Source of the DNA: an uncultured delta proteobacterium
GTDB taxonomy: Bacteria; Desulfobacterota; Binatia; Binatales; Binataceae
DNA: 64,000 bases
NCBI GenBank assembly: GCA_963711565.1
Contig: CAVQEQ010000001.1
Coordinates: 1,184,001 to 1,248,000 of the forward strand
Reading direction: 5' to 3'
Part shown: in pieces, positions 1-64,000 of the stretch
Position numbering within the stretch: the stretch's first letter is position 1
Layout of the letters: each line of letters starts with the position of its first letter
The notes under the pieces: generated by a model
What the model saw: only the letters and a program-made list of their open reading frames with translations
Databases searched by the model: none
Told to the model about the DNA's origin: nothing
Made by a program: the position numbers and the translations under genes

Positions 1-320
1 GGCATAGCAAGGCCGCGCTCGCCCGCGCCGCCAGCCTGTGTGATGGCTGGATTTCTGCGAATGCCGATACCGATACCCTCAAGCGTCTAATCGGCGAACT
101 TAATGCTCAGCGCGAGCGGTACGGGACCTTGCGCAGATCCGATTTCGAGATTCATGTGATGGACGTCACGGCGAGCACTGCGGACGACTTCAGGCGTCTC
201 GTGGATCTCGGCGCTACCGACATCGTCACGGGCTTCGCGAGTGAAGGCCAGGACATGATCGATCGGGTGCGCCGCTTTGGGGAAAAGATAATCTCGCCGA
301 TCGGGACGCACCGTCCCTAA
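1..320 (+). CDS. LLM-class (probably F420-dependent) oxidoreductase, C-terminal part, truncated by window edge
   Basis: Open frame from base 3 reads HSKAALARAASLCDGWISAN...FRRLVDLGATDIV...VRRFGEKII, typical of the luciferase-like TIM-barrel C-terminus. Confidence 0.75.
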   Translation, partial: HSKAALARAASLCDGWISANADTDTLKRLIGELNAQRERYGTLRRSDFEIHVMDVTASTADDFRRLVDLGATDIVTGFASEGQDMIDRVRRFGEKIISPIGTHRP

Positions 321-340
321 GCTGGAAATCGACCGAGGAG

Positions 341-769
341 ATGCAAATGGCCGATCAAGAAGGACTGTACAAGGAGCTCGAGCGCGGCAAAGTACTCGCG
401 ATCGAGATCGAAGCGGAGAGCCGCACCGCGCTTTTCGGCCGCGCCGCCACCGCGCTGTCGCGAATCATGGTCCAGCCCGACGACATCAAGGTCGTGGATC
501 GGCGCGAGATCGAAATCGTCGCCGACACCGATGTCGAAATGATGCACGACATACTGGCCTCCGCGGTGAACGTGTACCTCCGCGGTTTCGTCTGGCGCGA
601 TGCCGAGAGCGAGGAGCGGGGCGGCCCGATCGTCGTGTGGCTCTCGGGCGAGCAGCGCGATCCGGATCGCCATCATCTGCTCACCGAGATCAAAGGGGTC
701 CAGATGCATGAACTGGTCGTCGAGAACAGTGATGGCAAGTGGCGCAGCCGGATCACGTTCGACATCTGA
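341..769 (+). CDS. Archease-family protein (divergent N-terminus)
   Basis: GAGGAG RBS; 142 aa; LF..AA.AL segment, EIKGVQMH and C-terminal FDI match archease; the HTAD motif is replaced by RGKV. Confidence 0.75.
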   Translation: MQMADQEGLYKELERGKVLAIEIEAESRTALFGRAATALSRIMVQPDDIKVVDRREIEIVADTDVEMMHDILASAVNVYLRGFVWRDAESEERGGPIVVWLSGEQRDPDRHHLLTEIKGVQMHELVVENSDGKWRSRITFDI

Positions 770-870
770 GCGATAGCTTCTCAATACCGGCTCGCCGCTC
801 CGCAGTACGCGAGCATTCTAGCCGACCTCCGGTTGTGCGAATCGCCGTAAGTCCTTAATAAATAAGGGCT

Positions 871-966
871 GGAGGAGGAAGGGGCCCGGTGGCCCCACCG
901 GTCTTCAAAACCGGCTTGGCGGCTAATATTGTTGCCGGAGGGTTCGACTCCCTCCCCCCTCCGCCA
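871..966 (+). tRNA. selC: tRNA-Sec (anticodon TCA)
   Basis: CCGGT-CTTCAAA-ACCGG anticodon arm; 6-bp D stem GGGGCC/GGCCCC with 4-nt loop; long variable arm; 8/5 acceptor/T stems; ends GCCA. Confidence 0.95.
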
Positions 967-1100
967 AGGTTGTTCCCATGCCACGGAAGTTTTCCGACGC
1001 CCCGCGGGTCTTCAAGGTACGCGCCAGACGTGCGCACGCGCTAACAGGGAAGCGCGATGACTCGGGTCGATTTATCTCGACAGCGTGAGCCAAGCAGCCA

Positions 1101-1506
1101 ATGCAGCACCGCAACCTTTTTCGAACCTTTTCGGCTTTGGTCTTGCCGTTCGTAATTCAAGCCTGCATTGTGTCCGGTCCGTCCGGCGCGCCGATCGGTG
1201 GCGGTTCGCCCGCCACCGATGAACCCGCCGTTCGATTCGTATGACTTCTGCATTCGGAACATTCCTGCGGTACCCCTTTGGGAGTGGGGCAAGTTCGAGG
1301 ACGAGCGGCGCGCCTGCTTTAGGCAGACAATTCAGGTGAACCACCTGACCTTGCCTGCTGGCACTACTGCTGACCAGGCGTTTGCCAACTACGATGCCTG
1401 CCTCAAGAAGAACGGGCACATAACCATCGGTATCGGAGGGTTGAACTTCAATGGCAACAAGCAGAATACCGTCCGCGAGAACTGTTTCACGAGCGCCGTG
1501 CGATAG
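1101..1506 (+). pseudogene. Small Cys-containing lipoprotein split by a +1 frameshift near 1195
   Basis: ATG 1101 gives MQHRNLFRTFSALVLPFVIQAC (lipobox-like); removing one G in ATCGGTG joins it to the VAVRPPPMNPPFDSYDFC... frame that ends at 1506. Confidence 0.5.
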
Positions 1507-1543
1507 GCACCGACTCCCTCCCGTCTCCGCCAGCGGTCGCATG

Positions 1544-3082
1544 TTAGCCGCCGCTATGAACCGAATTTTGGCCAGGCGTGTTGACATTCGGATCCTGGTT
1601 CGGCGGCAGTAGCGGCATCTGCAGCGTCTTCAGAAAGGTTACTACCGCCAACTGATCGGAATTTGATAGCGCCTCGAACTCAGTCTCCGAGTCCGTCGCT
1701 TCACCGCCGTGGGCGGTGATTGCCGCGTAAATGGTATCGAGATCGCCGCGATGGCCCCACGGCCCCGAATTGCCGGTATCCCACAGTTTGGCAGTGAGGA
1801 ACTGATTGTTTGGGATAGCGTAATTGCTGTCGGACGCCTGCAACGGAGAGGCGGGCTCGTTGCAGTAGTGGGGCTTGTTGCTGTCGCAGATCACGTGGCG
1901 CTTCAAATCGGTATATGCCGCGACTGACTTCCCGCTGATTCCTGTCTGGGACAGATTGAAGCAGTACGACTGCGAGGTGTCGTTGAAGGTGCCGGCAGGG
2001 TTTTGCGGATCGGGATCGCAAAACTGGCTGCTGGTGAGCGGGAGCGACGGCAGATGGCATCCGGCGCATCCAACCTGGTTGAAGACCTCGGCGCCATGGG
2101 CCGCCATCGTACGGTCGAGGCCCTGGGTAGAGACTATGGGCGCCGGCAGCGCGGCCTGAAATATCGTCACGGCCGTGATGTCGCCGATAAGGAGTTCGTT
2201 GGTCACGCCGTCCTCGTCGGGGTCGGTGCCGGTGCCAAAACGCTCGACCGCCTGCATCCCATGATGCTGATTCATCGCGGTGACGGTGAACTCGCGCAGC
2301 GAGCGGAACACGCCCTTGCGCGAAAACGGTTTTATCACCAGGTCGGGATCGACTCCGACAACGGCGTCGGTATCCACGCTGCCGTCCGGATTGGCGGTTA
2401 GCGCACCAAATGAAACACCCTTGGTAAGCAGGTTCACGGTGACGCTCTTGCCGGATGCCTCGGCGCTGGTGATCGCGCCCTGCTGCTCGTTCTGCAAATC
2501 AGTGGTCATCTGGCGCCCGAGCATCTCGATTGCGCCGGAGCCGAACATCCCGAGCGTGTTTCGTTCGTCCCAGGTATTGCTGAAATCCTCGTTAAGGATA
2601 ATCCGGGAGACCGGATCGGCGGCCTGCGCAAGCACGAACACATTGGCGGCGAAATCTCCGGCGCCGCCAGGCTGTGGCTGATTGTGACACCCCGCGCACG
2701 AGCTAGTCTCGGGCGCCGACACGCGGGTGAAGCGCGGCCCCATAACCGGGTCTGGGGTGCGCTCAACGCCGGTTCCGGTGGTGGCGGGGCGTCCTGCTCC
2801 GTCGCAAGCGTTGAAATTGGTGACAAAGGTCTGCTGCCCAAGCGCGAACACCCGGTTCAGCGGCATGTTCAGGATCGACTCCTGGCCGTAATGCATCGGC
2901 ATAGCCGGTGTATCGTTGAATCCCGGCGGACACGAGCGCACGAAGTCACTTAGGTCGGGTCCTTTTTCCATGTGGGCAGGCCGGGCTTCGTTCGGCGGGA
3001 TCGCGAAGGGCTCGGCGATTGCGGAAAGCGGGAGTCCAAGCAGGCATAGTGCTGCAACGACGAGGAAAGAAAGCCGGTGCAT
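1544..3082 (-). CDS. Secreted di-heme oxidoreductase (DHOR / di-heme peroxidase-like)
   Basis: Signal peptide; two CxxCH motifs (SSCAGCH, VGCAGCH); YTDLKRH, TAKLWD, GPWGHRG, AITAHGGEA. Confidence 0.85.
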   Translation of the reverse strand: MHRLSFLVVAALCLLGLPLSAIAEPFAIPPNEARPAHMEKGPDLSDFVRSCPPGFNDTPAMPMHYGQESILNMPLNRVFALGQQTFVTNFNACDGAGRPATTGTGVERTPDPVMGPRFTRVSAPETSSCAGCHNQPQPGGAGDFAANVFVLAQAADPVSRIILNEDFSNTWDERNTLGMFGSGAIEMLGRQMTTDLQNEQQGAITSAEASGKSVTVNLLTKGVSFGALTANPDGSVDTDAVVGVDPDLVIKPFSRKGVFRSLREFTVTAMNQHHGMQAVERFGTGTDPDEDGVTNELLIGDITAVTIFQAALPAPIVSTQGLDRTMAAHGAEVFNQVGCAGCHLPSLPLTSSQFCDPDPQNPAGTFNDTSQSYCFNLSQTGISGKSVAAYTDLKRHVICDSNKPHYCNEPASPLQASDSNYAIPNNQFLTAKLWDTGNSGPWGHRGDLDTIYAAITAHGGEATDSETEFEALSNSDQLAVVTFLKTLQMPLLPPNQDPNVNTPGQNSVHSGG

Positions 3083-3320
3083 GAGGTCCCTCCCAAAGCG
3101 CTACGAACTTGCGGACGCGCTGCGACAGGCAAACGCCACAGCCGGGTCTCGGGGAGTAGAGCAAACGGTGTGCCCGAAGTCTTAGAACGGATCTTTCGCC
3201 GAATCCGGCATCTTGCAGGCGGGAAAAGCGCAGCCTCGAACTGCGCCACGGTAATTTTTACTTCATGCCCCCTCTACTTGCTGGTCAGTTGTCGTTTGGC
3301 GTTTGCCTCCGGCAGGGTTG

Positions 3321-3363
3321 TAGTTCATTCTCTTGTTGAACTATGTAGTTCGCTAGATGAACT
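3321..3363. promoter_or_regulatory. Tandem inverted repeats, probable HxlR-family operator
   Basis: TAGTTCA-N9-TGAACTA and AGTTC-N7-GAACT immediately upstream of the Mo-oxidoreductase/HxlR operon. Confidence 0.5.
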
Positions 3364-3376
3364 CAGGAGACTCGCC

Positions 3377-5628
<2,252 letters not shown>

Positions 5629-5629
<1 letters not shown>

Positions 5630-6090
5630 TGCGGCGAACTCGCTTCGACGATTGGCCGTGTCCGATCGCGCGCACCACCGATCTGGTTGGCGATTGGTGG
5701 ACGCCGCTGGTGATGCGCGAGGCGTTCGTTGGCCGCCGCCGCTTCGAGGATTTCCAGCGCGCGCTTAAAGTTCCGCGCGCGGTGCTCGCCAAGCGGCTCG
5801 ATCGATTGGTCGATGAAGGTCTCTTGAAAAAAGTGCCGTACGAAGAGCATCCGCCGCGTTACGAATATCGCCTGACCGACAAGGGCCGCGCATTCTGGGA
5901 CGTGCTCGCTGCGATGTGGCGATGGGGCAGCGACTGGCTGTGGGGCGAGAATGGTCCGCCGGTGATGCTGGTCGACAACGAGACGGGCCTCGAAGTTCGG
6001 CCGCTGGTAGTCGACGAAAACACCGGTATTCGCCTGACCGGCCGCCGCCTGCGCATGAGCCGCAAGCCGGATGTCGCGCCGCCGAAATAG
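5629..6090 (+). CDS. HxlR-family winged-helix regulator
   Basis: CPIARTTDLVGDWWT...RRFEDFQ...YEYRLTDKG; TGATG coupling to the upstream gene. Confidence 0.9.
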
Positions 6091-6211
6091 GTTCGCCCGC
6101 TCAGTCCACGATTCCCACGTTTCGCCGTCTCCTTTACCTCTCATCCCGTCGCCGCTAACATCACTTCGTCCGCGATTCCATTTTCAATTCATCATCAAGG
6201 AGAATTCGCTC

Positions 6212-6736
6212 ATGGCGGAAGAACGCAAAGGCGCAGTTACGATGCGGGGAAACCCGATGACGCTGGTCGGCCCCGAAATCAAGGTCGGTCAAAAGGCCCC
6301 CAACTTCAATGTCGTCGGCAAGGGGATGGCACCGGCGACGCTCGATCAGTTCAAAGGCAAGGTGAAAATCATCACGACCATCCCGTCGATCGATACACCG
6401 GTCTGCGACGCCGAGACGCGCCGCTTCAACGTCGAGGCGAGCAACCTTCCCGGCGACGTGCAGATCCTGTCGGTCTCGATGGATCTGCCGTTCGCGCAGG
6501 CGCGATGGTGCGGCGCCGCGGGTGTGGACAAGGTCACGACGCTGAGCGACTGGCGCAGCGCGAGTTTCGGCACCGGCTACGGCGCGTTGATCAAGGAACT
6601 GCACCTGCTCGCGCGATGCGTATTTGTCGTGGACAAGAACGACAACGTGACCTACGTCGAGTACGTCAAGGAAATAGCGGAGCAACCCAACTTCGAAGCC
6701 GCGCTTGCGGCCGCAAAGAAAGCCGCTGCCGCCTGA
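6212..6736 (+). CDS. tpx: Thiol peroxidase (atypical 2-Cys peroxiredoxin)
   Basis: AAGGAG RBS; PSIDTPVC, SMDLPFAQARWC, LLARCVFVVD. Confidence 0.92.
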   Translation: MAEERKGAVTMRGNPMTLVGPEIKVGQKAPNFNVVGKGMAPATLDQFKGKVKIITTIPSIDTPVCDAETRRFNVEASNLPGDVQILSVSMDLPFAQARWCGAAGVDKVTTLSDWRSASFGTGYGALIKELHLLARCVFVVDKNDNVTYVEYVKEIAEQPNFEAALAAAKKAAAA

Positions 6737-6763
6737 CGGAGAAAAGTCCTTGTCCAAGTCTTA

Positions 6764-6890
6764 CCTCTCCGTTCGGGAGAGGTCGTGCGGCGACAGTCGG
6801 TTGCGCACGGGTGAGGGCGCTCGCATCGCGACGAATTCATGCGCCCTCACCCGCGCCCGGAGGCGCGTCCTCTCCCGGGGGGAGAGGTAG
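6764..6890. repeat. Cruciform REP/MITE-like element
   Basis: CCTCTCC..GGAGAGG hairpins at both ends with internal GGGTGAGGGC/GCCCTCACCC pairing. Confidence 0.7.
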
Positions 6891-6900
6891 GAACTTCCCA

Positions 6901-7680
6901 ATGGACACCTCGACACCCAATCGCCACGCCTTTACCGACGCGCTCAAGCGCGGTCTCTACGAGGCGATCTTTCGCCGCCGCGACATCCGCGAGTTCATCT
7001 CCGATCCGATTCCCGACGAGGTGCTCGCGCGCGTGCTGATTGCCGCCCATCATGCGGCAAGCGTCGGCTTCACGCAGCCGTGGGACTTCATCGTCGTGCG
7101 CAGCCTCGAGCAGCGCCGGCGCGTGAAAGAAATCTTCGAAGCCGAGCGGCAAAAGAATGCGAACCAATTCAGCGGCGAGCGCCGCGAGAAATATCTCTCG
7201 CTCAAGCTCGAGGGCATCCTCGAAACTCCGCTCAACCTCATCGTCACCTGCAAGCCCGAACGCTTCGGCCCTGCCGTGCTCGGCAAGACCAGCATCCGCG
7301 ACGTTGAGATTTACTCGGCGTGCCTGGCGGTGGAGAACATGTGGCTGACGGCGCGCGCCGAGGGTCTCGGCATGGGATGGGTCAGCATCATCCGCAACGA
7401 CGCGCTCGCCGAAATCTTCGGTATTCCTGGCGATGTTATTCCTATCGCTTATCTATGCATCGGCTACGTCCGCGAATTTCCCGACCGCCCGATACTGGCG
7501 AGCAAGGATTGGGCACAGCGCCTGCCGCCGAAGTCGCTGATTCATTTCGATTCGTGGAATGATGCAGGCGACCGAACGTCACCAGCCGCCGAGTCGTTGC
7601 TGAAAAAGATCGATGACCATTCGATCTGGCTTTCGATCTTTCCCGAAGACTCCCCCGAGAAGCCCCCTTCCCGCGATTAG
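6901..7680 (+). CDS. bluB: 5,6-dimethylbenzimidazole synthase
   Basis: AIFRRRDIREF, AASVGFTQPW, LKLEGILE, NMWLTARAEGLGMGWVS; cob gene context. Confidence 0.88.
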   Translation: MDTSTPNRHAFTDALKRGLYEAIFRRRDIREFISDPIPDEVLARVLIAAHHAASVGFTQPWDFIVVRSLEQRRRVKEIFEAERQKNANQFSGERREKYLSLKLEGILETPLNLIVTCKPERFGPAVLGKTSIRDVEIYSACLAVENMWLTARAEGLGMGWVSIIRNDALAEIFGIPGDVIPIAYLCIGYVREFPDRPILASKDWAQRLPPKSLIHFDSWNDAGDRTSPAAESLLKKIDDHSIWLSIFPEDSPEKPPSRD

Positions 7681-7805
7681 CTGCGGGAAAGGGGTTCGGA
7701 GGATCGGGCATTTACTGATTATCGCGTTTAGCGACGCAACCGGCGATTTGCGAAATCCTTACAGGATTGTCAGTTGCTATCGAGAATCGCTGCCAAGGCT
7801 AACGT

Positions 7806-7943
7806 TTAACGATGATGCCAGTCACCGTGGTAGTAGTGGCCACCGCCCCAATAAGGGCCAGGACCCACAAAGCATCCTGTCGCCGCAGTCATTACGGACA
7901 GCATAACGAGAGCTTGTAAGAAAACGATTATTCTCCTTTTCAT
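7806..7943 (-). CDS. 45-aa lipoprotein below the ORF-track cutoff
   Basis: GAGGTG RBS; MKRRIIVFLQALVMLSVMTAATG-CFVGPGPYWGGGHYYHGDWHHR*. Confidence 0.75.
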   Translation of the reverse strand: MKRRIIVFLQALVMLSVMTAATGCFVGPGPYWGGGHYYHGDWHHR

Positions 7944-8176
7944 GATATTCACCTCACACCCCCTTTAGTAGTGCATAGGGGATGCCAGCCGCATGGGGCC
8001 GTAAATCAGGGACAATTTCGAGACGCATCCCCGTTGCATACACGAATTGGGGTGTCGTTTTTTCAGAGTACCAACCCGGCTGGGCAGGTAGACCCAAAGA
8101 TCGACGAGAAAGCTGACAAATGTTTGCGTCTCACCGCGAAGAAGTAGAATCCGACGTATCTGCGCCGATTGAGACG

Positions 8177-9067
8177 CTACGTTGCAAGGGTCTTCTTCAA
8201 GAAGTAATGGGTGTGTCCTATCGGATGATCTTCCAGTGTGCCGAAAATTCTGTAGCCAAGCTTCTCGTAGAACGGGCGCGCCTGGAAACTGAAGGTGTCG
8301 AGATAGGTGTACCTGCATCGGCGTTCGCGGGCATAAGTCTCGATCGCGGTCATGAGTTTTGTAGCGTAACCCTTTCCGCGATTCGCCGTATCGATCCATA
8401 CGTCGGAAACGTAGAGCCATAGACCCCAGGTATTGCCGAGTGCTCCGCCGAGGATCTCGCCGTCGTCACTTTGCAGAAACACATTAGCCAAAACCCATGT
8501 CTGTTCGGGCAGTCCTATAGCAGCATGCCCATGGCCCTGGATGCCGCGTGCAATGATTCCCTGCACGTCGGCTGAAGCGTACGGCTGCATCACGATCTTC
8601 GCAGGGTCCTGCGGATCTCTACGCTTGTGCTCGATTCCAGCGAGCGGCCGCTTCGTCAGAAAATAGCGGCGATGTTCCTTCACCGGATGATCGTCAAGTT
8701 CAGCGAACACGCGGTAGCCCAACTTTTCGTATAATGGCCGAGCTTCGTAACTCGCGGTCTGCAGAAAACCCGCCAGGCATCTTTTCGCGATTGCGTATTG
8801 TTCCGCCGCCGCCATCAGCTCGGTCGCATAGCCGCGCCCGCGCCACATCGCATCGACCCATAGCGAGCGCACATGCAACCATCCGCCGCCGACGTTCCCG
8901 AACAGCCCGCTCGCGATTGCGCCGTGCGCGTCCTTGATAACAAATATCACCGGGTAGGATTCAACGATCCCGGTTGCCGCAGTATTGTGACTACGCAGCC
9001 CCCGCTCGACCACCTCGCTCCAGGCCCTGGGTGCCTCCGGCCCAACTATAATGCGCGGTTCACTCAT
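8177..9067 (-). CDS. Tandem two-domain GNAT acetyltransferase
   Basis: Two copies of R-G-x-G-Y-A-T and ARPxYEKLGY motifs. Confidence 0.88.
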   Translation of the reverse strand: MSEPRIIVGPEAPRAWSEVVERGLRSHNTAATGIVESYPVIFVIKDAHGAIASGLFGNVGGGWLHVRSLWVDAMWRGRGYATELMAAAEQYAIAKRCLAGFLQTASYEARPLYEKLGYRVFAELDDHPVKEHRRYFLTKRPLAGIEHKRRDPQDPAKIVMQPYASADVQGIIARGIQGHGHAAIGLPEQTWVLANVFLQSDDGEILGGALGNTWGLWLYVSDVWIDTANRGKGYATKLMTAIETYARERRCRYTYLDTFSFQARPFYEKLGYRIFGTLEDHPIGHTHYFLKKTLAT

Positions 9068-9183
9068 CTGGCTTCCGGCAGCTACTGTCTTATGAACGCT
9101 TGCGGCTGTGCAAGCCGCCGCTCACCCCACTCGCGCGTCACCGACCTGTGTTGAATCAGTCTAATCCGAGGCGGACAAGCCGG

Positions 9184-10008
9184 TTAGACATTTCGGCGTC
9201 GAGCTAACGTGCGCGGTCCCCAAACGACGGTTACGATCGCGGTCACAAAAGTCATGATGAGGCTGGTGACACGCGGATCGTAATATGAACCGTGGATCGG
9301 AAACAGTTGCCAGCTGACGTTGATCGTTGTGTGGAACAGAGCCGCGGCGAACACGCTCTTGCCTGTGTTGTTGTACAGCCAGACCATCACGACCCGTATC
9401 ATTACCGTGCCGAGACACCACCAGGCGATCCACGCCGGCGACCTGTGCGCCTGCATCAACGGTATGACGTGCCAGGCAGCCCAGACCAGTCCCAGTAGAA
9501 CTCCGGCCTGAAGCGCTCCCCACCGATCCTGCATTGGGTCAGTGATGTATCCAGACCAGCCCAGTTCTTCACCGACAGCGCCGATAAAGAACGCGCAGAA
9601 CATGGCCGCTGCCGCCAGAATCTGGAATTGCGGAGTTGGGAGCTGCGCCCCCTTCAGGCGCATCAGTCCATACGACAAGACCGTCACGCCGGGCATCAGG
9701 AGAAGGATAGGGATGTACCAGACCTTTGCCGTGATTCGCTGGTAGTCAAAGGATCGCTTCAGAAGCGCGATCACGCCAGCAATCTTGTTCTCGTCGTAGA
9801 CAAGAATCAAAGCCGCTGTCGCTGGGCAGACGAACATCAGCGCTGCCAGCGGCAGCCCCGGAAACAACTGCAGCCCGGTCTCGGCGCCAGCCAACCAGAA
9901 TGGAATGGAGAGAGCGAAAATCAAGAAGAAGAACTTCAGCGGTAACCTGCGCCGCGATGTAGGGGTATTCGCGGAATCCCCGGCAACTGATTGGGGCAAT
10001 CGTGACAT
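9184..10008 (-). CDS. CPBP (CAAX protease II/Abi) intramembrane metalloprotease
   Basis: GEELGWSG, WAAWH, FHTTIN; multiple TM helices. Confidence 0.88.
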   Translation of the reverse strand: MSRLPQSVAGDSANTPTSRRRLPLKFFFLIFALSIPFWLAGAETGLQLFPGLPLAALMFVCPATAALILVYDENKIAGVIALLKRSFDYQRITAKVWYIPILLLMPGVTVLSYGLMRLKGAQLPTPQFQILAAAAMFCAFFIGAVGEELGWSGYITDPMQDRWGALQAGVLLGLVWAAWHVIPLMQAHRSPAWIAWWCLGTVMIRVVMVWLYNNTGKSVFAAALFHTTINVSWQLFPIHGSYYDPRVTSLIMTFVTAIVTVVWGPRTLARRRNV

Positions 10009-10096
10009 CTTCGGTTCCTTAATAAATTGGCGATCGAGTGCCGCGCTCGCCGCCCGTCCTTGAAAGCCGACGCCGCCCATGATGCGATCACGCGGC

Positions 10097-11161
10097 ATGT
10101 CTTTGCTCAAACAGACTATCGCCTCGATTCTTCCGCCGGACAATGAAGCGGCATGGGCGGCCGACGCGCGGCTGGACTCACTAACCAAGCCGCCGGGCAG
10201 CCTCGGCTATCTCGAGGAACTCGTGCGCCGGTACGCGGCAATTCGCCATGACGAATCCGTAAAGTCCGGACGCGGCGCAATCGCGGTCTTCGTTGCCGAT
10301 CACGGCGTTGCCGACGAAGGCGTCAGCGCGTTTCCCCAAGCCGTCACGGCCGAGATGCTGCGCAACATCGCAGGCGGCGGCGCGGCAATCAGCGTGCTCG
10401 CGCGACGCTTCGGCTACGCGCTCAAGGTGGTTGACGTCGGGGTCAAGGTCGATACCAGCGCGAAGCCGCTCGCGGGCGTGACTTATCGTCGCATCGCCGC
10501 CGGCACGCGCAACATCCTCGACGGCCCCGCGATGACGCCGGAGCAAACGACGCGCGCACTGGAAGCGGGAATCGAAATCGCACGCGAGCTAGCCGACGGC
10601 GGCGCGACACTGATCGGCATCGGCGAAATGGGCATCGCGAACAGCACCCCCGCCGCCGCATTACTCTGTGCGCTCACGGGAATCGCACCCGAGTCGATCG
10701 TAGGCCGCGGTACCGGCCTCGACGACGCCGGCGTTCGCCGCAAGACCGAAGTGGTTGCGCGCGCGCTCGAGATTCATCGCGCGGCGCTGACATCAGGCGA
10801 CTCGATGCTGGCCGCGCTCGGCGGTTTCGAGATTGCCGCGATGGCGGGCGCGTGCCTCGGCGGCGCCGCATCCAAAGTTCCGGTGGTGGTCGACGGCTTC
10901 ATCGCGACCGCAGCCGCCGCAGTCGCGGCGAAGATTCATCCCGGCATCTTCGATCATCTGTTTTTCAGCCATCGCTCGGCCGAAGGCGGCCACGCGCTCG
11001 CGCTCGATCATTTCAGGCTGCGGCCGATTCTCGATCTGGACTTGAGGCTCGGCGAGGGCACCGGCGCCGCGCTCGCGATGAACGTGATCGAATCCGCACT
11101 CGACCTGCTCCACAACATGGCGACGTTCGCGGGCGCGGGCGTGTCCGGCAAAGTGCGATGA
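10097..11161 (+). CDS. cobT: Nicotinate-nucleotide--DMB phosphoribosyltransferase
   Basis: LTKPPGSLG, ADHGV, GEMGIANST, VVVDGFI, LRLGEGTGA. Confidence 0.95.
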   Translation: MSLLKQTIASILPPDNEAAWAADARLDSLTKPPGSLGYLEELVRRYAAIRHDESVKSGRGAIAVFVADHGVADEGVSAFPQAVTAEMLRNIAGGGAAISVLARRFGYALKVVDVGVKVDTSAKPLAGVTYRRIAAGTRNILDGPAMTPEQTTRALEAGIEIARELADGGATLIGIGEMGIANSTPAAALLCALTGIAPESIVGRGTGLDDAGVRRKTEVVARALEIHRAALTSGDSMLAALGGFEIAAMAGACLGGAASKVPVVVDGFIATAAAAVAAKIHPGIFDHLFFSHRSAEGGHALALDHFRLRPILDLDLRLGEGTGAALAMNVIESALDLLHNMATFAGAGVSGKVR

Positions 11162-11934
11162 ACGACGAGGCGAGCGCGCCGCCACCGAGTCGCGGTTTTC
11201 TCGACGAATTCCCTCTCGCAGTGAGCTTCCTGACGATCCTGCCGGTGATCGATCGCAGTCCAGCGTCGGAGGAGACCGTTGCGGGTTCGCTCACATGGTT
11301 CCCATTGGTCGGTTTCCTTCTCGGATTGGCACTGGTCGGTGAGGATTGGATTCTCGCTCACATCTTCGCGCAAGTGATTCGCTCGGTGCTTATCGTGATC
11401 TCGCTCACGGTCGTTACTGGCGCGGTTCATCTCGACGGACTGGCGGACACGGCAGACGCACTCGGCGCGGGACGCGATCGCGATCGCGCGCTCGACATTC
11501 TCCGCGACAGCCGCGTCGGCACTTTCGGCGCGAGCGCAATTTTCTTCGACCTGACGCTGAAAATCCTCGCGCTCTCGACGCTGGCCGGTCATCGCCGCTA
11601 TGCCGCGCTGATCGTCGCGCCGATGCTTGCGCGGTGGGCGATGCTACTGGTCGCCGCGGGACTGCCTTATCTGCGCACCTCGGGCTCAGGCTCGACGCTG
11701 CTCAGCGGAAGCAATTTGGGTAGGCGCGCGAGCGTCGTCGCCGTCTTCACACTTGTCGTCATGCTGATGCTCGGCGCGATGCGCCCGATCGCCCTCGCCA
11801 CCGCAGTCGCAATCGCAATCGTGTTAGCGATGCGACTCTTCTACCGGCGATGGCTGGGCGGAGTGACTGGCGACTTGATTGGCGCGTGCGGCGAGCTGGT
11901 TGAGATTGCGGTCCTCGTCACGATGGCGTCATAA
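11158..11934 (+). CDS. cobS: Adenosylcobinamide-GDP ribazoletransferase
   Basis: TGAVHLDGLADTAD, RDSRVGTFG, GGVTGDLIGA; ATGA overlap with cobT. Confidence 0.93.
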   Translation: MNDEASAPPPSRGFLDEFPLAVSFLTILPVIDRSPASEETVAGSLTWFPLVGFLLGLALVGEDWILAHIFAQVIRSVLIVISLTVVTGAVHLDGLADTADALGAGRDRDRALDILRDSRVGTFGASAIFFDLTLKILALSTLAGHRRYAALIVAPMLARWAMLLVAAGLPYLRTSGSGSTLLSGSNLGRRASVVAVFTLVVMLMLGAMRPIALATAVAIAIVLAMRLFYRRWLGGVTGDLIGACGELVEIAVLVTMAS

Positions 11935-11943
11935 CGGTCACGC

Positions 11944-12465
11944 TCACTTCAATTTGAGCGGATATCCCGCAACCATCAGAATAACATCGTCAGCCACTGC
12001 CGCTATTTTCTGATTGGTCCATCCCAGCAGGTCGCGGAAGCGGCGCGACTCCGCGTGATCGGTCGGCACGATTCCCGATCCAACTTCGTCGGTGACGACG
12101 ATGCTCGCGAAGGGCGCATGCGTCAGCGCCGCCGCGAGCTTGTCCGCCTCCGCGAGCACGGGGCCGTCGTCCATCCCGTGACGCTGCATCAGGTTGGAAA
12201 TCCAGAGTGTCAGGCAATCGAGCACGACCAGGTCGGCATTTTTATCGAGCTTCTCGAGCGCGGCGACGACCTGGATCGGCTCCTCGACGGTTTGAAAGTC
12301 CGGCGGCCGCGTCGTGCGATGGAATTCGATTCGCGCCGTCATTTCGTCGTCGAGCGCCTGCCCGGTCGCGACGAAAAATTTTCGTTGATACGGGAGCGCC
12401 AGCTTCAGCGCCTGCATGCTCTTGCCGCTGCGCGCGCCGCCGGTGATTAGCGTGATCGTGCCCAT
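11944..12465 (-). CDS. cobU: Adenosylcobinamide kinase/guanylyltransferase
   Basis: ITGGARSGKS, DCLTLWISN, DEVGSGIVP, RRFRDLLGWTNQ, VAGYP. Confidence 0.93.
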   Translation of the reverse strand: MGTITLITGGARSGKSMQALKLALPYQRKFFVATGQALDDEMTARIEFHRTTRPPDFQTVEEPIQVVAALEKLDKNADLVVLDCLTLWISNLMQRHGMDDGPVLAEADKLAAALTHAPFASIVVTDEVGSGIVPTDHAESRRFRDLLGWTNQKIAAVADDVILMVAGYPLKLK

Positions 12466-12561
12466 GCGAATCATCAAGCGTACACGATCGCGCCGCGCGT
12501 GACGAAATTTTTCGCCCGGCTCGCGCAAAGGTTGACTACTCGCGGTGCCGCGCGTAACTTC

Positions 12562-12705
12562 GGCGTCGCACCCGGTGCACGGGAAGCCGGTTCAAATCCG
12601 GCGCTGCCCCGCAACTGTGTGGGGGGACGACGGCCCATCATGCCACCGCTTCGGCGGGAAGGCGGGCCCGAGGACGAACCCCAAGCCAGGAGACCGGCCG
12701 GGTCA
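12562..12705 (+). ncRNA. Cobalamin riboswitch
   Basis: GGGAAGCCGGTTCAAATCCGG, CTGCCCCGCAACTGT, GGGAAGGC and B12 box AAGCCAGGAGACC upstream of btuB. Confidence 0.93.
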
Positions 12706-12758
12706 CTAACTGTCTGCCTTCCGCGGGGAGGGTGGCCTCAGGCACGAATTTCCTGAAG

Positions 12759-12797
12759 CCCGATCCTTCGAGCCGCGAGGGGTCGGGTTTTTCTTCT
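12759..12797 (+). terminator. Intrinsic terminator in the riboswitch expression platform
   Basis: CCCGATCCTTCG/CGAGGGGTCGGG stem followed by TTTTT. Confidence 0.7.
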
Positions 12798-12855
12798 TCG
12801 TTGCCCCGACCGCTCCTCCGCGCGTGCTGGCAGCCTTTGAACTCGGAGGGAGTTC

Positions 12856-14958
12856 ATGCGGTTTCTCAATTCGTTCTTGTCGATGGTAGGTGCGATCTCG
12901 CTGTTGGTATCGATCGCACAGGCTCAAGCGCCCGCGTCAGTGGCGTCACCCACGCAGACTCAGATCAAGGCGGCGCCGGCAAATCGGGCCAAGTCCTCGA
13001 CGCCGACAAAAAAGAAAGCCGCACAGGCGACGACGACGCCCAAGAAGGAGGAGGCGCAGAAGCTAAATCCGATAGTGGTCACCGCGACGCGAATCCCGCA
13101 GCCAATCGGCGAGATCGGCACGACGATCACGGTCGTCGAGGACCAACAAATCGAGGAGCAGAAGATTCAACTGGTCTCCGACGTGCTAAGGCAAGTGCCC
13201 GGCGTGCAGGTTACTCAGAGCGGCTCGCCCGGCTCGGAGACCGACGTGTCAATCAGAGGCGCGACCGCAGCGCAGACGCTGGTGCTGGTTGACGGAGTCG
13301 AAGTCAACACAGGCGCGACCGGCGGCTTCGACTTTGCCAACCTGACGACCGGCAATCTCGATCGCGTCGAGATTCTGCGCGGCGCGGGCGGTTCGCTCTA
13401 TGGCTCGCAGGCCATTGGCGGCGTCGTCAACGTGCTGTCACAGGAGGGCGAGGGGCCCCCGACGGCAAGCCTGCTCTCGGCGGGCGGCAATCGCGCGAGC
13501 AGCCAGCAGGTCGCGAACGTCAGCGGCGCCGACGGGAATCTCCACTACTCGGGCGCGGTGTCGTACTTTTCGACTGAGGGTTTTCGTCCGGTCAACGACA
13601 ACTCCGACAATCTCTCGCTCAACGGGCGGCTCGATTACCACCTCGACGAGGACACGGTGATTCGGGCGTTCGCGCGTTACGCCGGCTCGAACGTGAGCCT
13701 GCCCAATTTTCTGGTGGATGATGCCGTGCCGCTCGATCCGACGGCGCATCAGCGCAACGAGTTCATGCTCTACAAGGGCGAAATCGAGCATCACTTCGGC
13801 GAAAATCTGGTGACGGACGTGAGCGCCTTCTTCGTGCGGCAGGACCTGCGCGTGAACGCGCCGCCATTTCCAGGAGGTGACGTATTCGGCACGCCCTATT
13901 ACGAGACCGATTCGATTCCGGAGGAGACCCGCGGCGGCAACGCCGAGGCGATCTACACCTGGCCTACCGGCTTGCCCGGCTTTCGCACGGTTGCGGGCTT
14001 CGACTTTCTCGACAGGTGGATCCGCACGAGCAGCTCGTGCAGCTTTTGCAATCCCCTGCCGCCGTTCGATGCGGGAGTCACGAAATTCCACGCGCGCCGC
14101 CAGGAGTACGCCGGCTACCTCGAGCAGGAGGGCAGTTTTCTCAAGGGGCATGTTCTCGTAACGGGAGGATTCCGCGTCGATGGCAACAGCCAGTTCGGCG
14201 AGGAGGTCAGTCCGGCGTGGTCGGTCGCGATTCCGATTAAGCAAATCTCGACCACCTTGCGCGGCAGCTACACCGAGGGCTTTCGCGCGCCGGACTTCGA
14301 CGATCTGTATTATCCGGACTTCGGCAATCCCAAGCTGAAGCCGGAGATTTCGAGCGAGTACGACGGCGGATTCACCACCAACTTCGGCGAGCGCGCTTCA
14401 CTTACTGCGACCTTCTTCTCGCGCCGCGTTAAGAACCAGATTGGTACAGTGCCGTGCCCATCTTGCGTCTTCGGATCGGAAGCGGGCAACGCGTCGCGCG
14501 TCGATACGCAAGGCGTCGAAGTCGTGCCTAGCGTCACCATCGTCAAAGGACTGACGCTCAGCGGCAACGTGACCGTGCTCGACCAGACGCACGTAAATTC
14601 CCCCGGCGCTACGGCGGACCCGGATTTGCGTGTGGCGAAGCATACGGCGTCGGCGCTGCTGGAATACGTGCGGAGCGGGAATTTCCTGCCTGACGACAAA
14701 TTCATGGCCAACGCGAGCTACGTTTTCGTCGGCGATCGCGACGACCTCACGACTGAGTCCACCATCGCGAATCACGACGCGTACAACCTGGTCAATGCGG
14801 TCGTGTCGTACGAGCTGGGAATCCCGCTCAACCACGTGCACAACGAGGAGATTTTCGCGCGCGTGAATAACCTGATGGACCGCGCCTATTCGCAGGCGTT
14901 CGGATTCAAAGCGCCGACGATCAACGTACTGGCGGGGGTGAAGCTGGATTTCGAATAG
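12856..14958 (+). CDS. btuB: TonB-dependent corrinoid receptor
   Basis: Signal peptide; IVVTATR TonB box; VSIRG, LVLVDG, RVEILRG..SLYGSQAIGGV plug domain; under a B12 riboswitch. Confidence 0.88.
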   Translation: MRFLNSFLSMVGAISLLVSIAQAQAPASVASPTQTQIKAAPANRAKSSTPTKKKAAQATTTPKKEEAQKLNPIVVTATRIPQPIGEIGTTITVVEDQQIEEQKIQLVSDVLRQVPGVQVTQSGSPGSETDVSIRGATAAQTLVLVDGVEVNTGATGGFDFANLTTGNLDRVEILRGAGGSLYGSQAIGGVVNVLSQEGEGPPTASLLSAGGNRASSQQVANVSGADGNLHYSGAVSYFSTEGFRPVNDNSDNLSLNGRLDYHLDEDTVIRAFARYAGSNVSLPNFLVDDAVPLDPTAHQRNEFMLYKGEIEHHFGENLVTDVSAFFVRQDLRVNAPPFPGGDVFGTPYYETDSIPEETRGGNAEAIYTWPTGLPGFRTVAGFDFLDRWIRTSSSCSFCNPLPPFDAGVTKFHARRQEYAGYLEQEGSFLKGHVLVTGGFRVDGNSQFGEEVSPAWSVAIPIKQISTTLRGSYTEGFRAPDFDDLYYPDFGNPKLKPEISSEYDGGFTTNFGERASLTATFFSRRVKNQIGTVPCPSCVFGSEAGNASRVDTQGVEVVPSVTIVKGLTLSGNVTVLDQTHVNSPGATADPDLRVAKHTASALLEYVRSGNFLPDDKFMANASYVFVGDRDDLTTESTIANHDAYNLVNAVVSYELGIPLNHVHNEEIFARVNNLMDRAYSQAFGFKAPTINVLAGVKLDFE

Positions 14959-15000
14959 GACCTTCGCATTGTCGTTCTGAGGCAGCGAAGGAATCCGACT

Positions 15001-15260
15001 CCTAACCTCTCCTTGTCGGAGGAAAGGTCGGCGCGAGCCGGAGGTGAGCGACGGGTGAGGTGCAACGCTGCTCGGAGCAGCAAAGCTTGTTTGCTTGTTG
15101 CAGCGTCTCTGAAAGTGGCGCTGCTGGCTGGCGGCGGACCGAGTGTCTAACAGTTGCGGCTAGACGAGTTGGGGTGGTGCGATGTCAGGCGTGGCACCTC
15201 TCCCGGCGCCGCCGCTGCGCGGCTTACGCCGACCTCTCCTCGGACAAGGAGAGGTTAGGA
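15001..15260. mobile_element. MITE-like element with about 60-bp imperfect terminal inverted repeats
   Basis: CCTAACCTCTCCTTGTCGGAGG...GAGGTGC pairs with GCACCTC...CCTCGGACAAGGAGAGGTTAGG; lies between convergent genes. Confidence 0.7.
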
Positions 15261-18226
15261 TCAGATGCCGCTCGCTTGGGCGGCGGCGAAGTAGCGGTCG
15301 AAGATTGCGCGAATTCTATCGCGGCGCGCGGATAGTTCGGCGAGCATTCGGGCGGCGCCGTCGGCGCCATCGAAGCCCATCCGGCGCGCCAGCGGGCGCA
15401 GGCCAGTCACCGACGTCGGGATGGCCCAGGCCGGCTGATCGCTCTCGATGCGCAGACGATTTTCCAGGCGCGACAAAAACCGGTAGTCGTCTTCGAGAAT
15501 GGACGCGTCGGCCGCAGTCAGCAGATGGAGGCCGTCGAACGCCTCGAGCAAGCCTATCGTGTCGCGCACGCGCAGCTCCGGATGCCGATGGCCGTGAGAC
15601 AGCGCCATCATCTGCACGAGGAACTCAACGTCCACCAAACCGCCGTGACCCTGCTTGATGTTGAGCCGGGTCTTGTCCTCGGCGCCGATTTCCATTTCCA
15701 TTCGATGGCGCATCGCGGCTATTTCGCCGACCTCGGCTGCGGTCAATCCGCGGCCGTACACGAATTCCTGGCGCGCCGCTTCCACCTCGCGGCCAAGTTC
15801 GCGGTCGCCGGTTATCACGCGCGCGCGCACCAGCGCCTGCCGCTCCCATACCGCGGAACTTTGGCGATGATAGTCGCGGAAACCCTCGAGCGACGTGACC
15901 AGCGGGCCCGCGTTGCCCGACGGGCGCAGGCGCAGGTCGAGCTTGTAGGCGTAGCCCTCGCGCGTGCGCGATTCGAGGATCGCGATCAACTTCTGCGTGA
16001 TGCGCGACGCGATTTCGCGGCTGCCGGCGGCGACTTCGGCGCGATCGTCGTAGACAAAGATCAGATCGAGGTCGGAGTTGTACGACATCTCACCTGCGCC
16101 CAGACGGCCCATCGCAATTGCGCACAGACGCATCGTGGGAGGAATCGCGAAGCGCGCCTCGGTCTGAATCCGCGCGAGCGCCATCGCTTCGTCGAGCACC
16201 GTCTCGGCGAGATTCGTCAGCTCGCGCTCGACGCCGAACAGTTCGAGATCGCCGGCCAGGTCGGCGATCGCGATGCGCAAAAATTCCTGGTGCCGAAATG
16301 CGCGCAGCGCATCAAGCTTGCTCTCGAAATCCGGACTCGCCGCAATCAATCCCGCCAACTCGTCGCGCAGTTCGGACGGACTGCGCCGGGTCGCCGCGAG
16401 GTCGGAGCGCACGAGCGTGTCGAGCATGTCGGGATGCCGGATGAAGATAGTCGAGAGGTACGCGCTCGAGGCGAACAGCCGCAGCAGGATGCGCCGCGTC
16501 GCGGGATGCTGTTCGAGCAAGGCGAGGAACGAGGTCCGCGCGCCGATTGCGGCGATGAATTCGGCCAGGTTCATCAGCGCGAGGTCGGGATCGGGCAGCC
16601 CGCCGATCTCGTCGATCAGCATCGGGCCGAGGCGTTCGAGCAGCTCGCGGCGGCGCGGGCTGGTGGGCGCATGCGAGGGCCCGCGTGCGAGCAGCTCGAG
16701 ATGGCGCGCGCTTTCGTCGGCGCGCACAAAGCCAAGCTCGCGCAGGTAGCGGGTCGAGGAATCGGGATCGAGCGCCGAGTTCCACGCCAATTCAGCCGCG
16801 GAGGAAACCCAGCGCGTCGATTCTTCTTCGCCGCCGGCGAGGGTCTCGCGGAATTGCAGCTCGATCAGCGCCCGATGAGATTTCAGTTGCCGGCTGAATT
16901 TCGCGAGCGCTGCCGGCCCCTTGCCAAAACCCATCCGCGCCGCGAGCGCGCGCATCCCGTCTTCATCGGCCGGCAGCACGTGGGTCTGCAGGCGGCGATG
17001 ATCTGCAGCTTGTGCTCGACATCGCGCAGGAACAGGTACGCGTCGGACAGTTCGCGCGCGCGTTTTGACGGCAGGTAGCCGAGCGAGTCGAGCTTTTCGA
17101 GCGCGGCCACGGTCTGCTCGATGCGGAGCCGTGGATCGCGGCCGCCGTAAATCAGAGTGAGCGCCTGCACGATAAATTCGAGCTCGCGGATTCCGCCGCG
17201 GCCGAGCTTGATGTTGCGCTCGATCATCGCGGGCGTTTTCAGCTCGGCCTCGATCTGATGCTTCATCGCGCGCAACTGGCGCAGCGTGTCGAAGTCGAGG
17301 TAGCTGCGGAACACGAAATGATTCAGCTCGGCGCGCAGTTGGTATCCGATTTCGAGGTCGCCCGCGACCGGCCGCGCACGCAGCAGCGCGGCGCGCTCCC
17401 ACGGCTCGCCGAGGTTCTCGTAGTAGTTGATGGCGCCGTCAATCGGCGTCACCAGCGGCGCGGAACGGCCGCCCGGACGAAGCCGCAGATCGATTCGAAA
17501 GCATCGCGCCGACAGAATTTCGGTAAACCATTCGCCGAGACGCGACGCCGCCTCGGAGCTGTCCGGCGAACCCGACGACGCGTGAAGATAAATCAAATCA
17601 ACGTCCGAGCTCAGGTTCAGTTCGCGCGCGCCAAGCTTGCCCATCGCGAGGATGCAGAATCGCCCGATCGCCCGCGCGCGTTCACCCATAAACCGGGTCG
17701 CGAGATCGAGCGCCGTGCGAATGCATTCGTCGGCCAGCTCCGACATCGCCAGCGCAGTCTCGCCGACGCTCAGCCGGTCAAGCAGATCGGCAATCGCCAC
17801 CTGGACCATCATCCGGCGCACGAAACCGCCGAGCGTGGCGGCAGCGGCCTGACGGTCGGGCGCGTCGATCGTGGCGCGCTCCGCGCGCATCGCGGCGACC
17901 AACCCTTCGATAGTCTGGGCGCGCGCCTCGAGAAAAATTTCCGCCCATCGGGGTCCGGCCAGAGACAGCTCGGTTGCGATCAGCTCCGATGAGCCGAGGC
18001 AGAAAATCAGGTCGGCGGCCGCCTGGCGATCGCGCAATACGTCCTTCAGCGCGGCGGCGGAATTCTCGGTGAGCTTGGTCAGAAACGCGAGCGCCAACTG
18101 GTCGTCCGGCGCGCGAGCCTTGACGGTGGCCAGCGCCTGCAGCGCGAGGCGATCGTTGCCGAGCCGGTCCTTGAGCCTTCTACCGAGGACTGCGAGCTGC
18201 GGGGATTGCGCGGCCGTGCGTGGCAT
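15261..18226 (-). CDS. glnE: Glutamine synthetase adenylyltransferase/adenylyl-removing enzyme, frameshifted near 16990
   Basis: Two NT domains (GKLGARELNLSSDVDL; GRLGAGEMSYNSDLDL), DLRLRP and WER motifs; one base missing in ATC GCC G-C CTG CAG ACC CAC. Confidence 0.9.
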
Positions 18227-18313
18227 CAGGTAAACGATAACAGACGCGAGCGTATTCGCGCCGCAGGTGCGATCCGGACTGAGGCTGTTGATGTTTGGCG
18301 AACGCGCGGGCGG

Positions 18314-19399
18314 TCAGGTGTTCTGGGCGACGGTCTTTTTCGAGTGATGGGTCTTCGAGGCGGTATGGTGAGAATGTGACGTGTGCGACTTCTTCACGTG
18401 TTTCGGCGCGAAGTCGGCCTTGATCGGCGTGGGCCGAATCTCAGGCTCGTCCTCGATGCCGGGGAAGTACTTGTCCTCGTCGCGATGCACCTGCAACGCG
18501 GCCAGGAACTCCGCGTAGTAGTTCTTTACCGCGAAGCCGAAATGCGGCCCCTGGTAGTGCTCGACCATCTCCGAATAGTCGCCGCCGTAAATTCCGGCCG
18601 CGCGCGCCACTCCCCCGGTGCCGTAGTTGTACGCAGTAATCGCCAGCGGCCAATCGCCGAGTGTGTCGTAGTTTGAGCGCAGCAGTTTGGCGGCCGCGAT
18701 CGTCTCGCGCTCCGGGATCAGGCGATCGTCGTGATAGCGCGTGATTTTCATGTAGTGCTTGCCGGTGTCGCGCGTGAACTGCCAGATGCCGACCGCGCCC
18801 GCGCTCGAGCGCGAAGCGCCGTGGAAGCCCGATTCGACGTGCGCGAGCGTCGCCAGCTCGGGCGGCAGCCCGGCGCTGCGGAAGATGCGCTCCATCGACG
18901 GCATGTAGTAGCGGCTGCGCAGCAGACCGTCGTGGAATTGCTCGCGCAGTCCTTCCTGCACGCGGAGGTTCTGCGCGGCGGCAGCGAAAGCGCTCGGCGG
19001 CTCGCCCTTGAACATCGCGGCGATTTCGCGCTCTTCGTCGTCGGCCGGCGGCCGCGTCGCGAGGCGATTTAGCATGTCGGAATATTTGGTCTTGAGGTAG
19101 CCGTTCGCCCAGTCGATATCGGAGCGCGTCGGCTGGCCTTCACCGGGAAGATGAAACACGTGGTAGATGCGCGAGACGTTGTCGCGATCGACGACCACGA
19201 AATCCTGCTCCGAGTACTTGGTGAAAACGTCGACCCAGAAATTCACGTTGGGCTCGATCGACTTCGGACGCGGGAATGTGATCGTGGTTTCCGAGAACGC
19301 GTTGGGCGGCGCGGCGAAGGCAAACGCGATCGCGAGCATGAGTGCCGCGACTGTTCTTGCGATTCGGTTTGCCGACAACCTGATCTCGAGCAACGCCAT
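18314..19399 (-). CDS. Lytic transglycosylase (SLT/MltD-like)
   Basis: HVESGF, AGAVGIWQF, WPLAITAYNYG; signal peptide; basic His-rich tail. Confidence 0.88.
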   Translation of the reverse strand: MALLEIRLSANRIARTVAALMLAIAFAFAAPPNAFSETTITFPRPKSIEPNVNFWVDVFTKYSEQDFVVVDRDNVSRIYHVFHLPGEGQPTRSDIDWANGYLKTKYSDMLNRLATRPPADDEEREIAAMFKGEPPSAFAAAAQNLRVQEGLREQFHDGLLRSRYYMPSMERIFRSAGLPPELATLAHVESGFHGASRSSAGAVGIWQFTRDTGKHYMKITRYHDDRLIPERETIAAAKLLRSNYDTLGDWPLAITAYNYGTGGVARAAGIYGGDYSEMVEHYQGPHFGFAVKNYYAEFLAALQVHRDEDKYFPGIEDEPEIRPTPIKADFAPKHVKKSHTSHSHHTASKTHHSKKTVAQNT

Positions 19400-19635
19400 C
19401 TCCCCACGATGAACAGGACTTCTGAAGTTAGCCGCGATTGCTCCAGTAGTCAACGAATTTCATGCTGTGGCTAAAGGTGAATTCTGCAATCATCCGTTCG
19501 GCTGTTGAACAGATCCGGCGGGAATTACTTGTTGCGCGCTGCGAATTGGCATTCGTCCGTTGCGCGGATCAGTTCGGCCGCGATGCATTCGACGCGTCGT
19601 AGCCCGCGTCGTCGACGATCGTAAGTCGAGTTAGA

Positions 19636-20007
19636 TTACATTCCTGATCTGAGCACGAAAAAAAGATCGACTACACCGAAAATCACGAAGCACACGCCGC
19701 CAACGGCATATCCCCACCTGTAGATTGGTATCTCACTTGACGTATCTTTACGACCGAGCCACTTATTTGGTCGGGCGGCCTGCCGCGCGGCGTCCTCGTT
19801 GCGAACTGCACAGAACAATCCGAACACAATCAGAAACAGGTCCTTGAAAGCTCTAAACTTCACTGGTCCGAGGTAGTGCTGACCCAGAATGAAAATGAGC
19901 AATGTCAGTAGGCCGTATAGCCAATAGCGATGAGCTGGCTGCTCGATGCCGGCAGACGCGTTGAGCAACCTGCCAGAGGAAAATAAGAGCCGCCATTTGC
20001 TTTTCAT
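19636..20007 (-). CDS. Small membrane protein, possible orphan immunity protein
   Basis: GAGGGGAG RBS; three hydrophobic segments; low-GC island downstream of the RHS gene. Confidence 0.55.
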   Translation of the reverse strand: MKSKWRLLFSSGRLLNASAGIEQPAHRYWLYGLLTLLIFILGQHYLGPVKFRAFKDLFLIVFGLFCAVRNEDAARQAARPNKWLGRKDTSSEIPIYRWGYAVGGVCFVIFGVVDLFFVLRSGM

Positions 20008-20120
20008 CTTGGTCTCCCCTCTCCCCTATTCCACCGCTTTGTCGGCTCGCTGTTCCAGGTGGCTACAAATTCTTTGGTGGAGCGAATGAGTTCCAGCTAA
20101 ATCAATGGCTTTGATGTCGT

Positions 20121-20597
20121 TCAGGTCGCTTTCGCCTCCCCCCTACGCCTTACAGTTCGAGCGATTGATCTCAGAGCCAGAGCAGAAAACGCAACCGACG
20201 GTAAGATGAAGAGGGCGTTACCAATGCGAAGGGCAAAAAGAAGATTGATTGCTGCCCACAGAATGAGAATCGTGGGAACAACGAAGGCGACTGGGATCAG
20301 GCCGAGTATGAAGACAGCCGCCACGAGATCGAACAGGATAAAACCAATTGAAACGCAGAGAAGCAAAGGTTCGCCCATAGATACGGTTAGGAATGCCGTA
20401 TGTATGACCGGGATGGTGGCAGCGAGTACGCTGCCACCTAGGATCGCGCCTGTGAAGCGCTGGGGAGGAGAATCGCCGCGCCGTCGGCGCGCAATACCAT
20501 AGGCGATCATCGCGTAAGGCTGGGCGGCGATCGCGATCGCAGAGATTAGGTATTGTCCTGAAACAGCCATGAAAATCACCACTTCTCCTAAGGTCAC
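20121..20597 (-). CDS. Multi-TM protein, probable immunity protein of the RHS toxin
   Basis: GTGA overlap with the RHS stop; almost entirely hydrophobic. Confidence 0.65.
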   Translation of the reverse strand: MTLGEVVIFMAVSGQYLISAIAIAAQPYAMIAYGIARRRRGDSPPQRFTGAILGGSVLAATIPVIHTAFLTVSMGEPLLLCVSIGFILFDLVAAVFILGLIPVAFVVPTILILWAAINLLFALRIGNALFILPSVAFSALALRSIARTVRRRGEAKAT

Positions 20598-23500
20598 GGC
20601 GAGGCCGTCGGAGGCGCACTGGGATTGACAGACGGCGCTCCTGCTCTCGTTCCAATTGTCGCTACGCCCTGGATCCCAAAATTAGCGGGGTTGTTAATTC
20701 CTTCTGCGATCGCCATAGCACTCTCACCAACCACAACAGTCGCGGTTCCTACTGCATAGGCTGTTAGGCCAAAAGCACTAATCTCTCCGCCTGAGCCTTC
20801 AGCAGTAAGCAGAACTAAATCTCCAACGATGATCCCCGCGTCAGCCAAGGCCATAAACTCCTGAGGCGACAAACCTGATATTGTCGAATTGCTTCCTTGT
20901 TGGCTGCTGTTGTTTCTCGCAGTAGCCGCAGATATAGATAGGCCGTCGTCGCTCGACCCTCCGCCGACCTGCACGTCTGTGAATGTAGGGTCGCCGCCGG
21001 GGGCGCTAATTGTGGCAATATTTCCTCCTAGTAAGCCTATCGCATCCGACCAAGCATCTGACAGTCCACCAAATGATCCAAACGTAAATTCTCCCGTGGG
21101 GTCGGTTCCATTCAATGGCGAATTTCCCACATACGCATACAGCGTCGCGTAATTCCCTCCCGACAGTCCTTGCGGGTCGCGCGCCATGAAGCGGTTCAAT
21201 TCCAGAGAATCATAATATCGCGCCCGGAAATAGTATATTCCGTTGCCGCCGTTGGGGTCGAGTTCACGGCCACCGAATTGGTACGGATTGTCGCTGGCGG
21301 TGCCGGTGCTCGTAGTCTGCCCAAATGGGCCGTAAGTGTATTGCGTCTGTACCACGCCGTTTTGATCGGTCAGCGCGACTACTGAGCCGACCGCATCGGT
21401 CAGATAGTACTGATACACCCCCGAGCTATAGCGCGCGAAACGATCGTCCGGAGCGAGGCCGGTCATCACGTAGGCGGAGCCGACGCTGCTCTCCTTTGCT
21501 ATGTTGCTACCGTCATAGAGGTAATTTGTGACGAGCGGACTGCCTCCGTTGAGACTCAAACTGTTGCTCACTCGGCGACCGAAGGGATCGTAGGTGAGAT
21601 TCTCCGCAAATACTGGACTGCTTAAATTAGCGATCTGTTTCACCTGAGCGCGCCCATTATACTGATATGATACTCCGAGATCGATGGTAACGTCGCCGTC
21701 ATCGTCATTTGTAGTAGCCGTCGAAGACCCGTCCTTGTTGTACGCGAAGCTCTGCGAATTGTTGCCTCCAAAATTGGGAAGAACCAAGCTGGCGAAGCTT
21801 CCGGTAACTTCCGTCCTTCGGCCGTCGGCATCGTAGCTGTAACCGAGATTTCCAATCTGGGTATCATTTCCGTTGGTATACGTAATCGTAGTAAGGTGGG
21901 AATCCTGGTCGTAGCTATAAGCCTCGGTTACAGAATTGGGCAACTGAACCGAACTGCGGCGATTGTCCAAGTCAACTACGATTTGGACGGTGCCGAAATA
22001 TGAATTGTATTCGCTTGTGAGATTGCCGTTGTTGTCGTAGCCATAACTGACACTGGGACCAGCGCCCGACATGGTGGTGCGGCGCTCATCGAGGTCGTAC
22101 TGGTAGGTGATCGTGCCGTTTGAGGCTTGTTGGTCGGTCAGAATCCGATCCTGGCCGTCATAGGTTCTGGTAGTGGTTCCAGCGACCGAGTCCACAACCT
22201 GTGTCATCCGATTGCCGAGATCGTACGTATAGGCATCTTTGATGCCGGTCGTTCCGGTAGTTGAGTTATAGGCCCATTTTTCCGTTACCTTGCGGTTAAT
22301 CTTATCATAAATGAATACGTCGGTGGTTCCGCTGGCATTTGAGAATTGGGTAACGTTGCTGTTGTTGTCGTAGGTAAACTGTGTGCAGTTCGAGTTCGGA
22401 TCGCAGACTTTCGCTAGCCTATTTCTGTCGCCATATTTCCATGTCCAGGAGTGGTTATTTGGATCCACCATACTGGTCATGTTGTACACGTTGTCGTATC
22501 CGTAGGTCGTAATCGACGGGCTGGCGGCCGCGCCGGGGACGCTCCGCTGGGTCACGTGATCCAGGTTATCGTATTGATATACCGTTGTGTTCATCAGCGG
22601 ATCGGTCGTTTGTGTAAGGCGACCTGCGGTGTCGTAGGAATTAGCTGTCAGATTGTCGAGTGGATCCTCGACTTCGGTAAGGTCACCAAAGCTGTCGTAA
22701 GTGTACCAGGTGAAGTTGCCTTCGGCATCTATACTAACATTCAGCGTGCCGTCGTTATTGTAACCCAGAAGATGGGTTGGATTATTGTTGCGATCGATCG
22801 TCAAGCTCAGGTCACAAGGATCACCGATAAAGACCCCGTACTGATAAGAGAGACTGAAACCCATCGGATCAGTGATCTGCGCCACCTGATAGCAATTGCC
22901 AGCGCCGTTGTAGGTGAACGAGGTCAGGGCAGCATTCGAGGTGCCGTAGAGGGATGTAACGGTGAGGGGTTGTCCAATTGTGAAGTCGTACGTGGTATGA
23001 GTGTCACGATTCAACGCGTTGACTGCATCGAGTATGAAATTCGTGTTTGCGTCGCGTGTATAAGTCGTCAATTGCTTTGTGGTTCCAGTAGTGTTGGAGC
23101 CGAGAGTGTCCGACGTTTCATAGCCGGCGGAATTGAATGTAACCGCCCTTTGCGTGCTGTTTCCATCGGTGATCGTCACAGCAGTGATCAGGCCGGAGCT
23201 AAGCGTGTAGGCAAATTTCCATGCGCTGCTGGCTGCATCGGGCATCGTCATCGTCTTTAGAGCGCCCAGCGGACTCCCGCTCGTTACGTAGGCAAGCTTG
23301 AGGGTATTTAGATTCGCATCCTCAATTGACGCCAAGTTGTCTGTTTGGCCTGAAGTTGTGCTGTACTTGTAGGTCGTCACATTGTTGTTAGGATCTTCCA
23401 CGGTCGAAAGTCGGCCTGAGCTGTCGTAACCATATTGAATGGTGCGTCCGGCCTGGTCCTGGATGCTCGTGGGAAGATTGTTAGTGTAGGATACCGTCAG

Positions 23501-24184
23501 GTATCGGCCGTTGGAAGACGTTATCGAGGTGATGTTGCCTGTCTGACCGTTGGTTCGCGATATTGTGATGGAGTTACCGTGTCGATCTTGTATCATCTGC
23601 AAAGGCGCGGCCGTGCCGAATTCATATTCTGTTTCGTCTTTTCGCTCGAGCCACCACGCCTCGCTGCCGGTGTCGTACCAGATATTCGATGCATACCAGA
23701 CCGGATCGTCGTTACTCGTGCAGGAGAATGTGGCATCCGTGTAGTCGGTACAACCGTTTTGGGTGCACGACGAAGTTCGATTGCAGAAGAGATTAGCGCC
23801 GTCGGGCATAACGACCTCGACGTTCTGGAAACCCTGCCCTGCGGCCTGGCTTGGAGAATAAAGATACATTCCATAATCAAAGTTCCAGCCGGGCCCGAAC
23901 ATTCGAGAGGTGCTGTCGTTTTGACGGTACGTTCGGCGCAGCACGATGGGCATCTGCCCCGGCACGGTCAAGTCCGTATGCGAGTAGACGAAGAGTCCTT
24001 GGGCAAGACCGCACGCGGACCAGCCCGCGCCTTCCCACAGCGCTTGCTTGGCACAGGTTGGGTCTTCTGTCGGAGCGGCTGGAGGAGGAGAGGTCCAGTT
24101 GATCTGGGCATGGGCAGTTCCGAAGAACGTGAAAAAAACACAAATGGCGCACACCGTACGAAGTGCAGCGGCCTTGGCTGTCAT
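20594..24184 (-). CDS. RHS/YD-repeat protein with Sec signal, DUF6531-like domain and variable C-terminus
   Basis: AHA-Q signal; TDLTVPG..RRTY..FGPGW; many YD repeats; YYFRARYYD, FMARDP, PLNGTDPTG cleavage motif. Confidence 0.93.
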   Translation of the reverse strand: MTAKAAALRTVCAICVFFTFFGTAHAQINWTSPPPAAPTEDPTCAKQALWEGAGWSACGLAQGLFVYSHTDLTVPGQMPIVLRRTYRQNDSTSRMFGPGWNFDYGMYLYSPSQAAGQGFQNVEVVMPDGANLFCNRTSSCTQNGCTDYTDATFSCTSNDDPVWYASNIWYDTGSEAWWLERKDETEYEFGTAAPLQMIQDRHGNSITISRTNGQTGNITSITSSNGRYLTVSYTNNLPTSIQDQAGRTIQYGYDSSGRLSTVEDPNNNVTTYKYSTTSGQTDNLASIEDANLNTLKLAYVTSGSPLGALKTMTMPDAASSAWKFAYTLSSGLITAVTITDGNSTQRAVTFNSAGYETSDTLGSNTTGTTKQLTTYTRDANTNFILDAVNALNRDTHTTYDFTIGQPLTVTSLYGTSNAALTSFTYNGAGNCYQVAQITDPMGFSLSYQYGVFIGDPCDLSLTIDRNNNPTHLLGYNNDGTLNVSIDAEGNFTWYTYDSFGDLTEVEDPLDNLTANSYDTAGRLTQTTDPLMNTTVYQYDNLDHVTQRSVPGAAASPSITTYGYDNVYNMTSMVDPNNHSWTWKYGDRNRLAKVCDPNSNCTQFTYDNNSNVTQFSNASGTTDVFIYDKINRKVTEKWAYNSTTGTTGIKDAYTYDLGNRMTQVVDSVAGTTTRTYDGQDRILTDQQASNGTITYQYDLDERRTTMSGAGPSVSYGYDNNGNLTSEYNSYFGTVQIVVDLDNRRSSVQLPNSVTEAYSYDQDSHLTTITYTNGNDTQIGNLGYSYDADGRRTEVTGSFASLVLPNFGGNNSQSFAYNKDGSSTATTNDDDGDVTIDLGVSYQYNGRAQVKQIANLSSPVFAENLTYDPFGRRVSNSLSLNGGSPLVTNYLYDGSNIAKESSVGSAYVMTGLAPDDRFARYSSGVYQYYLTDAVGSVVALTDQNGVVQTQYTYGPFGQTTSTGTASDNPYQFGGRELDPNGGNGIYYFRARYYDSLELNRFMARDPQGLSGGNYATLYAYVGNSPLNGTDPTGEFTFGSFGGLSDAWSDAIGLLGGNIATISAPGGDPTFTDVQVGGGSSDDGLSISAATARNNSSQQGSNSTISGLSPQEFMALADAGIIVGDLVLLTAEGSGGEISAFGLTAYAVGTATVVVGESAMAIAEGINNPANFGIQGVATIGTRAGAPSVNPSAPPTASP

Positions 24185-24212
24185 GATTACCCCCTGTGAA
24201 AGGCGACCCCCT

Positions 24213-24797
24213 TTAGTTCTGGATCACTGTGAAGTTGAACGTGCTGGTAGCCAGTCCATTGGGCAACGTCACCTGGATGACTCCGGTGCCGCAGGCCGAC
24301 GGAACGCTGGTCGTGAGTGTCGAAATGGTCGAGGCGGTCACTGTTGCCTGGACTCCGTTGATTGTGACCGTGTTCTGTGACGGTGTGGAACTGAAACCGT
24401 CGCCGTAGATAACTACCGTCGCACCGACGGGGCTTTGTGCAGGAGAAATCGCAAAGAGGGCCGTCGTGTTAGCAAAGGCCAGGGAGACTTGTGTAATATT
24501 CCCGCCCAGGTCGTAGGCATACGACACGCCGTTTGTTCCACTTTGGACGGTATTATTAATGGCTGCCACTATCCGCCCCTGCGGATCATACGCGTAGGTC
24601 ACATCTCCCGCGTATGCTGGTGGGATCAACCAGTTTGACAGCACCAACAGTCCGACGATCACAAGGGTTCCGAGGGCAACGCCATCTGATCGGGGTTCGT
24701 GTGATGGCCGCTGGGTCTCCGGCAGACACGCGGCAAGATCTCCGGAAAACTGTTGCAGTTGGCGTCGTGCGTTTCGACGCGATAAGAGCGGGAACAT
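24213..24797 (-). CDS. Exported YD-repeat + IPT/TIG-domain protein (start uncertain)
   Basis: Hydrophobic stretch then AYA-GDVTYAYDPQGRI, YAYDLGGNI; ISP..SPVGATVVIYGDGFS..NTVTING..LTTSVP (IPT/TIG). Confidence 0.75.
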   Translation of the reverse strand: MFPLLSRRNARRQLQQFSGDLAACLPETQRPSHEPRSDGVALGTLVIVGLLVLSNWLIPPAYAGDVTYAYDPQGRIVAAINNTVQSGTNGVSYAYDLGGNITQVSLAFANTTALFAISPAQSPVGATVVIYGDGFSSTPSQNTVTINGVQATVTASTISTLTTSVPSACGTGVIQVTLPNGLATSTFNFTVIQN

Positions 24798-24998
24798 GGT
24801 GCACCTCCCCTTTCGCAAAGCGAACTCAGCGCAAGAATCTATCCGCCGACAGTGCAGCAGAAGCACTCACAACGGGATACATTCCACAGAGGGCCTAATT
24901 TGCAAAAACGACGATATCAGTCAAGTCTAGCAGTGTACTAAAGTTAACAGTGCGCTTAGCTCATTGTTGCTCGTCTCACTAGCAACCCGAGCAGCGAG

Positions 24999-25979
24999 TC
25001 AGCTGTTCTGCGGTTCGCCGATTTCTGCGAATTCGTTTGTTGCGCGGATTAGTTCGCCGGTGATGCTCGCATTCGATGCGTCGTGGCCGGCGTTATCGAC
25101 TATCACAAGTTTGGCGCGCGGCCATACGCGCTTGAGGTCGTACGCCCATCCGATCGGCGCTTGAAGATCGAAACGTCCGTTCACCATGATGCCGGGGATG
25201 TCGGCAATCGCGGCGGCATCGCGAAGAATGCTCCCGTCCTCGAGCCACGCATAGTGCCGAACGTAATGAGTCACGATGCGCGCGAACGCCATTCCGAAAA
25301 CGGGATCGCGAAACCGCGGCGACAATCCTTGAGCGGGCGGCCAGGCCGGCGTCGCGGACTCCCATGTACACCACGCCAGTGCGGCTTGATTGCGAATCGA
25401 CGCGTCGGGATCGTTGAGCATTCGGCAGTACGCCTCGATGATATCAACGTCCCGCAGCGCGGCCGGCACCGCATCGCGCAGACGCTCCCATTGCTCGGGA
25501 AACAGATCGGACAAGCCGCCGCGAAACAACCAGTCGAACTCTTTGCGGCGCCCGGTCGTGACGCCAAACAGAATAATCTCCCTGACGCGATTCGGGTACC
25601 GCTCCGCATAAGCCAGCGCGAGCGTGCTGCCCCACGAACCGCCGAGTACCAGCCATCGCTCGATGCCGAGATGCTCGCGGATTCGCTCGATGTCGGCGAG
25701 GAGGTTCGCAGTGTTGTTGCTCGCGAGATCCGTGTCAGGCGCGCTCGCATGCGGCGTGCTGCGTCCGCAATTGCGTTGATCGAACAGTACGACGCGATAG
25801 GCGGATGGATCGAACAGCCTGCGATGCCACGGCGTGCATCCCGATCCGGGACCGCCGTGCAGCACCACCGCCGGCTTGCCGCGTGGATTGCCGCACGTCT
25901 CCCAGTACACGAGGTTGCGTTCGCCAACGTCGAGCATGCCGTGTTGATAGGGTTCGATCGCTGGATATAGCTGCGTCAT
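24999..25979 (-). CDS. pip: Proline iminopeptidase
   Basis: LHGGPGSG, FDQRNCGRS, GGSWGS, GRFD, AGH. Confidence 0.92.
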   Translation of the reverse strand: MTQLYPAIEPYQHGMLDVGERNLVYWETCGNPRGKPAVVLHGGPGSGCTPWHRRLFDPSAYRVVLFDQRNCGRSTPHASAPDTDLASNNTANLLADIERIREHLGIERWLVLGGSWGSTLALAYAERYPNRVREIILFGVTTGRRKEFDWLFRGGLSDLFPEQWERLRDAVPAALRDVDIIEAYCRMLNDPDASIRNQAALAWCTWESATPAWPPAQGLSPRFRDPVFGMAFARIVTHYVRHYAWLEDGSILRDAAAIADIPGIMVNGRFDLQAPIGWAYDLKRVWPRAKLVIVDNAGHDASNASITGELIRATNEFAEIGEPQNS

Positions 25980-26045
25980 GCGGGATTGCCAGCTTTCCCT
26001 ACTTTCGCATCAACGAGGCTTTCCGCAAAACGGCGGAGTTGCCTC

Positions 26046-26094
26046 TTGACACGATCCCTGGTTGCTGAGTATATACTCAGTGAGTAGAAGCTCA
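26046..26094 (+). promoter_or_regulatory. Sigma70 promoter with TetR operator palindromes
   Basis: TTGACA at 26046; perfect palindrome CTGAGTATATACTCAG at 26065-26080; imperfect TGAGTAGAAGCTCA next to it. Confidence 0.7.
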
Positions 26095-26112
26095 GTAGAG
26101 ACGAAGCAATCG

Positions 26113-26700
26113 ATGCAGGCAGCGACGCGGCGGGAACAGAAGGAGGTAACGCGGGACCGGTTGGTCAACGCGGCGATGGCGCTGTTCGCGCGCAAGGGTA
26201 TCGTCAATACGACGACTGCCGATGTCGCCAAGTCGATTCGAATGTCGCATGGCGTCGTGTTCCTGCATTTCCCGACGCGCGACGACCTGGTGATCGCCGT
26301 AATCGACGAGTTCGGGCGCCGTCTGGCCACCGAGTTCCGGCAGGCCTTCGAGCGGGACCTTGGCCTGCGAGCCGTACTGCATGCACATCTGCGGGTGCTC
26401 GCTGAGTTCGAGCCCTTTTACGCGCGGCTGGTGACTGAGGCTCCCATGCTGCCGCCGAAAGTGCGCAGCACTCTGATGATGCTGCACGCGGCTGTGTCCT
26501 ATGAAATCTTCATGGCGCTCGAGCGCGAGCGTAAGGCGGGCCGCGCGCGCAAGATCGAGCGTCCGCTGCTGTTCAACACATGGATAGGTCTCGTGCATCA
26601 CTACCTGGTCAATCGCGACGTGTTCGCCACCGGTGACTCAGTGATCGCCGAGCAGGGCGATGTTCTGGTTAATCATTTTATGACGCTCGTGAAACCATAG
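26113..26700 (+). CDS. TetR-family regulator
   Basis: TRDRLVNAAMALFARKG..TTADVAK..SHGVVFLHFPTRDDL HTH. Confidence 0.9.
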   Translation: MQAATRREQKEVTRDRLVNAAMALFARKGIVNTTTADVAKSIRMSHGVVFLHFPTRDDLVIAVIDEFGRRLATEFRQAFERDLGLRAVLHAHLRVLAEFEPFYARLVTEAPMLPPKVRSTLMMLHAAVSYEIFMALERERKAGRARKIERPLLFNTWIGLVHHYLVNRDVFATGDSVIAEQGDVLVNHFMTLVKP

Positions 26701-26713
26701 AAGGAGTAAGACT

Positions 26714-26968
26714 ATGCCTGAAAAATGTCCCGCTTGTGGTTCATGCGGAATGCCGCTGGAGAAGCCCGAAGACTACGCGCTCGGCGACGCGACGCGCCCG
26801 TACTGCCGCTATTGCACCGACGCGCGCGGCGAGTTGCTGTCCTATGAGCAAGTGTTAGAGACCAACGCGCGCTTCTACGTCGAGTCCCAGGGTGTCACTC
26901 CGGCCGCGGCTAGCGCGATGGCGCGCGCGATGCTCGCGGACATGCCCGCGTGGCGCGGGCGGCATTAA
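26714..26968 (+). CDS. Putative zinc-ribbon domain protein
   Basis: CGSCGMPL...YCRYC; AAGGAG RBS. Confidence 0.8.
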   Translation: MPEKCPACGSCGMPLEKPEDYALGDATRPYCRYCTDARGELLSYEQVLETNARFYVESQGVTPAAASAMARAMLADMPAWRGRH

Positions 26969-27017
26969 GAGTTTTGGCAGATCGAAGAACGAAACTTACT
27001 AAGAAGGAGAGAGAGCT

Positions 27018-27380
27018 ATGTTTGATCACATCCAGATTAAGGTGAAGGACCTCAAAGCGAGCAAGCGCTTCTACACGGCTGCGCTGGCGCCGCTGGGATT
27101 CAGCGTGCAGTACGAAGGCGACGGCGTCTTAGGCTTCGGTCCCAAGGGCGCGCCGGCCTTGTGGTTGGCTGAGGGCGAATCGCGTGGGCCCGTGCATATC
27201 GCGTTCTCGGCCAAGGATCGCGCTTCGGTGCGGGCATTCTATGCCGCCGCGCTGCCGGCGGGCGGCAAGGACAACGGTAAGCCGGGACTGAGGCCCGACT
27301 ATGCCGCCAACTACTACGGAGGCTTCGTGAAAGATCCCGACGGCAACAACATCGAGGCCGTTTGCCATCAGGAAGAGTAG
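27018..27380 (+). CDS. VOC/glyoxalase family protein
   Basis: MFDHI, HIAF, GGKDNG.PGLR, DPDGNNIEAV. Confidence 0.9.
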   Translation: MFDHIQIKVKDLKASKRFYTAALAPLGFSVQYEGDGVLGFGPKGAPALWLAEGESRGPVHIAFSAKDRASVRAFYAAALPAGGKDNGKPGLRPDYAANYYGGFVKDPDGNNIEAVCHQEE

Positions 27381-27389
27381 CTAAGCTAT

Positions 27390-27428
27390 GGGACTGCCTT
27401 GATAGGTCTGTTCGATCAAGGCAGTCCC
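27390..27428. repeat. 14-bp perfect inverted repeat (REP-like hairpin)
   Basis: GGGACTGCCTTGAT-N11-ATCAAGGCAGTCCC. Confidence 0.7.
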
Positions 27429-27453
27429 TCAGATTGAGTCCCAGGAGCGTCCT

Positions 27454-27930
27454 ATGAATCTCGAAGGTGGATGTTCATGCGGAGCGATCCGCTACAAGCT
27501 GACTAACAGCCCGCTTATCGTTCATGCGTGTCACTGCCGCGATTGCCAGCGCGTAACCGGTAGTGGCTTCGTGATCAATATCTGGATCGAGAAGCGATTC
27601 GTCGAAAGCAGCGGGGCGACGCCGAAATCAGTCGTACTCAAGGGCGGCACCGGCAAGGATCACGAGGCGTTCTTCTGCGAGCGGTGCGGCACCTACGTAT
27701 GGAGTCGCTATCAGGTCGCGCCCGGCGGCGAGGCTTTGTTCGTTCGCGCGGGAACGCTCGACGATGCCGACGCCGTCACGCCCGACGTTCACCTCTTCAC
27801 GAGAAGCAAGCTGCCGTGGGTAAGACTCCCGGAAGGTGCGAGGGCGTTCGATACGGCCTACAAAATCGACGACGTATGGCCGGCCGCGAGCAAGGAGCGC
27901 CTACGCCGGAACGTCGAGGCGCGGAGTTAG
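27454..27930 (+). CDS. GFA (CENP-V-like) family protein
   Basis: GGCSCGAIRY, ACHCRDCQR, FCERCGT, SKLPW. Confidence 0.9.
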   Translation: MNLEGGCSCGAIRYKLTNSPLIVHACHCRDCQRVTGSGFVINIWIEKRFVESSGATPKSVVLKGGTGKDHEAFFCERCGTYVWSRYQVAPGGEALFVRAGTLDDADAVTPDVHLFTRSKLPWVRLPEGARAFDTAYKIDDVWPAASKERLRRNVEARS

Positions 27931-27946
27931 CCGATCCGGGTCCGCG

Positions 27947-28468
27947 TCAAAAAGTGTTGATCGCGTTGGCGCTGGTATCCAGTCCGTTCGCGTTGTCGTT
28001 GAATGAGCTGGCAGGAAAGCGATCCGAAGATGACGACAGGGCGCTCGTTTGGTTGAATCGATCCGTCGCGGAGAATCTACCGGAATCGGCGCCGGAGGAA
28101 TCGCCGAACCTGCTCGACGTGTCGCCGCTGCTAAGCTGGGATGCCGCGGGCCAGCGCGACTCCCCGGTCGATCCGCTCGCCATTGAGCCCGCGCGCGCTT
28201 CGAAATCCGATGCCCCGGAAGACGAGGCGGCCCCGGCCCTTTCGTCAAAACTCGCGCCGGTCGAGCTGGCTCCCCACGTGCTGGAGCTCCCGCCGAGATC
28301 GACGTTGCTGACTGCGCCCCCGATGCTGGTGCCCATCGAGGAGCCGCCCCCGCTGCCGACTCCCGCCGTCGTCGCGTACTCGCCCATCGTTTGCGCGTCG
28401 GCGTGCGGCGCGAATAGTGCGACCACCGCGATAAGCACGCCCGGTACAATCAGGTTGATGAGTCTCAT
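27947..28468 (-). CDS. Secreted Ser/Gly-rich low-complexity protein
   Basis: GGGAGG RBS; signal peptide ADA-Q; S/G/A-rich with recurring RF/RW. Confidence 0.7.
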   Translation of the reverse strand: MRLINLIVPGVLIAVVALFAPHADAQTMGEYATTAGVGSGGGSSMGTSIGGAVSNVDLGGSSSTWGASSTGASFDERAGAASSSGASDFEARAGSMASGSTGESRWPAASQLSSGDTSSRFGDSSGADSGRFSATDRFNQTSALSSSSDRFPASSFNDNANGLDTSANAINTF

Positions 28469-28625
28469 GGCGTTCGACCTCCCCTGAGCCTACTGCCAGT
28501 AACGTTAGATAGTGTAATCGTAGCGTCAAGCATGAGGCAATAACCCCGTAACGCGGGCCTACGTGGGCATCCGCGCTTGTGACCGATCTACGCTCACGGT
28601 TAATCTGGATTGGATACTGAAAACC

Positions 28626-29909
28626 GTGGACGAAATCGAAATAATTCCTCTGACCGGCCCGCTCGACGCCCGCGTCGTGCTGCCCGGCTCCAAGAGCATC
28701 ACAAATCGCGCGATGGTGCTGGCCGCGCTGGCGCAGGGGCGCTCGGTCCTCGACTCGGTTTTACTGAGCGACGACACGCGCTACATGAGCGACGCGCTGC
28801 GGGTGATGGGTTTTGCCGTCGAGATCGACGAGCCGGCGCGCCGAATCACGGTCAGCGGGCGCGGCGGCACCATCCCGGCGCATGGCGGCGAGATCTTCGT
28901 CGGCGGCGCGGGCACTGTGATGCGATTCCTGGTCGCGATGGTCACGCTCGGTGAGGGACGTTTTCGCGTCGATGGAAATCAGCGGATGCGTCAGCGTCCG
29001 ATCGGGCCGCAGCTCGACGCGATGCAGCGCCTCGGCGCGAGCGTGTACAGCGAGCGCGACAACAACTGTCCGCCGGTGATCGTCGATGCATCGCGCACAC
29101 GCTTTGAGGGGGGCGAGACTTCGGTCGATGCGCGCGCGTCGTCGCAGTTCGTTTCGGCGATGCTGATGCCGGCGCCGATTTGGAAGGCCGGCCTCAAGCT
29201 GCAGGTGATCGGCGATACCGCGCGGCCCTTCATCGATATGACGCTCAGGCTGATGGAGGCGTGGGGAGCGCGGAGCACCGTCGAAGACGACATGATTGTC
29301 GTGCCCGGCGGACAATGGTATCGCGCTCAGCGTTTCATCGTCGAGCCGGACGCGTCGAGCGCGAGCTACTTTGCGGCCGCCGCGGCGCTCGTCGGCGGCC
29401 CGGTGCGAATCGAGGGCCTCACCTCGAGCTCGGTGCAGGGCGACCTCGGTTTTCTCGGCGTGCTTCAGCAGATGGGCGCGCGCGTTATGTGGCATCCCGA
29501 TCACGTCGAGGTAGTAGGAACGGGGCGGTTCACCGGCGTCAACGTCGCGATGAACTCGATGCCGGACATGGTGGCGACGCTCGCGGCGATTGCGCCGTTC
29601 GCCTCAACGCCGACTACAATTCGCAACGTCGCCTTCATCCGGCATCACGAAAGCGATCGCATCCGCGCGCTCGCGACCGAACTGCGGCGGCTGGGTGCAA
29701 CGGTCGTCGAGAACGACGACGGACTCGAGATTGCGCCGTCCGCGATGCATCCGGCGGCCATCGAGACCTACGACGATCACAGAATCGCGATGAGCTTCGC
29801 GGTAACGGGCCTGAAACTCAGCGGCGTGAAGATCAAGGATCCCGGATGCGTCGCGAAAACGTTCCCGGATTTCTTCGAAAGGCTCGCCGCGCTTCAGACT
29901 GCCTCCTAA
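28626..29909 (+). CDS. aroA: EPSP synthase
   Basis: LPGSKSITNR, SSQF, EPDASSASYF, ESDRI, DDHRIAMSF, KTFPDFF. Confidence 0.95.
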   Translation: MDEIEIIPLTGPLDARVVLPGSKSITNRAMVLAALAQGRSVLDSVLLSDDTRYMSDALRVMGFAVEIDEPARRITVSGRGGTIPAHGGEIFVGGAGTVMRFLVAMVTLGEGRFRVDGNQRMRQRPIGPQLDAMQRLGASVYSERDNNCPPVIVDASRTRFEGGETSVDARASSQFVSAMLMPAPIWKAGLKLQVIGDTARPFIDMTLRLMEAWGARSTVEDDMIVVPGGQWYRAQRFIVEPDASSASYFAAAAALVGGPVRIEGLTSSSVQGDLGFLGVLQQMGARVMWHPDHVEVVGTGRFTGVNVAMNSMPDMVATLAAIAPFASTPTTIRNVAFIRHHESDRIRALATELRRLGATVVENDDGLEIAPSAMHPAAIETYDDHRIAMSFAVTGLKLSGVKIKDPGCVAKTFPDFFERLAALQTAS

Positions 29910-29927
29910 GCGGGAGCCGGCGGCAAA

Positions 29928-30962
29928 GTGAAACGCGATCGAACTTCCCTGATCGACAAGTTGCTGCATAGCGACGAGCCCTCGATTCGATGGAAGGCGA
30001 TGGTTCGCGTCGTGGGCGAAGATCTTCATTCGCGGAAAGTCAGGGACCTGCAGGAGGAGATCAGGAAGTCGCCGCGCGCGCGAGCGTTGATCGCCGGGCG
30101 CGACAATCGGTTCGTGCGCGAGTCTTACGTTTACGCCAACTGGCGCGGGGCGCATTGGACGCTGTCGACGCTGGCCGAGATTGGCTATCCGGCGGGCGAT
30201 GAGTCGCTGATGCCGATGCGCGAGCAGGTGCTCGACTACTGGCTGGGCCATCAGTTCTACATGGAGATCGAGTCGAACAAGGCCGTACCGAAGCATCGCA
30301 GCGCCGAGGGCGTTCCGATAATCCAGGGGCGCTACCGGCGATGCGGATCGCAACAGGGCAACGCGCTGTATTCCATCACGAGGCTCGGTCTTGCGGACAA
30401 GCGCAGCGACTCGCTGGCGGAGCGCCTGATGCGTTGGCAATGGCCGGACGGGGGATGGAATTGCGACCGGATGCCGTCGGCGCATGTCTCCTCATTCAAC
30501 GAATCGTTGCTGCCGATGCTTGGGCTCGCGGCTCATGCGGAACGCACAAAAGATGCGGCAGCGCGCGCGGCGGCGATGAAGGCGTCGGAGGTCTTTCTGT
30601 GCCGGCGGCTGTTCAAGAGTCGAACGGACGGGACAGTGATTTCTCCGCATTGGTTGAGGCCGAAGTATCCGCGGTACTGGCATTACGACATGCTGGGCGG
30701 ACTCGTGGCGATGGCGGAGATGGGGCTCATCAACGATCCGGGCTGTGCCGATGCGCTCGACCTGCTCGAGCGCAAGGAGCTGCCGCGTGGAGGCTGGGCC
30801 GCGCAGGGGCGGTTCTACAAGGTGTCGACGAGCATGGATATGAGCACGCGGTTCGGGTCCATTTCCCAAGTTGACTGGGGCGGGAGCAGCAACGCTCGCA
30901 TGAACGAATGGGTCTCGGCGGACGCGCTCCACGTACTGCGCGCGGCGGGCCGAGTCTTTTAG
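29928..30962 (+). CDS. Prenyltransferase/terpenoid-cyclase-repeat (alpha/alpha barrel) hypothetical protein
   Basis: QWPDGGWNC repeat, YPRYWHYD, GGW, NEWVSADAL. Confidence 0.65.
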   Translation: MKRDRTSLIDKLLHSDEPSIRWKAMVRVVGEDLHSRKVRDLQEEIRKSPRARALIAGRDNRFVRESYVYANWRGAHWTLSTLAEIGYPAGDESLMPMREQVLDYWLGHQFYMEIESNKAVPKHRSAEGVPIIQGRYRRCGSQQGNALYSITRLGLADKRSDSLAERLMRWQWPDGGWNCDRMPSAHVSSFNESLLPMLGLAAHAERTKDAAARAAAMKASEVFLCRRLFKSRTDGTVISPHWLRPKYPRYWHYDMLGGLVAMAEMGLINDPGCADALDLLERKELPRGGWAAQGRFYKVSTSMDMSTRFGSISQVDWGGSSNARMNEWVSADALHVLRAAGRVF

Positions 30963-30966
30963 AATG

Positions 30967-31389
30967 TTAGCGGGCGGTGGATTTCAGATTCGCGGCTTCA
31001 ACCCTGGCGCGGGCTAGTTGTAGGGCTTCATTGGCTGATTGGTAGGTTGGGTCGTAGAAGCTCAGGGTTGAGAATTGAGCGTCGGCTTCTTGTACTTGCT
31101 CGGCGGCGGCTGCTGCGTCGATCACTTCGGGGGATTCGGCGCTGCTCGCCAGCACTGTCAGCACGCTGTTTTTCACTTCGGCCAGGCCGCCGGAGACTAC
31201 CCAGTGCATCGCGGTGCCGTCGGGGAGCTTGGCTTCGAGGACGCCGGGCACCAGCGATGTGATGAAGTTGATGTGTTCGGGCAGAATACCGAATTCGCCT
31301 AGCGGGCCTATCGCCGAGACTTCCGCGGCCTCGCCTTCGAAGACTATGCCGGTGGGAGTTACCAGTACGAATGGGAAGGTTGAGGCCAT
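30967..31389 (-). CDS. atpC: ATP synthase epsilon subunit
   Basis: LVTPTG, GEFGILPEH, VSGGLAEV; operon position. Confidence 0.93.
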   Translation of the reverse strand: MASTFPFVLVTPTGIVFEGEAAEVSAIGPLGEFGILPEHINFITSLVPGVLEAKLPDGTAMHWVVSGGLAEVKNSVLTVLASSAESPEVIDAAAAAEQVQEADAQFSTLSFYDPTYQSANEALQLARARVEAANLKSTAR

Positions 31390-31404
31390 CGTGGGATTCC
31401 GGAG

Positions 31405-32993
<1,589 letters not shown>

Positions 32994-33026
32994 AGCAGCG
33001 GGAAGGTGAACAAAGTTGTGCTTTGA

Positions 33027-33932
33027 TCATCCGCGGAGGGCCTCGGCGCCGCCGACTATGTCCATCAGCTCGCGGGTGATTTGCGCCTGGCGCGCGCGGT
33101 TCATGTCGAGCGTGAGCGAGGAGATCATTTCGTTGGCGTTGTTGGTCGCCGCGTCCATCGCGGTCATGCGCGCGCCCTGCTCGCTGGCCTCGGCCTCGAG
33201 CAGCGCGTGATAAACACTCGCCTCTAGATAGCCGCGCAGCACGACCGGCACGAGCTCCTCACGGGACGGCTCGACGAGATAATCGATTTTGCCCGCTTCG
33301 GATTTCGAGACGGCAGCGTCGACGTTCGCGCCTTCCGTGATGCCGGCGTCGCCCGGCGGCTTGATCGGCAGCAAGCGCTCGTAAACTGCCTTCTGCACGA
33401 TGGCAGACTGGAAATGAGTATAGACGATGCCGGCCTCGTCGATGGCGCCGGAGCTGTAGTCGGCGAGCATCTTGGCCGCGATGTCGCGCGCGAGAGCGAT
33501 CGTGGCGAGGCGTGGAAAATTGTCGATTCGCGAGAGTGCGACCGGGACGTTCGTGCGGCGAAAATGATCGACGGCTTTTTTACCGACAGCGAACAACTCT
33601 ATGTCGAGACCGTTGCCGCGGATTTCGCGCTGCGTCGCTTCGGCCGCGCGGAACAGGTACGAATTGTAACCGCCGGCCAGTCCGCGATCGGACGCGACCA
33701 CTACCAGCAGCGATCGCTTTTGCGCGCCCTCGACCGGGCCGACGGAGATGCCTTCAGAGGTGAGCAGCGAATCGGCGACGCGCGCGAGCGCTTCACTGTA
33801 GGGCAGCGCGTTGACGAGCGCTTCCTGTGCGCGCCGCAGCCGCGCGGCGGAAACCAGCTTGAGCGCGCGCGTGATCTGCTGCGTCGATTTGGCCGACGCG
33901 ATCCGGCGCCGGATTGCCTTGAGTGATGCCAT
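33027..33932 (-). CDS. atpG: ATP synthase gamma subunit
   Basis: QITRALKLVSAA, SDRGLAG, ARMTAMD, RQAQITREL. Confidence 0.95.
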   Translation of the reverse strand: MASLKAIRRRIASAKSTQQITRALKLVSAARLRRAQEALVNALPYSEALARVADSLLTSEGISVGPVEGAQKRSLLVVVASDRGLAGGYNSYLFRAAEATQREIRGNGLDIELFAVGKKAVDHFRRTNVPVALSRIDNFPRLATIALARDIAAKMLADYSSGAIDEAGIVYTHFQSAIVQKAVYERLLPIKPPGDAGITEGANVDAAVSKSEAGKIDYLVEPSREELVPVVLRGYLEASVYHALLEAEASEQGARMTAMDAATNNANEMISSLTLDMNRARQAQITRELMDIVGGAEALRG

Positions 33933-33947
33933 CGCGGGTCGGTCCGG

Positions 33948-35492
33948 CTACGCCGCCGTGGCGGGCGCGTCCGCTTTGTTTTCGGCCAGGAACGATTTTT
34001 CGTAGTCGTCGAGTCCGAGTTTGAGCTTTTTCGTCAGATCGTCTGAAATCTGCTTTTGATCCCGAATTTCGGCGAGCAGGTCGGAGTGACGCGAGTCGAA
34101 GTTGGCGTAGAGTCCGGCCTCGAACGGCCGAATCTGCTCGACCGAGAGCTTGTCGAAGTAGCCTTCTTTCGCGGCGAAAATAATCAGCACTTCTTTTTCG
34201 ACCGGCAGCGGACTGTACTGACCCTGCTTGAGCATCTCGGTCAGCCGCGCGCCGCGGGCGAGCAGGCGCAGCGACGACGCGTCGAGGTCGGAGCCGAACT
34301 GTGCGAAGGCCGCCATCTCGCGGTACTGCGCGAGGTCGAGCTTGAGCGAGCCCGCGACCTGCCGGATCGCCTTGATCGCGGCCGAGAAGCCGACGCGCGA
34401 AACCGACAGGCCGACGTTGACGGCGGGACGCACGTTCGAGTTGAAAAGATCCTTGTCGAGAAGTATTTGGCCGTCGGTGATCGAGATCACGTTGGTCGGG
34501 ATGTACGCCGCCACGTCGCCTTCCTGGGTCTCGATCACGGGCAGCGCGGTGAGCGAGCCGCCGCCCATCTCGTCGCTCATCTTGGCGGCGCGTTCGAGCA
34601 ATCGCGAATGTAGATAGAACACGTCGCCGGGGTAGGCCTCGCGGCCGGGCGGGCGGCGCAGCAGCAGCGACAACTGGCGATAGGCCTGCGCGTGCTTGCT
34701 GAGATCGTCGTACACGAGCAGCGCATGCTTGCCGCTGTCGCGAAAATATTCGCCCATCGTGCAGCCGGTGTAGGGCGCGATGTATTGCAGCGGGGCGGCT
34801 TCCGAAGCGGTCGCGGCGACGACGGTGGTAAACTCCATTGCGCCCGAGCTGGTGAGTTTCTCGACCACCTGCGCGACGGTCGAGCGCTTCTGCCCGATCG
34901 CCACGTAGAAGCAATGCATGTTGAGGCCCTTCTGATTGATGATCGTGTCGATGGCGATGGCGGTCTTGCCGGTCTGGCGATCGCCGATAATCAACTCGCG
35001 CTGTCCGCGTCCGATGACCAGCATCGTGTCGATCGCCTTGATGCCGGTCTGCAGCGGCTCCTTGACGGGCTGGCGGCGGATGATGCCGGGCGCCTTGATT
35101 TCGATGCGGCGTGTCTCGGTCGATTTGATAGGACCCTTGTCGTCGATCGGCTGACCGAGTGCGTTGACGACGCGGCCGAGCAGGCCTTCGCCGACGGGGA
35201 CTTCGGCGATTCTGCCGGTACGCTTGACCTCGTCGCCTTCCTGGATGGCCTGCGGGTCGCCGAACAGCACGGCGCCGACGTTGTCTTCTTCGAGGTTCAT
35301 CACGAGCCCGAAGATCTGATGCGGAAATTCGAGCAGCTCGCCGAAAGCGGCGTTCTGGAGGCCGTAGATGCGGGCGATACCGTCGCCGCATGAGAGGACG
35401 CGGCCGGTCTCGCGCACCGAGATGCTGCCCTCAAAACCCTTGATTTCGTTTTTGAGGATTTCGCTGATTTCTGATGGTCGGATTTCTGCCAT
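33948..35492 (-). CDS. atpA: ATP synthase alpha subunit
   Basis: [29 protein letters not shown]. Confidence 0.97.
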
Positions 35493-35508
35493 ATGGATGT
35501 CGTTTGTT

Positions 35509-36048
35509 TTACGCCTGGCCCGCGAGCCGGCGCTTGGCCTCCGCGAGTCGAGTTGCAAGGCTGCCGTCGTAAATTTTGCCGCCCATTTCCGCAGTCACGC
35601 CGCCGAGCAGCGCGGCGTCGATTTTCACGGTCGGGATGATTTTCAATTTCGCGATGGTCTCGAGTCCGGCGACCACGCGCGCGACTTCCGTGTCGGACGG
35701 TTTGATCGCGAACGTAAGCGTCGCGCGTTCACGGCCCATCGCCTGATCGACCTGGTCGCGATACGACTCGGCGATCGCGCCGATCTCGCGGATGCGTCCG
35801 TGGCGCGCGATCACAACCGCAAACGAGCGCACCGGGAAGCTGAGATTCAGACGCTCGGCAATCTTCGCCATCGCCTCCTGCCGCGATTGATCGGACAGCT
35901 CGGGCGACGCGAGGCGCTCGATAAGCTCGGGTGCCTCGACCATCGCGGCCAGCCGTTCGAGCTCGGCGCCCCACTTTTCCTCGTTGCTCTTGTCGGCCAA
36001 ATCGAGCAGAGCACGCGCGTAGCGCTTGGCGACTCGCGAACCTTTCAT
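35509..36048 (-). CDS. atpH: ATP synthase delta subunit
   Basis: VAKRYARAL...LLGG...YDGSL. Confidence 0.9.
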
Positions 36049-36620
36049 GGGCGGTCACCGCTGCCGAGCTGGTCCATGAAGCCGTTGATCAGCCGGCCCT
36101 GGTCGCTCGGCTGAAAATTGCGTCCGATCAGATCGCTCGCCATCGAGGTCGCGGATTCGGCCAGTTGCGCGCGCACGCGCCGCTTCGCCGCCTCCGACAG
36201 CGCGGAACTGCTCATCTCGGTGTCGCGATGGATTCTTTCGGCGGTCGATTTTGCTAGATCGGCGACCTTGCCGACCTGGAATGCGGTCTCCTCTTCGAGC
36301 TCGTCCGCCAGCTTCTTCAACTCCGCCGCGAGCGCGGCCATCCGTGCCGCCGCCTTGTTGGCCAAATCCTCAGCCTCGGCAAACGCGCTCTGCGCGCGCG
36401 ACAGGGCGGTGCGAATCGTGACGGCGCGATCGGCAAAAAATTTCTTCAGCACGGGTCCCGCGAAATGAACCAACACCCACACGAACAGGGCGAAGTTGAT
36501 CGCGAAGAACATCAGCAGCAGCCATGAGCCGTGCTCCGCGGGCGCTTGTTCGGCGGCCAAGGCTGCGCGCGGAAAAAAAGCGGCAGCGAAAATCGCCGCC
36601 GATGTGATCCACTTCTTCAT
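36045..36620 (-). CDS. atpF: ATP synthase b subunit
   Basis: Leader plus TM helix (AINFALF) and Ala/Glu coiled coil; ATGA overlap with atpH. Confidence 0.85.
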   Translation of the reverse strand: MKKWITSAAIFAAAFFPRAALAAEQAPAEHGSWLLLMFFAINFALFVWVLVHFAGPVLKKFFADRAVTIRTALSRAQSAFAEAEDLANKAAARMAALAAELKKLADELEEETAFQVGKVADLAKSTAERIHRDTEMSSSALSEAAKRRVRAQLAESATSMASDLIGRNFQPSDQGRLINGFMDQLGSGDRP

Positions 36621-36641
36621 TTGATGTTGAATCGGTCGTGC

Positions 36642-37103
36642 CTAGTTGTTTTTGCCCGTCGTCGCACCGCCATTCAATGGCCGGCCCAACACGCGCTCGG
36701 CGAGCTCGCTCGCGAGGCTGTGTCCCATCTGATCGAGTTCGCGCTCTGCCGCCTTGAGCTCCGTTTCAATTTTGGCCCGCACCTGCTCGAGCGCCTCCCG
36801 CGCCTCGGCCTTGGCCCTTTCCATCATTTCGGCCGCTTCGGCCTCAGCCTTGCGCCGCTCGGTCTCGCGCCGCGCGATTGCGCCCTTGCGGACCTCGGCG
36901 AGCCGCGCTTCGCGTTCCTCTTCCGCCTCGCGCGCCTGCTTAATCAACAGCTCGGTACGATCGTTCAAGTCCTTGAACCTGCGCTCGCGCTCGGACAGCA
37001 GATTCAGGAACGGGCGAAAAAATAATCGGCTGAATATAAACCAGAAAATCAGGAATGAAACAATCAGGGTGAAGAACGTCCCCCAATTCGGCGGGATATG
37101 CAT
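36642..37103 (-). CDS. ATP synthase b' subunit
   Basis: N-terminal TM, FRPFL...ER coiled coil, RVLGR; upstream of atpF. Confidence 0.85.
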   Translation of the reverse strand: MHIPPNWGTFFTLIVSFLIFWFIFSRLFFRPFLNLLSERERRFKDLNDRTELLIKQAREAEEEREARLAEVRKGAIARRETERRKAEAEAAEMMERAKAEAREALEQVRAKIETELKAAERELDQMGHSLASELAERVLGRPLNGGATTGKNN

Positions 37104-37197
37104 ATTACGGCATCTCCCCTGCGGGGACTTTCAAGGTTCTCTGCATCATAGGAAATCCGAGAAACGCGGGTGATCTGAGCTGAGCGGCCCGGGCAAT

Positions 37198-37749
37198 TCA
37201 GGCCTGCTTTTGCCCTCCGACGGCGGCTTGCGCCACGCGCTCCTCCTTGGGGAATACGGTGATTTTGCGGTCTTCGCGGATGCCCTCGGGCTGCATCGAG
37301 CAATGTCCCTCGAACAGCGCACCTTCCTGCACCGACAGGACGGGTGCCGTGATATTTCCGCTGACCTTCGCCGACGGGCGGATTTCGATTCGCTGGGTCG
37401 CGGAGATATCGCCGCTGACCTTGCCGGCGACCGATACGGACGCGGCGCGGATATGCGCGGTGATCACGGCGGACTCGCCAATCGTCAGGCTGTCCTTGGC
37501 GTTGATCTCGCCGTCAACCTCGCCGTCGATGCGCGCGGGACCCTCGAACGAAATCTTGCCGGAGATTTTCGAGCCGCGATCGAGATATGCGCGTCCCTCG
37601 GCCGGGGCAGGCCCGTTGGCTCGTGGAGCCGACGCGGATGTCGTCGAGGATGGCGATGATGCGGGCGCTGGCGAGGTTGCCGAAGCTAGCGGGGACGTGG
37701 TCGGTTGAATTTTCGGATTCTTTTCAGGCTCTTTATTAAACAGCGCCAT
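37198..37749 (-). CDS. Bactofilin (polymer-forming cytoskeletal protein)
   Basis: ISGKISFEG..RIDG..GDI..GNI..EGALFEGHCSM beta-helix repeats. Confidence 0.9.
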   Translation of the reverse strand: MALFNKEPEKNPKIQPTTSPLASATSPAPASSPSSTTSASAPRANGPAPAEGRAYLDRGSKISGKISFEGPARIDGEVDGEINAKDSLTIGESAVITAHIRAASVSVAGKVSGDISATQRIEIRPSAKVSGNITAPVLSVQEGALFEGHCSMQPEGIREDRKITVFPKEERVAQAAVGGQKQA

Positions 37750-37939
37750 CGCAAAAACACTCCTCGGCGCAATCGGGCAGTACCCCGCGCCACATTCCAG
37801 ATTCGAGCTTAGGCTTGGCTATTAACCTATGCAAATGTAGGTGTCAAATTCATCGCTGCTGTTTGTCGCACAGGCGGTTGCCTCAAGTGAGCGATCGTCT
37901 AATCTGAATCGATACCGTCACTACTAAGGAGTACCGCCG

Positions 37940-38344
37940 ATGGCATCGAGCACGATCCCCGAGAAATTTCTCGACCTCCTCACGACCAAGAAACCGCTGG
38001 CGAATATCGCGACCATAATGCCCGATGGATCGCCGCAAGTGACGCCCGTCTGGTTCGACTACACCAACGGCAAAATCCGCATCAACACGGCGCGCGGACG
38101 GGTGAAGGCAAAGAATATGAAAGTCGGCTCGAAGGTCGCGCTGGCAATCGTGGACCCCGATAATGCTTACCGCTACATCGGAATCCGCGGACCCGTCATC
38201 AGCGAAGACGAGAAGGACGCCGACGCGCATATCGACAGCCTGGCAAAGAAGTACCTGAATCAGGACAAGTATCCGTTCCGCACAGCGGGTGAGAAGCGGG
38301 TGACGTATGTAATCGAGCCGGCATCCGTGCACGTCATGGGCTAA
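37940..38344 (+). CDS. PPOX-class F420-dependent oxidoreductase
   Basis: ATIMPDGSPQVTPVW, GRVKAKN, DPDNAYRY, LAKKY. Confidence 0.88.
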   Translation: MASSTIPEKFLDLLTTKKPLANIATIMPDGSPQVTPVWFDYTNGKIRINTARGRVKAKNMKVGSKVALAIVDPDNAYRYIGIRGPVISEDEKDADAHIDSLAKKYLNQDKYPFRTAGEKRVTYVIEPASVHVMG

Positions 38345-38362
38345 TCCGGAGCGGGCGGCATC

Positions 38363-40183
38363 TCAAATGCTGGCTTGGGTGTTGTAGAGCCGGGCATAGG
38401 CGCCGCCCGACGAGACCAGCACGGAATGCGTGCCTTCTTCGGCGATCCCGTCCTCCGTCAGTACGACGATTCTGCTCGCGTCCCTGACGGTCGAGAGCCG
38501 GTGCGCGATGACCAGCGTCGTGCGGTTGCGTGCGAGCCGGTGGAGAGACTCCTGCACCGCTCGTTCGCTTTCATTGTCGAGCGCGCTGGTCGCCTCGTCG
38601 AAAATAAGGATGGGCGGGCTTTTCAGAAAGACGCGGGCGATGCTGAGCCGCTGTTTCTGCCCGCCTGACAGCTTAACGCCGCGTTCGCCGATTTCCGAGT
38701 CGTAGCCGTGCGGCAACGCCATGATGAAATCGTGCGCATGGGCCTGCTTCGCCGCTTCGATGATTTCGTCGAGGCCCGCGCCGGCTTTGCCATAGCGGAG
38801 ATTCTCCGCGACCGTGCCCGCAAACAGATAAACGTCCTGCTGCACGATGCCGACATTTTGCCGGATGGAATGCGGCCGGAGATCTCTGACGTTCCTGCCA
38901 TCGATAAGGACGTCGCCGGCGGTCGCGTCGTAGAAACGCGGGATTAGCGAACAGAGTGTGGTCTTGCCGACGCCCGAGGCGCCGACCAGCGCAACGAACT
39001 CGCCCGCTCTTATCTGGAGAGATACGTGCTTCAGCACGAAGGGCGAATCGTCGCTGTAGCGGAAGCTCACGTCGCGCAGCGCGATATCTCCCCGCACATG
39101 GATCAGCTCCGCGGCGCCAGCCTGATCCGGCAATTCCGGCTCCATCTGCAGCATCTCGAAGAACCGATCGAAGCCGGTGCTCCCCTCCTGGTAGAGGCGC
39201 GCGAAATTCACCAGCCGGCGGATCGGATCGACGAGCACGGCGACGCACATCAGAAATGTAAGCAGGTCGGCGAGATCGAGCGCCGACCGCGCGATGCCCG
39301 CCGCGCCGAAAACGATCACGGCAATCGTGATGAGCTGCGTAAAGGCGGCCATCCCGCCCGAGAACCACGCCTCGCTGCGATAGCCTTCGCTCCGGCTCGC
39401 AAGAAAGCGATTGTTCTCGTGGTCGAACCGCGCAGTCTCAAACGCCTCGTTGGTGAAGGACTTAACCACGCGTATCCCCGCCAGCGAATCTTCGACGCGC
39501 GCGTTGATGTCACCGATGCGGTCTTTGCTCAATCTGAGCGCCGCAATCATGCGCCGGCTGAAATGTAGCGCGAAGAGAAACATCGCAGGCAGGAAGCCGA
39601 GCACGATCAACGTAAGGGTGCGGTCGATATGCGCGAGGATGACCATCACTCCGATAAGCTCTAGCGCCGAAATGGCCAGGTCTTCCGGTCCGTGATGATA
39701 GAGCTCGGCGAGCGAGAAGAGATCGTTGGTGATCCGCGCCATCAGCTGGCCGGTGCGCTGCCGGTCGTAAAAGCTGAACGAGAGTTTCTGGTAATACTCG
39801 AACAGCTCGCGGCGCATGTCGCGTTCCATCTTCGCGCCCATCACATGTCCCTGGTAATCGACGAACAAGGTGCACAAGGTCTGCAGCGCGACCAGCGCGA
39901 GCATCAAAACGCCCAACGAATAAATCCTGTGGAGGGCGCGGGGCGCACCCTCGGTCGCCAGCAGGTTCTTGGCGATGAAGTTCGCACAGACCGGCAGCAG
40001 GAGCGCCGCCGCCGATATTACGATCGCACACAGAAGGTCTGCGAGAAGCAGCCAGCGATACGGCTTATAGTAGGAGAGGAACTTTATTGCTCGTGGACTC
40101 GCGAATCTCGTCGCGGCCCGTTCGAGCAGCTTTGTCTTACCGGCGCATTCGCGCCTCTGAGTAACCGAATTTAGCGTTCGCAT
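38363..40183 (-). CDS. ABC transporter permease/ATP-binding protein (MsbA-like)
   Basis: TM domain; GASGVGKT, LSGGQKQR, DEATSALD, IAHRLST. Confidence 0.92.
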   Translation of the reverse strand: MRTLNSVTQRRECAGKTKLLERAATRFASPRAIKFLSYYKPYRWLLLADLLCAIVISAAALLLPVCANFIAKNLLATEGAPRALHRIYSLGVLMLALVALQTLCTLFVDYQGHVMGAKMERDMRRELFEYYQKLSFSFYDRQRTGQLMARITNDLFSLAELYHHGPEDLAISALELIGVMVILAHIDRTLTLIVLGFLPAMFLFALHFSRRMIAALRLSKDRIGDINARVEDSLAGIRVVKSFTNEAFETARFDHENNRFLASRSEGYRSEAWFSGGMAAFTQLITIAVIVFGAAGIARSALDLADLLTFLMCVAVLVDPIRRLVNFARLYQEGSTGFDRFFEMLQMEPELPDQAGAAELIHVRGDIALRDVSFRYSDDSPFVLKHVSLQIRAGEFVALVGASGVGKTTLCSLIPRFYDATAGDVLIDGRNVRDLRPHSIRQNVGIVQQDVYLFAGTVAENLRYGKAGAGLDEIIEAAKQAHAHDFIMALPHGYDSEIGERGVKLSGGQKQRLSIARVFLKSPPILIFDEATSALDNESERAVQESLHRLARNRTTLVIAHRLSTVRDASRIVVLTEDGIAEEGTHSVLVSSGGAYARLYNTQASI

Positions 40184-40336
40184 GAAACTCCATGTCCTTC
40201 TGATGGGTGAATACCGCTCTCTGAATGGACATGGACGTTGTCATTTCGCTCTCCCTGCGTTCGGTGGCTTGGTCGGAAAGTACGATACACACTGGCGCGC
40301 GCGCAGCACAAGGTCCGCTTCGTGAGTTGACCGGGT

Positions 40337-40365
40337 TTGACTGGAGTTATATCGTACGATATACC
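40337..40365 (+). promoter_or_regulatory. Promoter with perfect 16-bp palindrome, probable PadR operator
   Basis: TTGACT-N17-TATACC overlapping TATATCGTACGATATA (40348-40363). Confidence 0.7.
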
Positions 40366-40413
40366 TTTCAGTATACATTGCGTCGTTACAAAAGATCGCT
40401 CGGAGGATCACTC

Positions 40414-40962
40414 ATGATGGTTTGCGGAACCCGACGATGGCATAGACGCGGCCACGGCCACGATATTGGATTCGGCATGATGGGCATGCGGGCGCGATTC
40501 TTCGGCCCTGGCGAAGTACGGCTCGCGCTGCTGTCGCTAATCGCCGACGGTCCCAAGCACGGCTATGAACTGATGCGCCAACTCGAGGAACGCTCGGGCG
40601 GAATCTACAGCGCCAGCGCCGGCACCGTTTATCCGACGCTCCAGCAACTCGAAGATGAGGGCCTGATTTCTTCGGACTCGAAAGAAGGCAAGCGCGTTTA
40701 CGCGATCACCGACGCGGGCGCCGCCGAACTCAAGCGCGAGGACGAGACCGTCCGGCGAATCTGGTGGCGGGCGCGGCGATGGGCCGGATGGCGCCATGCG
40801 AACGACCCCGACGCGGCCGAGGTTCGCGGGCCGGCGGAGCGCCTGGTCAAGGCCGCATTTCGGGCAGTGGCAGGCGAGTCTGCGTCGCAAGAGCGAATCG
40901 ATAAGGTGCGCGAAATCCTCGAGCGTGCGATGCGCGATCTCGACGGCATGCGGCAGGGGTGA
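40414..40962 (+). CDS. PadR-family regulator
   Basis: GGAGG RBS; PKHGYELM, SAGTVYPTLQQLEDEG, KRVYAITDAG. Confidence 0.92.
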   Translation: MMVCGTRRWHRRGHGHDIGFGMMGMRARFFGPGEVRLALLSLIADGPKHGYELMRQLEERSGGIYSASAGTVYPTLQQLEDEGLISSDSKEGKRVYAITDAGAAELKREDETVRRIWWRARRWAGWRHANDPDAAEVRGPAERLVKAAFRAVAGESASQERIDKVREILERAMRDLDGMRQG

Positions 40963-41034
40963 CCTCCTTTGGCTTCGCTCAGGACAAGCTCTGCACCCAG
41001 TGTTAAGAGATAAGTGGCGGGGTTGTGCGCGTCG

Positions 41035-41232
41035 TCAGCGTGCTAGCGGGGGCGAGGTTTCGATCGTCTCGCCGCAGGTCGAGCCGCAATCGGGGCATAC
41101 GTAGAGATATTTGTCCCCTTGCGGCAGGACGAGCAGCAGGCGCTTGCGCACCTTCACCGCGCGCTTGCACTGCGGACACGCCAGCAAGGTGGCTTCCATC
41201 CGCTCGAACGATGGTCTGCGATTCTGTTGCAT
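41035..41232 (-). CDS. Small zinc-ribbon protein
   Basis: CPQC...RKRLLLVLP.GDKY.YVCPDCG. Confidence 0.75.
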   Translation of the reverse strand: MQQNRRPSFERMEATLLACPQCKRAVKVRKRLLLVLPQGDKYLYVCPDCGSTCGETIETSPPLAR

Positions 41233-41250
41233 CGGACTCGTGGGTTAGAT

Positions 41251-41625
41251 CTATTCCGTCTTACGAGTTCCTGCGGGAAAAAACTCTGAAATTATCTCGA
41301 TCGTTCCCACGATGTTCTCGTTGAATTCGGAGAGCTGCGAGGCGGGAATCCAATACTCGAGGTGTCCGGAGCCACCGGCGGTCTGTACCTGATAGCGGTC
41401 CATAAAAGACTGCAGAACTGCGAAGCGGGTTACATAACCGGCGCCTGAGGCCTTTACGTTCCAATCGCGCGCTATCTTGGTTGCGTAGGCCTCGCTGATC
41501 ACCGGATAAAATATCGGCTGTTGAGGCAACCGAGGCGGGAAGCGACGAAATCCACTTTTCCGAATGAGCCCAAGTTCCTCGGGACCAACGGGGCGGTAGA
41601 GGGTTATGGTGTCATCTGCATTCAT
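41251..41625 (-). CDS. Conserved small protein (often labelled ADP-ribosylation/crystallin J1-like)
   Basis: LYRPVGPEEL...FPPRLPQQPIFYPV...IARDWN...EYWIPA; lower GC than neighbours. Confidence 0.75.
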   Translation of the reverse strand: MNADDTITLYRPVGPEELGLIRKSGFRRFPPRLPQQPIFYPVISEAYATKIARDWNVKASGAGYVTRFAVLQSFMDRYQVQTAGGSGHLEYWIPASQLSEFNENIVGTIEIISEFFPAGTRKTE

Positions 41626-41723
41626 TGAAGAGACCCTTTCGGGAATTTAAGGCTCACGACGATTCTCGGCAAGGTGCGCGTTGTATCGACGCGCCGGTGT
41701 AGCCTAAGATTTCTTTTCGTCTT

Positions 41724-43067
41724 ATGAATGATCGCGTTGCAAATCCGGCGCATCCGCGGGTTTATCTCGAGACCTACGGATGCCAGATGAATGTCGCCGA
41801 TTCGCAAACGGTCAGCGCCGTTCTGCGTCGCGCGGGTTACGTCAATGCCGACGGCGTCGAAGATGCCGACGTCGTGCTGCTCAACACCTGCGCTATTCGC
41901 GAGCATGCCGAAGAGAAGGTGTTGCACCGATTGCGCGAGCTGGCACGGCTCAAGAATTCGCGGCCGGAGGTCAAGCTCGGGCTGCTTGGATGCATGGCGC
42001 AGCACAATCGTGTCGCGATCATGGAGAAGGCCGCGTTCCTCGACGTGGTCGCGGGGCCTGACAGTTATCGGCGGCTGCCCGAGATGATCGGCAGCGCGGG
42101 CTTCGACGCCTCTATAGATGTCCGGCTCGATCGCGCCGAGACTTACGCCGATATCACGCCCGACTACGGCGGCGGCGTGCGCGCGTATGTGACCGCGATG
42201 CGGGGATGCGACAAGTTCTGCGCCTTCTGCGTGGTACCGTTTACGCGCGGTCGCGAGCGCTCGATTCCTCCCGCCGATCTGATGCGCGAGATTGGCGAAC
42301 TTGCGGCGCGCGGCGTGAAGGAAGTCGTGCTACTCGGGCAGACCGTCAACGCGTATCGTTTCGGCGATACGGACTTTGGCGCGCTGCTGAGGATGATCGC
42401 GTCGATTGGCGGGATCGAGCGGATTCGCTTCACGTCGCCGCATCCGAGCGATGTCAGCGAGTCACTTATCGAGGCGATGGCGACAGAATCGAAGGTCATG
42501 CCGCAACTGCATCTGCCGATCCAGTCGGGCTCGGACAGAATTCTCGCCGCGATGGAACGCGGCTACACGGTTGCGGAATATCTCGAACTGGTTGCGCGCG
42601 TGCGTGCGGCAATTCCCGGAGTCGCGCTCTCGACGGATATCATCGTCGGCTTTCACGGCGAGGAAGAATCGGACTTCGAGGCGACGACGGCGATCATGCG
42701 CGAAGTCGGCTACGACTCCGCCTTCATGTTCAAGTATTCAGTGCGCGAGCATACGCGCGCTTTCCGGCTCGGCGACTCTGTCAGCGAAGAAGAGAAGGGG
42801 CGGCGGCTGACGGCGCTGATCGCACTACAGGAAGGGATGTCGCTCGCGCGCAATCGCGCGATGATCGGGCGTGAGTTCCCAGTGCTGGTCGAAGGACCGG
42901 CTCGGCGCGGCGGCGGCATGATTGCGGGCAAAACGCCGCAATTTAAAACCGCAATCTTCGCGGGCAACGCCGCAACCCCGGCAGGTGACACCGTCAACGT
43001 GTGCGTCGATTCCGCGACCGGGCACTCGCTGATGTGCTCGATAGCGTGTCGATTCCCGGCAACCTAA
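41724..43067 (+). CDS. miaB: tRNA-2-methylthio-N6-isopentenyladenosine synthase
   Basis: TYGCQMN, NTCAIRE, GCMAQ, GCDKFCAFCVVPFTRGRERS; TRAM domain. Confidence 0.95.
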   Translation: MNDRVANPAHPRVYLETYGCQMNVADSQTVSAVLRRAGYVNADGVEDADVVLLNTCAIREHAEEKVLHRLRELARLKNSRPEVKLGLLGCMAQHNRVAIMEKAAFLDVVAGPDSYRRLPEMIGSAGFDASIDVRLDRAETYADITPDYGGGVRAYVTAMRGCDKFCAFCVVPFTRGRERSIPPADLMREIGELAARGVKEVVLLGQTVNAYRFGDTDFGALLRMIASIGGIERIRFTSPHPSDVSESLIEAMATESKVMPQLHLPIQSGSDRILAAMERGYTVAEYLELVARVRAAIPGVALSTDIIVGFHGEEESDFEATTAIMREVGYDSAFMFKYSVREHTRAFRLGDSVSEEEKGRRLTALIALQEGMSLARNRAMIGREFPVLVEGPARRGGGMIAGKTPQFKTAIFAGNAATPAGDTVNVCVDSATGHSLMCSIACRFPAT

Positions 43068-43172
43068 CCCCTAACCCCTTCCCGCGCGGGAAGGGGAACC
43101 GGAAATAAAGGACATTGGGTGCAGGGGTCACCCCTGCCGAAGGAAGCGTGAAACCCATAGCGGGTTTCACAT
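43061..43172. repeat. Composite repeat: TAACCCC hairpin plus GGGTGCAGGGGTCACCCCTG family
   Basis: First half matches 32827 and 58877; second half matches 50351, 51954 and 55197. Confidence 0.85.
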
Positions 43173-43200
43173 TTGATTCGTTCTTTGCCTCACCGCGCGC

Positions 43201-44304
43201 TCAGCGCACGTAGATCGGATTCGACATGATCCAGAGCTTGCCGCTGCGGTAGGCTTCGATTCGGTACGCGCCCGGCGACTTCGGCGCGAACTCGAACGTC
43301 GAGGTGTTGTCGGCCGACGTTACTTCGGCGCCGTCCTGGTATATCGCGATTCGATCCGCCGGCGCAGGCAGCTCAGTCTTGAGGGTCAGTCCGGGCGCGA
43401 GATGGATTTCGTCGCCCATCATCGCGATCGCGTCGCCGACGTGCGCGAAGAACGCGAACGCGCCGACGTAGCCGAGATAGTCGAAGCTCGTGTACGAATG
43501 CCCGAGCCGGAGCGCCTCGAGGATCGGCGCCGTGTCGCGCTCGCGCGCAATCAGATGCGTCGTACAGAACAGAAAGAGTTGCGGCAGCGTGCCGACCTTC
43601 GCGCCGAGCACGTTCAGGTTGTCGGGCGCGCCCGTTCCGGCGAGCATCGCAACTCGCGCGCCGGTCGTCATCCGGTCGTAGAGCGCGAGGTTCGCGTCGG
43701 GGCGGACGTCGAGGCCGGTCAGGAAATGATCGGTGCCGGAAAAAATCGCGCGGAGGTAGAGCGTCGTCGGACTTTGCGCGAGCCACGCCGCGCTCTGGCT
43801 GTACACTTCCATCGCGTCCGCCAGCGCGTAGTCTTCCGACGATTCGAACTTGGCGGGGTCGGCCGCGATCGCAAGCCCGCCTTGGTCGTGAATCGCCTCG
43901 ATCAAATCGTTAGGCGTCAGGTTGGGCTTGATCGGCTCGTGGAGGTTCGCGCCGATTATCCGGCTGCCGCCGACATCGAACGCGCCGCCCGAAATAAAGA
44001 GTATGTCGTCAGTGAAGCCGGCGATGCCGAAGTCGGTGTCACCGGGCTGGACGCGATCGGCGAGAAAAATGAAATCGATTTGCGAGGTCTTGGCCAGGTC
44101 CGCGATCGCCGTTTGATCCATCCCCGACGTTTTGATCGGCAGGTTGACGATCCCGCGATAATCGTGAAAGTCTGGAAACTCCGGCGCCGACTGGATATAG
44201 CGCGCGGGCGGAAGTTCGGTGCTGGGCAGCGGCGAGCTGCATGCTGTGAGAGCTAACACCGCAATGATTGAAAGGTGAAGCTGAAAAAAGCGGAGACGCA
44301 GCAT
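43201..44304 (-). CDS. Lipoprotein with degenerate PHP/metallohydrolase-like fold
   Basis: LTAC lipobox; DFIFLAD, GGLAIAADP, MEVY, ALRLGHSY, GAYRIE, SNPIYV framework. Confidence 0.65.
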   Translation of the reverse strand: MLRLRFFQLHLSIIAVLALTACSSPLPSTELPPARYIQSAPEFPDFHDYRGIVNLPIKTSGMDQTAIADLAKTSQIDFIFLADRVQPGDTDFGIAGFTDDILFISGGAFDVGGSRIIGANLHEPIKPNLTPNDLIEAIHDQGGLAIAADPAKFESSEDYALADAMEVYSQSAAWLAQSPTTLYLRAIFSGTDHFLTGLDVRPDANLALYDRMTTGARVAMLAGTGAPDNLNVLGAKVGTLPQLFLFCTTHLIARERDTAPILEALRLGHSYTSFDYLGYVGAFAFFAHVGDAIAMMGDEIHLAPGLTLKTELPAPADRIAIYQDGAEVTSADNTSTFEFAPKSPGAYRIEAYRSGKLWIMSNPIYVR

Positions 44305-45071
44305 CAGAGGATCGAGCGTCCCTGCGCGCCGTCGACCGGGATGTTCGCGCCGGTTATCCAGCTCGCGCGCGGCGATGCAAGCATCACGACCGCGTAAGCG
44401 ACTTCGTCGGGACGGCCCAGGCGTCCGGCCGGCAGCTCGTGGCTGATGAAATCCTTCTCGAACGCTGGATTCTCGCGAAAGAGCTGCTCCCAGATTCCGC
44501 CCGGCGTGAGTATCGAGCCCGGCGCGATCGTGTTGACGCGAATATTTTTCGGCGCGTACTCGCGCGCGAGCATCTTGGTGAACGAATGCAGCGCCGCCTT
44601 CGATGCGTTGTATGTCAGCGGTCCGCCCGACTCGCGCCCGTAAATCGAACCGATATTGATAATCGAGCCGCCGCGGCGCTTCTCCATGTATGTCGCGCAA
44701 AGCCTCGCGAGCCGCACCGGCGCGAACAGATTCAGATCGAATTGCTCCTGCCATGCAGACTCGGGCAGCTCCGCTAGCGCCCCCGGCCGCGCCGCGCCCG
44801 CATTGTTGACCAGCACGTCAATGCCGCCGAAGTTTTTCAGGGTCTCCTCGACCCACCTTTGCGCATCGACAGGTTTGGTAATGTCGCCGACAAATCCCAT
44901 CGCCGACCCGGTCTTCGATAGCGCGGCGACGGCTTCGTTCAACGTGTCGCGAGTTCGCGCGCATACGCTGACGTGCATTCCTTCGTCCGCGAGCGCATGG
45001 GCCATCGCGAGGCCCAGCCCTTGGCTGCCGCCAGTTACCATCGCGACCTTCCCCATCAATCCCAAATCCAT
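44304..45071 (-). CDS. SDR oxidoreductase
   Basis: TGGSQGLG, NNAG, YNASK, IRVNTIAPG, VDG. Confidence 0.93.
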   Translation of the reverse strand: MDLGLMGKVAMVTGGSQGLGLAMAHALADEGMHVSVCARTRDTLNEAVAALSKTGSAMGFVGDITKPVDAQRWVEETLKNFGGIDVLVNNAGAARPGALAELPESAWQEQFDLNLFAPVRLARLCATYMEKRRGGSIINIGSIYGRESGGPLTYNASKAALHSFTKMLAREYAPKNIRVNTIAPGSILTPGGIWEQLFRENPAFEKDFISHELPAGRLGRPDEVAYAVVMLASPRASWITGANIPVDGAQGRSIL

Positions 45072-45188
45072 CTCGAAGCTCCTTCTGAACACTGGGTCCA
45101 GAGGTCACCCTGGTCTTTTACCAGACGCGGGTTGTGCGCATGAAGCGGAATTGCGCGATGTATGCTTAACTCTGCCGGGAAGTCGAAG

Positions 45189-45638
45189 ATGCAGCTTTCC
45201 GGAAACTTCGCGCGACTTGGATGTATAGTGCTCGTCGGTTGTCTGCTCGCAGGCTGCAGAGTCGGTATCATTGCGGATTCGGCGGACGATACACGAGCGT
45301 GGCAGGGTGCCTGGAGAATGGTCTCCACAACCTACGATGGCGAGCCGCAAACGGCCGACATGGAGTGGATCGTAGACGGCGACCACTACACGATCCGGCT
45401 GAACGGGCAGTCCCATGAGGATCCCTACACGTTCACGCTCGACCCGCGTCGGAAGCAAATCAACGTCTTTCATCACGAGACGCCGCCAGGGACTTACGGC
45501 GGCAGCTTGAAGGGAATTTACGAGATCAAGGCCGATTCCCTGACAGTGTGTTACGACCTGACCGGCCAACGATACCCGGAATCTTTTGATGCAAAGGAAG
45601 GCTCGCGGCAGGTGCTCTACCAGTTTCGGCGGGAGTGA
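45189..45638 (+). CDS. TIGR03067-like domain lipoprotein
   Basis: LLAGC lipobox; QGAWRMVS, LDP, GIYEIK.DSLTVCY..RYPESF. Confidence 0.75.
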   Translation: MQLSGNFARLGCIVLVGCLLAGCRVGIIADSADDTRAWQGAWRMVSTTYDGEPQTADMEWIVDGDHYTIRLNGQSHEDPYTFTLDPRRKQINVFHHETPPGTYGGSLKGIYEIKADSLTVCYDLTGQRYPESFDAKEGSRQVLYQFRRE

Positions 45639-45734
45639 CAGCCGCGCTGTTCCCGCCGGTACGACTTCGCAGGTTGACTCTGACCGGGGGCGGACTTAGA
45701 CTCGATAGGCTAATCACCGGACGGACGGAGGACT

Positions 45735-45932
45735 ATGGAAATTCGGGTCGAAGGCTCTCTTGATCAGGCGATGCGAGTGCTCAAACGCAAGCTGGCCAAG
45801 GAGGGCGTCTTCAAAGAGATGAAGAAGCGGGCCTTTTACGAGAAGCCCAGCGTCCGCCGCAAGCGCAAACGTTCAGAGGCCCAGCGCCGCCGCCGCAAGG
45901 AACAGCGCCGCCGTCGCGCCTCCGCGATGTAG
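45735..45932 (+). CDS. rpsU: 30S ribosomal protein S21
   Basis: LDQAMRVLKRK..EGVFKEMK..FYEKPS..RKRK. Confidence 0.95.
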   Translation: MEIRVEGSLDQAMRVLKRKLAKEGVFKEMKKRAFYEKPSVRRKRKRSEAQRRRRKEQRRRRASAM

Positions 45933-45959
45933 TCCGAAAAAAGTTTCGATCGCTAATCG

Positions 45960-45993
45960 GGTGCTGGAGAAATCCAGCACCTGTTTCTTTTTT
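45960..45993 (+). terminator. Intrinsic terminator after rpsU
   Basis: GGTGCTGGA-GAAA-TCCAGCACC followed by a T-tract. Confidence 0.8.
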
Positions 45994-46075
45994 CAGTGAA
46001 GCCGCTTTGGGCGAGTTCACCGGCGAAAATTTCCTTCGTGTCTTGCGATGCGCAGTGCGGTTTTTGTCGATTTGA

Positions 46076-46933
46076 TCAGGCGGGCTTGCGAGCGCGGACG
46101 AATGCGCTCATGAACATCCCATCGAGCTGCAGCGCGGCTTTGTCTGCGTCGAGCCCGGCCTGCGCGAACCATTCACTGCATTGCGCGGCGGAATAGATGC
46201 GGGTTGGCTCAACGTTGATCGTCTTAAATCCCGCAGCCGCGAGTTTTGCGCGGTAGTCGGATTCTTCCAGCGCGCCCGCGATACATCCGGACCACAATTC
46301 GGGATGGCGGCGGACTTCGGCGGGAACCTCGCCGCGAGCGACGACGTCGGAAATCGCCAGGCGGCCGGCGGGCTTGAGTACTCGAAGCGCCTCGCGCAGA
46401 ACGCGATCCTTGTCGCCTGAGAGATTGATCACGCAATTGGATATGATCACATCGACGCTATTGTCGGGCAGCGGGATGTTCTCGATCTCGCCCTTCAGAA
46501 ACTCGACATTATCAACGCCGGCCCGGCGCTGATTGTCACGCGCGAGTGCGAGCATCTCGTCCGTCATGTCGAGCCCGTAAGCCTTGCCGGCGGGACCGAC
46601 GCGGCGGGCGGACAGGAGCACGTCGATGCCGCCGCCCGAGCCGAGATCGAGCACCGTCTCTCCCGGCTTCAGCTCCGCCAGCGCGGTGGGATTGCCGCAT
46701 CCGAGAGACGCCGCGATTGCGTCCGCCGGCAAGCCGGCCTTCTCGTGATCCTGATAGAGGTTCGACGTAATGGGATCCGCGGATGCGTTGCTGCCGCAGC
46801 ACGACGGCTTTGCCTTTGATACCTTTGGTGCGCCGCCGCAGCATGCCGGCGTGTCGGAGTTCTGACGGACGCGCCGCGCCTCCTCGGCGTAACGCTCCCT
46901 CACCTGTTCCTTGATACTGGTCGCGTCTTCCAT
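46076..46933 (-). CDS. arsM: Arsenite S-adenosylmethionine methyltransferase
   Basis: CC pairs, SLGCGNP, DLGSGGGID, ISNCVINL, WSGCIAGA. Confidence 0.9.
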   Translation of the reverse strand: MEDATSIKEQVRERYAEEARRVRQNSDTPACCGGAPKVSKAKPSCCGSNASADPITSNLYQDHEKAGLPADAIAASLGCGNPTALAELKPGETVLDLGSGGGIDVLLSARRVGPAGKAYGLDMTDEMLALARDNQRRAGVDNVEFLKGEIENIPLPDNSVDVIISNCVINLSGDKDRVLREALRVLKPAGRLAISDVVARGEVPAEVRRHPELWSGCIAGALEESDYRAKLAAAGFKTINVEPTRIYSAAQCSEWFAQAGLDADKAALQLDGMFMSAFVRARKPA

Positions 46934-46948
46934 GATGCGCCGGTCGAG

Positions 46949-47647
46949 CTATTCGGGTAACGGACGCCAGGTGAAGATCACCTGGCCGCCGGCGACGTAG
47001 CAGTCCAAATCATAATGAGGCTGGCTGGCTTCCGTTCGATGGAGGCGAAAATTTTCGACCGCGCGATGCAACGCGTCGGGCGTGAGCGTCCCATCGACGC
47101 ACTTGCCCTCGAGCTGCTGCGCGCGCACCTCGGCGCCGAGATGAACCGGGAGGCAACGAGCGCCGCAATGCTGATCGAGAGGACCGGCGCCAACGCATGA
47201 ACATCGAAGGCACAACACGACCGGTCCGCGGGTGTCGCTCGGCGCGGCGAAGAATTCGCGCTCGAGGCGATCGAGGGCCATCGCACATTCGCACCATGCC
47301 TCGCGCGCTCGCTCGGCGGAAAAGCGGCGAATCGCCCGCGCCAGATCGCGCATCAACGCTTCATTCGAGCGCGGCTCGAGCGCGACGATCGAATCGTCCT
47401 CGATTCGCATCGAGGATCCCAGCTGCTCGGCCAGGAAGTGGCGCAGGTTGATCGGCAGGCGGCTACCGAGCTGGAGGCGCTGCGTCTCGAACGGCGCGGG
47501 CTCGATTGGCGCGATCCGCGACGGGCGCGAAAACGTTCGCGGGTTGGCGAATACCGATAGTGATTGGAGACGTTCCAACGGCGACGGCGCGCCGTACGCA
47601 AATCGCGATGCGTGGGCGCGTCGATGAACCAGGGGTCCGTTTCGCAC
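46949..47647 (-). CDS. Cys-rich hypothetical protein
   Basis: GGGAGG RBS plus GTG start; WCEC, CLRCSC, HCGARC. Confidence 0.6.
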   Translation of the reverse strand: MRNGPLVHRRAHASRFAYGAPSPLERLQSLSVFANPRTFSRPSRIAPIEPAPFETQRLQLGSRLPINLRHFLAEQLGSSMRIEDDSIVALEPRSNEALMRDLARAIRRFSAERAREAWCECAMALDRLEREFFAAPSDTRGPVVLCLRCSCVGAGPLDQHCGARCLPVHLGAEVRAQQLEGKCVDGTLTPDALHRAVENFRLHRTEASQPHYDLDCYVAGGQVIFTWRPLPE

Positions 47648-48527
47648 AGTCTCAACCTCCCAGGGCTTCGAGTTCCGGTCGGCGTGCCGCGCACGCGGGC
47701 TTGCCGCCGGACACCGTCAGGGGCCGTCGGATGGATATGTCAAATTTCGATTTGTAACTGCGATTGATGGAAGAGAAACGGAATCGGGGAGAATGGGAAC
47801 TGCGTCTTATCGCCGTCGCGCCGCGCCAATAACAACGGCCGCGGCGCCCGGCGACGCCGACTTCAGGGCTGCGTGATCGAAAAGCGCCAAAACAAAACTG
47901 CGCCATGCGCACCGGCTCTTTTCATCGGACCATCAGCCCAGCTCGGCATCTCGCGATGCCCGCCCGCCTGCCCGCACCACAACACATTCCAAGCAGCGGC
48001 TCGATGGATAATGCGCGCGTCAACTAGGTCGTCAAATCCCCCGACTTGGCCGTTGCGATCCGCGCGACGTTTTCAGGCCACCAAGAGTAACAATCAGTGA
48101 GACGGCTTCTTAACTAGCGCGCGTACCGAGGTCGGGCAACATCGCGCGCGCGATTTAGAATCGACTTCAAACTTGACAACCGGTGGCCCAAGTGCCCTCT
48201 TTTGCGTGCGCTAGCGCTAAGCACACAGGGGCAAAATGAGATGCGCTAATGAGGCGCCATTGCGGGCGCGGCGCGCATCTCGTCATGTCGGCACTGAACA
48301 AATGTTCCAGTGCTTCAAGCCGGGCTGGGGTTTGTCGCGCATGCGACATATTGATCTTCAGTCTCGGAACGCGCGCGAACGTTGCTAACTCGCGCCGGGA
48401 TCGACCAACGCGCGAGAATTAAGAGAACAAATCCGTTGCCTCAACCGCGATGACCGCAAGGCTGGTTGTCGTCCAGTGAAAAATTTCAGAAACCTCGCGT
48501 GGGTTTCGTTCAGATGTACCGAATCTG

Positions 48528-50111
48528 TTAATGCACCGCTTCGGCCGGCAAGTTGCGCGTGTCGCGCTTGAGGAACAGAAACGTCGGCACGAGGATCAGC
48601 ATCAGCACAGTCAGGTCCCGGTAGATGTCGTTGAACGACAGCATCGCCGCCTGCCGCTGCACCATCCCGTAGAGCATCGCCATGCCGTGCTTGTGGCCCA
48701 TCGCGAATTCGTTGCCCATGTTGACGCCGCCCGGCATCTGCATATGCGGGAGCGTGAAGACCGTGATGTGCTCGACGAGGTAGCTCTGATTGATCTGCTG
48801 GCGATGGATCAGCAGCGTCGTCAGGTACGAGGTGCCGATCGCGGCGCCCAAGTTGCGCGTGACGGAATAGAGGCTCGCGGCGCGACCCATCTTGAACTTC
48901 TCCATCGAGCTGAGCGCGGCCGCCGACAAGCCGGGGAATATCAACCCGGTTCCCACTCCCTGGATCACGGTCGGCCACACGATTCGCTTCACATCCGAAT
49001 CGAGATTCAGCCCCGCCATCCGCCACATCGCGATCGCGACGAGGAGAAAGCCGATTCCGACCAGCGGCCGGATGTCACCGCCGCGCCGCGCGATAGCGCC
49101 AAGTATGATCATCGAAAACATCGTGCCGAAGCCGCGCGGGGCCATCACCAGTCCGGCCTTCGACGCCGTGTAACCGAGCGTCTCCTGCAGAAACACGGGA
49201 TTCAGGATCGCCGTGCCGTAGAGCGTGAAGGTCAGAAAAATTATCAGCACCACCGGCAGGGTGAAGTTCATGTTCTCGAGGATCGAGAGATCGACGACCG
49301 GGTCCTCGGTGTGCAGTTCGTGGTAGATGAGAATCCCGAGCGAGATGAGCGCGGCGGCCGTGCAATAAACCACCCACGGGCTGGTGAACCAGTCGGCGCG
49401 CTCGCCGCGATCGAGCACGATTTCGCCAAGGCCGAGCGTGACGAACAGGCACGCGATACCGATCAGGTTGACGCGCCCGCGGCGCAGGTTGCGCATGTAC
49501 GACGGGTCGTCGACGAAGCGATAGACCATGAACGCCGCCAGCGTCCCGATCGGCACGTTGATATAGAAATTCCAGCGCCAGCTCCACGCGTCGGTGATAT
49601 AGCCGCCGATCGTCGGGCCCATGATCGGCGCGACCATCATCCCGATTCCCCACACCGCCATCGCCATCGCCTGCTCGCGCGGCGGAAACGTCTCCATCAG
49701 GATCGCCTGCGACAGCGGCATCATTGCCGCGCCCGCCGCCCCCTGCATCAGGCGGAAAAACACGATCTGGTTGAGGGATTGCGCCACACCGCACAGCGCC
49801 GACGACACGATAAACATCGTGATCGACGCGACGAAGTAGCGCTTGCGGCCGAAGCGCTCGGCTATCCACCCGGTCATCGGGATCATGATTCCCGCCGCGA
49901 CCAGGTACGACGTAACGACCCACGCGATTTCGTCGACGCTCGCGGAGAAACTGCCCTGCATATGCGGCAGAGAGACGTTGACGATCGAGGAGTCGAGGAC
50001 CTCGAGCACGGTACCAAGCATCACGGAGAACGCGATCACCCACTTACGCGTCGAGGAGAACTCATGCACCTCGTGCGTAGTCTGGGTGATCGTTTTAGGC
50101 GCAACAGCCAT
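48528..50111 (-). CDS. DHA2 (EmrB/QacA) MFS efflux permease
   Basis: LDSSIVNVSLP, WVVTSY, RFGRKR, GPTIGG, WRWNFYINVP. Confidence 0.93.
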   Translation of the reverse strand: MAVAPKTITQTTHEVHEFSSTRKWVIAFSVMLGTVLEVLDSSIVNVSLPHMQGSFSASVDEIAWVVTSYLVAAGIMIPMTGWIAERFGRKRYFVASITMFIVSSALCGVAQSLNQIVFFRLMQGAAGAAMMPLSQAILMETFPPREQAMAMAVWGIGMMVAPIMGPTIGGYITDAWSWRWNFYINVPIGTLAAFMVYRFVDDPSYMRNLRRGRVNLIGIACLFVTLGLGEIVLDRGERADWFTSPWVVYCTAAALISLGILIYHELHTEDPVVDLSILENMNFTLPVVLIIFLTFTLYGTAILNPVFLQETLGYTASKAGLVMAPRGFGTMFSMIILGAIARRGGDIRPLVGIGFLLVAIAMWRMAGLNLDSDVKRIVWPTVIQGVGTGLIFPGLSAAALSSMEKFKMGRAASLYSVTRNLGAAIGTSYLTTLLIHRQQINQSYLVEHITVFTLPHMQMPGGVNMGNEFAMGHKHGMAMLYGMVQRQAAMLSFNDIYRDLTVLMLILVPTFLFLKRDTRNLPAEAVH

Positions 50112-50189
50112 GGAGGAAATCCTCGTTCAAGGTACAAAGGCGTCGTCGCCGATGCAAAAGACTTGAACCGTCGATGCAGTCATATCCCC

Positions 50190-50432
50190 TTCGCCTCCCC
50201 CTCAATGGGGGAGGCCGACGCTCGTCGTCGAGCGTCGGGTGGAGGACCAAAATTTTCCGGATTCCGGATCTTCGGCACATCAGACAATCGCGCCTCACGA
50301 ATGTCCTCCACCCTCGCCCTCCTCCAGCGAAGGAGGAGGGTATTCAAGACACTGGGTGCAGGGGTCACCCCCCCGCGACGGTGTCGATGCCGAAGGAGGT
50401 GTGGAACCCACCGCGGGTTCCACTACAATCAA
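50190..50432 (+). repeat. Composite repeat, copy 1 (cruciform element + GGGTGCAGGGG unit + TACAAT)
   Basis: Direct repeat of 51796-52006; cruciform part also present inverted at 56438-56593. Confidence 0.9.
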
Positions 50433-50439
50433 GTTCCTC

Positions 50440-51783
50440 ATGCCTCCCTCCGCCACGCTCCCTCCCGGGCCGAACCTCTTCGCGACTTTCGATTTCGTGC
50501 GCAATCCGTTCCGCTTCCTCGACGAATGCGCGCGCCGCTACGGCGATTGGTTCACCGTGCGCGTGCCGGGAGTCTCTCCGTTCGTCTTCACCAGCGACCC
50601 GGCCGCCGTCCGCGAGGTTTTCCTCGGCGACCCCGACACTCTTCATGCCGGCGACGCCAACCGTCCCCTCGGCGCGTTCATGGGCGAGAAGTCGTCGCTG
50701 TTCCTCGACGGTGCGGAGCATCTGAGCCAGCGCCGTTTGCTGCTGCCGGCATTTCATGGCGAGCGGATGAGTTCGTATGCCGATACGATGCGCACGGCGG
50801 CCGCCAATGCGATCGCGTCTTGGCCTCTTGGGCAGCGCTTCCCGATTCATCCGCAAATGCGCGCGATCACGTTCGAAACGATCATCCGCGCCGTATTCGG
50901 ATTCCAGAACGATGCGGCAGGCGCGGAGCTGCGCGCCCTGATGAAGCAATTGTTCGATCTGTATTCGAGCCGCCTCGGCACGCTGTTCTCTCTGCCCGCG
51001 ATGCAAATCGACGCCGGCCGATGGAGTCCGTGGGGGCGCGCCGTCAGGCTGACGCGTCAGATCGATTCGATCCTCTACGCGGAGTTCGCGCGGCGGCGAA
51101 AAGAAGGCGTCGAGGGACGCGCGGACATCCTCTCGATGCTGCTGGCGGCACGCTACGAAGACGGACAGCCGCTCCCCGACGCGGTCATTCGCGACGAGAT
51201 GTACACTCTCATGCTAGCGGGCCACGAAACTACGGCAGCCACGATGGCGTGGGTCATCAACCGCATGCTCACCAACCCCAACGTGATGGAACGCGCGCGC
51301 GCCGAAGTTCTTTCAGTATTGGGAGACCAACAGCTCGATTCGTCGCACGTCGGCAAACTGAAATTTGTCGAGGCGGTAATCAACGAGACGATGCGCCTGG
51401 ACCCGGTCGTGCCGAACATCGGCCGCGGCTTGACGAAGCCGATGACCATCGCTGGCCGCCAACTCCCGGCAGGCGTAACAATCGCCCCATGCATCTACCT
51501 GATACATCGCCGCCGCGAACTATGGCCAAACCCCGACCAATTCAGCCCCGACAGATTCCTCGAGACCCGCCCGAGCCCGTACACATTCCTCCCCTTCGGC
51601 GGCGGCCCAAGAAGATGCCTCGGCGCAGCGTTCGCAAGCTACCAGATGAAGATCGTAATCGTAGAAATCCTGTCGCGCGTAGATCTGAAGCCCGCGGAGG
51701 GCTACACCGCGCACGCCACCCGCCGCGGCATAGCATTCGCTCCGAGCGAGGGGATGCCGGTAATCGCTTCAAATCGTTCCTGA
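50440..51783 (+). CDS. Cytochrome P450
   Basis: LAGHETT, ETMR (ExxR), PDRF, PFGGGPRRCLG. Confidence 0.95.
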   Translation: MPPSATLPPGPNLFATFDFVRNPFRFLDECARRYGDWFTVRVPGVSPFVFTSDPAAVREVFLGDPDTLHAGDANRPLGAFMGEKSSLFLDGAEHLSQRRLLLPAFHGERMSSYADTMRTAAANAIASWPLGQRFPIHPQMRAITFETIIRAVFGFQNDAAGAELRALMKQLFDLYSSRLGTLFSLPAMQIDAGRWSPWGRAVRLTRQIDSILYAEFARRRKEGVEGRADILSMLLAARYEDGQPLPDAVIRDEMYTLMLAGHETTAATMAWVINRMLTNPNVMERARAEVLSVLGDQQLDSSHVGKLKFVEAVINETMRLDPVVPNIGRGLTKPMTIAGRQLPAGVTIAPCIYLIHRRRELWPNPDQFSPDRFLETRPSPYTFLPFGGGPRRCLGAAFASYQMKIVIVEILSRVDLKPAEGYTAHATRRGIAFAPSEGMPVIASNRS

Positions 51784-51795
51784 CAATGAGTTGTA

Positions 51796-52006
51796 GCCTC
51801 CTCCTACGTTGGAGGAGGCCGACGCTCGTCGTCGAGCGTCGGGTGGAGGACCAAATTTTCCGAATTCTGGGTCTTCGGCGCATACAAACAATCGCGCCGA
51901 AAATGGTCCTCCACCCTCGCCCTCCTCCGACGAAGGAGGAGGGTATTCAAGACACTGGGTGCAGGGGTCACCCCTGCAAACCCACCGCGGATTTCACTAC
52001 AATCAA
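51796..52006 (+). repeat. Composite repeat, copy 2
   Basis: Shares GGAGGCCGACGCTCGTCGTCGAGCGTCGGGTGGAGGACCAAA and GGAGGAGGGTATTCAAGACACTGGGTGCAGGGGTCACCCC with copy 1. Confidence 0.9.
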
Positions 52007-52011
52007 TCGCG

Positions 52012-52362
52012 ATGACCCCCGAAGACAAAAAGTTGATCACGATGATGACGCGGCTCTACGCCAAGACCAAAGCCGATCTCGTGGAATGGGAGCCGAGCGA
52101 GGACGCCAGTCTCTTCGCGGTGAAATTCTCGGATTACACGATCTCGATCCAGCACATGCTGGCGACCGGGAACAATCCGGAATGGTTCAATCTCGCCATC
52201 GCGAACAGCGACGGCGTGCCGATCCAGGAGATGGACAGCAAAACAGCCAGGGACAACGGCTTCGCCGACATGCCCGACCTCTTCTATCGCGCCCGCCGCC
52301 ACGCCGTGGACCTGAATGCCGCGCTGGACGACATACTCAAGGAACTTGATGAGTTGTCCTAG
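52012..52362 (+). CDS. Hypothetical protein
   Basis: 116-aa ORF with GC3-rich codon usage; ATG 8 nt after TACAAT. Confidence 0.7.
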   Translation: MTPEDKKLITMMTRLYAKTKADLVEWEPSEDASLFAVKFSDYTISIQHMLATGNNPEWFNLAIANSDGVPIQEMDSKTARDNGFADMPDLFYRARRHAVDLNAALDDILKELDELS

Positions 52363-52477
52363 CACAAATCGTTAGGCGCGAGCGGTCTCTCAATCCGGTC
52401 ATCGGCGGGCGCGCGGAACTTCTTAAGAGTCGCCACGCGTCCACGCGACAACCGCAGCGTGAGACTCAGCGCGCGGC

Positions 52478-53266
52478 TCAAAGATGCCATCGCGCCGTAT
52501 ACGCCTTGCAAATTTGCGCAATCATCGCGCGGTAGTCGGCGTCGATATCAATTCCTAAGCCGTTCACTCGCGCCAAGTACGGAGGATTTACGTTGTCGAT
52601 GAAGGCCGGCACTAGAAGCACAAAATCATAGCCGAGCACGTGCGTATGACCCGGCTTTCGTGTCGGAAGACCTCGAAACTTCTTCGCCGTAGTTTTTGGA
52701 TCATTTGGCCGATTGTCACTCACGGCTTCTGAAAATTCTTTCCAAAGCCGAGTATCTCCCGAGGATAACCGTGGAACGATTTTTCTTAGGAACCTTTTGG
52801 GATTTTTCTTGAACTTTGGTTTTATTCGATCCGGGACGTTCAGCACTTTTTGTGCGACACCGATCAGTACTGTAGCGACCAATACCGCCTCTTCTCTGGC
52901 GGAATGAACCGCCTTCATTACCTCGTTCAGGTCTGTATATCGGGTGGTACGATTGCGATGAGCGGTGACCACTGATTTGTTCTCGATGCAGACCCTGACC
53001 TGCTCGAGGTCAGGCGGCGAGTCCTTATCGTTTCCTCGCGCTCCGCCTATGAGAAGGTCCAATGCCCTCTCGTCCTTTCCGGGAATCGGTATGTTCAGCC
53101 AGTATCTTATAGCGCCACTTTCGAGGTCAGCGCGGAGAGGCTCGCAGGTGCCGAGGAGGTCCTTCAGAATGCCAAGACTAACCGTGTCCGAATGGTCCTC
53201 CTTACGGTGGTTATGAAATCCCCGTGTCTTTATGTCTTCAATGACTTGATCGAAAGGCGTCGTCAT
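52478..53266 (-). CDS. Putative PD-(D/E)xK type II restriction endonuclease
   Basis: LDLLIG...CIENKS; ATGA-coupled to a DNA methyltransferase; lower GC. Confidence 0.7.
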   Translation of the reverse strand: MTTPFDQVIEDIKTRGFHNHRKEDHSDTVSLGILKDLLGTCEPLRADLESGAIRYWLNIPIPGKDERALDLLIGGARGNDKDSPPDLEQVRVCIENKSVVTAHRNRTTRYTDLNEVMKAVHSAREEAVLVATVLIGVAQKVLNVPDRIKPKFKKNPKRFLRKIVPRLSSGDTRLWKEFSEAVSDNRPNDPKTTAKKFRGLPTRKPGHTHVLGYDFVLLVPAFIDNVNPPYLARVNGLGIDIDADYRAMIAQICKAYTARWHL

Positions 53267-54660
53267 CGTCCGAATTCGAGTTCCCTCGTTCGTGTATCCT
53301 CGTTTCGAGCCGCTCTCCGCTGAGTAGCGAATTTGGGAGGTACAGGAAGCTTCTTGAGAGTATGACTCTGCAACCTAAGAAACCCGTTGGCGACTCGTTG
53401 GCAGTGGGATGGTAGCCATTCCGCGACGAATCTGGAATTCAGATAGTCACACAGGTCTTCAATGACCGCCGAGTCTCTCGGCACGATGTAATAGACGGAA
53501 TGTCGGGGGACGAGCTTGCCTTTCTGATCGATCCAAAACTTGGGCCGTTCGGTGATGTCCTTGCAAAGGATCTTAGGGCGCAGTATATCGTTGAGCGGCG
53601 GAGTCTCATGGAACGCGTACCAAGGTTTTCGTCGAACGCACGTTCGTTGGATCAGCTGGGAACGGATAGCGGGTTGCGAAAGATAATCTTTGAGTTTTCC
53701 AAGCCTATCTTCAGAAATCAGAGTTCCATCGAGATCGTATGGAACCAGGATTAGCTTGCGCGAGTCCAGGTCATCGTTGAAATCCCCCATTTCGCGCCCC
53801 GCGATGGTCGGATAAGCAAATCGTCGTAGGTTCGCGGGAAGAGCATCTGCAACTCTGACGAAAACGTCATCTGCTCCGGTGGCAACGCCGCAGCTGATGC
53901 GCAGACAGACCTCTTCCAACGTGAGACCGGAGGAAATGCCGTTGTGGCCCATTATGAGGGGCAGCCACGAGGAACCGTCCACCGGCGGAACTATTTCGAC
54001 TTCAGAGCCGTCGCGCAAGATCGCTAGCGTGGAACTTGGCCGGCTCACTTCGTTCGAGATCGTCGTGATTGTTGGATAGGTGACCAGTTCCGCGAAAGTC
54101 GCTTCGTTTATCAACCGGATTTCTTCAACATTCTTGCGCGCGAGAATCCTTCTAAGGGCCTGCGCAGTCTCAACGTAAAGAAATTTCTCGGGAGTTATGA
54201 ACACCAAGCGACCGGCAGGATTCAAAAGCTTCAACGCTTGCTCGAAGAACAACAGATAGAGATCGAATCTTCCGGTCGCCGTTTCGAACCGTTCCCGGTA
54301 GCGCTGCTTTTCGCGCTCGGACAGCTCCGTAATCGGAACATACGGCGGATTCCCTACAATGAAATCGTATGTTCCCCGCTGGTCGTCCGTCAGGAAGTCC
54401 GAGCCCCTGATTTCAACCGATGCGCACTTCCCGAATCGCGCCCGTGCGATCTCTGCATGCTTTGGATTTGACTCTATTCCGACAATTCGAGGAACACTCG
54501 CCCGGTGTTTTGCGCACCAACGAACGATCCCATCGATAAACTCGCCGCGGCCGCAACCGGGATCCAGAACCAGCGCGTTCGATGTGGGGCGGTGGTTCAA
54601 AAAGAGACGGTCAACCATCAGGTCTACCGTCTCGCTTGGCGTTGGAACGAAACCCTTCAC
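53263..54660 (-). CDS. N6-adenine DNA methyltransferase (gamma class, TaqI/PaeR7I-like)
   Basis: VLDPGCGRGEF, VGNPPY, DLYLLFFE, GVATGAD, GFLRLQ. Confidence 0.9.
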   Translation of the reverse strand: MKGFVPTPSETVDLMVDRLFLNHRPTSNALVLDPGCGRGEFIDGIVRWCAKHRASVPRIVGIESNPKHAEIARARFGKCASVEIRGSDFLTDDQRGTYDFIVGNPPYVPITELSEREKQRYRERFETATGRFDLYLLFFEQALKLLNPAGRLVFITPEKFLYVETAQALRRILARKNVEEIRLINEATFAELVTYPTITTISNEVSRPSSTLAILRDGSEVEIVPPVDGSSWLPLIMGHNGISSGLTLEEVCLRISCGVATGADDVFVRVADALPANLRRFAYPTIAGREMGDFNDDLDSRKLILVPYDLDGTLISEDRLGKLKDYLSQPAIRSQLIQRTCVRRKPWYAFHETPPLNDILRPKILCKDITERPKFWIDQKGKLVPRHSVYYIVPRDSAVIEDLCDYLNSRFVAEWLPSHCQRVANGFLRLQSHTLKKLPVPPKFATQRRAARNEDTRTRELEFGR

Positions 54661-54804
54661 CCACCCTCCCGGCTAGCACCGCCTAGGCCAACTTCATTTA
54701 TGCTCGCTGCGAAGGCAGGGTGCAAATGTTCACGGTCTCGAGAGATTGACCTCAAGCGGTTATCATGTGCGCGGAACCCTTCTATCCTGTCGGGAGAGAA
54801 AACA

Positions 54805-55050
54805 TTGAACGAATTTATTTGCCCGTATTGCGGAGAGCCCGAGATCGCCGAATTGTTATGGTGCGTTGTACTCCTTCCGGTTGCGCGCTGGTCGGATGAG
54901 GGCAGAGCGGTAGACTACCGGGAACCTGAGGTCGATTTGGAGTCCGAATTGCCTTACGAATCAATCGATGAATCAGTGTCCGGGGACAGGCCGGTCTACG
55001 AATGCCGCAATTGCGCAAAGCAATTCCGTAAACCGAGCCGCGCAGACTAG
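54805..55050 (+). CDS. Small acidic zinc-ribbon protein
   Basis: GGGAG RBS, TTG start; CPYC...CRNC. Confidence 0.6.
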   Translation: MNEFICPYCGEPEIAELLWCVVLLPVARWSDEGRAVDYREPEVDLESELPYESIDESVSGDRPVYECRNCAKQFRKPSRAD

Positions 55051-55106
55051 CTCGGTTCGATCTTCAGACGAGCAATCGTATGTTATGCAGAATCCAAAGC
55101 GGAACC

Positions 55107-55257
55107 GGGATTCTTCACTACACCAACTTTCGCTCTGAATGACACAGGAAAAAGAACCTGAGAGCAAAAGGGCGTCCTCGCCATTTTGCGATTAGTACTG
55201 GGTGCAGGGGTCACCCCTGCCGAAGGAAGTGTGAAACCCACCGCGGGGTTTCACATT
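55107..55257. repeat. Degenerate GATTCTTC...CGCTCTGAATGACA REP half plus GGGTGCAGGGG-family copy
   Basis: 55197-55257 matches 43115-43172; related REP fragments at about 14970 and 40965. Confidence 0.75.
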
Positions 55258-55297
55258 CAATAAAGTGACTTACGTCTCCCCCAAGGCTCATCGCTCG

Positions 55298-55330
55298 TTG
55301 ACTCGTTTCTCGAACCTAACGTATGTTAGG
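55298..55330 (+). promoter_or_regulatory. Leaderless promoter with operator palindrome
   Basis: TTGACT-N18-TATGTT, 6 nt before ATG 55334; CCTAAC-GTAT-GTTAGG palindrome at 55315-55330. Confidence 0.6.
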
Positions 55331-55333
55331 CGC

Positions 55334-56413
55334 ATGCCTCATGAATCTCGACTCAACTTCTCCACCGACGAAATTCTCGCCAATGTTGATACTCGCGAGC
55401 CGCTTATCGTTAAGGGCGTCAAGTGTCATGGCGGGTTTGATGCGGACGGGCATTACCGGTCGCCGCGGACTGCGTTTCGCGTGCCCGCGATCAAGGCATG
55501 GCAGGAGCAGCATGTTGCTACTTCGGGCACTGCGCTGTTCGAGATTCCCGCCGATACCGTCTCGCCGCAGATGCCCAACGTCGCGCAGGTGAAATTTCTG
55601 CTCAAGTCGGGTGTGCGCGAGCCGTTCGTGCGATGGCTGTCCGAGATCGCGATCGTCGAGGGCTTCGGCGCGATGATTCGTGAGCTGCCGGTGCCTCCAC
55701 TCAACACATTCATCCGCGAGGACACTGCCGGCACCGCGCTGGCTCATCTCACGAGCGGGCTGTTCGAGGCGCATGCGCGCGACGAGGCGGGATGGAGCGA
55801 AGAGGGCGGGCATCGCCAGATGTGGGACGCGGCGCGCGACGCGGCGCTGTCCAATCCCGCAATCTCGCCGGAGATTTACGCCAACATCATGGCGCGGCGC
55901 GGCGGCCAGCCGGCCGCGATGTTCCCCGAGCTTGGCGAGCCGGTCGAGCGCTTGATTCGCTTCATGGCCAACGTGCTCGCGATCGAGGTCTTTGCCGCAT
56001 CGACGTTCGCGTGGGCCGAAGAGATTCTGTCAGACCCCGAAGTGTCCGACGCGCCCGACGACGCCGCCAACCTCGTGCGCTTCATCCGTTCCGACGAGGC
56101 GCCGCACGTCCAGTACCTGCGCACGGCGCTCTCCGAAATCCAGGCGCGCACGCTGCTCACGCTCGACGGCAAGCCCATCTCGGGCCGCAAGGTGGTGAAC
56201 GATCTGGCGGATCGCGGGGTTCGCGCGATGGTTCGTCAGCGGTTGAACGAGCGCCCGGGCATGGTGCGCGATCTGATCCGCAGAACGGCCAACGTCAAGG
56301 ACATCGACGCTTTGATGATGGAGTTTGACGCGCTCGGGACGCCGTGGACGCCGCCCGCGCGCTACGCGGACCTGGCGCCGGCGCCGAGCGCCGCCGCGCC
56401 CGTCGGCTACTGA
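55334..56413 (+). CDS. Ferritin-like (di-iron) four-helix protein
   Basis: IVEGFG, AHARDEAG...H, IEVFA, IRSDEAPH (DExxH). Confidence 0.7.
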   Translation: MPHESRLNFSTDEILANVDTREPLIVKGVKCHGGFDADGHYRSPRTAFRVPAIKAWQEQHVATSGTALFEIPADTVSPQMPNVAQVKFLLKSGVREPFVRWLSEIAIVEGFGAMIRELPVPPLNTFIREDTAGTALAHLTSGLFEAHARDEAGWSEEGGHRQMWDAARDAALSNPAISPEIYANIMARRGGQPAAMFPELGEPVERLIRFMANVLAIEVFAASTFAWAEEILSDPEVSDAPDDAANLVRFIRSDEAPHVQYLRTALSEIQARTLLTLDGKPISGRKVVNDLADRGVRAMVRQRLNERPGMVRDLIRRTANVKDIDALMMEFDALGTPWTPPARYADLAPAPSAAAPVGY

Positions 56414-56437
56414 GTCCAAGTTCTCTCTCTCCTTCCT

Positions 56438-56593
56438 ATTCCCTCCCCCGCTCGTTGGGGGAGGGTTAGGGTGGAGGACAACTGTGGGGCGCGATTGTCT
56501 CTTGCGCCGCACATTCTGAATCCGGAAAATTCGGTCCCTCACCCGCCGCTCTAAGACGAGCGGCGGCCTCCCCCCACGAATGGGGGAGGCGAA
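56438..56593 (-). repeat. Cruciform element, inverted third copy
   Basis: Reverse complement aligns to 50190-50342 with compensatory stem changes. Confidence 0.85.
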
Positions 56594-56671
56594 GAAGTAG
56601 GACAATCGAACTATCGTGGGGCCGATGGTAAGGTTTTTCTTTGGCTCGCGTGCCGGAGCCGGACCTATCGC

Positions 56672-58809
56672 GATGCATTCCCACCGCAAAACCCTGATTC
56701 CATCGGGCATCATGCGCCTCTGCGTCGCAGGCGCGTTTGCGATTGCGATAGCAATCGCGATTGCGCCCGCGTTTGCGCAGGATACATCGGTGGCGCCGTC
56801 CGCGCCGCAGCCGGCGGCTGAGGCGAGGCCTGTGGCTGCGGCGAGTCCCGCGGCTGCGAACGCGGCGGCGTCGCCGACGCCGCCTGATGCGCACATGGTC
56901 ACGTCGTACCTGAGCGACGTTATCAACTGGTACGGGCATCTCGGTGTCGAAGCGCAGCTCGTGAGCGATCCCGACGAAACCCTTTTTTTTGCCGATGACC
57001 GCCAGACGGCGGGCGAGGTTCTGAAGTTGGCTTTCGAGTATGCGCGCGCGCAGGCGGCGTACCTCGCCAAGGCCAATCCGAGCCTTGGCGCCGCGACTCC
57101 GACTGTATCCGCTGCGGCATCCAATGCCGCCGGTTTGGGCAATGTGACCCACTCCCTGCAGACGCTCGACGCCGCGGCGAACAAGCTCCGCGCTCGCATC
57201 AGCGCGTTGCAGGCGCAGCTCGCCAAAGCGCCGGCGGCCAGGCGGACTGCGCTCGCGTCTGAAATTCAGGACGCGCAAAGTGAACTCGACCTCAACCAGG
57301 CGCGCGTCGATGCGCTCAATGCGCTCGCGCAATACGAAAGCGGCAATGCGGCGCCGGATCAGAACGGCGGACTGATTGGCCAGATAGACGAGCTCGAGCA
57401 TTCGACCTCCAATAGCAGCAAAAAAACGCAAGCGCCTGGCCGAGACCGTCCTGGGGGCGAGCGCCGAGCCGACCGGGATTTTAGGTCTCGTCACCGATCT
57501 GTTCGCGCTCAGCAACAAGCTTGACTCGCTGGAGCAGAACCGCGCGCTCGCGCAGGCGTTATCCGTGCGCGCATCGGACGTGCGCAAATCGGTCCTTGCG
57601 GTGATCACCGATCTCAACGCGCGCGGCGACGCGCTGGCAGCGGGGGCCGACGCCACCGATATCGCCGCACTCAAAGACCGCAAGCACGCGTTCGAGAACC
57701 TGCTTGACGAGCACAAGCTGTTGAGCGCCGCTGCGCTGCCGCTCAGCAAGCAGATCGTGCTGCTGCGGATTTACACCAACAACGTCGGCCGCTGGCGCGA
57801 CGCGATCGTGCAGCGCCGGAACAAGGAATTCCGCAGACTCCTGATCCGCCTGATCGTGCTCGCCGCCTCATTGCTGCTCATCTTCGCCGGTTCGCTGGTG
57901 TGGCGATGGCTGACCAATCGCTACGTCAAGGACATCCGCCGCCGCGGGCAGGCGATGGCGGCGCGGCGTCTGGTGCTCGGACTTCTCGTCGTGATCGTTG
58001 TATTGCTGAATTTCTCCGACGAGCTGGGGTCCGCCGCCACCATCGTGGGATTCGCGGCCGCCGGTATTGCAGTCGCGCTGCAAAATGTGATCCTGTCGAT
58101 CGCCGGCTACTTCTTTTTGATCGGGCGCTTCGGGATCAAGGCCGGCGACCGCGTGCAAATCGGCGGCGTGACCGGCGACGTTATCGATATCGGGCTGGTG
58201 AAACTCTCGCTGATGGAACTGGGCGGGACAGGGACGCATCGCGAGCCCACCGGGCGCGTCGCGGTGTTCTCCAACGCGATCGTGTTTCAGCCGTCGGGCA
58301 ACTTCTTCAAGCAGGCGCCCGGCACCAGCTTCGTGTGGAACGAAGTGCGGCTGACGCTCGCGCCCGATGTTGACTATCGGCTGGCGGAGAAGCGGTTGAT
58401 CGACGCCGTTGACGAAGTATTCGCGCGCTATCGCGACCGCGTGATGCGCGACTACCGGCATCTCGAGCGCGACCTCAACGTCATGCTCGAAACGCCGAAG
58501 CCGCAAAGCCGGCTGCATCTCAGCCAGTCGGGGCTGGAAATAGTCATTCGGTACCCGGCTGAGACTTACAGTGCGCCGCAAATCACCGACGAAATTTCGC
58601 GCCGCGTGCTGGACGCGATCAACCGCGAGCCGAGCCTGCGCATGGCGCCGCAGGCCACCGCCAACATCCAGGCGCAAGTACCGCCGCCGGCAGGCGCCGA
58701 AGATGGCGCCGAGCAGCCCGCCGACACCAATGGGCAAGCGGCGGACGACAAGCAGGTCGCCAGCGAGGGAGCGGAACAGTCCGTCGGCACCGCGCGAGCG
58801 AATAAATAG
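56672..58809 (+). CDS. mscS: Large MscS-family mechanosensitive channel, frameshifted near the A7 run at 57420
   Basis: Signal peptide and coiled-coil N-terminus; GFAAAGIAVALQN, IKAGDRVQIGGVTGDVIDIG; one extra base separates the frames. Confidence 0.8.
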
Positions 58810-58876
58810 ATTCTCGGAGAGCGCTTTTGCGCGCGATTCAAGATTCTGCTTCTGTCCGCGTTGTGCTGAGGCGAGG

Positions 58877-58920
58877 AACCTAACCCCTTACCCCTTCCCC
58901 TGGTGGAAGGGGAACCGGAT
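58877..58920. repeat. TAACCCC-family REP hairpin
   Basis: AACCTAACCCCTTACCCCTTCC..GGAAGGGGAACCGGA. Confidence 0.85.
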
Positions 58921-58925
58921 TCCGG

Positions 58926-59294
58926 CTACGCGGCGGGAGTGCCTGCGATGCTGTCGACGATGTCGGCCAGCTCGGGAATCCGGTAACGCTCGCCGTTGTA
59001 TGCCTTGTACATCAGGACAACCCAGAACACCGCGAGCGCGATGTCGATCAACGTCAGGATAAAATTAAGCAGCGCTCCCAATCCATGGGGCAGCACCGCG
59101 ATAAATACGCCGAACACGACGGCAATCGCGAACCACACAATTGAAAAGCCGATCGACTGACGCGCGTGGAAGCGGATGAACTCGTCCTGGTTGTACGGTT
59201 CGAGATAAAGAAAAATCAGGCCGGTGACGAAGCCCAGCAGGTAAGTCAGCGCCGCAATGATGTTGGCTTGCGGGGTTCGGCGGTCACCGTCCAT
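58926..59294 (-). CDS. DUF4870-like membrane protein
   Basis: AALTYLLGFVTGLIF, IRFHARQS, KAYNGERYRIP. Confidence 0.85.
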   Translation of the reverse strand: MDGDRRTPQANIIAALTYLLGFVTGLIFLYLEPYNQDEFIRFHARQSIGFSIVWFAIAVVFGVFIAVLPHGLGALLNFILTLIDIALAVFWVVLMYKAYNGERYRIPELADIVDSIAGTPAA

Positions 59295-59452
59295 CGCGAA
59301 TTCCTCCTCTCATCTCGAACGACAATCACGGAACTCAGATCAATCCGGCACTCGTACCCGGGCCACTAATTTGTAGTCGAAGGTATCGGGGGATCGCAAT
59401 GCGATCCCGTGCAGCGCGCGCACTGCGGCAGGCAGGACTCACGAGCGCGCGA

Positions 59453-59908
59453 CTATTGTTGTTGCGATCGTTTCCTCGCCGCGTCAAGACGATCCATCGC
59501 CGCGGTCGCATTGCGCGAGGTCTCGACCACCTCGAGCTGGGCCCGAACGCGGCTGGCGAGCTGACGCCGGAATACCGGCTTGGCGAGAAAGTCGCTAACT
59601 CCCAGCCGCATCCCCTCCGCCCGCGCATCCAAATCGTCGCGCGCGGTGATCATGATGATTGGGATTTCGGCGGTCATGGGATCGTCCTTGAGCGCCCTCA
59701 CGACCTGGAAGCCGTCCATCCCGGGCATCATCAGGTCGAGCAGAATCACATCGACTTCGTTTTCGTGAACCAATTTGAGACACAATGCTCCGGAGTTGGC
59801 CTCTATCGGGACAAAGCCTTCGCGCTGCAAATGGCGGGCGAGGATCGCGACGGTGTCCTGATCGTCGTCAACCACCATTATTTGTGGCGGTCTGATTGCT
59901 TCATCCAT
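59453..59908 (-). CDS. Stand-alone response regulator receiver
   Basis: VVDDD, LLDLMMPGMDG, ITA, FLAKP. Confidence 0.92.
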   Translation of the reverse strand: MDEAIRPPQIMVVDDDQDTVAILARHLQREGFVPIEANSGALCLKLVHENEVDVILLDLMMPGMDGFQVVRALKDDPMTAEIPIIMITARDDLDARAEGMRLGVSDFLAKPVFRRQLASRVRAQLEVVETSRNATAAMDRLDAARKRSQQQ

Positions 59909-59925
59909 ACAATTCCCTGGCCCGG

Positions 59926-60945
<1,020 letters not shown>

Positions 60946-61107
60946 TTTCGATTGCTGCCCCACTCGTGAGTCCGCCCGTAACCCGCGTCGGTGTACCGCC
61001 GAGTTACGTCGGGATCGTCTCACGATGCGCACGCAGTTGACAGGACGATGACTACCAGTGAACAGATTAGACTAAGCAAACTCGCGTAATTGTTACGCGA
61101 AGAACGA

Positions 61108-61614
61108 TCAGGCGCCGTCCGTCGAATTGCGGTAATGCGCCGACTGTCCCGGTCCCTCGGCCACCGAGATTTCCATCATCGTCACTTCCGTCAGTGCACC
61201 GCGCGCCCGCAGCGCCGCGGCCAACTCGTCCCAGATGTAGCGCGCCAGTTCTTCCGCCGAGCTATGCACGATAGGCACGATACATACGTCGGCGGCCGGC
61301 AAGACGAACTCGTCGCTTTCGTAGCGGATTCGCACGACACCATTCGTCGGTCCGTCGATCGCAAGGCAATCGCTGTTTGCCGGAACGATCGTGCGCTCGT
61401 CGAGCCGATCGACGATCTCCCTGGTGAGTTTTTTGATCAATCCGAAATCGATCACGTAGCCGGTCTTCGCGAGGCGCCCTTCGACGTACACACCAACCTG
61501 GTAGTTGTGGCCATGCAGCGGTTCGCGGAATCCGGGGTAGGCGATAAAATGCGCGGCGGAGAATTTCAGATTCTCTTTCGCGACATGGATTGAAAAATTC
61601 GCGTTCGTTGCCAT
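61108..61614 (-). CDS. PTPS/QueD superfamily protein, PTPS-III type (ExxHGH)
   Basis: FSAAH, REPLHGHNY, IDFG, SAEELA. Confidence 0.85.
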   Translation of the reverse strand: MATNANFSIHVAKENLKFSAAHFIAYPGFREPLHGHNYQVGVYVEGRLAKTGYVIDFGLIKKLTREIVDRLDERTIVPANSDCLAIDGPTNGVVRIRYESDEFVLPAADVCIVPIVHSSAEELARYIWDELAAALRARGALTEVTMMEISVAEGPGQSAHYRNSTDGA

Positions 61615-61630
61615 CTACTCGTCCCGGTCG

Positions 61631-62524
61631 CTACTTCATTCGCGCCAATTCCAGCAACGTGTCCAGGTTGGGCGTGCGCCGCGATGAAAACCGCTCGCCG
61701 TACCGCGCCGCGTCGAGCGAGGTCGCCGCGATAAACCGCTCGCGCTCGCAAGCCGCGAGCGACCTGAGATGCTCCGCGAGTTCGCGCGCCCATCCGGCCG
61801 TCTCGTCGAATTGCGGGGCCAGGTCGCCTACGTTCAGTCCATGCAATCCGCCGAGCACGCACTCTGCGTAATATCCTATTTGCCCCGCACGATCGAAGCC
61901 GGGAATTTCGGTTCGCATCGATTCGTCGAGCGACAGCAGCCGGTCCATCTTGTATTGTCGGCGCCGCGAAACGATCGCCGGGTCTCCGCTGCCGTCGAAT
62001 CCCGACCCGATCGCGATTATCGCGATACGGCCGTCGTCGATTTCCACCGGATGGAAAATGTATCCGGGCGACGTGTAGTCGAGCATCGTGCGCAGCGCGA
62101 TCCGGTATGCGAGCAAGTCGCGACTCGCGGCGCCGTCAATCGCCATAAGGAATTCGCCGAGCGATTTGCCCGCACGATCCGCAAGTCCGATCAACCGGGT
62201 GAACGCGTCGGGATCGTATTCCTCGCGCCGCGCGATCAGCGGTGCATATTCGCGATCGAAAGTGAGCAGCAGTCCGCCGATTCCGATCTCACCGGCGGCA
62301 ATCGACGCCGTGATCGACGCCGCGCGATCGACCGGCTCGATATCCATCGCGAGGTAGCTGCCGTGACTGGAAGGCTTGGCCAATCCGCGCCGCGCATTGT
62401 GGATAGAAACCGGGACAGCATCGCGCGCGATCAACCGGCTGACGCCACCGCGCCGCTCAGCCAGCAACCCATAGCCGCTGAGCAACGACCCATATCCGAC
62501 CAGGAGTATCTCGCGATTGAGCAA
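61631..62524 (-). CDS. Hypothetical protein with gamma-glutamylcyclotransferase-like N-terminus
   Basis: LLVGYGSLL, RREEY; GAGGG RBS, TTG start. Confidence 0.55.
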   Translation of the reverse strand: MLNREILLVGYGSLLSGYGLLAERRGGVSRLIARDAVPVSIHNARRGLAKPSSHGSYLAMDIEPVDRAASITASIAAGEIGIGGLLLTFDREYAPLIARREEYDPDAFTRLIGLADRAGKSLGEFLMAIDGAASRDLLAYRIALRTMLDYTSPGYIFHPVEIDDGRIAIIAIGSGFDGSGDPAIVSRRRQYKMDRLLSLDESMRTEIPGFDRAGQIGYYAECVLGGLHGLNVGDLAPQFDETAGWARELAEHLRSLAACERERFIAATSLDAARYGERFSSRRTPNLDTLLELARMK

Positions 62525-62680
62525 AACCGATTCCCTCTTTTGATTCCTTCAACCTGAAGATGACACAAAAGCGGGACGACACAAAAAAGCGAGCGAAGCG
62601 CTACACTTGCACGTCGATCGGTCGTGGGTATTCGCGAACTGGCTCCGCGGGTGTGTGTGATGCATAATCGCGTTCGCTGC

Positions 62681-62772
62681 GGAGAGGTGGCCGAGCCCGG
62701 TTTAAGGCGCACGCCTGGAACGCGTGTAGACTCGAAAGGGTCTCGGGGGTTCGAATCCCCCCCTCTCCGCCA
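62681..62772 (+). tRNA. tRNA-Ser (GGA)
   Basis: CACGC-CTGGAAC-GCGTG anticodon arm, long variable arm, GGTTCGAATCC, GCCA end. Confidence 0.96.
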
Positions 62773-62995
62773 CCCAGTCCGCGATTTTCCTGTTCTCCGC
62801 GGGAAAATCGAAAATGGTCTGCATGTTCGAGCACTTTCTTCCGCCAAAAGGGAACTGGAGAAGCTCAGAATCCACCGTTGTGGCGCCGCTCATAGTTGGA
62901 TCTAAATACCGCAGATGATCGGATCAGCCCTCCGGCCGTGTCAGCCGGACCGATCCTCTGTAGGTCATTAGCACCGCTTACCTTCCGATGTACAT

Positions 62996-63032
62996 AAAAG
63001 AACGGGCCAGCGCATTGAAGCACCAGCCCGCC
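62996..63032 (-). terminator. Terminator of the phage operon
   Basis: Minus strand CGGGCTGGTGC-TTCAAT-GCGCTGGCCCG-TTCTTTT. Confidence 0.6.
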
Positions 63033-63239
63033 GCCGACTGGAAAAGGGGGGCAAACCCAGCCAGCGCCCCCCTTCTACCAAATGTTCCGACGAAGCGTCC
63101 ACCGTTTCCCTAAGAGCTTCACTGAGAGTGGCATTCGCACTCGCAAGGCTCCGATGGATGGTGTATCAGGCTCAATGTCTGGGCCGATTCGCAGCTAGAT
63201 CGCAAAGAACGCCATAGGCGATATGCGCCGCCCTGATCC

Positions 63240-63584
63240 TCACTGGCGCGAAAGGACCAGGTACACGTAGCGCTCGGTGCATCCCAGCCGCGCGGCGATC
63301 TCACCGGCGGCGAGCTGCTCGCGGTTTAGTCTCACAATCTGCTCGTTCAGTGGCACCAATCGCTTAGGCAAGGTGACCGAACATTCTCCAAACTCCGCGC
63401 AGACCTTTCGCGCGATCTCAGCGTCACCGATCTTCTCGGCGAATCGCAAGAAGCCTGGCGAGTCAGGGGCTGGCGCGTAAAATCTCCGACCGCCGAATAT
63501 CTCTATCAGGCGGGCAGCGTCAACCTCGCCCAGTCGTTTGATCAGCGCGGCTCGGGAAACAGTACCATCACCATCGATCGACAT
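63240..63584 (-). CDS. Mor/C-like phage transcription activator
   Basis: LG..DAARL...FGGRRFYAP, FGECSVTLP, C-terminal HTH IAARLGCTERYVY. Confidence 0.75.
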   Translation of the reverse strand: MSIDGDGTVSRAALIKRLGEVDAARLIEIFGGRRFYAPAPDSPGFLRFAEKIGDAEIARKVCAEFGECSVTLPKRLVPLNEQIVRLNREQLAAGEIAARLGCTERYVYLVLSRQ

Positions 63585-63608
63585 TCCTTCCTCCTCCCCG
63601 GCCCCTCT

Positions 63609-64000
63609 CTATGATCTGAAGTTCAGCCCGCGCGCTTCGATCTCGGTGGTGAAACCGGCAGAGCGGGACAGCTTATGGCGCGCCGACTGGATCAAGTAAT
63701 TGCCGTCGTAGGTTCCCCAGCCATCGAGCGTCACGATCGCCCCGCCGGTCATCGTCACATTGCCGGGAATTTCCAGCGTCGCCGTCGCCTGGAGCATGTT
63801 GCGCCGATGCAGCTCCGCGGCTGCCTTCAGCGCGGCCTGCTGGCCGTTCTCGCAGCGGCGTATCAACTTGATGGTATCGCCGGTGGGAACGGCCGGTGAA
63901 GCCTCGGCGGTCGCGCTTATCAGCGCCTTGGTGTCGGGGTCGAAATAATTAATCTGCGCCGCCTTATAGATGAGGTGCGTTTTCGCCTTGAAGTTGAAAC
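63609..64000 (-). CDS. Phage late control D (baseplate hub) protein, C-terminal part
   Basis: CENGQQA..A.AEL, GNV.MTGG..VTLDGWG.YDGNYLIQSARHKLSRSAGFTTEIE. Confidence 0.8.
   Translation of the reverse strand, partial: FNFKAKTHLIYKAAQINYFDPDTKALISATAEASPAVPTGDTIKLIRRCENGQQAALKAAAELHRRNMLQATATLEIPGNVTMTGGAIVTLDGWGTYDGNYLIQSARHKLSRSAGFTTEIEARGLNFRS

Follow-up and report, generated by a model that had tools for sequence, protein, structure and literature searches.

Third-position patches and repeats in the window

In a 64,000 nt window from the genome of an uncultured delta proteobacterium (family Binataceae), third codon positions of genes next to palindromic repeats shift between G/T-rich and C/A-rich stretches, which raises the question of whether such repeats direct strand-specific mutation of their surroundings. 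The initial annotation proposed that they do so as mirror-image halos, with C>T and A>G changes accumulating on whichever strand has its 5′ end toward the repeat. The relevant features (H+ and H- being the DUF559-type hairpin ends) are:

48528..50111, - strand: EmrB-like MFS transporter (Pfam MFS_1), the left neighbour
50188..50345: DUF559-type hairpin ends H+ and H-, in this order, as an inverted doublet that is a gene-less miniature of the DUF559 elements
50349..50423, + strand: degenerate copy of repeat A (G-rich strand on +) with a second hairpin, F
50440..51783, + strand: cytochrome P450 (Pfam p450)
50701..50880, + strand: G/T-rich patch in the P450 gene, nearest repeat 280-460 bp away
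51481..51660, + strand: C/A-rich patch in the P450 gene, adjoining an H+ end, with a sign that fits the orientation rule; common to four relatives
51796..51945: second inverted doublet of H+ and H- ends, coinciding with a break in synteny versus relative G007
51953..52000, + strand: copy of repeat A with a truncated F hairpin
52012..52362, + strand: 116-aa ORF (orf116) of no known family, without a G/T halo
52478..54660, - strand: restriction-modification cargo, consisting of the next two genes
53263-54660, - strand: Eco57I/TaqI-like methyltransferase
52478-53266, - strand: 262-aa partner of the methyltransferase, without a family match
55100..55146, + strand: repeat E, a member of a family whose copies also flank a GIY-YIG gene at another place in the genome
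55196..55262, + strand: intact copy of repeat A with F, forming two hairpins (DNA folding energy -18.3 kcal/mol, the other strand equally stable)
55334..56413, + strand: 359-aa gene with a T-rich 5′ patch, initially annotated as ferritin-like, without a Pfam or NCBIfam match
56436..56595: third H+/H- inverted doublet
56616..58809, + strand: mscS-family gene, its G/T-rich 5′ patch adjoining the H- end

The third-position counts given by the initial annotation were reproduced exactly for 50701-50880 (G27 T14 C16 A3), 51481-51660 (C36 A14 G9 T1) and 55382-55561 (G23 T20 C16 A1), with z values on the + strand of +2.90, -4.94 and +3.86, respectively, versus an amino-acid-matched expectation. The 5′ end of mscS, previously judged G/T-rich by eye, gave z = +3.08. 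Among 19,099 windows in the genome, 2.6% (P450 5′), 0.05% (P450 3′), 0.39% (ferritin-like 5′) and 1.9% (mscS 5′) were equally extreme, and the swing in synonymous skew within the P450 gene ranked first of 589 genes of similar length, hence the patches exceed chance. Their proposed mirror relation to the repeats held in sign for three patches of the window, but not at four other flanks: no such halo was present at the emrB 5′ end (z -0.52), or, with the wrong sign, at the ferritin-like 3′ end (z +0.66), at orf116 (z -0.45) and over the first 84 synonymous sites of the P450 gene (z -1.75).

Between them, 4-5 related species share the P450 3′ patch and the larger part of the ferritin-like 5′ patch, and changes on the branch of this genome are not directional in either patch (2 toward G/T and 4 toward A/C in the ferritin-like 5′ patch), which indicates that both are old. 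Among strains, the P450 gene has a mosaic structure made up of short diverged tracts, and the patch at 50701-50880 overlaps one strain-variable tract (50622-50773). We considered the dense P450 tracts as one-sided mutation clusters, and rejected this as derived alleles lie on both sides (14 vs 12). The restriction-modification cargo is missing from five relatives and is skipped by one strain, with a joint from 52346 to 55100 (run X5). The apparent frameshift of mscS near 57437 is an assembly error, with one base fewer in 4/4 runs.

Polarity and spectrum of the halo

Repeat A has 141 hits in this genome, none of them inside genes, and there are 262 H ends including 22 pure H+H- doublets. Both families are intergenic high-copy hairpins that occur as singlets and as inverted doublets, and no Rfam family matches the repeats. 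A general change of skew sign at repeats was not borne out genome-wide: right-minus-left skew was +0.012±0.008, with 109/215 loci positive and only a slight difference from control gaps (-0.010±0.004), and pooling 5′ and 3′ gene ends did not reveal a sign change either. Singlets, which make up most loci, had the mirror sign in just 74 of 150 cases and affect the same strand on both sides, contrary to the proposed rule, under which the affected strand would be the one directing its 5′ end toward the site. The mirror contrast survives only for inverted H+/H- doublets, 19/24 of which display it within 300 bp (+0.083±0.024, this locus excluded); the lineage-specific contrast at doublets was +0.006±0.018, at 7 loci and thus with low power, and A-/A+ pairs ran contrary to prediction (0/5). 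Polarity follows repeat orientation and local replication history, not a mirror. A model with nicks in both strands of every repeat and outward displacement, and hence mirror halos everywhere, does account for the sign at H+/H- doublets and at three window patches, and for the slight difference between all loci and control gaps, but given the singlets and the lineage-specific doublet value we consider it extremely unlikely.

What genes beside the two hairpin families carry instead is a surplus of C-to-T, A-to-G and C-to-G changes on one strand, which lies within about 300 bases of the repeat in either direction. For A (140) and H (218), skew had the same sign on either side of the repeat and in genes of either strand, with z values of 4-8 after joint regression. 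Family D had no oriented effect in the joint regression, and none was clear for the RAYT-linked D and GIY-YIG-linked E families (13/20 and 13/26). The within-gene gradient was -0.029±0.006 at 200 repeat-adjacent ends, with a core of ~300 bp, compared with -0.003±0.004 (313) and +0.004±0.003 (455) at control gene ends, and none of 20,000 orientation shuffles over 220 loci reached the observed value.

The strand-asymmetric C>T and A>G excess centred on repeats, as the initial annotation had claimed, is indeed present and lineage-specific, and extends to C>G. Within 200 bp, 128 own-branch changes were toward G/T vs 71 toward A/C, with a per-locus direction of 23 vs 10 of 36 loci. The ratio was 1.60 for C>T/G>A (85/949 vs 66/1181), 2.20 for A>G/T>C (45/177 vs 21/182) and 2.88 for C>G/G>C, the corresponding ratios on the leading-type strand near the origin being 1.2, 1.2 and 1.7-1.9. 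The halo changes fall in the same substitution classes as the replichore background, in similar sequence context. There is no fixed motif such as TC and the context is like that background, which speaks against clusters made by an APOBEC-like deaminase, and changes are enriched at C as much as at A, unlike the adenine-specific changes of a diversity-generating retroelement. The "local hypermutation" first suggested is slight, the rate being raised only about 1.15-fold: synonymous difference was 0.299-0.316 within 150 bp vs 0.257, and branch rate 0.170 vs 0.148.

These estimates use gene calls from our own model, parsimony on a near-star tree, which is noisy, and site-level tests that are not independent. 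Such artefacts of gene calling or parsimony, as well as gene-end selection for codon usage or RNA structure and short recombination tracts like those of the P450 strain mosaic, might mimic a halo, but the same genomic strand is affected at 5′ and 3′ ends whether or not it is the coding strand, generic gene-end effects were subtracted, and aligned synonymous sites show the signal, making this explanation very unlikely.

The short core is clear in this genome and weak in its relatives, of which 1.6 Mb (G007), 0.68 Mb (G017), 0.44 Mb (G009) and 40 kb each (G003 and G013) were sampled, with a bias to the origin. In G007, composition at concordant loci (0-300 minus 600-1500) gave -0.001±0.013, no short core was seen in G017, and 59 A loci from other genomes gave -0.011±0.012. 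The relatives' own repeats showed +0.042±0.015 in the first 150 bp only, with +0.005±0.013 in the next interval.

Replication history and rearrangement

Repeat orientation agrees with local skew in 257/343 singlets, and in 162/189 where skew is strong. The skew excess near repeats was about +0.045 for an orientation in line with background, +0.013 to +0.025 for a neutral background, and -0.009±0.017 where orientation strongly disagrees with background. After regression on background an orientation term of +0.022±0.007 remained (+0.041±0.012 at inverted loci). Loci of contig C1 had +0.069±0.015 if concordant with the fork (31 loci) and -0.027±0.028 if discordant (16 loci). Agreement of orientation with present fork direction was only 43/63 (C1) and 39/68 (G007), and the orientation of repeat A flips at an origin-like skew switch beside a parS cluster in G000, G007 and G017.

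Replichore skew, which the initial annotation had dismissed as a cause, is instead the main component at the kilobase scale. At the 50-kb scale, replichore-wide skew is absent except near the origin. The genus is heavily rearranged, and the kilobase patches are largely inherited replichore skew in shuffled blocks, the skew of orthologs being correlated (rho 0.46) even among 113 genes whose fork strands are opposite today. Skew correlation was 0.50 across breakpoints and 0.55 across syntenic joints. In addition, proximity to repeats goes with larger unsigned skew over distances of up to several kb, and a contribution of repeats to the kilobase-scale pattern is thus possible as well. Skew boundaries at breakpoints were rejected: the mean difference was larger there (0.047 vs 0.032, p 0.004), with an equal sign-change rate. 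Breakpoints were found in 17/107 repeat gaps vs 10/262 other gaps, an about fourfold enrichment which, together with the cargo skipped in one strain, upholds the earlier view of the repeats as hotspots of rearrangement and gene capture.

Repeats might mark rather than make the halo, if lagging template that is long exposed by fork pauses or gene-end transcription conflicts both collects changes and attracts insertion. Consistent with such a common cause, species differ in which repeats occupy a given intergenic gap, patches in the window predate speciation, D and E loci also amplify background (slope 1.6±0.2 vs 0.87±0.05), and 94/128 H singlets follow a co-oriented gene end. However, control gaps have no gradient by background or fork sign, the ortholog difference tracks the lineage that carries the repeat, and doublet flanks differ by end orientation, and we regard a common cause as rather unlikely.

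Candidate nucleases, mechanism and meaning

The initial annotation invoked REP-associated nucleases acting in trans, and the genome does encode candidates (8 DUF559, 2 RAYT-like and GIY-YIG genes), but the evidence ties none of them to the halo. H-type ends face inward around 8/8 full DUF559 genes, of which seven are apparently intact and one contains a stop, and match the inverted repeats flanking these genes, which suggests that H doublets without a gene are DUF559 miniature elements. A structural search with DUF559 returned 3HRL, an endonuclease-like protein, as sole relative, and the DUF559 protein presumably has a Vsr-like fold. Family D, a GTAG-type REP, flanks a RAYT-like gene, whereas A and H flank neither of the two Y1 genes. 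For repeat A, no candidate enzyme was found among ORFs between A pairs, TnpB, HNH flanks or short ORFs of 80 further loci, the short ORFs being judged by eye; TnpB is absent from the genome (94.9% complete), and A copies had no HUH transposase between them or next to them.

A nuclease encoded by the elements (DUF559 in the case of H, another enzyme in that of A) could bind the oriented end and nick the G-rich strand independently of the fork, with gaps on both sides exposing the C-rich strand. The DUF559 genes between inward-facing H ends, the doublet contrast and the breakpoint enrichment all speak for this, and the orientation term that survives control for background fits it as well. It is countered by the lack of a halo at loci where orientation strongly disagrees with background or, on C1, with the fork, by a spectrum that matches the replichore spectrum, and by the fruitless search for an enzyme of A, with DUF559 activity itself putative; this is a possible account, though a doubtful one. 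Slightly more doubtful is the wider proposal that DUF559, and a partner of A, are domesticated strand-specific nickases, for which hundreds of oriented target hairpins would serve as points of local mutation and fork restart. These would produce the 300-bp halos as well as a large share of the kilobase skew of this genus, and drive its rearrangement and cargo exchange.

The explanation that we consider somewhat more probable than its negation is that oriented hairpins prolong the single-strandedness of lagging-strand template within ~300 bp, thereby amplifying ordinary replication bias. A and DUF559-type ends lie mostly in one orientation relative to local replication-type skew, and new copies would enter the template of the lagging strand in a constant orientation, like IS200/IS605 elements. 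Prolonged exposure of this template would raise its C>T, A>G and C>G changes to either side of the hairpin, and the halo would accrue only as long as the lagging template is the C-rich strand of the repeat; the C>T and A>G excess on the lagging-template strand fits replication-linked deamination of single strands. Since both strands of the hairpins fold about equally well, a bare hairpin does not explain a single active orientation, and the cause may be a polymerase pause or gap at a folded or protein-bound hairpin. An inverted doublet would always have one active end, so that one flank would be amplified and the pair appear mirror-like, which would explain the window. The kilobase patches are mainly old replichore skew carried by shuffled blocks. 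The ferritin-like 5′ patch counts against this explanation, as it contradicts the orientation of the adjacent A, but it fits a doublet still present at the locus in G003. Also against it are the weak core in relatives, the limited agreement with present fork direction, the orientation term left after regression on background, which fits a nick model too, and the A-/A+ pairs.

The halo shares its substitution classes, and its strand relation near the origin, with replication-strand bias (GC/keto skew), which is here scrambled into 5-50 kb patches and locally amplified ~300 bp from oriented repeats. For IS200/IS605 elements (IS608, ISDra2), the accessible text of published accounts reports replication-linked orientation bias and not flanking mutation bias (PMC3971601, PMC6006769); hairpin ends oriented to the fork, consistent with lagging-template insertion, are a likeness to these accounts, but here no TnpA lies beside A or H, TnpB is lacking, and H ends flank DUF559 and not an HUH enzyme. 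REP/REPIN-RAYT systems, as outlined in one of these sources, likewise have short intergenic hairpins in singlets and inverted doublets with fast gain and loss (PMC6006769), but the RAYT-linked family D lacks oriented skew, and the skewed families A and H do not flank RAYT genes. Hairpins on the lagging template have been proposed to leave single-strand gaps, with altered substitution rates in their flanks, in accounts that, as far as their accessible text goes, are mainly eukaryotic (PMC12708500, PMC7897504), whereas we describe a strand-polar halo at dispersed bacterial repeats. Bidirectional strand asymmetry with the mirror polarity first envisaged here is described, in the accessible text, for origins and human CpG islands (PMC2817419), but singlet repeats here show no sign change. 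A literature search that covered few subscription papers and no supplements did not find a description of a strand-polar halo at bacterial dispersed repeats, or of DUF559-flanking repeats.

The effect is small, and this is not a targeted diversification system. It does provide, for an uncultured soil bacterium, a footprint of strand-specific mutation that is anchored at repeats and can be measured, and effects of hairpins on lagging-strand synthesis are therefore testable from genomes alone. The DUF559 ends point to a REP-like class with fork-linked orientation, and past replication direction can be read, in this heavily shuffled genome, from local skew and from the orientation of repeats.

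Repeat families and their associated genes

The genome under study (G000; 4.84 Mb in four contigs, 94.9% complete) was annotated with a purpose-built hexamer model, which called 4,520 genes, and skew was scored at every synonymous third position by subtracting the G/T expectation of the codon box from the observed value, with errors (±) bootstrapped by resampling loci or gene ends. Repeat A, an intergenic sequence with two hairpins, is present in approximately 141 copies, together with 262 H-type hairpin ends, about 48 copies of repeat D and about 46 of repeat E. Matches to repeat A, 80 loci listed of at least 130, were almost confined to records titled Candidatus Binatus, Binataceae or uncultured deltaproteobacteria. 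The genome search proposed in the initial annotation, for nuclease-like genes flanked by such repeats, was productive: D adjoins a RAYT-like gene, E a GIY-YIG gene, and all eight full DUF559 genes (L003-L010) are bracketed by inward-facing H ends, which are of four sub-types. One of these DUF559 genes has an in-frame TAG and another carries a 3'-terminal frameshift; the sole solved DUF559 relative is 3HRL. A second RAYT-like gene (L002, G000:C3:1344719) has rare palindromes of another family on its flanks, and no enzyme for repeat A was found among candidates in G000 and at further A loci.

The window (G000:C1:1184001-1248000) holds three A copies, one E and three gene-less inverted H+/H- doublets, which look like miniatures of the DUF559 elements. 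In most relatives its gaps are also occupied by repeats, which vary in type. In the related genome G007 the repeat is missing at 111 of the 138 repeat-adjacent gene ends, indicating that most copies are lineage-specific.

Skew patches in the window and strain variation

Our recount of third codon positions reproduced the three hand counts exactly, and the four patches proposed as repeat-centred halos (P450 50701-50880 and 51481-51660, and the 5' ends of the ferritin-like gene and mscS) gave z values of +2.90, -4.94, +3.86 and +3.08 for synonymous skew. As the within-gene swing of the P450 also ranked first among 589 genes of similar length in G000, a genuine extreme had been chosen, but four other repeat flanks in the window were null or of the wrong sign. 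The patches are mostly common to related species. In G003 the P450 is joined directly to the ferritin-like gene by a doublet still in place, and the two strongest patches may therefore have flanked a single ancestral doublet that the cargo later split.

The strain-variable restriction-modification cassette (window:52346-55100) has repeat E as its right boundary and includes a 262-aa partner without a family match; the restriction-modification pair is absent from five relatives and skipped in one sequencing run. In the P450, differences between strains are densely packed into tracts of 50-150 bp, and both parties carry derived alleles: among the 40 rows listed of 108, 14 were derived in the window, 12 in the strain and 14 were unclear. 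This pattern suggests recombination with diverged donor sequences, which may contribute to the skew swing. The adjoining ferritin-like gene hardly varies, two runs showing 0-1 differences over ~1.1 kb. At window:57437 mscS is seemingly split by one extra base, but all four runs compared have one base fewer, so the assembly is at fault here and the gene is likely intact. Run contigs show many joints and loose ends inside one gene at window:60267-60835, which suggests another dispersed or variable segment.

Strain-variable tracts and RNA features of the window
window:50622-50773, 51123-51168 and 51545-51594 (within 50524-51594), P450 strain-variable tracts, many amino-acid changes
window:871-962, tRNA-Sec (Rfam)
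window:12556-12716, cobalamin riboswitch (Rfam)
window:62681-62769, tRNA (Rfam)

Mirror contrast and orientation-coupled halo

The right-minus-left skew within 300 bp was +0.012±0.008 over all repeats (215 loci, 109 positive), +0.013±0.009 for 150 singlets and -0.010±0.004 for 515 control gaps, and mirror-image halos are thus refuted for repeats in general. They did hold for H+/H- doublets, at +0.083±0.024 across genomes without the window locus (19/24) and +0.049±0.018 in G000 alone (14/19), with the contrast fading past 300 bp; A-/A+ pairs ran opposite (0/5), and a lineage-specific contrast at doublets was null in the seven loci available.

When oriented, A and H repeats shared one skew sign between their two flanks, whichever strand the genes were on; the skew peaked at about -0.05 to -0.06 inside the first 300 bp and fell away across 5-10 kb. 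The C/A-rich strand is the one carrying the G-rich strand of the repeat, and the same test showed no oriented skew at D. The coupling was repeated in G007 (68 loci), and in other genomes at 43 of 59 singlet A loci (left from 80 after removal of one duplicate and of 20 loci that were unusable or mixed in orientation). We found no description of such an orientation-polar halo in the literature searched.

Within genes, the repeat-proximal 300 bp exceeded the distal part by -0.029±0.006 (200 ends), with control ends at -0.003±0.004 and +0.004±0.003; this short halo was negative at 132 of 220 loci, matched by none of 20,000 shuffles. Against orthologs without the repeat, the last 50 codons differed by -0.048±0.009 (147 ends), and under stricter filters by 0.032±0.018 and 0.028±0.009 in the first and second 150-bp zones. 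Changes on the G000 branch within 200 bp numbered 128 toward G/T versus 71 toward A/C (36 loci, 23 versus 10). The predicted strand excess of C>T and A>G was present (1.6 and 2.2 fold over complements), joined by C>G (2.9 fold), albeit without general mirror polarity and with no distinct sequence motif for these changes; on the leading-type strand near the origin the ratios were 1.2, 1.2 and 1.7-1.9. The proposed local hypermutation was not borne out, the total rate being raised only ~1.15-fold. Relatives' own repeats had a weak core (+0.042±0.015 in 150 bp, 52 loci), and in composition the short core was null for G007 concordant loci (orientation agreeing with the replication fork) and for G017, and -0.011±0.012 in other genomes.

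Replication, rearrangement and the origin of the halo

G000 has no replichore-wide skew. A sharp switch, mirrored in G007 and G017, lies at a parS cluster near C1:1,110,000, and the orientation of repeat A flips there. Copies of A are located between parB, parA, rsmG-like and mnmG-like genes beside this cluster (G000:C1:1106591-1111938), with dnaA (C1:1075122-1076501) 35 kb away. Far from the origin cluster, parS-like palindromes recur across G000, G007 and G017 (14-18 exact copies in G003, G007 and G017), a scatter consistent with heavy genome shuffling. Synteny with relatives at ~86% identity is broken into 1-75 kb blocks, with breaks in 17 of the 107 gaps that hold a repeat and in 10 of the 262 that do not (gaps ≥150 bp).

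Ortholog skew was correlated (rho 0.54, 367 genes), even for 113 genes now on opposite fork strands (0.46), and the kilobase-scale patches are thus mostly inherited. Singlet orientation matched local skew at 257 of 343 loci, but the present fork at only 43/63 (C1) and 39/68 (G007), as expected if orientation is fixed at insertion. In this the A and H singlets resemble IS200/IS605 elements, for which orientation set at insertion is described as a known property (PMC3971601, PMC6006769). Against a pure legacy of old replichores, unsigned skew was 0.063 beside repeats and had dropped to 0.033 by a distance of 10-20 kb, and sign changes were no more frequent at breakpoints.

The excess over background was ~0.045 where orientation agreed with local skew, ~0.02 where neutral and -0.009±0.017 under strong disagreement, and on C1 it was +0.069±0.015 at concordant versus -0.027±0.028 at discordant loci; the product of orientation and fork direction therefore fits better than either factor alone. 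The hairpin probably leaves the lagging-strand template exposed for longer, an effect that has been suggested for secondary structures at large (PMC12708500). Each doublet would then always have one active end and one amplified flank, and averaging would give the mirror contrast. Since both hairpin strands fold alike, folding does not account for activity in one orientation only; a protein bound at the repeat, such as DUF559, is the obvious candidate, which keeps the nick model alive. Overall, the repeats carry a real but modest orientation-polar halo atop a scrambled replichore skew, rather than a general mirror or a hypermutation system.

Follow-up and report, generated by a model that had tools for sequence, protein, structure and literature searches.

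Small intergenic repeats that supply the promoter of a neighbouring gene have been described in several bacteria. The Correia (CREE/NEMIS) MITEs of Neisseria, and other MITEs with σ70-like promoters, are presented as small, non-autonomous intergenic repeats that occur in many copies and supply the promoter of the next gene (PMC10969869, PMC3184786). Neisseria REP2 and Borrelia IR-A/IR-B are reported to lack terminal inverted repeats (TIRs), to carry two internal stem-loops and to place a promoter directly upstream of unrelated genes (PMC3184786). Latent promoters are described at the ends of IS3, where a small change makes a −10 box downstream of an existing −35 box (Fuqua and Wagner 2025, PMC12095673). 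The BoxC / PIT / TM-ECO triplex repeats are given as a 9-nt stem, a 3-6-nt loop, a 9-nt purine arm, 3 nt and a third purine tract (Holder et al. 2015, PMC4666352). Finally, integrase-free chromosomal hotspots (Oliveira et al. 2017, PMC5635113) and core defence hotspots (Johnson et al. 2023, PMC10250203) are described as holding variable, defence-rich cargo between conserved genes.

Two repeat families at the P450 locus

In the window, a 64,000-nt stretch of the genome of an uncultured soil bacterium, positions 50190-55260 were read in an earlier note as a cassette-like array in which a composite repeat directly brackets a P450 gene. The two units indeed lie there (50189-50439 and 51794-52011), with 195 of 215 aligned bases identical, 39 gap columns and CACTACAATCAA in both, and the P450 assignment is firm (E 2e-77). 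TACAAT stands 10 nt before the P450 ATG and 8 nt before the ATG at 52012, with no Shine-Dalgarno (SD) sequence between box and ATG in either case, exactly as claimed. A third unit was placed after the restriction-modification (RM) genes; a unit is present, but its tail reads TTCAAT (Table 1). What the note missed is that each composite unit is a member of family A joined to a member of family B, both of them genome-wide families, and that a further A copy lies outside the block. An assembly artefact does not account for the duplication, since in contigs from an independent study each A arm is continuous with the flank that belongs to it; A flanking the P450 gene on both sides in three other genomes likewise speaks against it.

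Table 1. Features of the locus, in positions of the window
Feature	Position	Strand	Match or occurrence
MFS efflux-type transporter, conserved left neighbour	48528..50111	-	Pfam MFS_1
Family A copy 1, nuclease-less DUF559-element derivative, two inverted BoxC/triplex-type arms	50189..50343	+	
Family B copy 1: core hairpin, 29-nt insert, second hairpin, tail fused to P450 ATG	50351..50439	+	
Predicted -10 box TACAAT; -35-like GTGGAA (3/6) 17 nt upstream	50424..50429	+	
Cytochrome P450, 447 aa	50440..51783	+	Pfam p450
Family A copy 2	51794..51946	+	
Family B copy 2, internally deleted; predicted -10 TACAAT at 51998-52003	51954..52011	+	
116-aa ORF, no known family; 3' end is left edge of variable slot	52012..52362	+	
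Putative type II restriction endonuclease, 262 aa, GC 51.5%	52478..53266	-	
Type II DNA methyltransferase, GC 54%	53263..54660	-	Pfam Eco57I, TaqI_C; PADLOC MTase_II
81-aa ORF with two CxxC pairs	54805..55050	+	
Further repeat modules: half of GIY-YIG-type repeat; module D	55099..55193	+	
Family B copy 3, consensus tail TTCAAT	55197..55268	+	
Native predicted promoter of next gene, TTGACT-18-TATGTT, palindromic operator-like site	55298..55330	+	
Conserved right neighbour	55334..56413	+	in 18/18 genus relatives
Further family A copy, no B attached	56438..56595	-	

Family A occupies 29 loci genome-wide and also stands upstream of the 116-aa ORF, as copy 2 does, in G035, G049 and G056. At three loci (C4:1017943, C1:1088566 and C1:1051235) an intact or near-intact DUF559 gene is flanked by A halves, in sequences matching the arms of copy 1. 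On sequence comparison, family A is a DUF559 element that lacks the nuclease and has BoxC-like arms. The architecture is that of BoxC / PIT / TM-ECO, as are the intergenic location, the inverted pairs and the variable surroundings (PMC4666352). The strict consensus, CCCTCNCCC N3-6 GGGNGAGGG N3 GGGNGAGGG, is unmatched by family A, which differs from the E. coli BoxC consensus as given there at four positions, has an extra hairpin in its left arm and is tied to DUF559 genes of the same genome. Rfam returned for family A only a sub-threshold match to whalefall-1 (29.7 vs 37 bits).

Family B is more numerous, with about 150 copies, and all 156 cores examined lie outside genes as called by our own simple model, which misses low-GC genes. 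Fourteen of 18 genus relatives hold 40-185 matches, and none was found in 12 genomes of other families. Most cores (95/156) have a gene on the opposite strand facing them, at a median distance of about 70-75 nt, and so lie just after stop codons; about a third are preceded by module D. The position of copy 3 is taken by B in RM-less genomes as well (G003, G009, G056, G057). The unit is ~75 nt long and has no REP-type tag; single units are not TIR-bounded, and back-to-back pairs occur. A REP/RAYT system was rejected for B because the GTAG-/CGTC-tagged 20-40-nt palindrome beside a RAYT is absent and the Y1 genes carry different palindromes. No autonomous partner emerged: no TnpB was found in a genome search, the two Y1 transposases and the GIY-YIG genes have repeats of other kinds at their flanks, the genes between inverted B pairs are ordinary ones, and two viral-contig matches had no mobility gene adjoining B. 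No description of family B was found in the literature searched, mostly open-access papers and their main texts, on DUF559 with repeats, on Binatus/Binatota repeats, or on repeat-borne or leaderless promoters and natural promoter replacement.

Family B tails as predicted promoters

The second hairpin of B carries a −35-like (G/A)TGAAA; 17-18 nt further on comes the tail, which a single step separates from TAnnAT. In 75 of 102 copies the −35-like box has at least four of six matching positions; among the tails, TTCAAT (27/108) is the consensus. Like known promoter repeats, the family is multi-copy, intergenic and non-coding, with outward −35 and −10 boxes at the correct spacing upstream of unrelated genes. 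The proposal that the repeat acts as promoter for near-leaderless mRNA gains comparative support beyond the window, from metG and mnmE; the portable −10 box is however a minority tail variant (TACAAT in only 10/108) and not a property of every copy.

For metG we compared 35 of 43 genomes. A native TAnnnT lies ~10 nt before the ATG in 23 of the 35, and a B tail replaces that box in the other 12, every one of them with TAnnAT, at a spacing of exactly 7 nt in 11. In 10 of these 12 the gene upstream is transcribed divergently. The fused state requires seven changes on the tree, and a single clade is rejected (AU p 0.0005); since promoter regions can be moved by recombination, seven changes need not equal seven insertions. 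The gene mnmE served as a prediction test of the pattern, over 40 of its 45 loci. Where B is present and the native −10 is gone, the tail reads TA(C/T)AAT in 28/28 genomes (TATAAT in five), and all four genomes without TA in the tail retain a TACC(C/T)T of native type. Tail-to-ATG spacing at mnmE is 9-21 nt, so that many of these transcripts would not be leaderless. Replacing tails use different hexamers (TACAAT, TATAAT, TAGAAT, TAAGAT, TACTAT), all of which keep TA---T.

The P450 gene and the 116-aa ORF follow the same pattern with exceptions. The native P450 leader, displaced by B in the window, is seen at 12 other loci. Fused P450 tails carry TACAAT in 10/12 cases versus 1/7 where the native leader is kept, a count that omits G048 (62% identical, other context) and is not independent, because the fused state belongs mostly to one clade. 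Two fused leaders (G003, G035) have no well-placed TAnnnT. All seven genomes with the 116-aa ORF have TACAAT 7-8 nt before its ATG, and in several of them tail and second hairpin persist although the B core has decayed. In the genome of the window (G000), TAnnnT occurs in 7/7 tails with a coding ATG within 30 nt versus 8/56 facing gene ends (p 1e-5; 5/5 and p 2e-4 without the window copies), for a pattern defined after several cases had been seen and with genes called by the simple model mentioned above. Genus-wide, the TACAAT variant has an ATG within 11 nt in 6/48 cases versus 0/28 controls (p 0.08) and faces a gene end in 19/49 locus clusters. The window −35 boxes match at only 3/6, and a consensus scanner lists no promoter at the window B tails.

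We consider it likely that the outward end of family B, a dispersed hairpin repeat that is probably non-autonomous, acts as a σ70-type promoter, and that the two TACAAT copies of the window are cases of recurrent promoter replacement. Judged from the comparative patterns, this one repeat appears to have repeatedly taken the place of predicted native promoters, those of housekeeping genes included, and likely serves as their promoter. First, B would insert into spacers; its dispersal is observed, and a mobiliser is part of the proposal only. Its second hairpin thereby brings the −35-like box and the near-complete −10 tail described above. A deletion would then join the tail to the start codon with loss of the native −10, for which relatives supply intermediates, and transcription from the resulting tail is predicted to give an mRNA with a short leader or none. 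Selection would finally retain TA---T, as suggested by the either-or pattern of tail TA and native −10.

A bolder account, which seems to us unlikely, would make B a selfish element entrenched by promoter takeover: it would insert immediately upstream of SD-less genes, remove the adjacent native promoter and become the indispensable sole promoter of metG, mnmE and other housekeeping genes, so that the genus rewires core transcription onto one portable, co-regulatable element, with paired copies moving defence modules from locus to locus. Somewhat less probable still is that B is a neutral or 3'-UTR-acting REP-like repeat, that TACAAT is a subfamily variant and that the genes use other promoters. 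The many cores just after stop codons, and the many TACAAT copies that face gene ends, would fit such a repeat; yet it leaves unexplained why metG and mnmE lack a native −10 only when the tail has TA, why hexamers vary while TA---T is kept, and why tail and second hairpin outlast a decaying core.

Gene capture and the variable slot

Gene content between the MFS gene and the right neighbour, which we take to be 'ferritin-like' from its motifs (family searches gave no match), varies among relatives, as the gene-capture site proposed in the earlier note would allow. In that proposal the A+B unit is an integrase-free recombination site for excising and inserting cassettes and also supplies the promoter. 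The composite indeed occurs at only these two of the 29 A loci and also brackets the P450 gene in G003 and G049; similarity between the two G003 copies (0.84) exceeds that of either to the G000 copies (0.60-0.66), a sign of exchange between copies. Moreover, P450 is absent between B copies in G017 and G046, G037 reads B-P450-B followed by a 52-nt P450 fragment, in G006 and G057 the RM pair is found at other loci, enclosed by B copies in inverted orientation, and some rearrangements do end in or near B. Against this, P450 (present in 23/47 genus genomes) adjoins the MFS gene at 20/24 P450 loci and its tree broadly follows that of the neighbouring genes; on this phylogenetic pattern it is inherited vertically with its locus. 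Thirteen of the 24 P450 loci have no A or B within 500 nt downstream, and 9/15 cargo intervals of relatives lack any A/B motif. In a near-identical strain the cargo swap (joint 52346 to 55100) starts inside the 116-aa ORF, near its end and not at a repeat. In G057 the RM copy does not stop at B: it continues for ~100 nt and includes the promoter of the gene that follows. The housekeeping genes parB, parA, rsmG and truB are likewise enclosed by direct B arrays, both repeats are spread genome-wide, and the RM genes point away from their supposed promoter. Neither a P450-excision joint nor a circle or empty site at the repeat was seen in eight runs, all of them contigs, which drop rare forms, so that this result cannot show absence. 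The repeat as recombination substrate is thus mostly unsupported, and a capture array, largely refuted, is very improbable.

The cassette-like look can instead be traced to several repeat families that pile up in spacers, together with a separate integrase-free defence hotspot. Defence-type matches occur in 8/15 intervals and in a truncated ninth, with different defence genes between the same conserved neighbours; by gene content, the slot that precedes the 'ferritin-like' gene is a hotspot of defence genes. Its right limit is the predicted promoter of that gene, which is retained in each of the 31 distinct sequences listed. From there back to the 116-aa ORF, the slot is probably refilled by homologous recombination through conserved flanks, and the repeats may occasionally serve as ordinary deletion or duplication substrates. 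At the left edge, the 116-aa ORF has 108 homologues, one named Candidatus Binatus, and no match in Pfam, PADLOC or NCBIfam. The RM pair named in the earlier note stands as to the methyltransferase; its 262-aa partner has no family match, no PDB sequence match and no Foldseek match at E <= 0.001, and only weakly resembles BbvCI in fold (E 0.015). With invariant D70 and E95-N-K97, it is a putative type II restriction endonuclease, a role suggested by its pairing with the methyltransferase. The 81-aa ORF is present in 9/47 genomes, where it accompanies several different defence cargoes.

Site-specific (Xer-type) filling of the slot at the palindrome before the 'ferritin-like' gene can be dismissed as scarcely credible: although the palindrome sits at the edge of all cargoes and has a TAA-6 nt-TTA layout, which we take to be like dif, it is not duplicated around the cargo, overlaps the −10 of the conserved promoter and in some genomes shows perfect symmetry, and the genome has a proper dif-like site at another place, close to the GC-skew peak (C4:1326376).

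Comparison with known systems

Integrons share the array-like look and the variable accessory genes. Here there is no integron integrase with attI beside the array (PF00589 has nine matches in the genome, none in the window), the repeats are not confined to the array as one site per cassette, and the cargo lies on both strands with its own promoters. An attC after the 116-aa ORF was dropped because relatives do not conserve the GTTAGGC found there. There is no support for a cassette-capture system as such. The slot resembles the integrase-free and core defence hotspots in its defence-rich cargo, conserved neighbours and lack of an integrase, differing from those described in being small (0-5 kb) and in an uncultured soil genus, for which it marks candidate anti-phage genes.

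Promoter-carrying repeats are already known; here 35-40 genomes compared display the whole series, from native promoter through repeat upstream to fusion of the repeat and loss of the native box, at housekeeping genes and several times independently. The series is a natural test of promoter creation by mobile DNA and of the way a repeat may become essential, and the start sites to be expected are precisely predicted. Family B resembles the Correia and other MITEs, as described, in being a small multi-copy intergenic repeat with a predicted promoter for the next gene; it differs in that no TIRs were found and the −10 is latent in most copies, and in repeatedly replacing the native promoters of housekeeping genes, often feeding an SD-less start, with activity predicted from sequence. 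With REP2 and IR-A/IR-B it shares the apparent absence of TIRs, two stem-loops and a predicted promoter before unrelated genes, whereas REP2 is reported to carry promoter, ribosome-binding site and ATG in every copy (PMC3184786) and B has neither of the latter two and mostly lies at gene ends. The step from latent to complete −10 is described for IS3 ends from laboratory mutagenesis (PMC12095673); in family B it would have occurred naturally, repeatedly and to fixation at chromosomal genes.

Repeat units and inheritance of the P450 gene

In the source genome (4.84 Mb), which a named homologue places in the genus Candidatus Binatus, the locus comprises, in order, MFS, P450, a 116-aa ORF, a probable restriction-modification (RM) pair, an 81-aa ORF (ORF81) and a conserved gene that we take, from its motifs, to be ferritin-like. 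Two long repeat units and a third, short one, reported in an earlier note together with the TACAAT hexamers of the long pair, were recovered in our analysis (see table). Each long unit is two dispersed repeat families, A and B, joined together, with the outward end of B forming a tail. The identity of these families and their dispersal are clear. Family A (~155 nt) occupies 29 loci in the source genome. Its arms, of BoxC/triplex architecture with four mismatches to the E. coli consensus, also border DUF559 endonuclease genes at three loci there; family A is therefore a nuclease-less derivative. Further DUF559 and GIY-YIG genes each lie within an inverted repeat family of their own, nuclease-less copies of which are likewise strewn through the spacers.

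Family B has 149-156 cores in the source genome, depending on the pattern used, all outside called genes and 95 of 156 facing the end of an opposite-strand gene. Matches number 40-185 each in 14 of 18 genus relatives and zero in 12 genomes of other families, and a search for a mobilising gene found none. Family B also occurs in two Mu-like viral contigs (L038, L039). Direct arrays are common (22 same-strand pairs at most 4 kb apart) and include B-parB-B-parA-B-rsmG-B-mnmG and B-truB-B, with gene names read from the sequences.

P450 was found in 23 of 47 genomes, with MFS adjoining at 20 of 24 loci. Its identity to the source copy (81-86%) is similar to that of neighbouring genes and its tree splits as theirs do, as in vertical inheritance; neither A nor B lies within 500 nt downstream at 13 of the 24 loci. 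The proposal that the block is a gene-capture array is therefore not upheld, since B arrays are common genome-wide, P450 is vertical and nine of 15 slot intervals (see below) contain no A/B motif. Some repeat-mediated change is favoured by the confinement of the A+B composite to the two window positions in the source genome, the homogenisation of both composite copies in G003, the B copies of G017 and G046 that have no P450 between them, a partial tandem duplication at the P450 locus of G037, and the RM pair that, elsewhere in the G006 and G057 genomes, is enclosed by B copies in inverted orientation (the G057 copy extending beyond B to include the next gene's promoter). Such changes are within reach of any dispersed repeat.

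Features of the window and source genome (bare coordinates are window positions; C1, C3 and C4 are source-genome contigs)
Feature	Position	Remarks
Spacer 5' of 232-aa ORF	47650-48500	850 nt; conserved even among distant genus members; no Rfam match
Long unit	50189-50439	TACAAT 10 nt ahead of P450 ATG, no Shine-Dalgarno
Long unit	51794-52011	TACAAT 8 nt ahead of 116-aa ORF ATG, no Shine-Dalgarno
RM pair, probable		- strand; GC 51-54% vs 61% for whole genome
CxxC ORF	54805-55050	L048-L055
Short unit (third B)	55197-55268	
Palindrome, 16 nt	55315-55330	across -10 box; one copy in genome; conserved genus-wide
tRNA-like sequence, then Mu-like phage genes	62700-64000	phage genes at window end
metG	C1:463040-463099	L195, L196; heads operon; upstream only decayed B hairpin, TAGAAT 7 nt before ATG
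mnmE	C1:1104920-1104976	L260; fused B tail
mnmG, rsmG, parA, parB	C1:1106592-1109937	set apart by four direct B copies
dif-like site	C4:1326376	near GC-skew maximum
DUF559 and GIY-YIG genes	C1:274477, C4:441801, C3:1254253, C3:393423, C3:421353; C1:78255, C1:417602	own inverted repeats

A variable defence slot

The slot between the end of the 116-aa ORF and the promoter of the ferritin-like gene is highly variable among relatives and is a defence slot: eight of 15 intervals examined have defence-type matches (GmrSD/NsnA, PDC-S19, S33, S41, S54, M36A, DndB, type II methyltransferase) and a ninth holds a truncated copy, the remaining cargoes including Sel1, GNAT or sensor kinase. A near-identical strain from an independent metagenome carries an alternative 2.2-kb cargo, departing at 52346, where the 116-aa ORF ends, and rejoining near 55100, and both alleles are present in a second metagenome run. 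The third B is resident also in genomes lacking RM. No integrase was detected within the window. The slot fits an integrase-free hotspot refilled through recombination at conserved flanks (PMC5635113), and recombination probably acted at its flanks. A dif-type site was ruled out as its basis, the dif-like site being located elsewhere.

At an RM locus of G057 (L080, contig C6), a second copy of the promoter and operator of the ferritin-like gene stands behind RM-ORF81-B, with the cognate gene absent, and on its left side the block is bordered by sequence similar to the hotspot spacer of G017; on these grounds, the block seems to have originated in the hotspot and moved. The small CxxC ORF (ORF81), which follows RM or DndB-like genes here and at one or more other loci, may have an accessory role in defence or regulation. 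A further inverted-repeat element family borders the slot on its right, ahead of the ferritin-like promoter (L020, L015; G012, G001).

Family B tails and -10 boxes

The suggestion that the repeat acts as a promoter stands in part: native and B-derived -10 boxes follow an either-or pattern, but TACAAT occurs in only 10 of 108 tails, the commonest being TTCAAT (27/108). The second hairpin of B sets a -35-like hexamer 17-18 nt 5' of the tail (at least four of six positions matching in 75 of 102 copies), exactly 17 nt in the CACTACAAT variant.

The either-or pattern is seen at metG and mnmE, named from sequence and both among genes with an ATG-proximal B tail. For metG, a native TAnnnT lies ~10 nt ahead of the ATG in 23 of 35 genomes and a B tail takes its place in 12. 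Each of these 12 tails reads TAnnAT, which in 11 stands exactly 7 nt from the ATG, and in ten the upstream gene is divergent; five further genomes have a B core just 5' of the native box. Promoter state changes seven times on the tree, and a single-clade origin is rejected. At mnmE, examined as a prediction test, 33 of 40 loci have a fused B tail (five with perfect TATAAT) at 9-21 nt from the ATG: 28 lack the native box and have a tail reading TA(C/T)AAT, one has both, and four have a tail without TA, retaining TACC(C/T)T 7-9 nt ahead of the ATG. Six have a native box without fused B (one judged by eye) and one is operonic.

At P450, genomes without B include two with TAGTAT 9 nt ahead of the ATG, and the native GTAGTAACTC-type leader is retained at ten loci. 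The tail is fused to the ATG at twelve loci, mostly in one clade, with TACAAT in ten and no -10 box in two; B lies upstream of a retained leader at seven, with TACAAT in one. Ahead of the 116-aa ORF, both the hairpin and TACAAT persist in 7/7 genomes despite core decay. Across the source genome, TAnnnT, a pattern defined post hoc, is present in 7/7 tails that lie no more than 30 nt from a coding ATG (5/5 without the window copies) compared with 8/56 facing gene ends. Several observations count against the promoter reading: in 19 of 49 clusters the TACAAT variant points towards a gene end, an ATG is close to it in only 6/48 against 0/28 controls (p 0.08), two fused P450 leaders have no box, the mnmE spacings reach 9-21 nt, and leaderless-type spacing gives only a modest genome-wide peak. 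B-tail TAAGAT, TAGAAT or TACAAT also lies 9-12 nt ahead of three gene starts (C3:870468, C3:1113692, C1:923381), presumably of CoA-transferase-like, metallophosphoesterase-like and peptidase-like genes, judged from motifs. From these sequence patterns, we infer that the B tail is likely to have promoter activity and that B-derived -10 boxes are probably under selection.

No earlier description of family B, or of such repeated natural promoter takeover, was found in the literature searched. Family B would work like Correia and REP2 elements, yet falls outside those families (PMC10969869, PMC3184786), and resembles latent IS-end promoters, yet is not a member of that group (PMC12095673).
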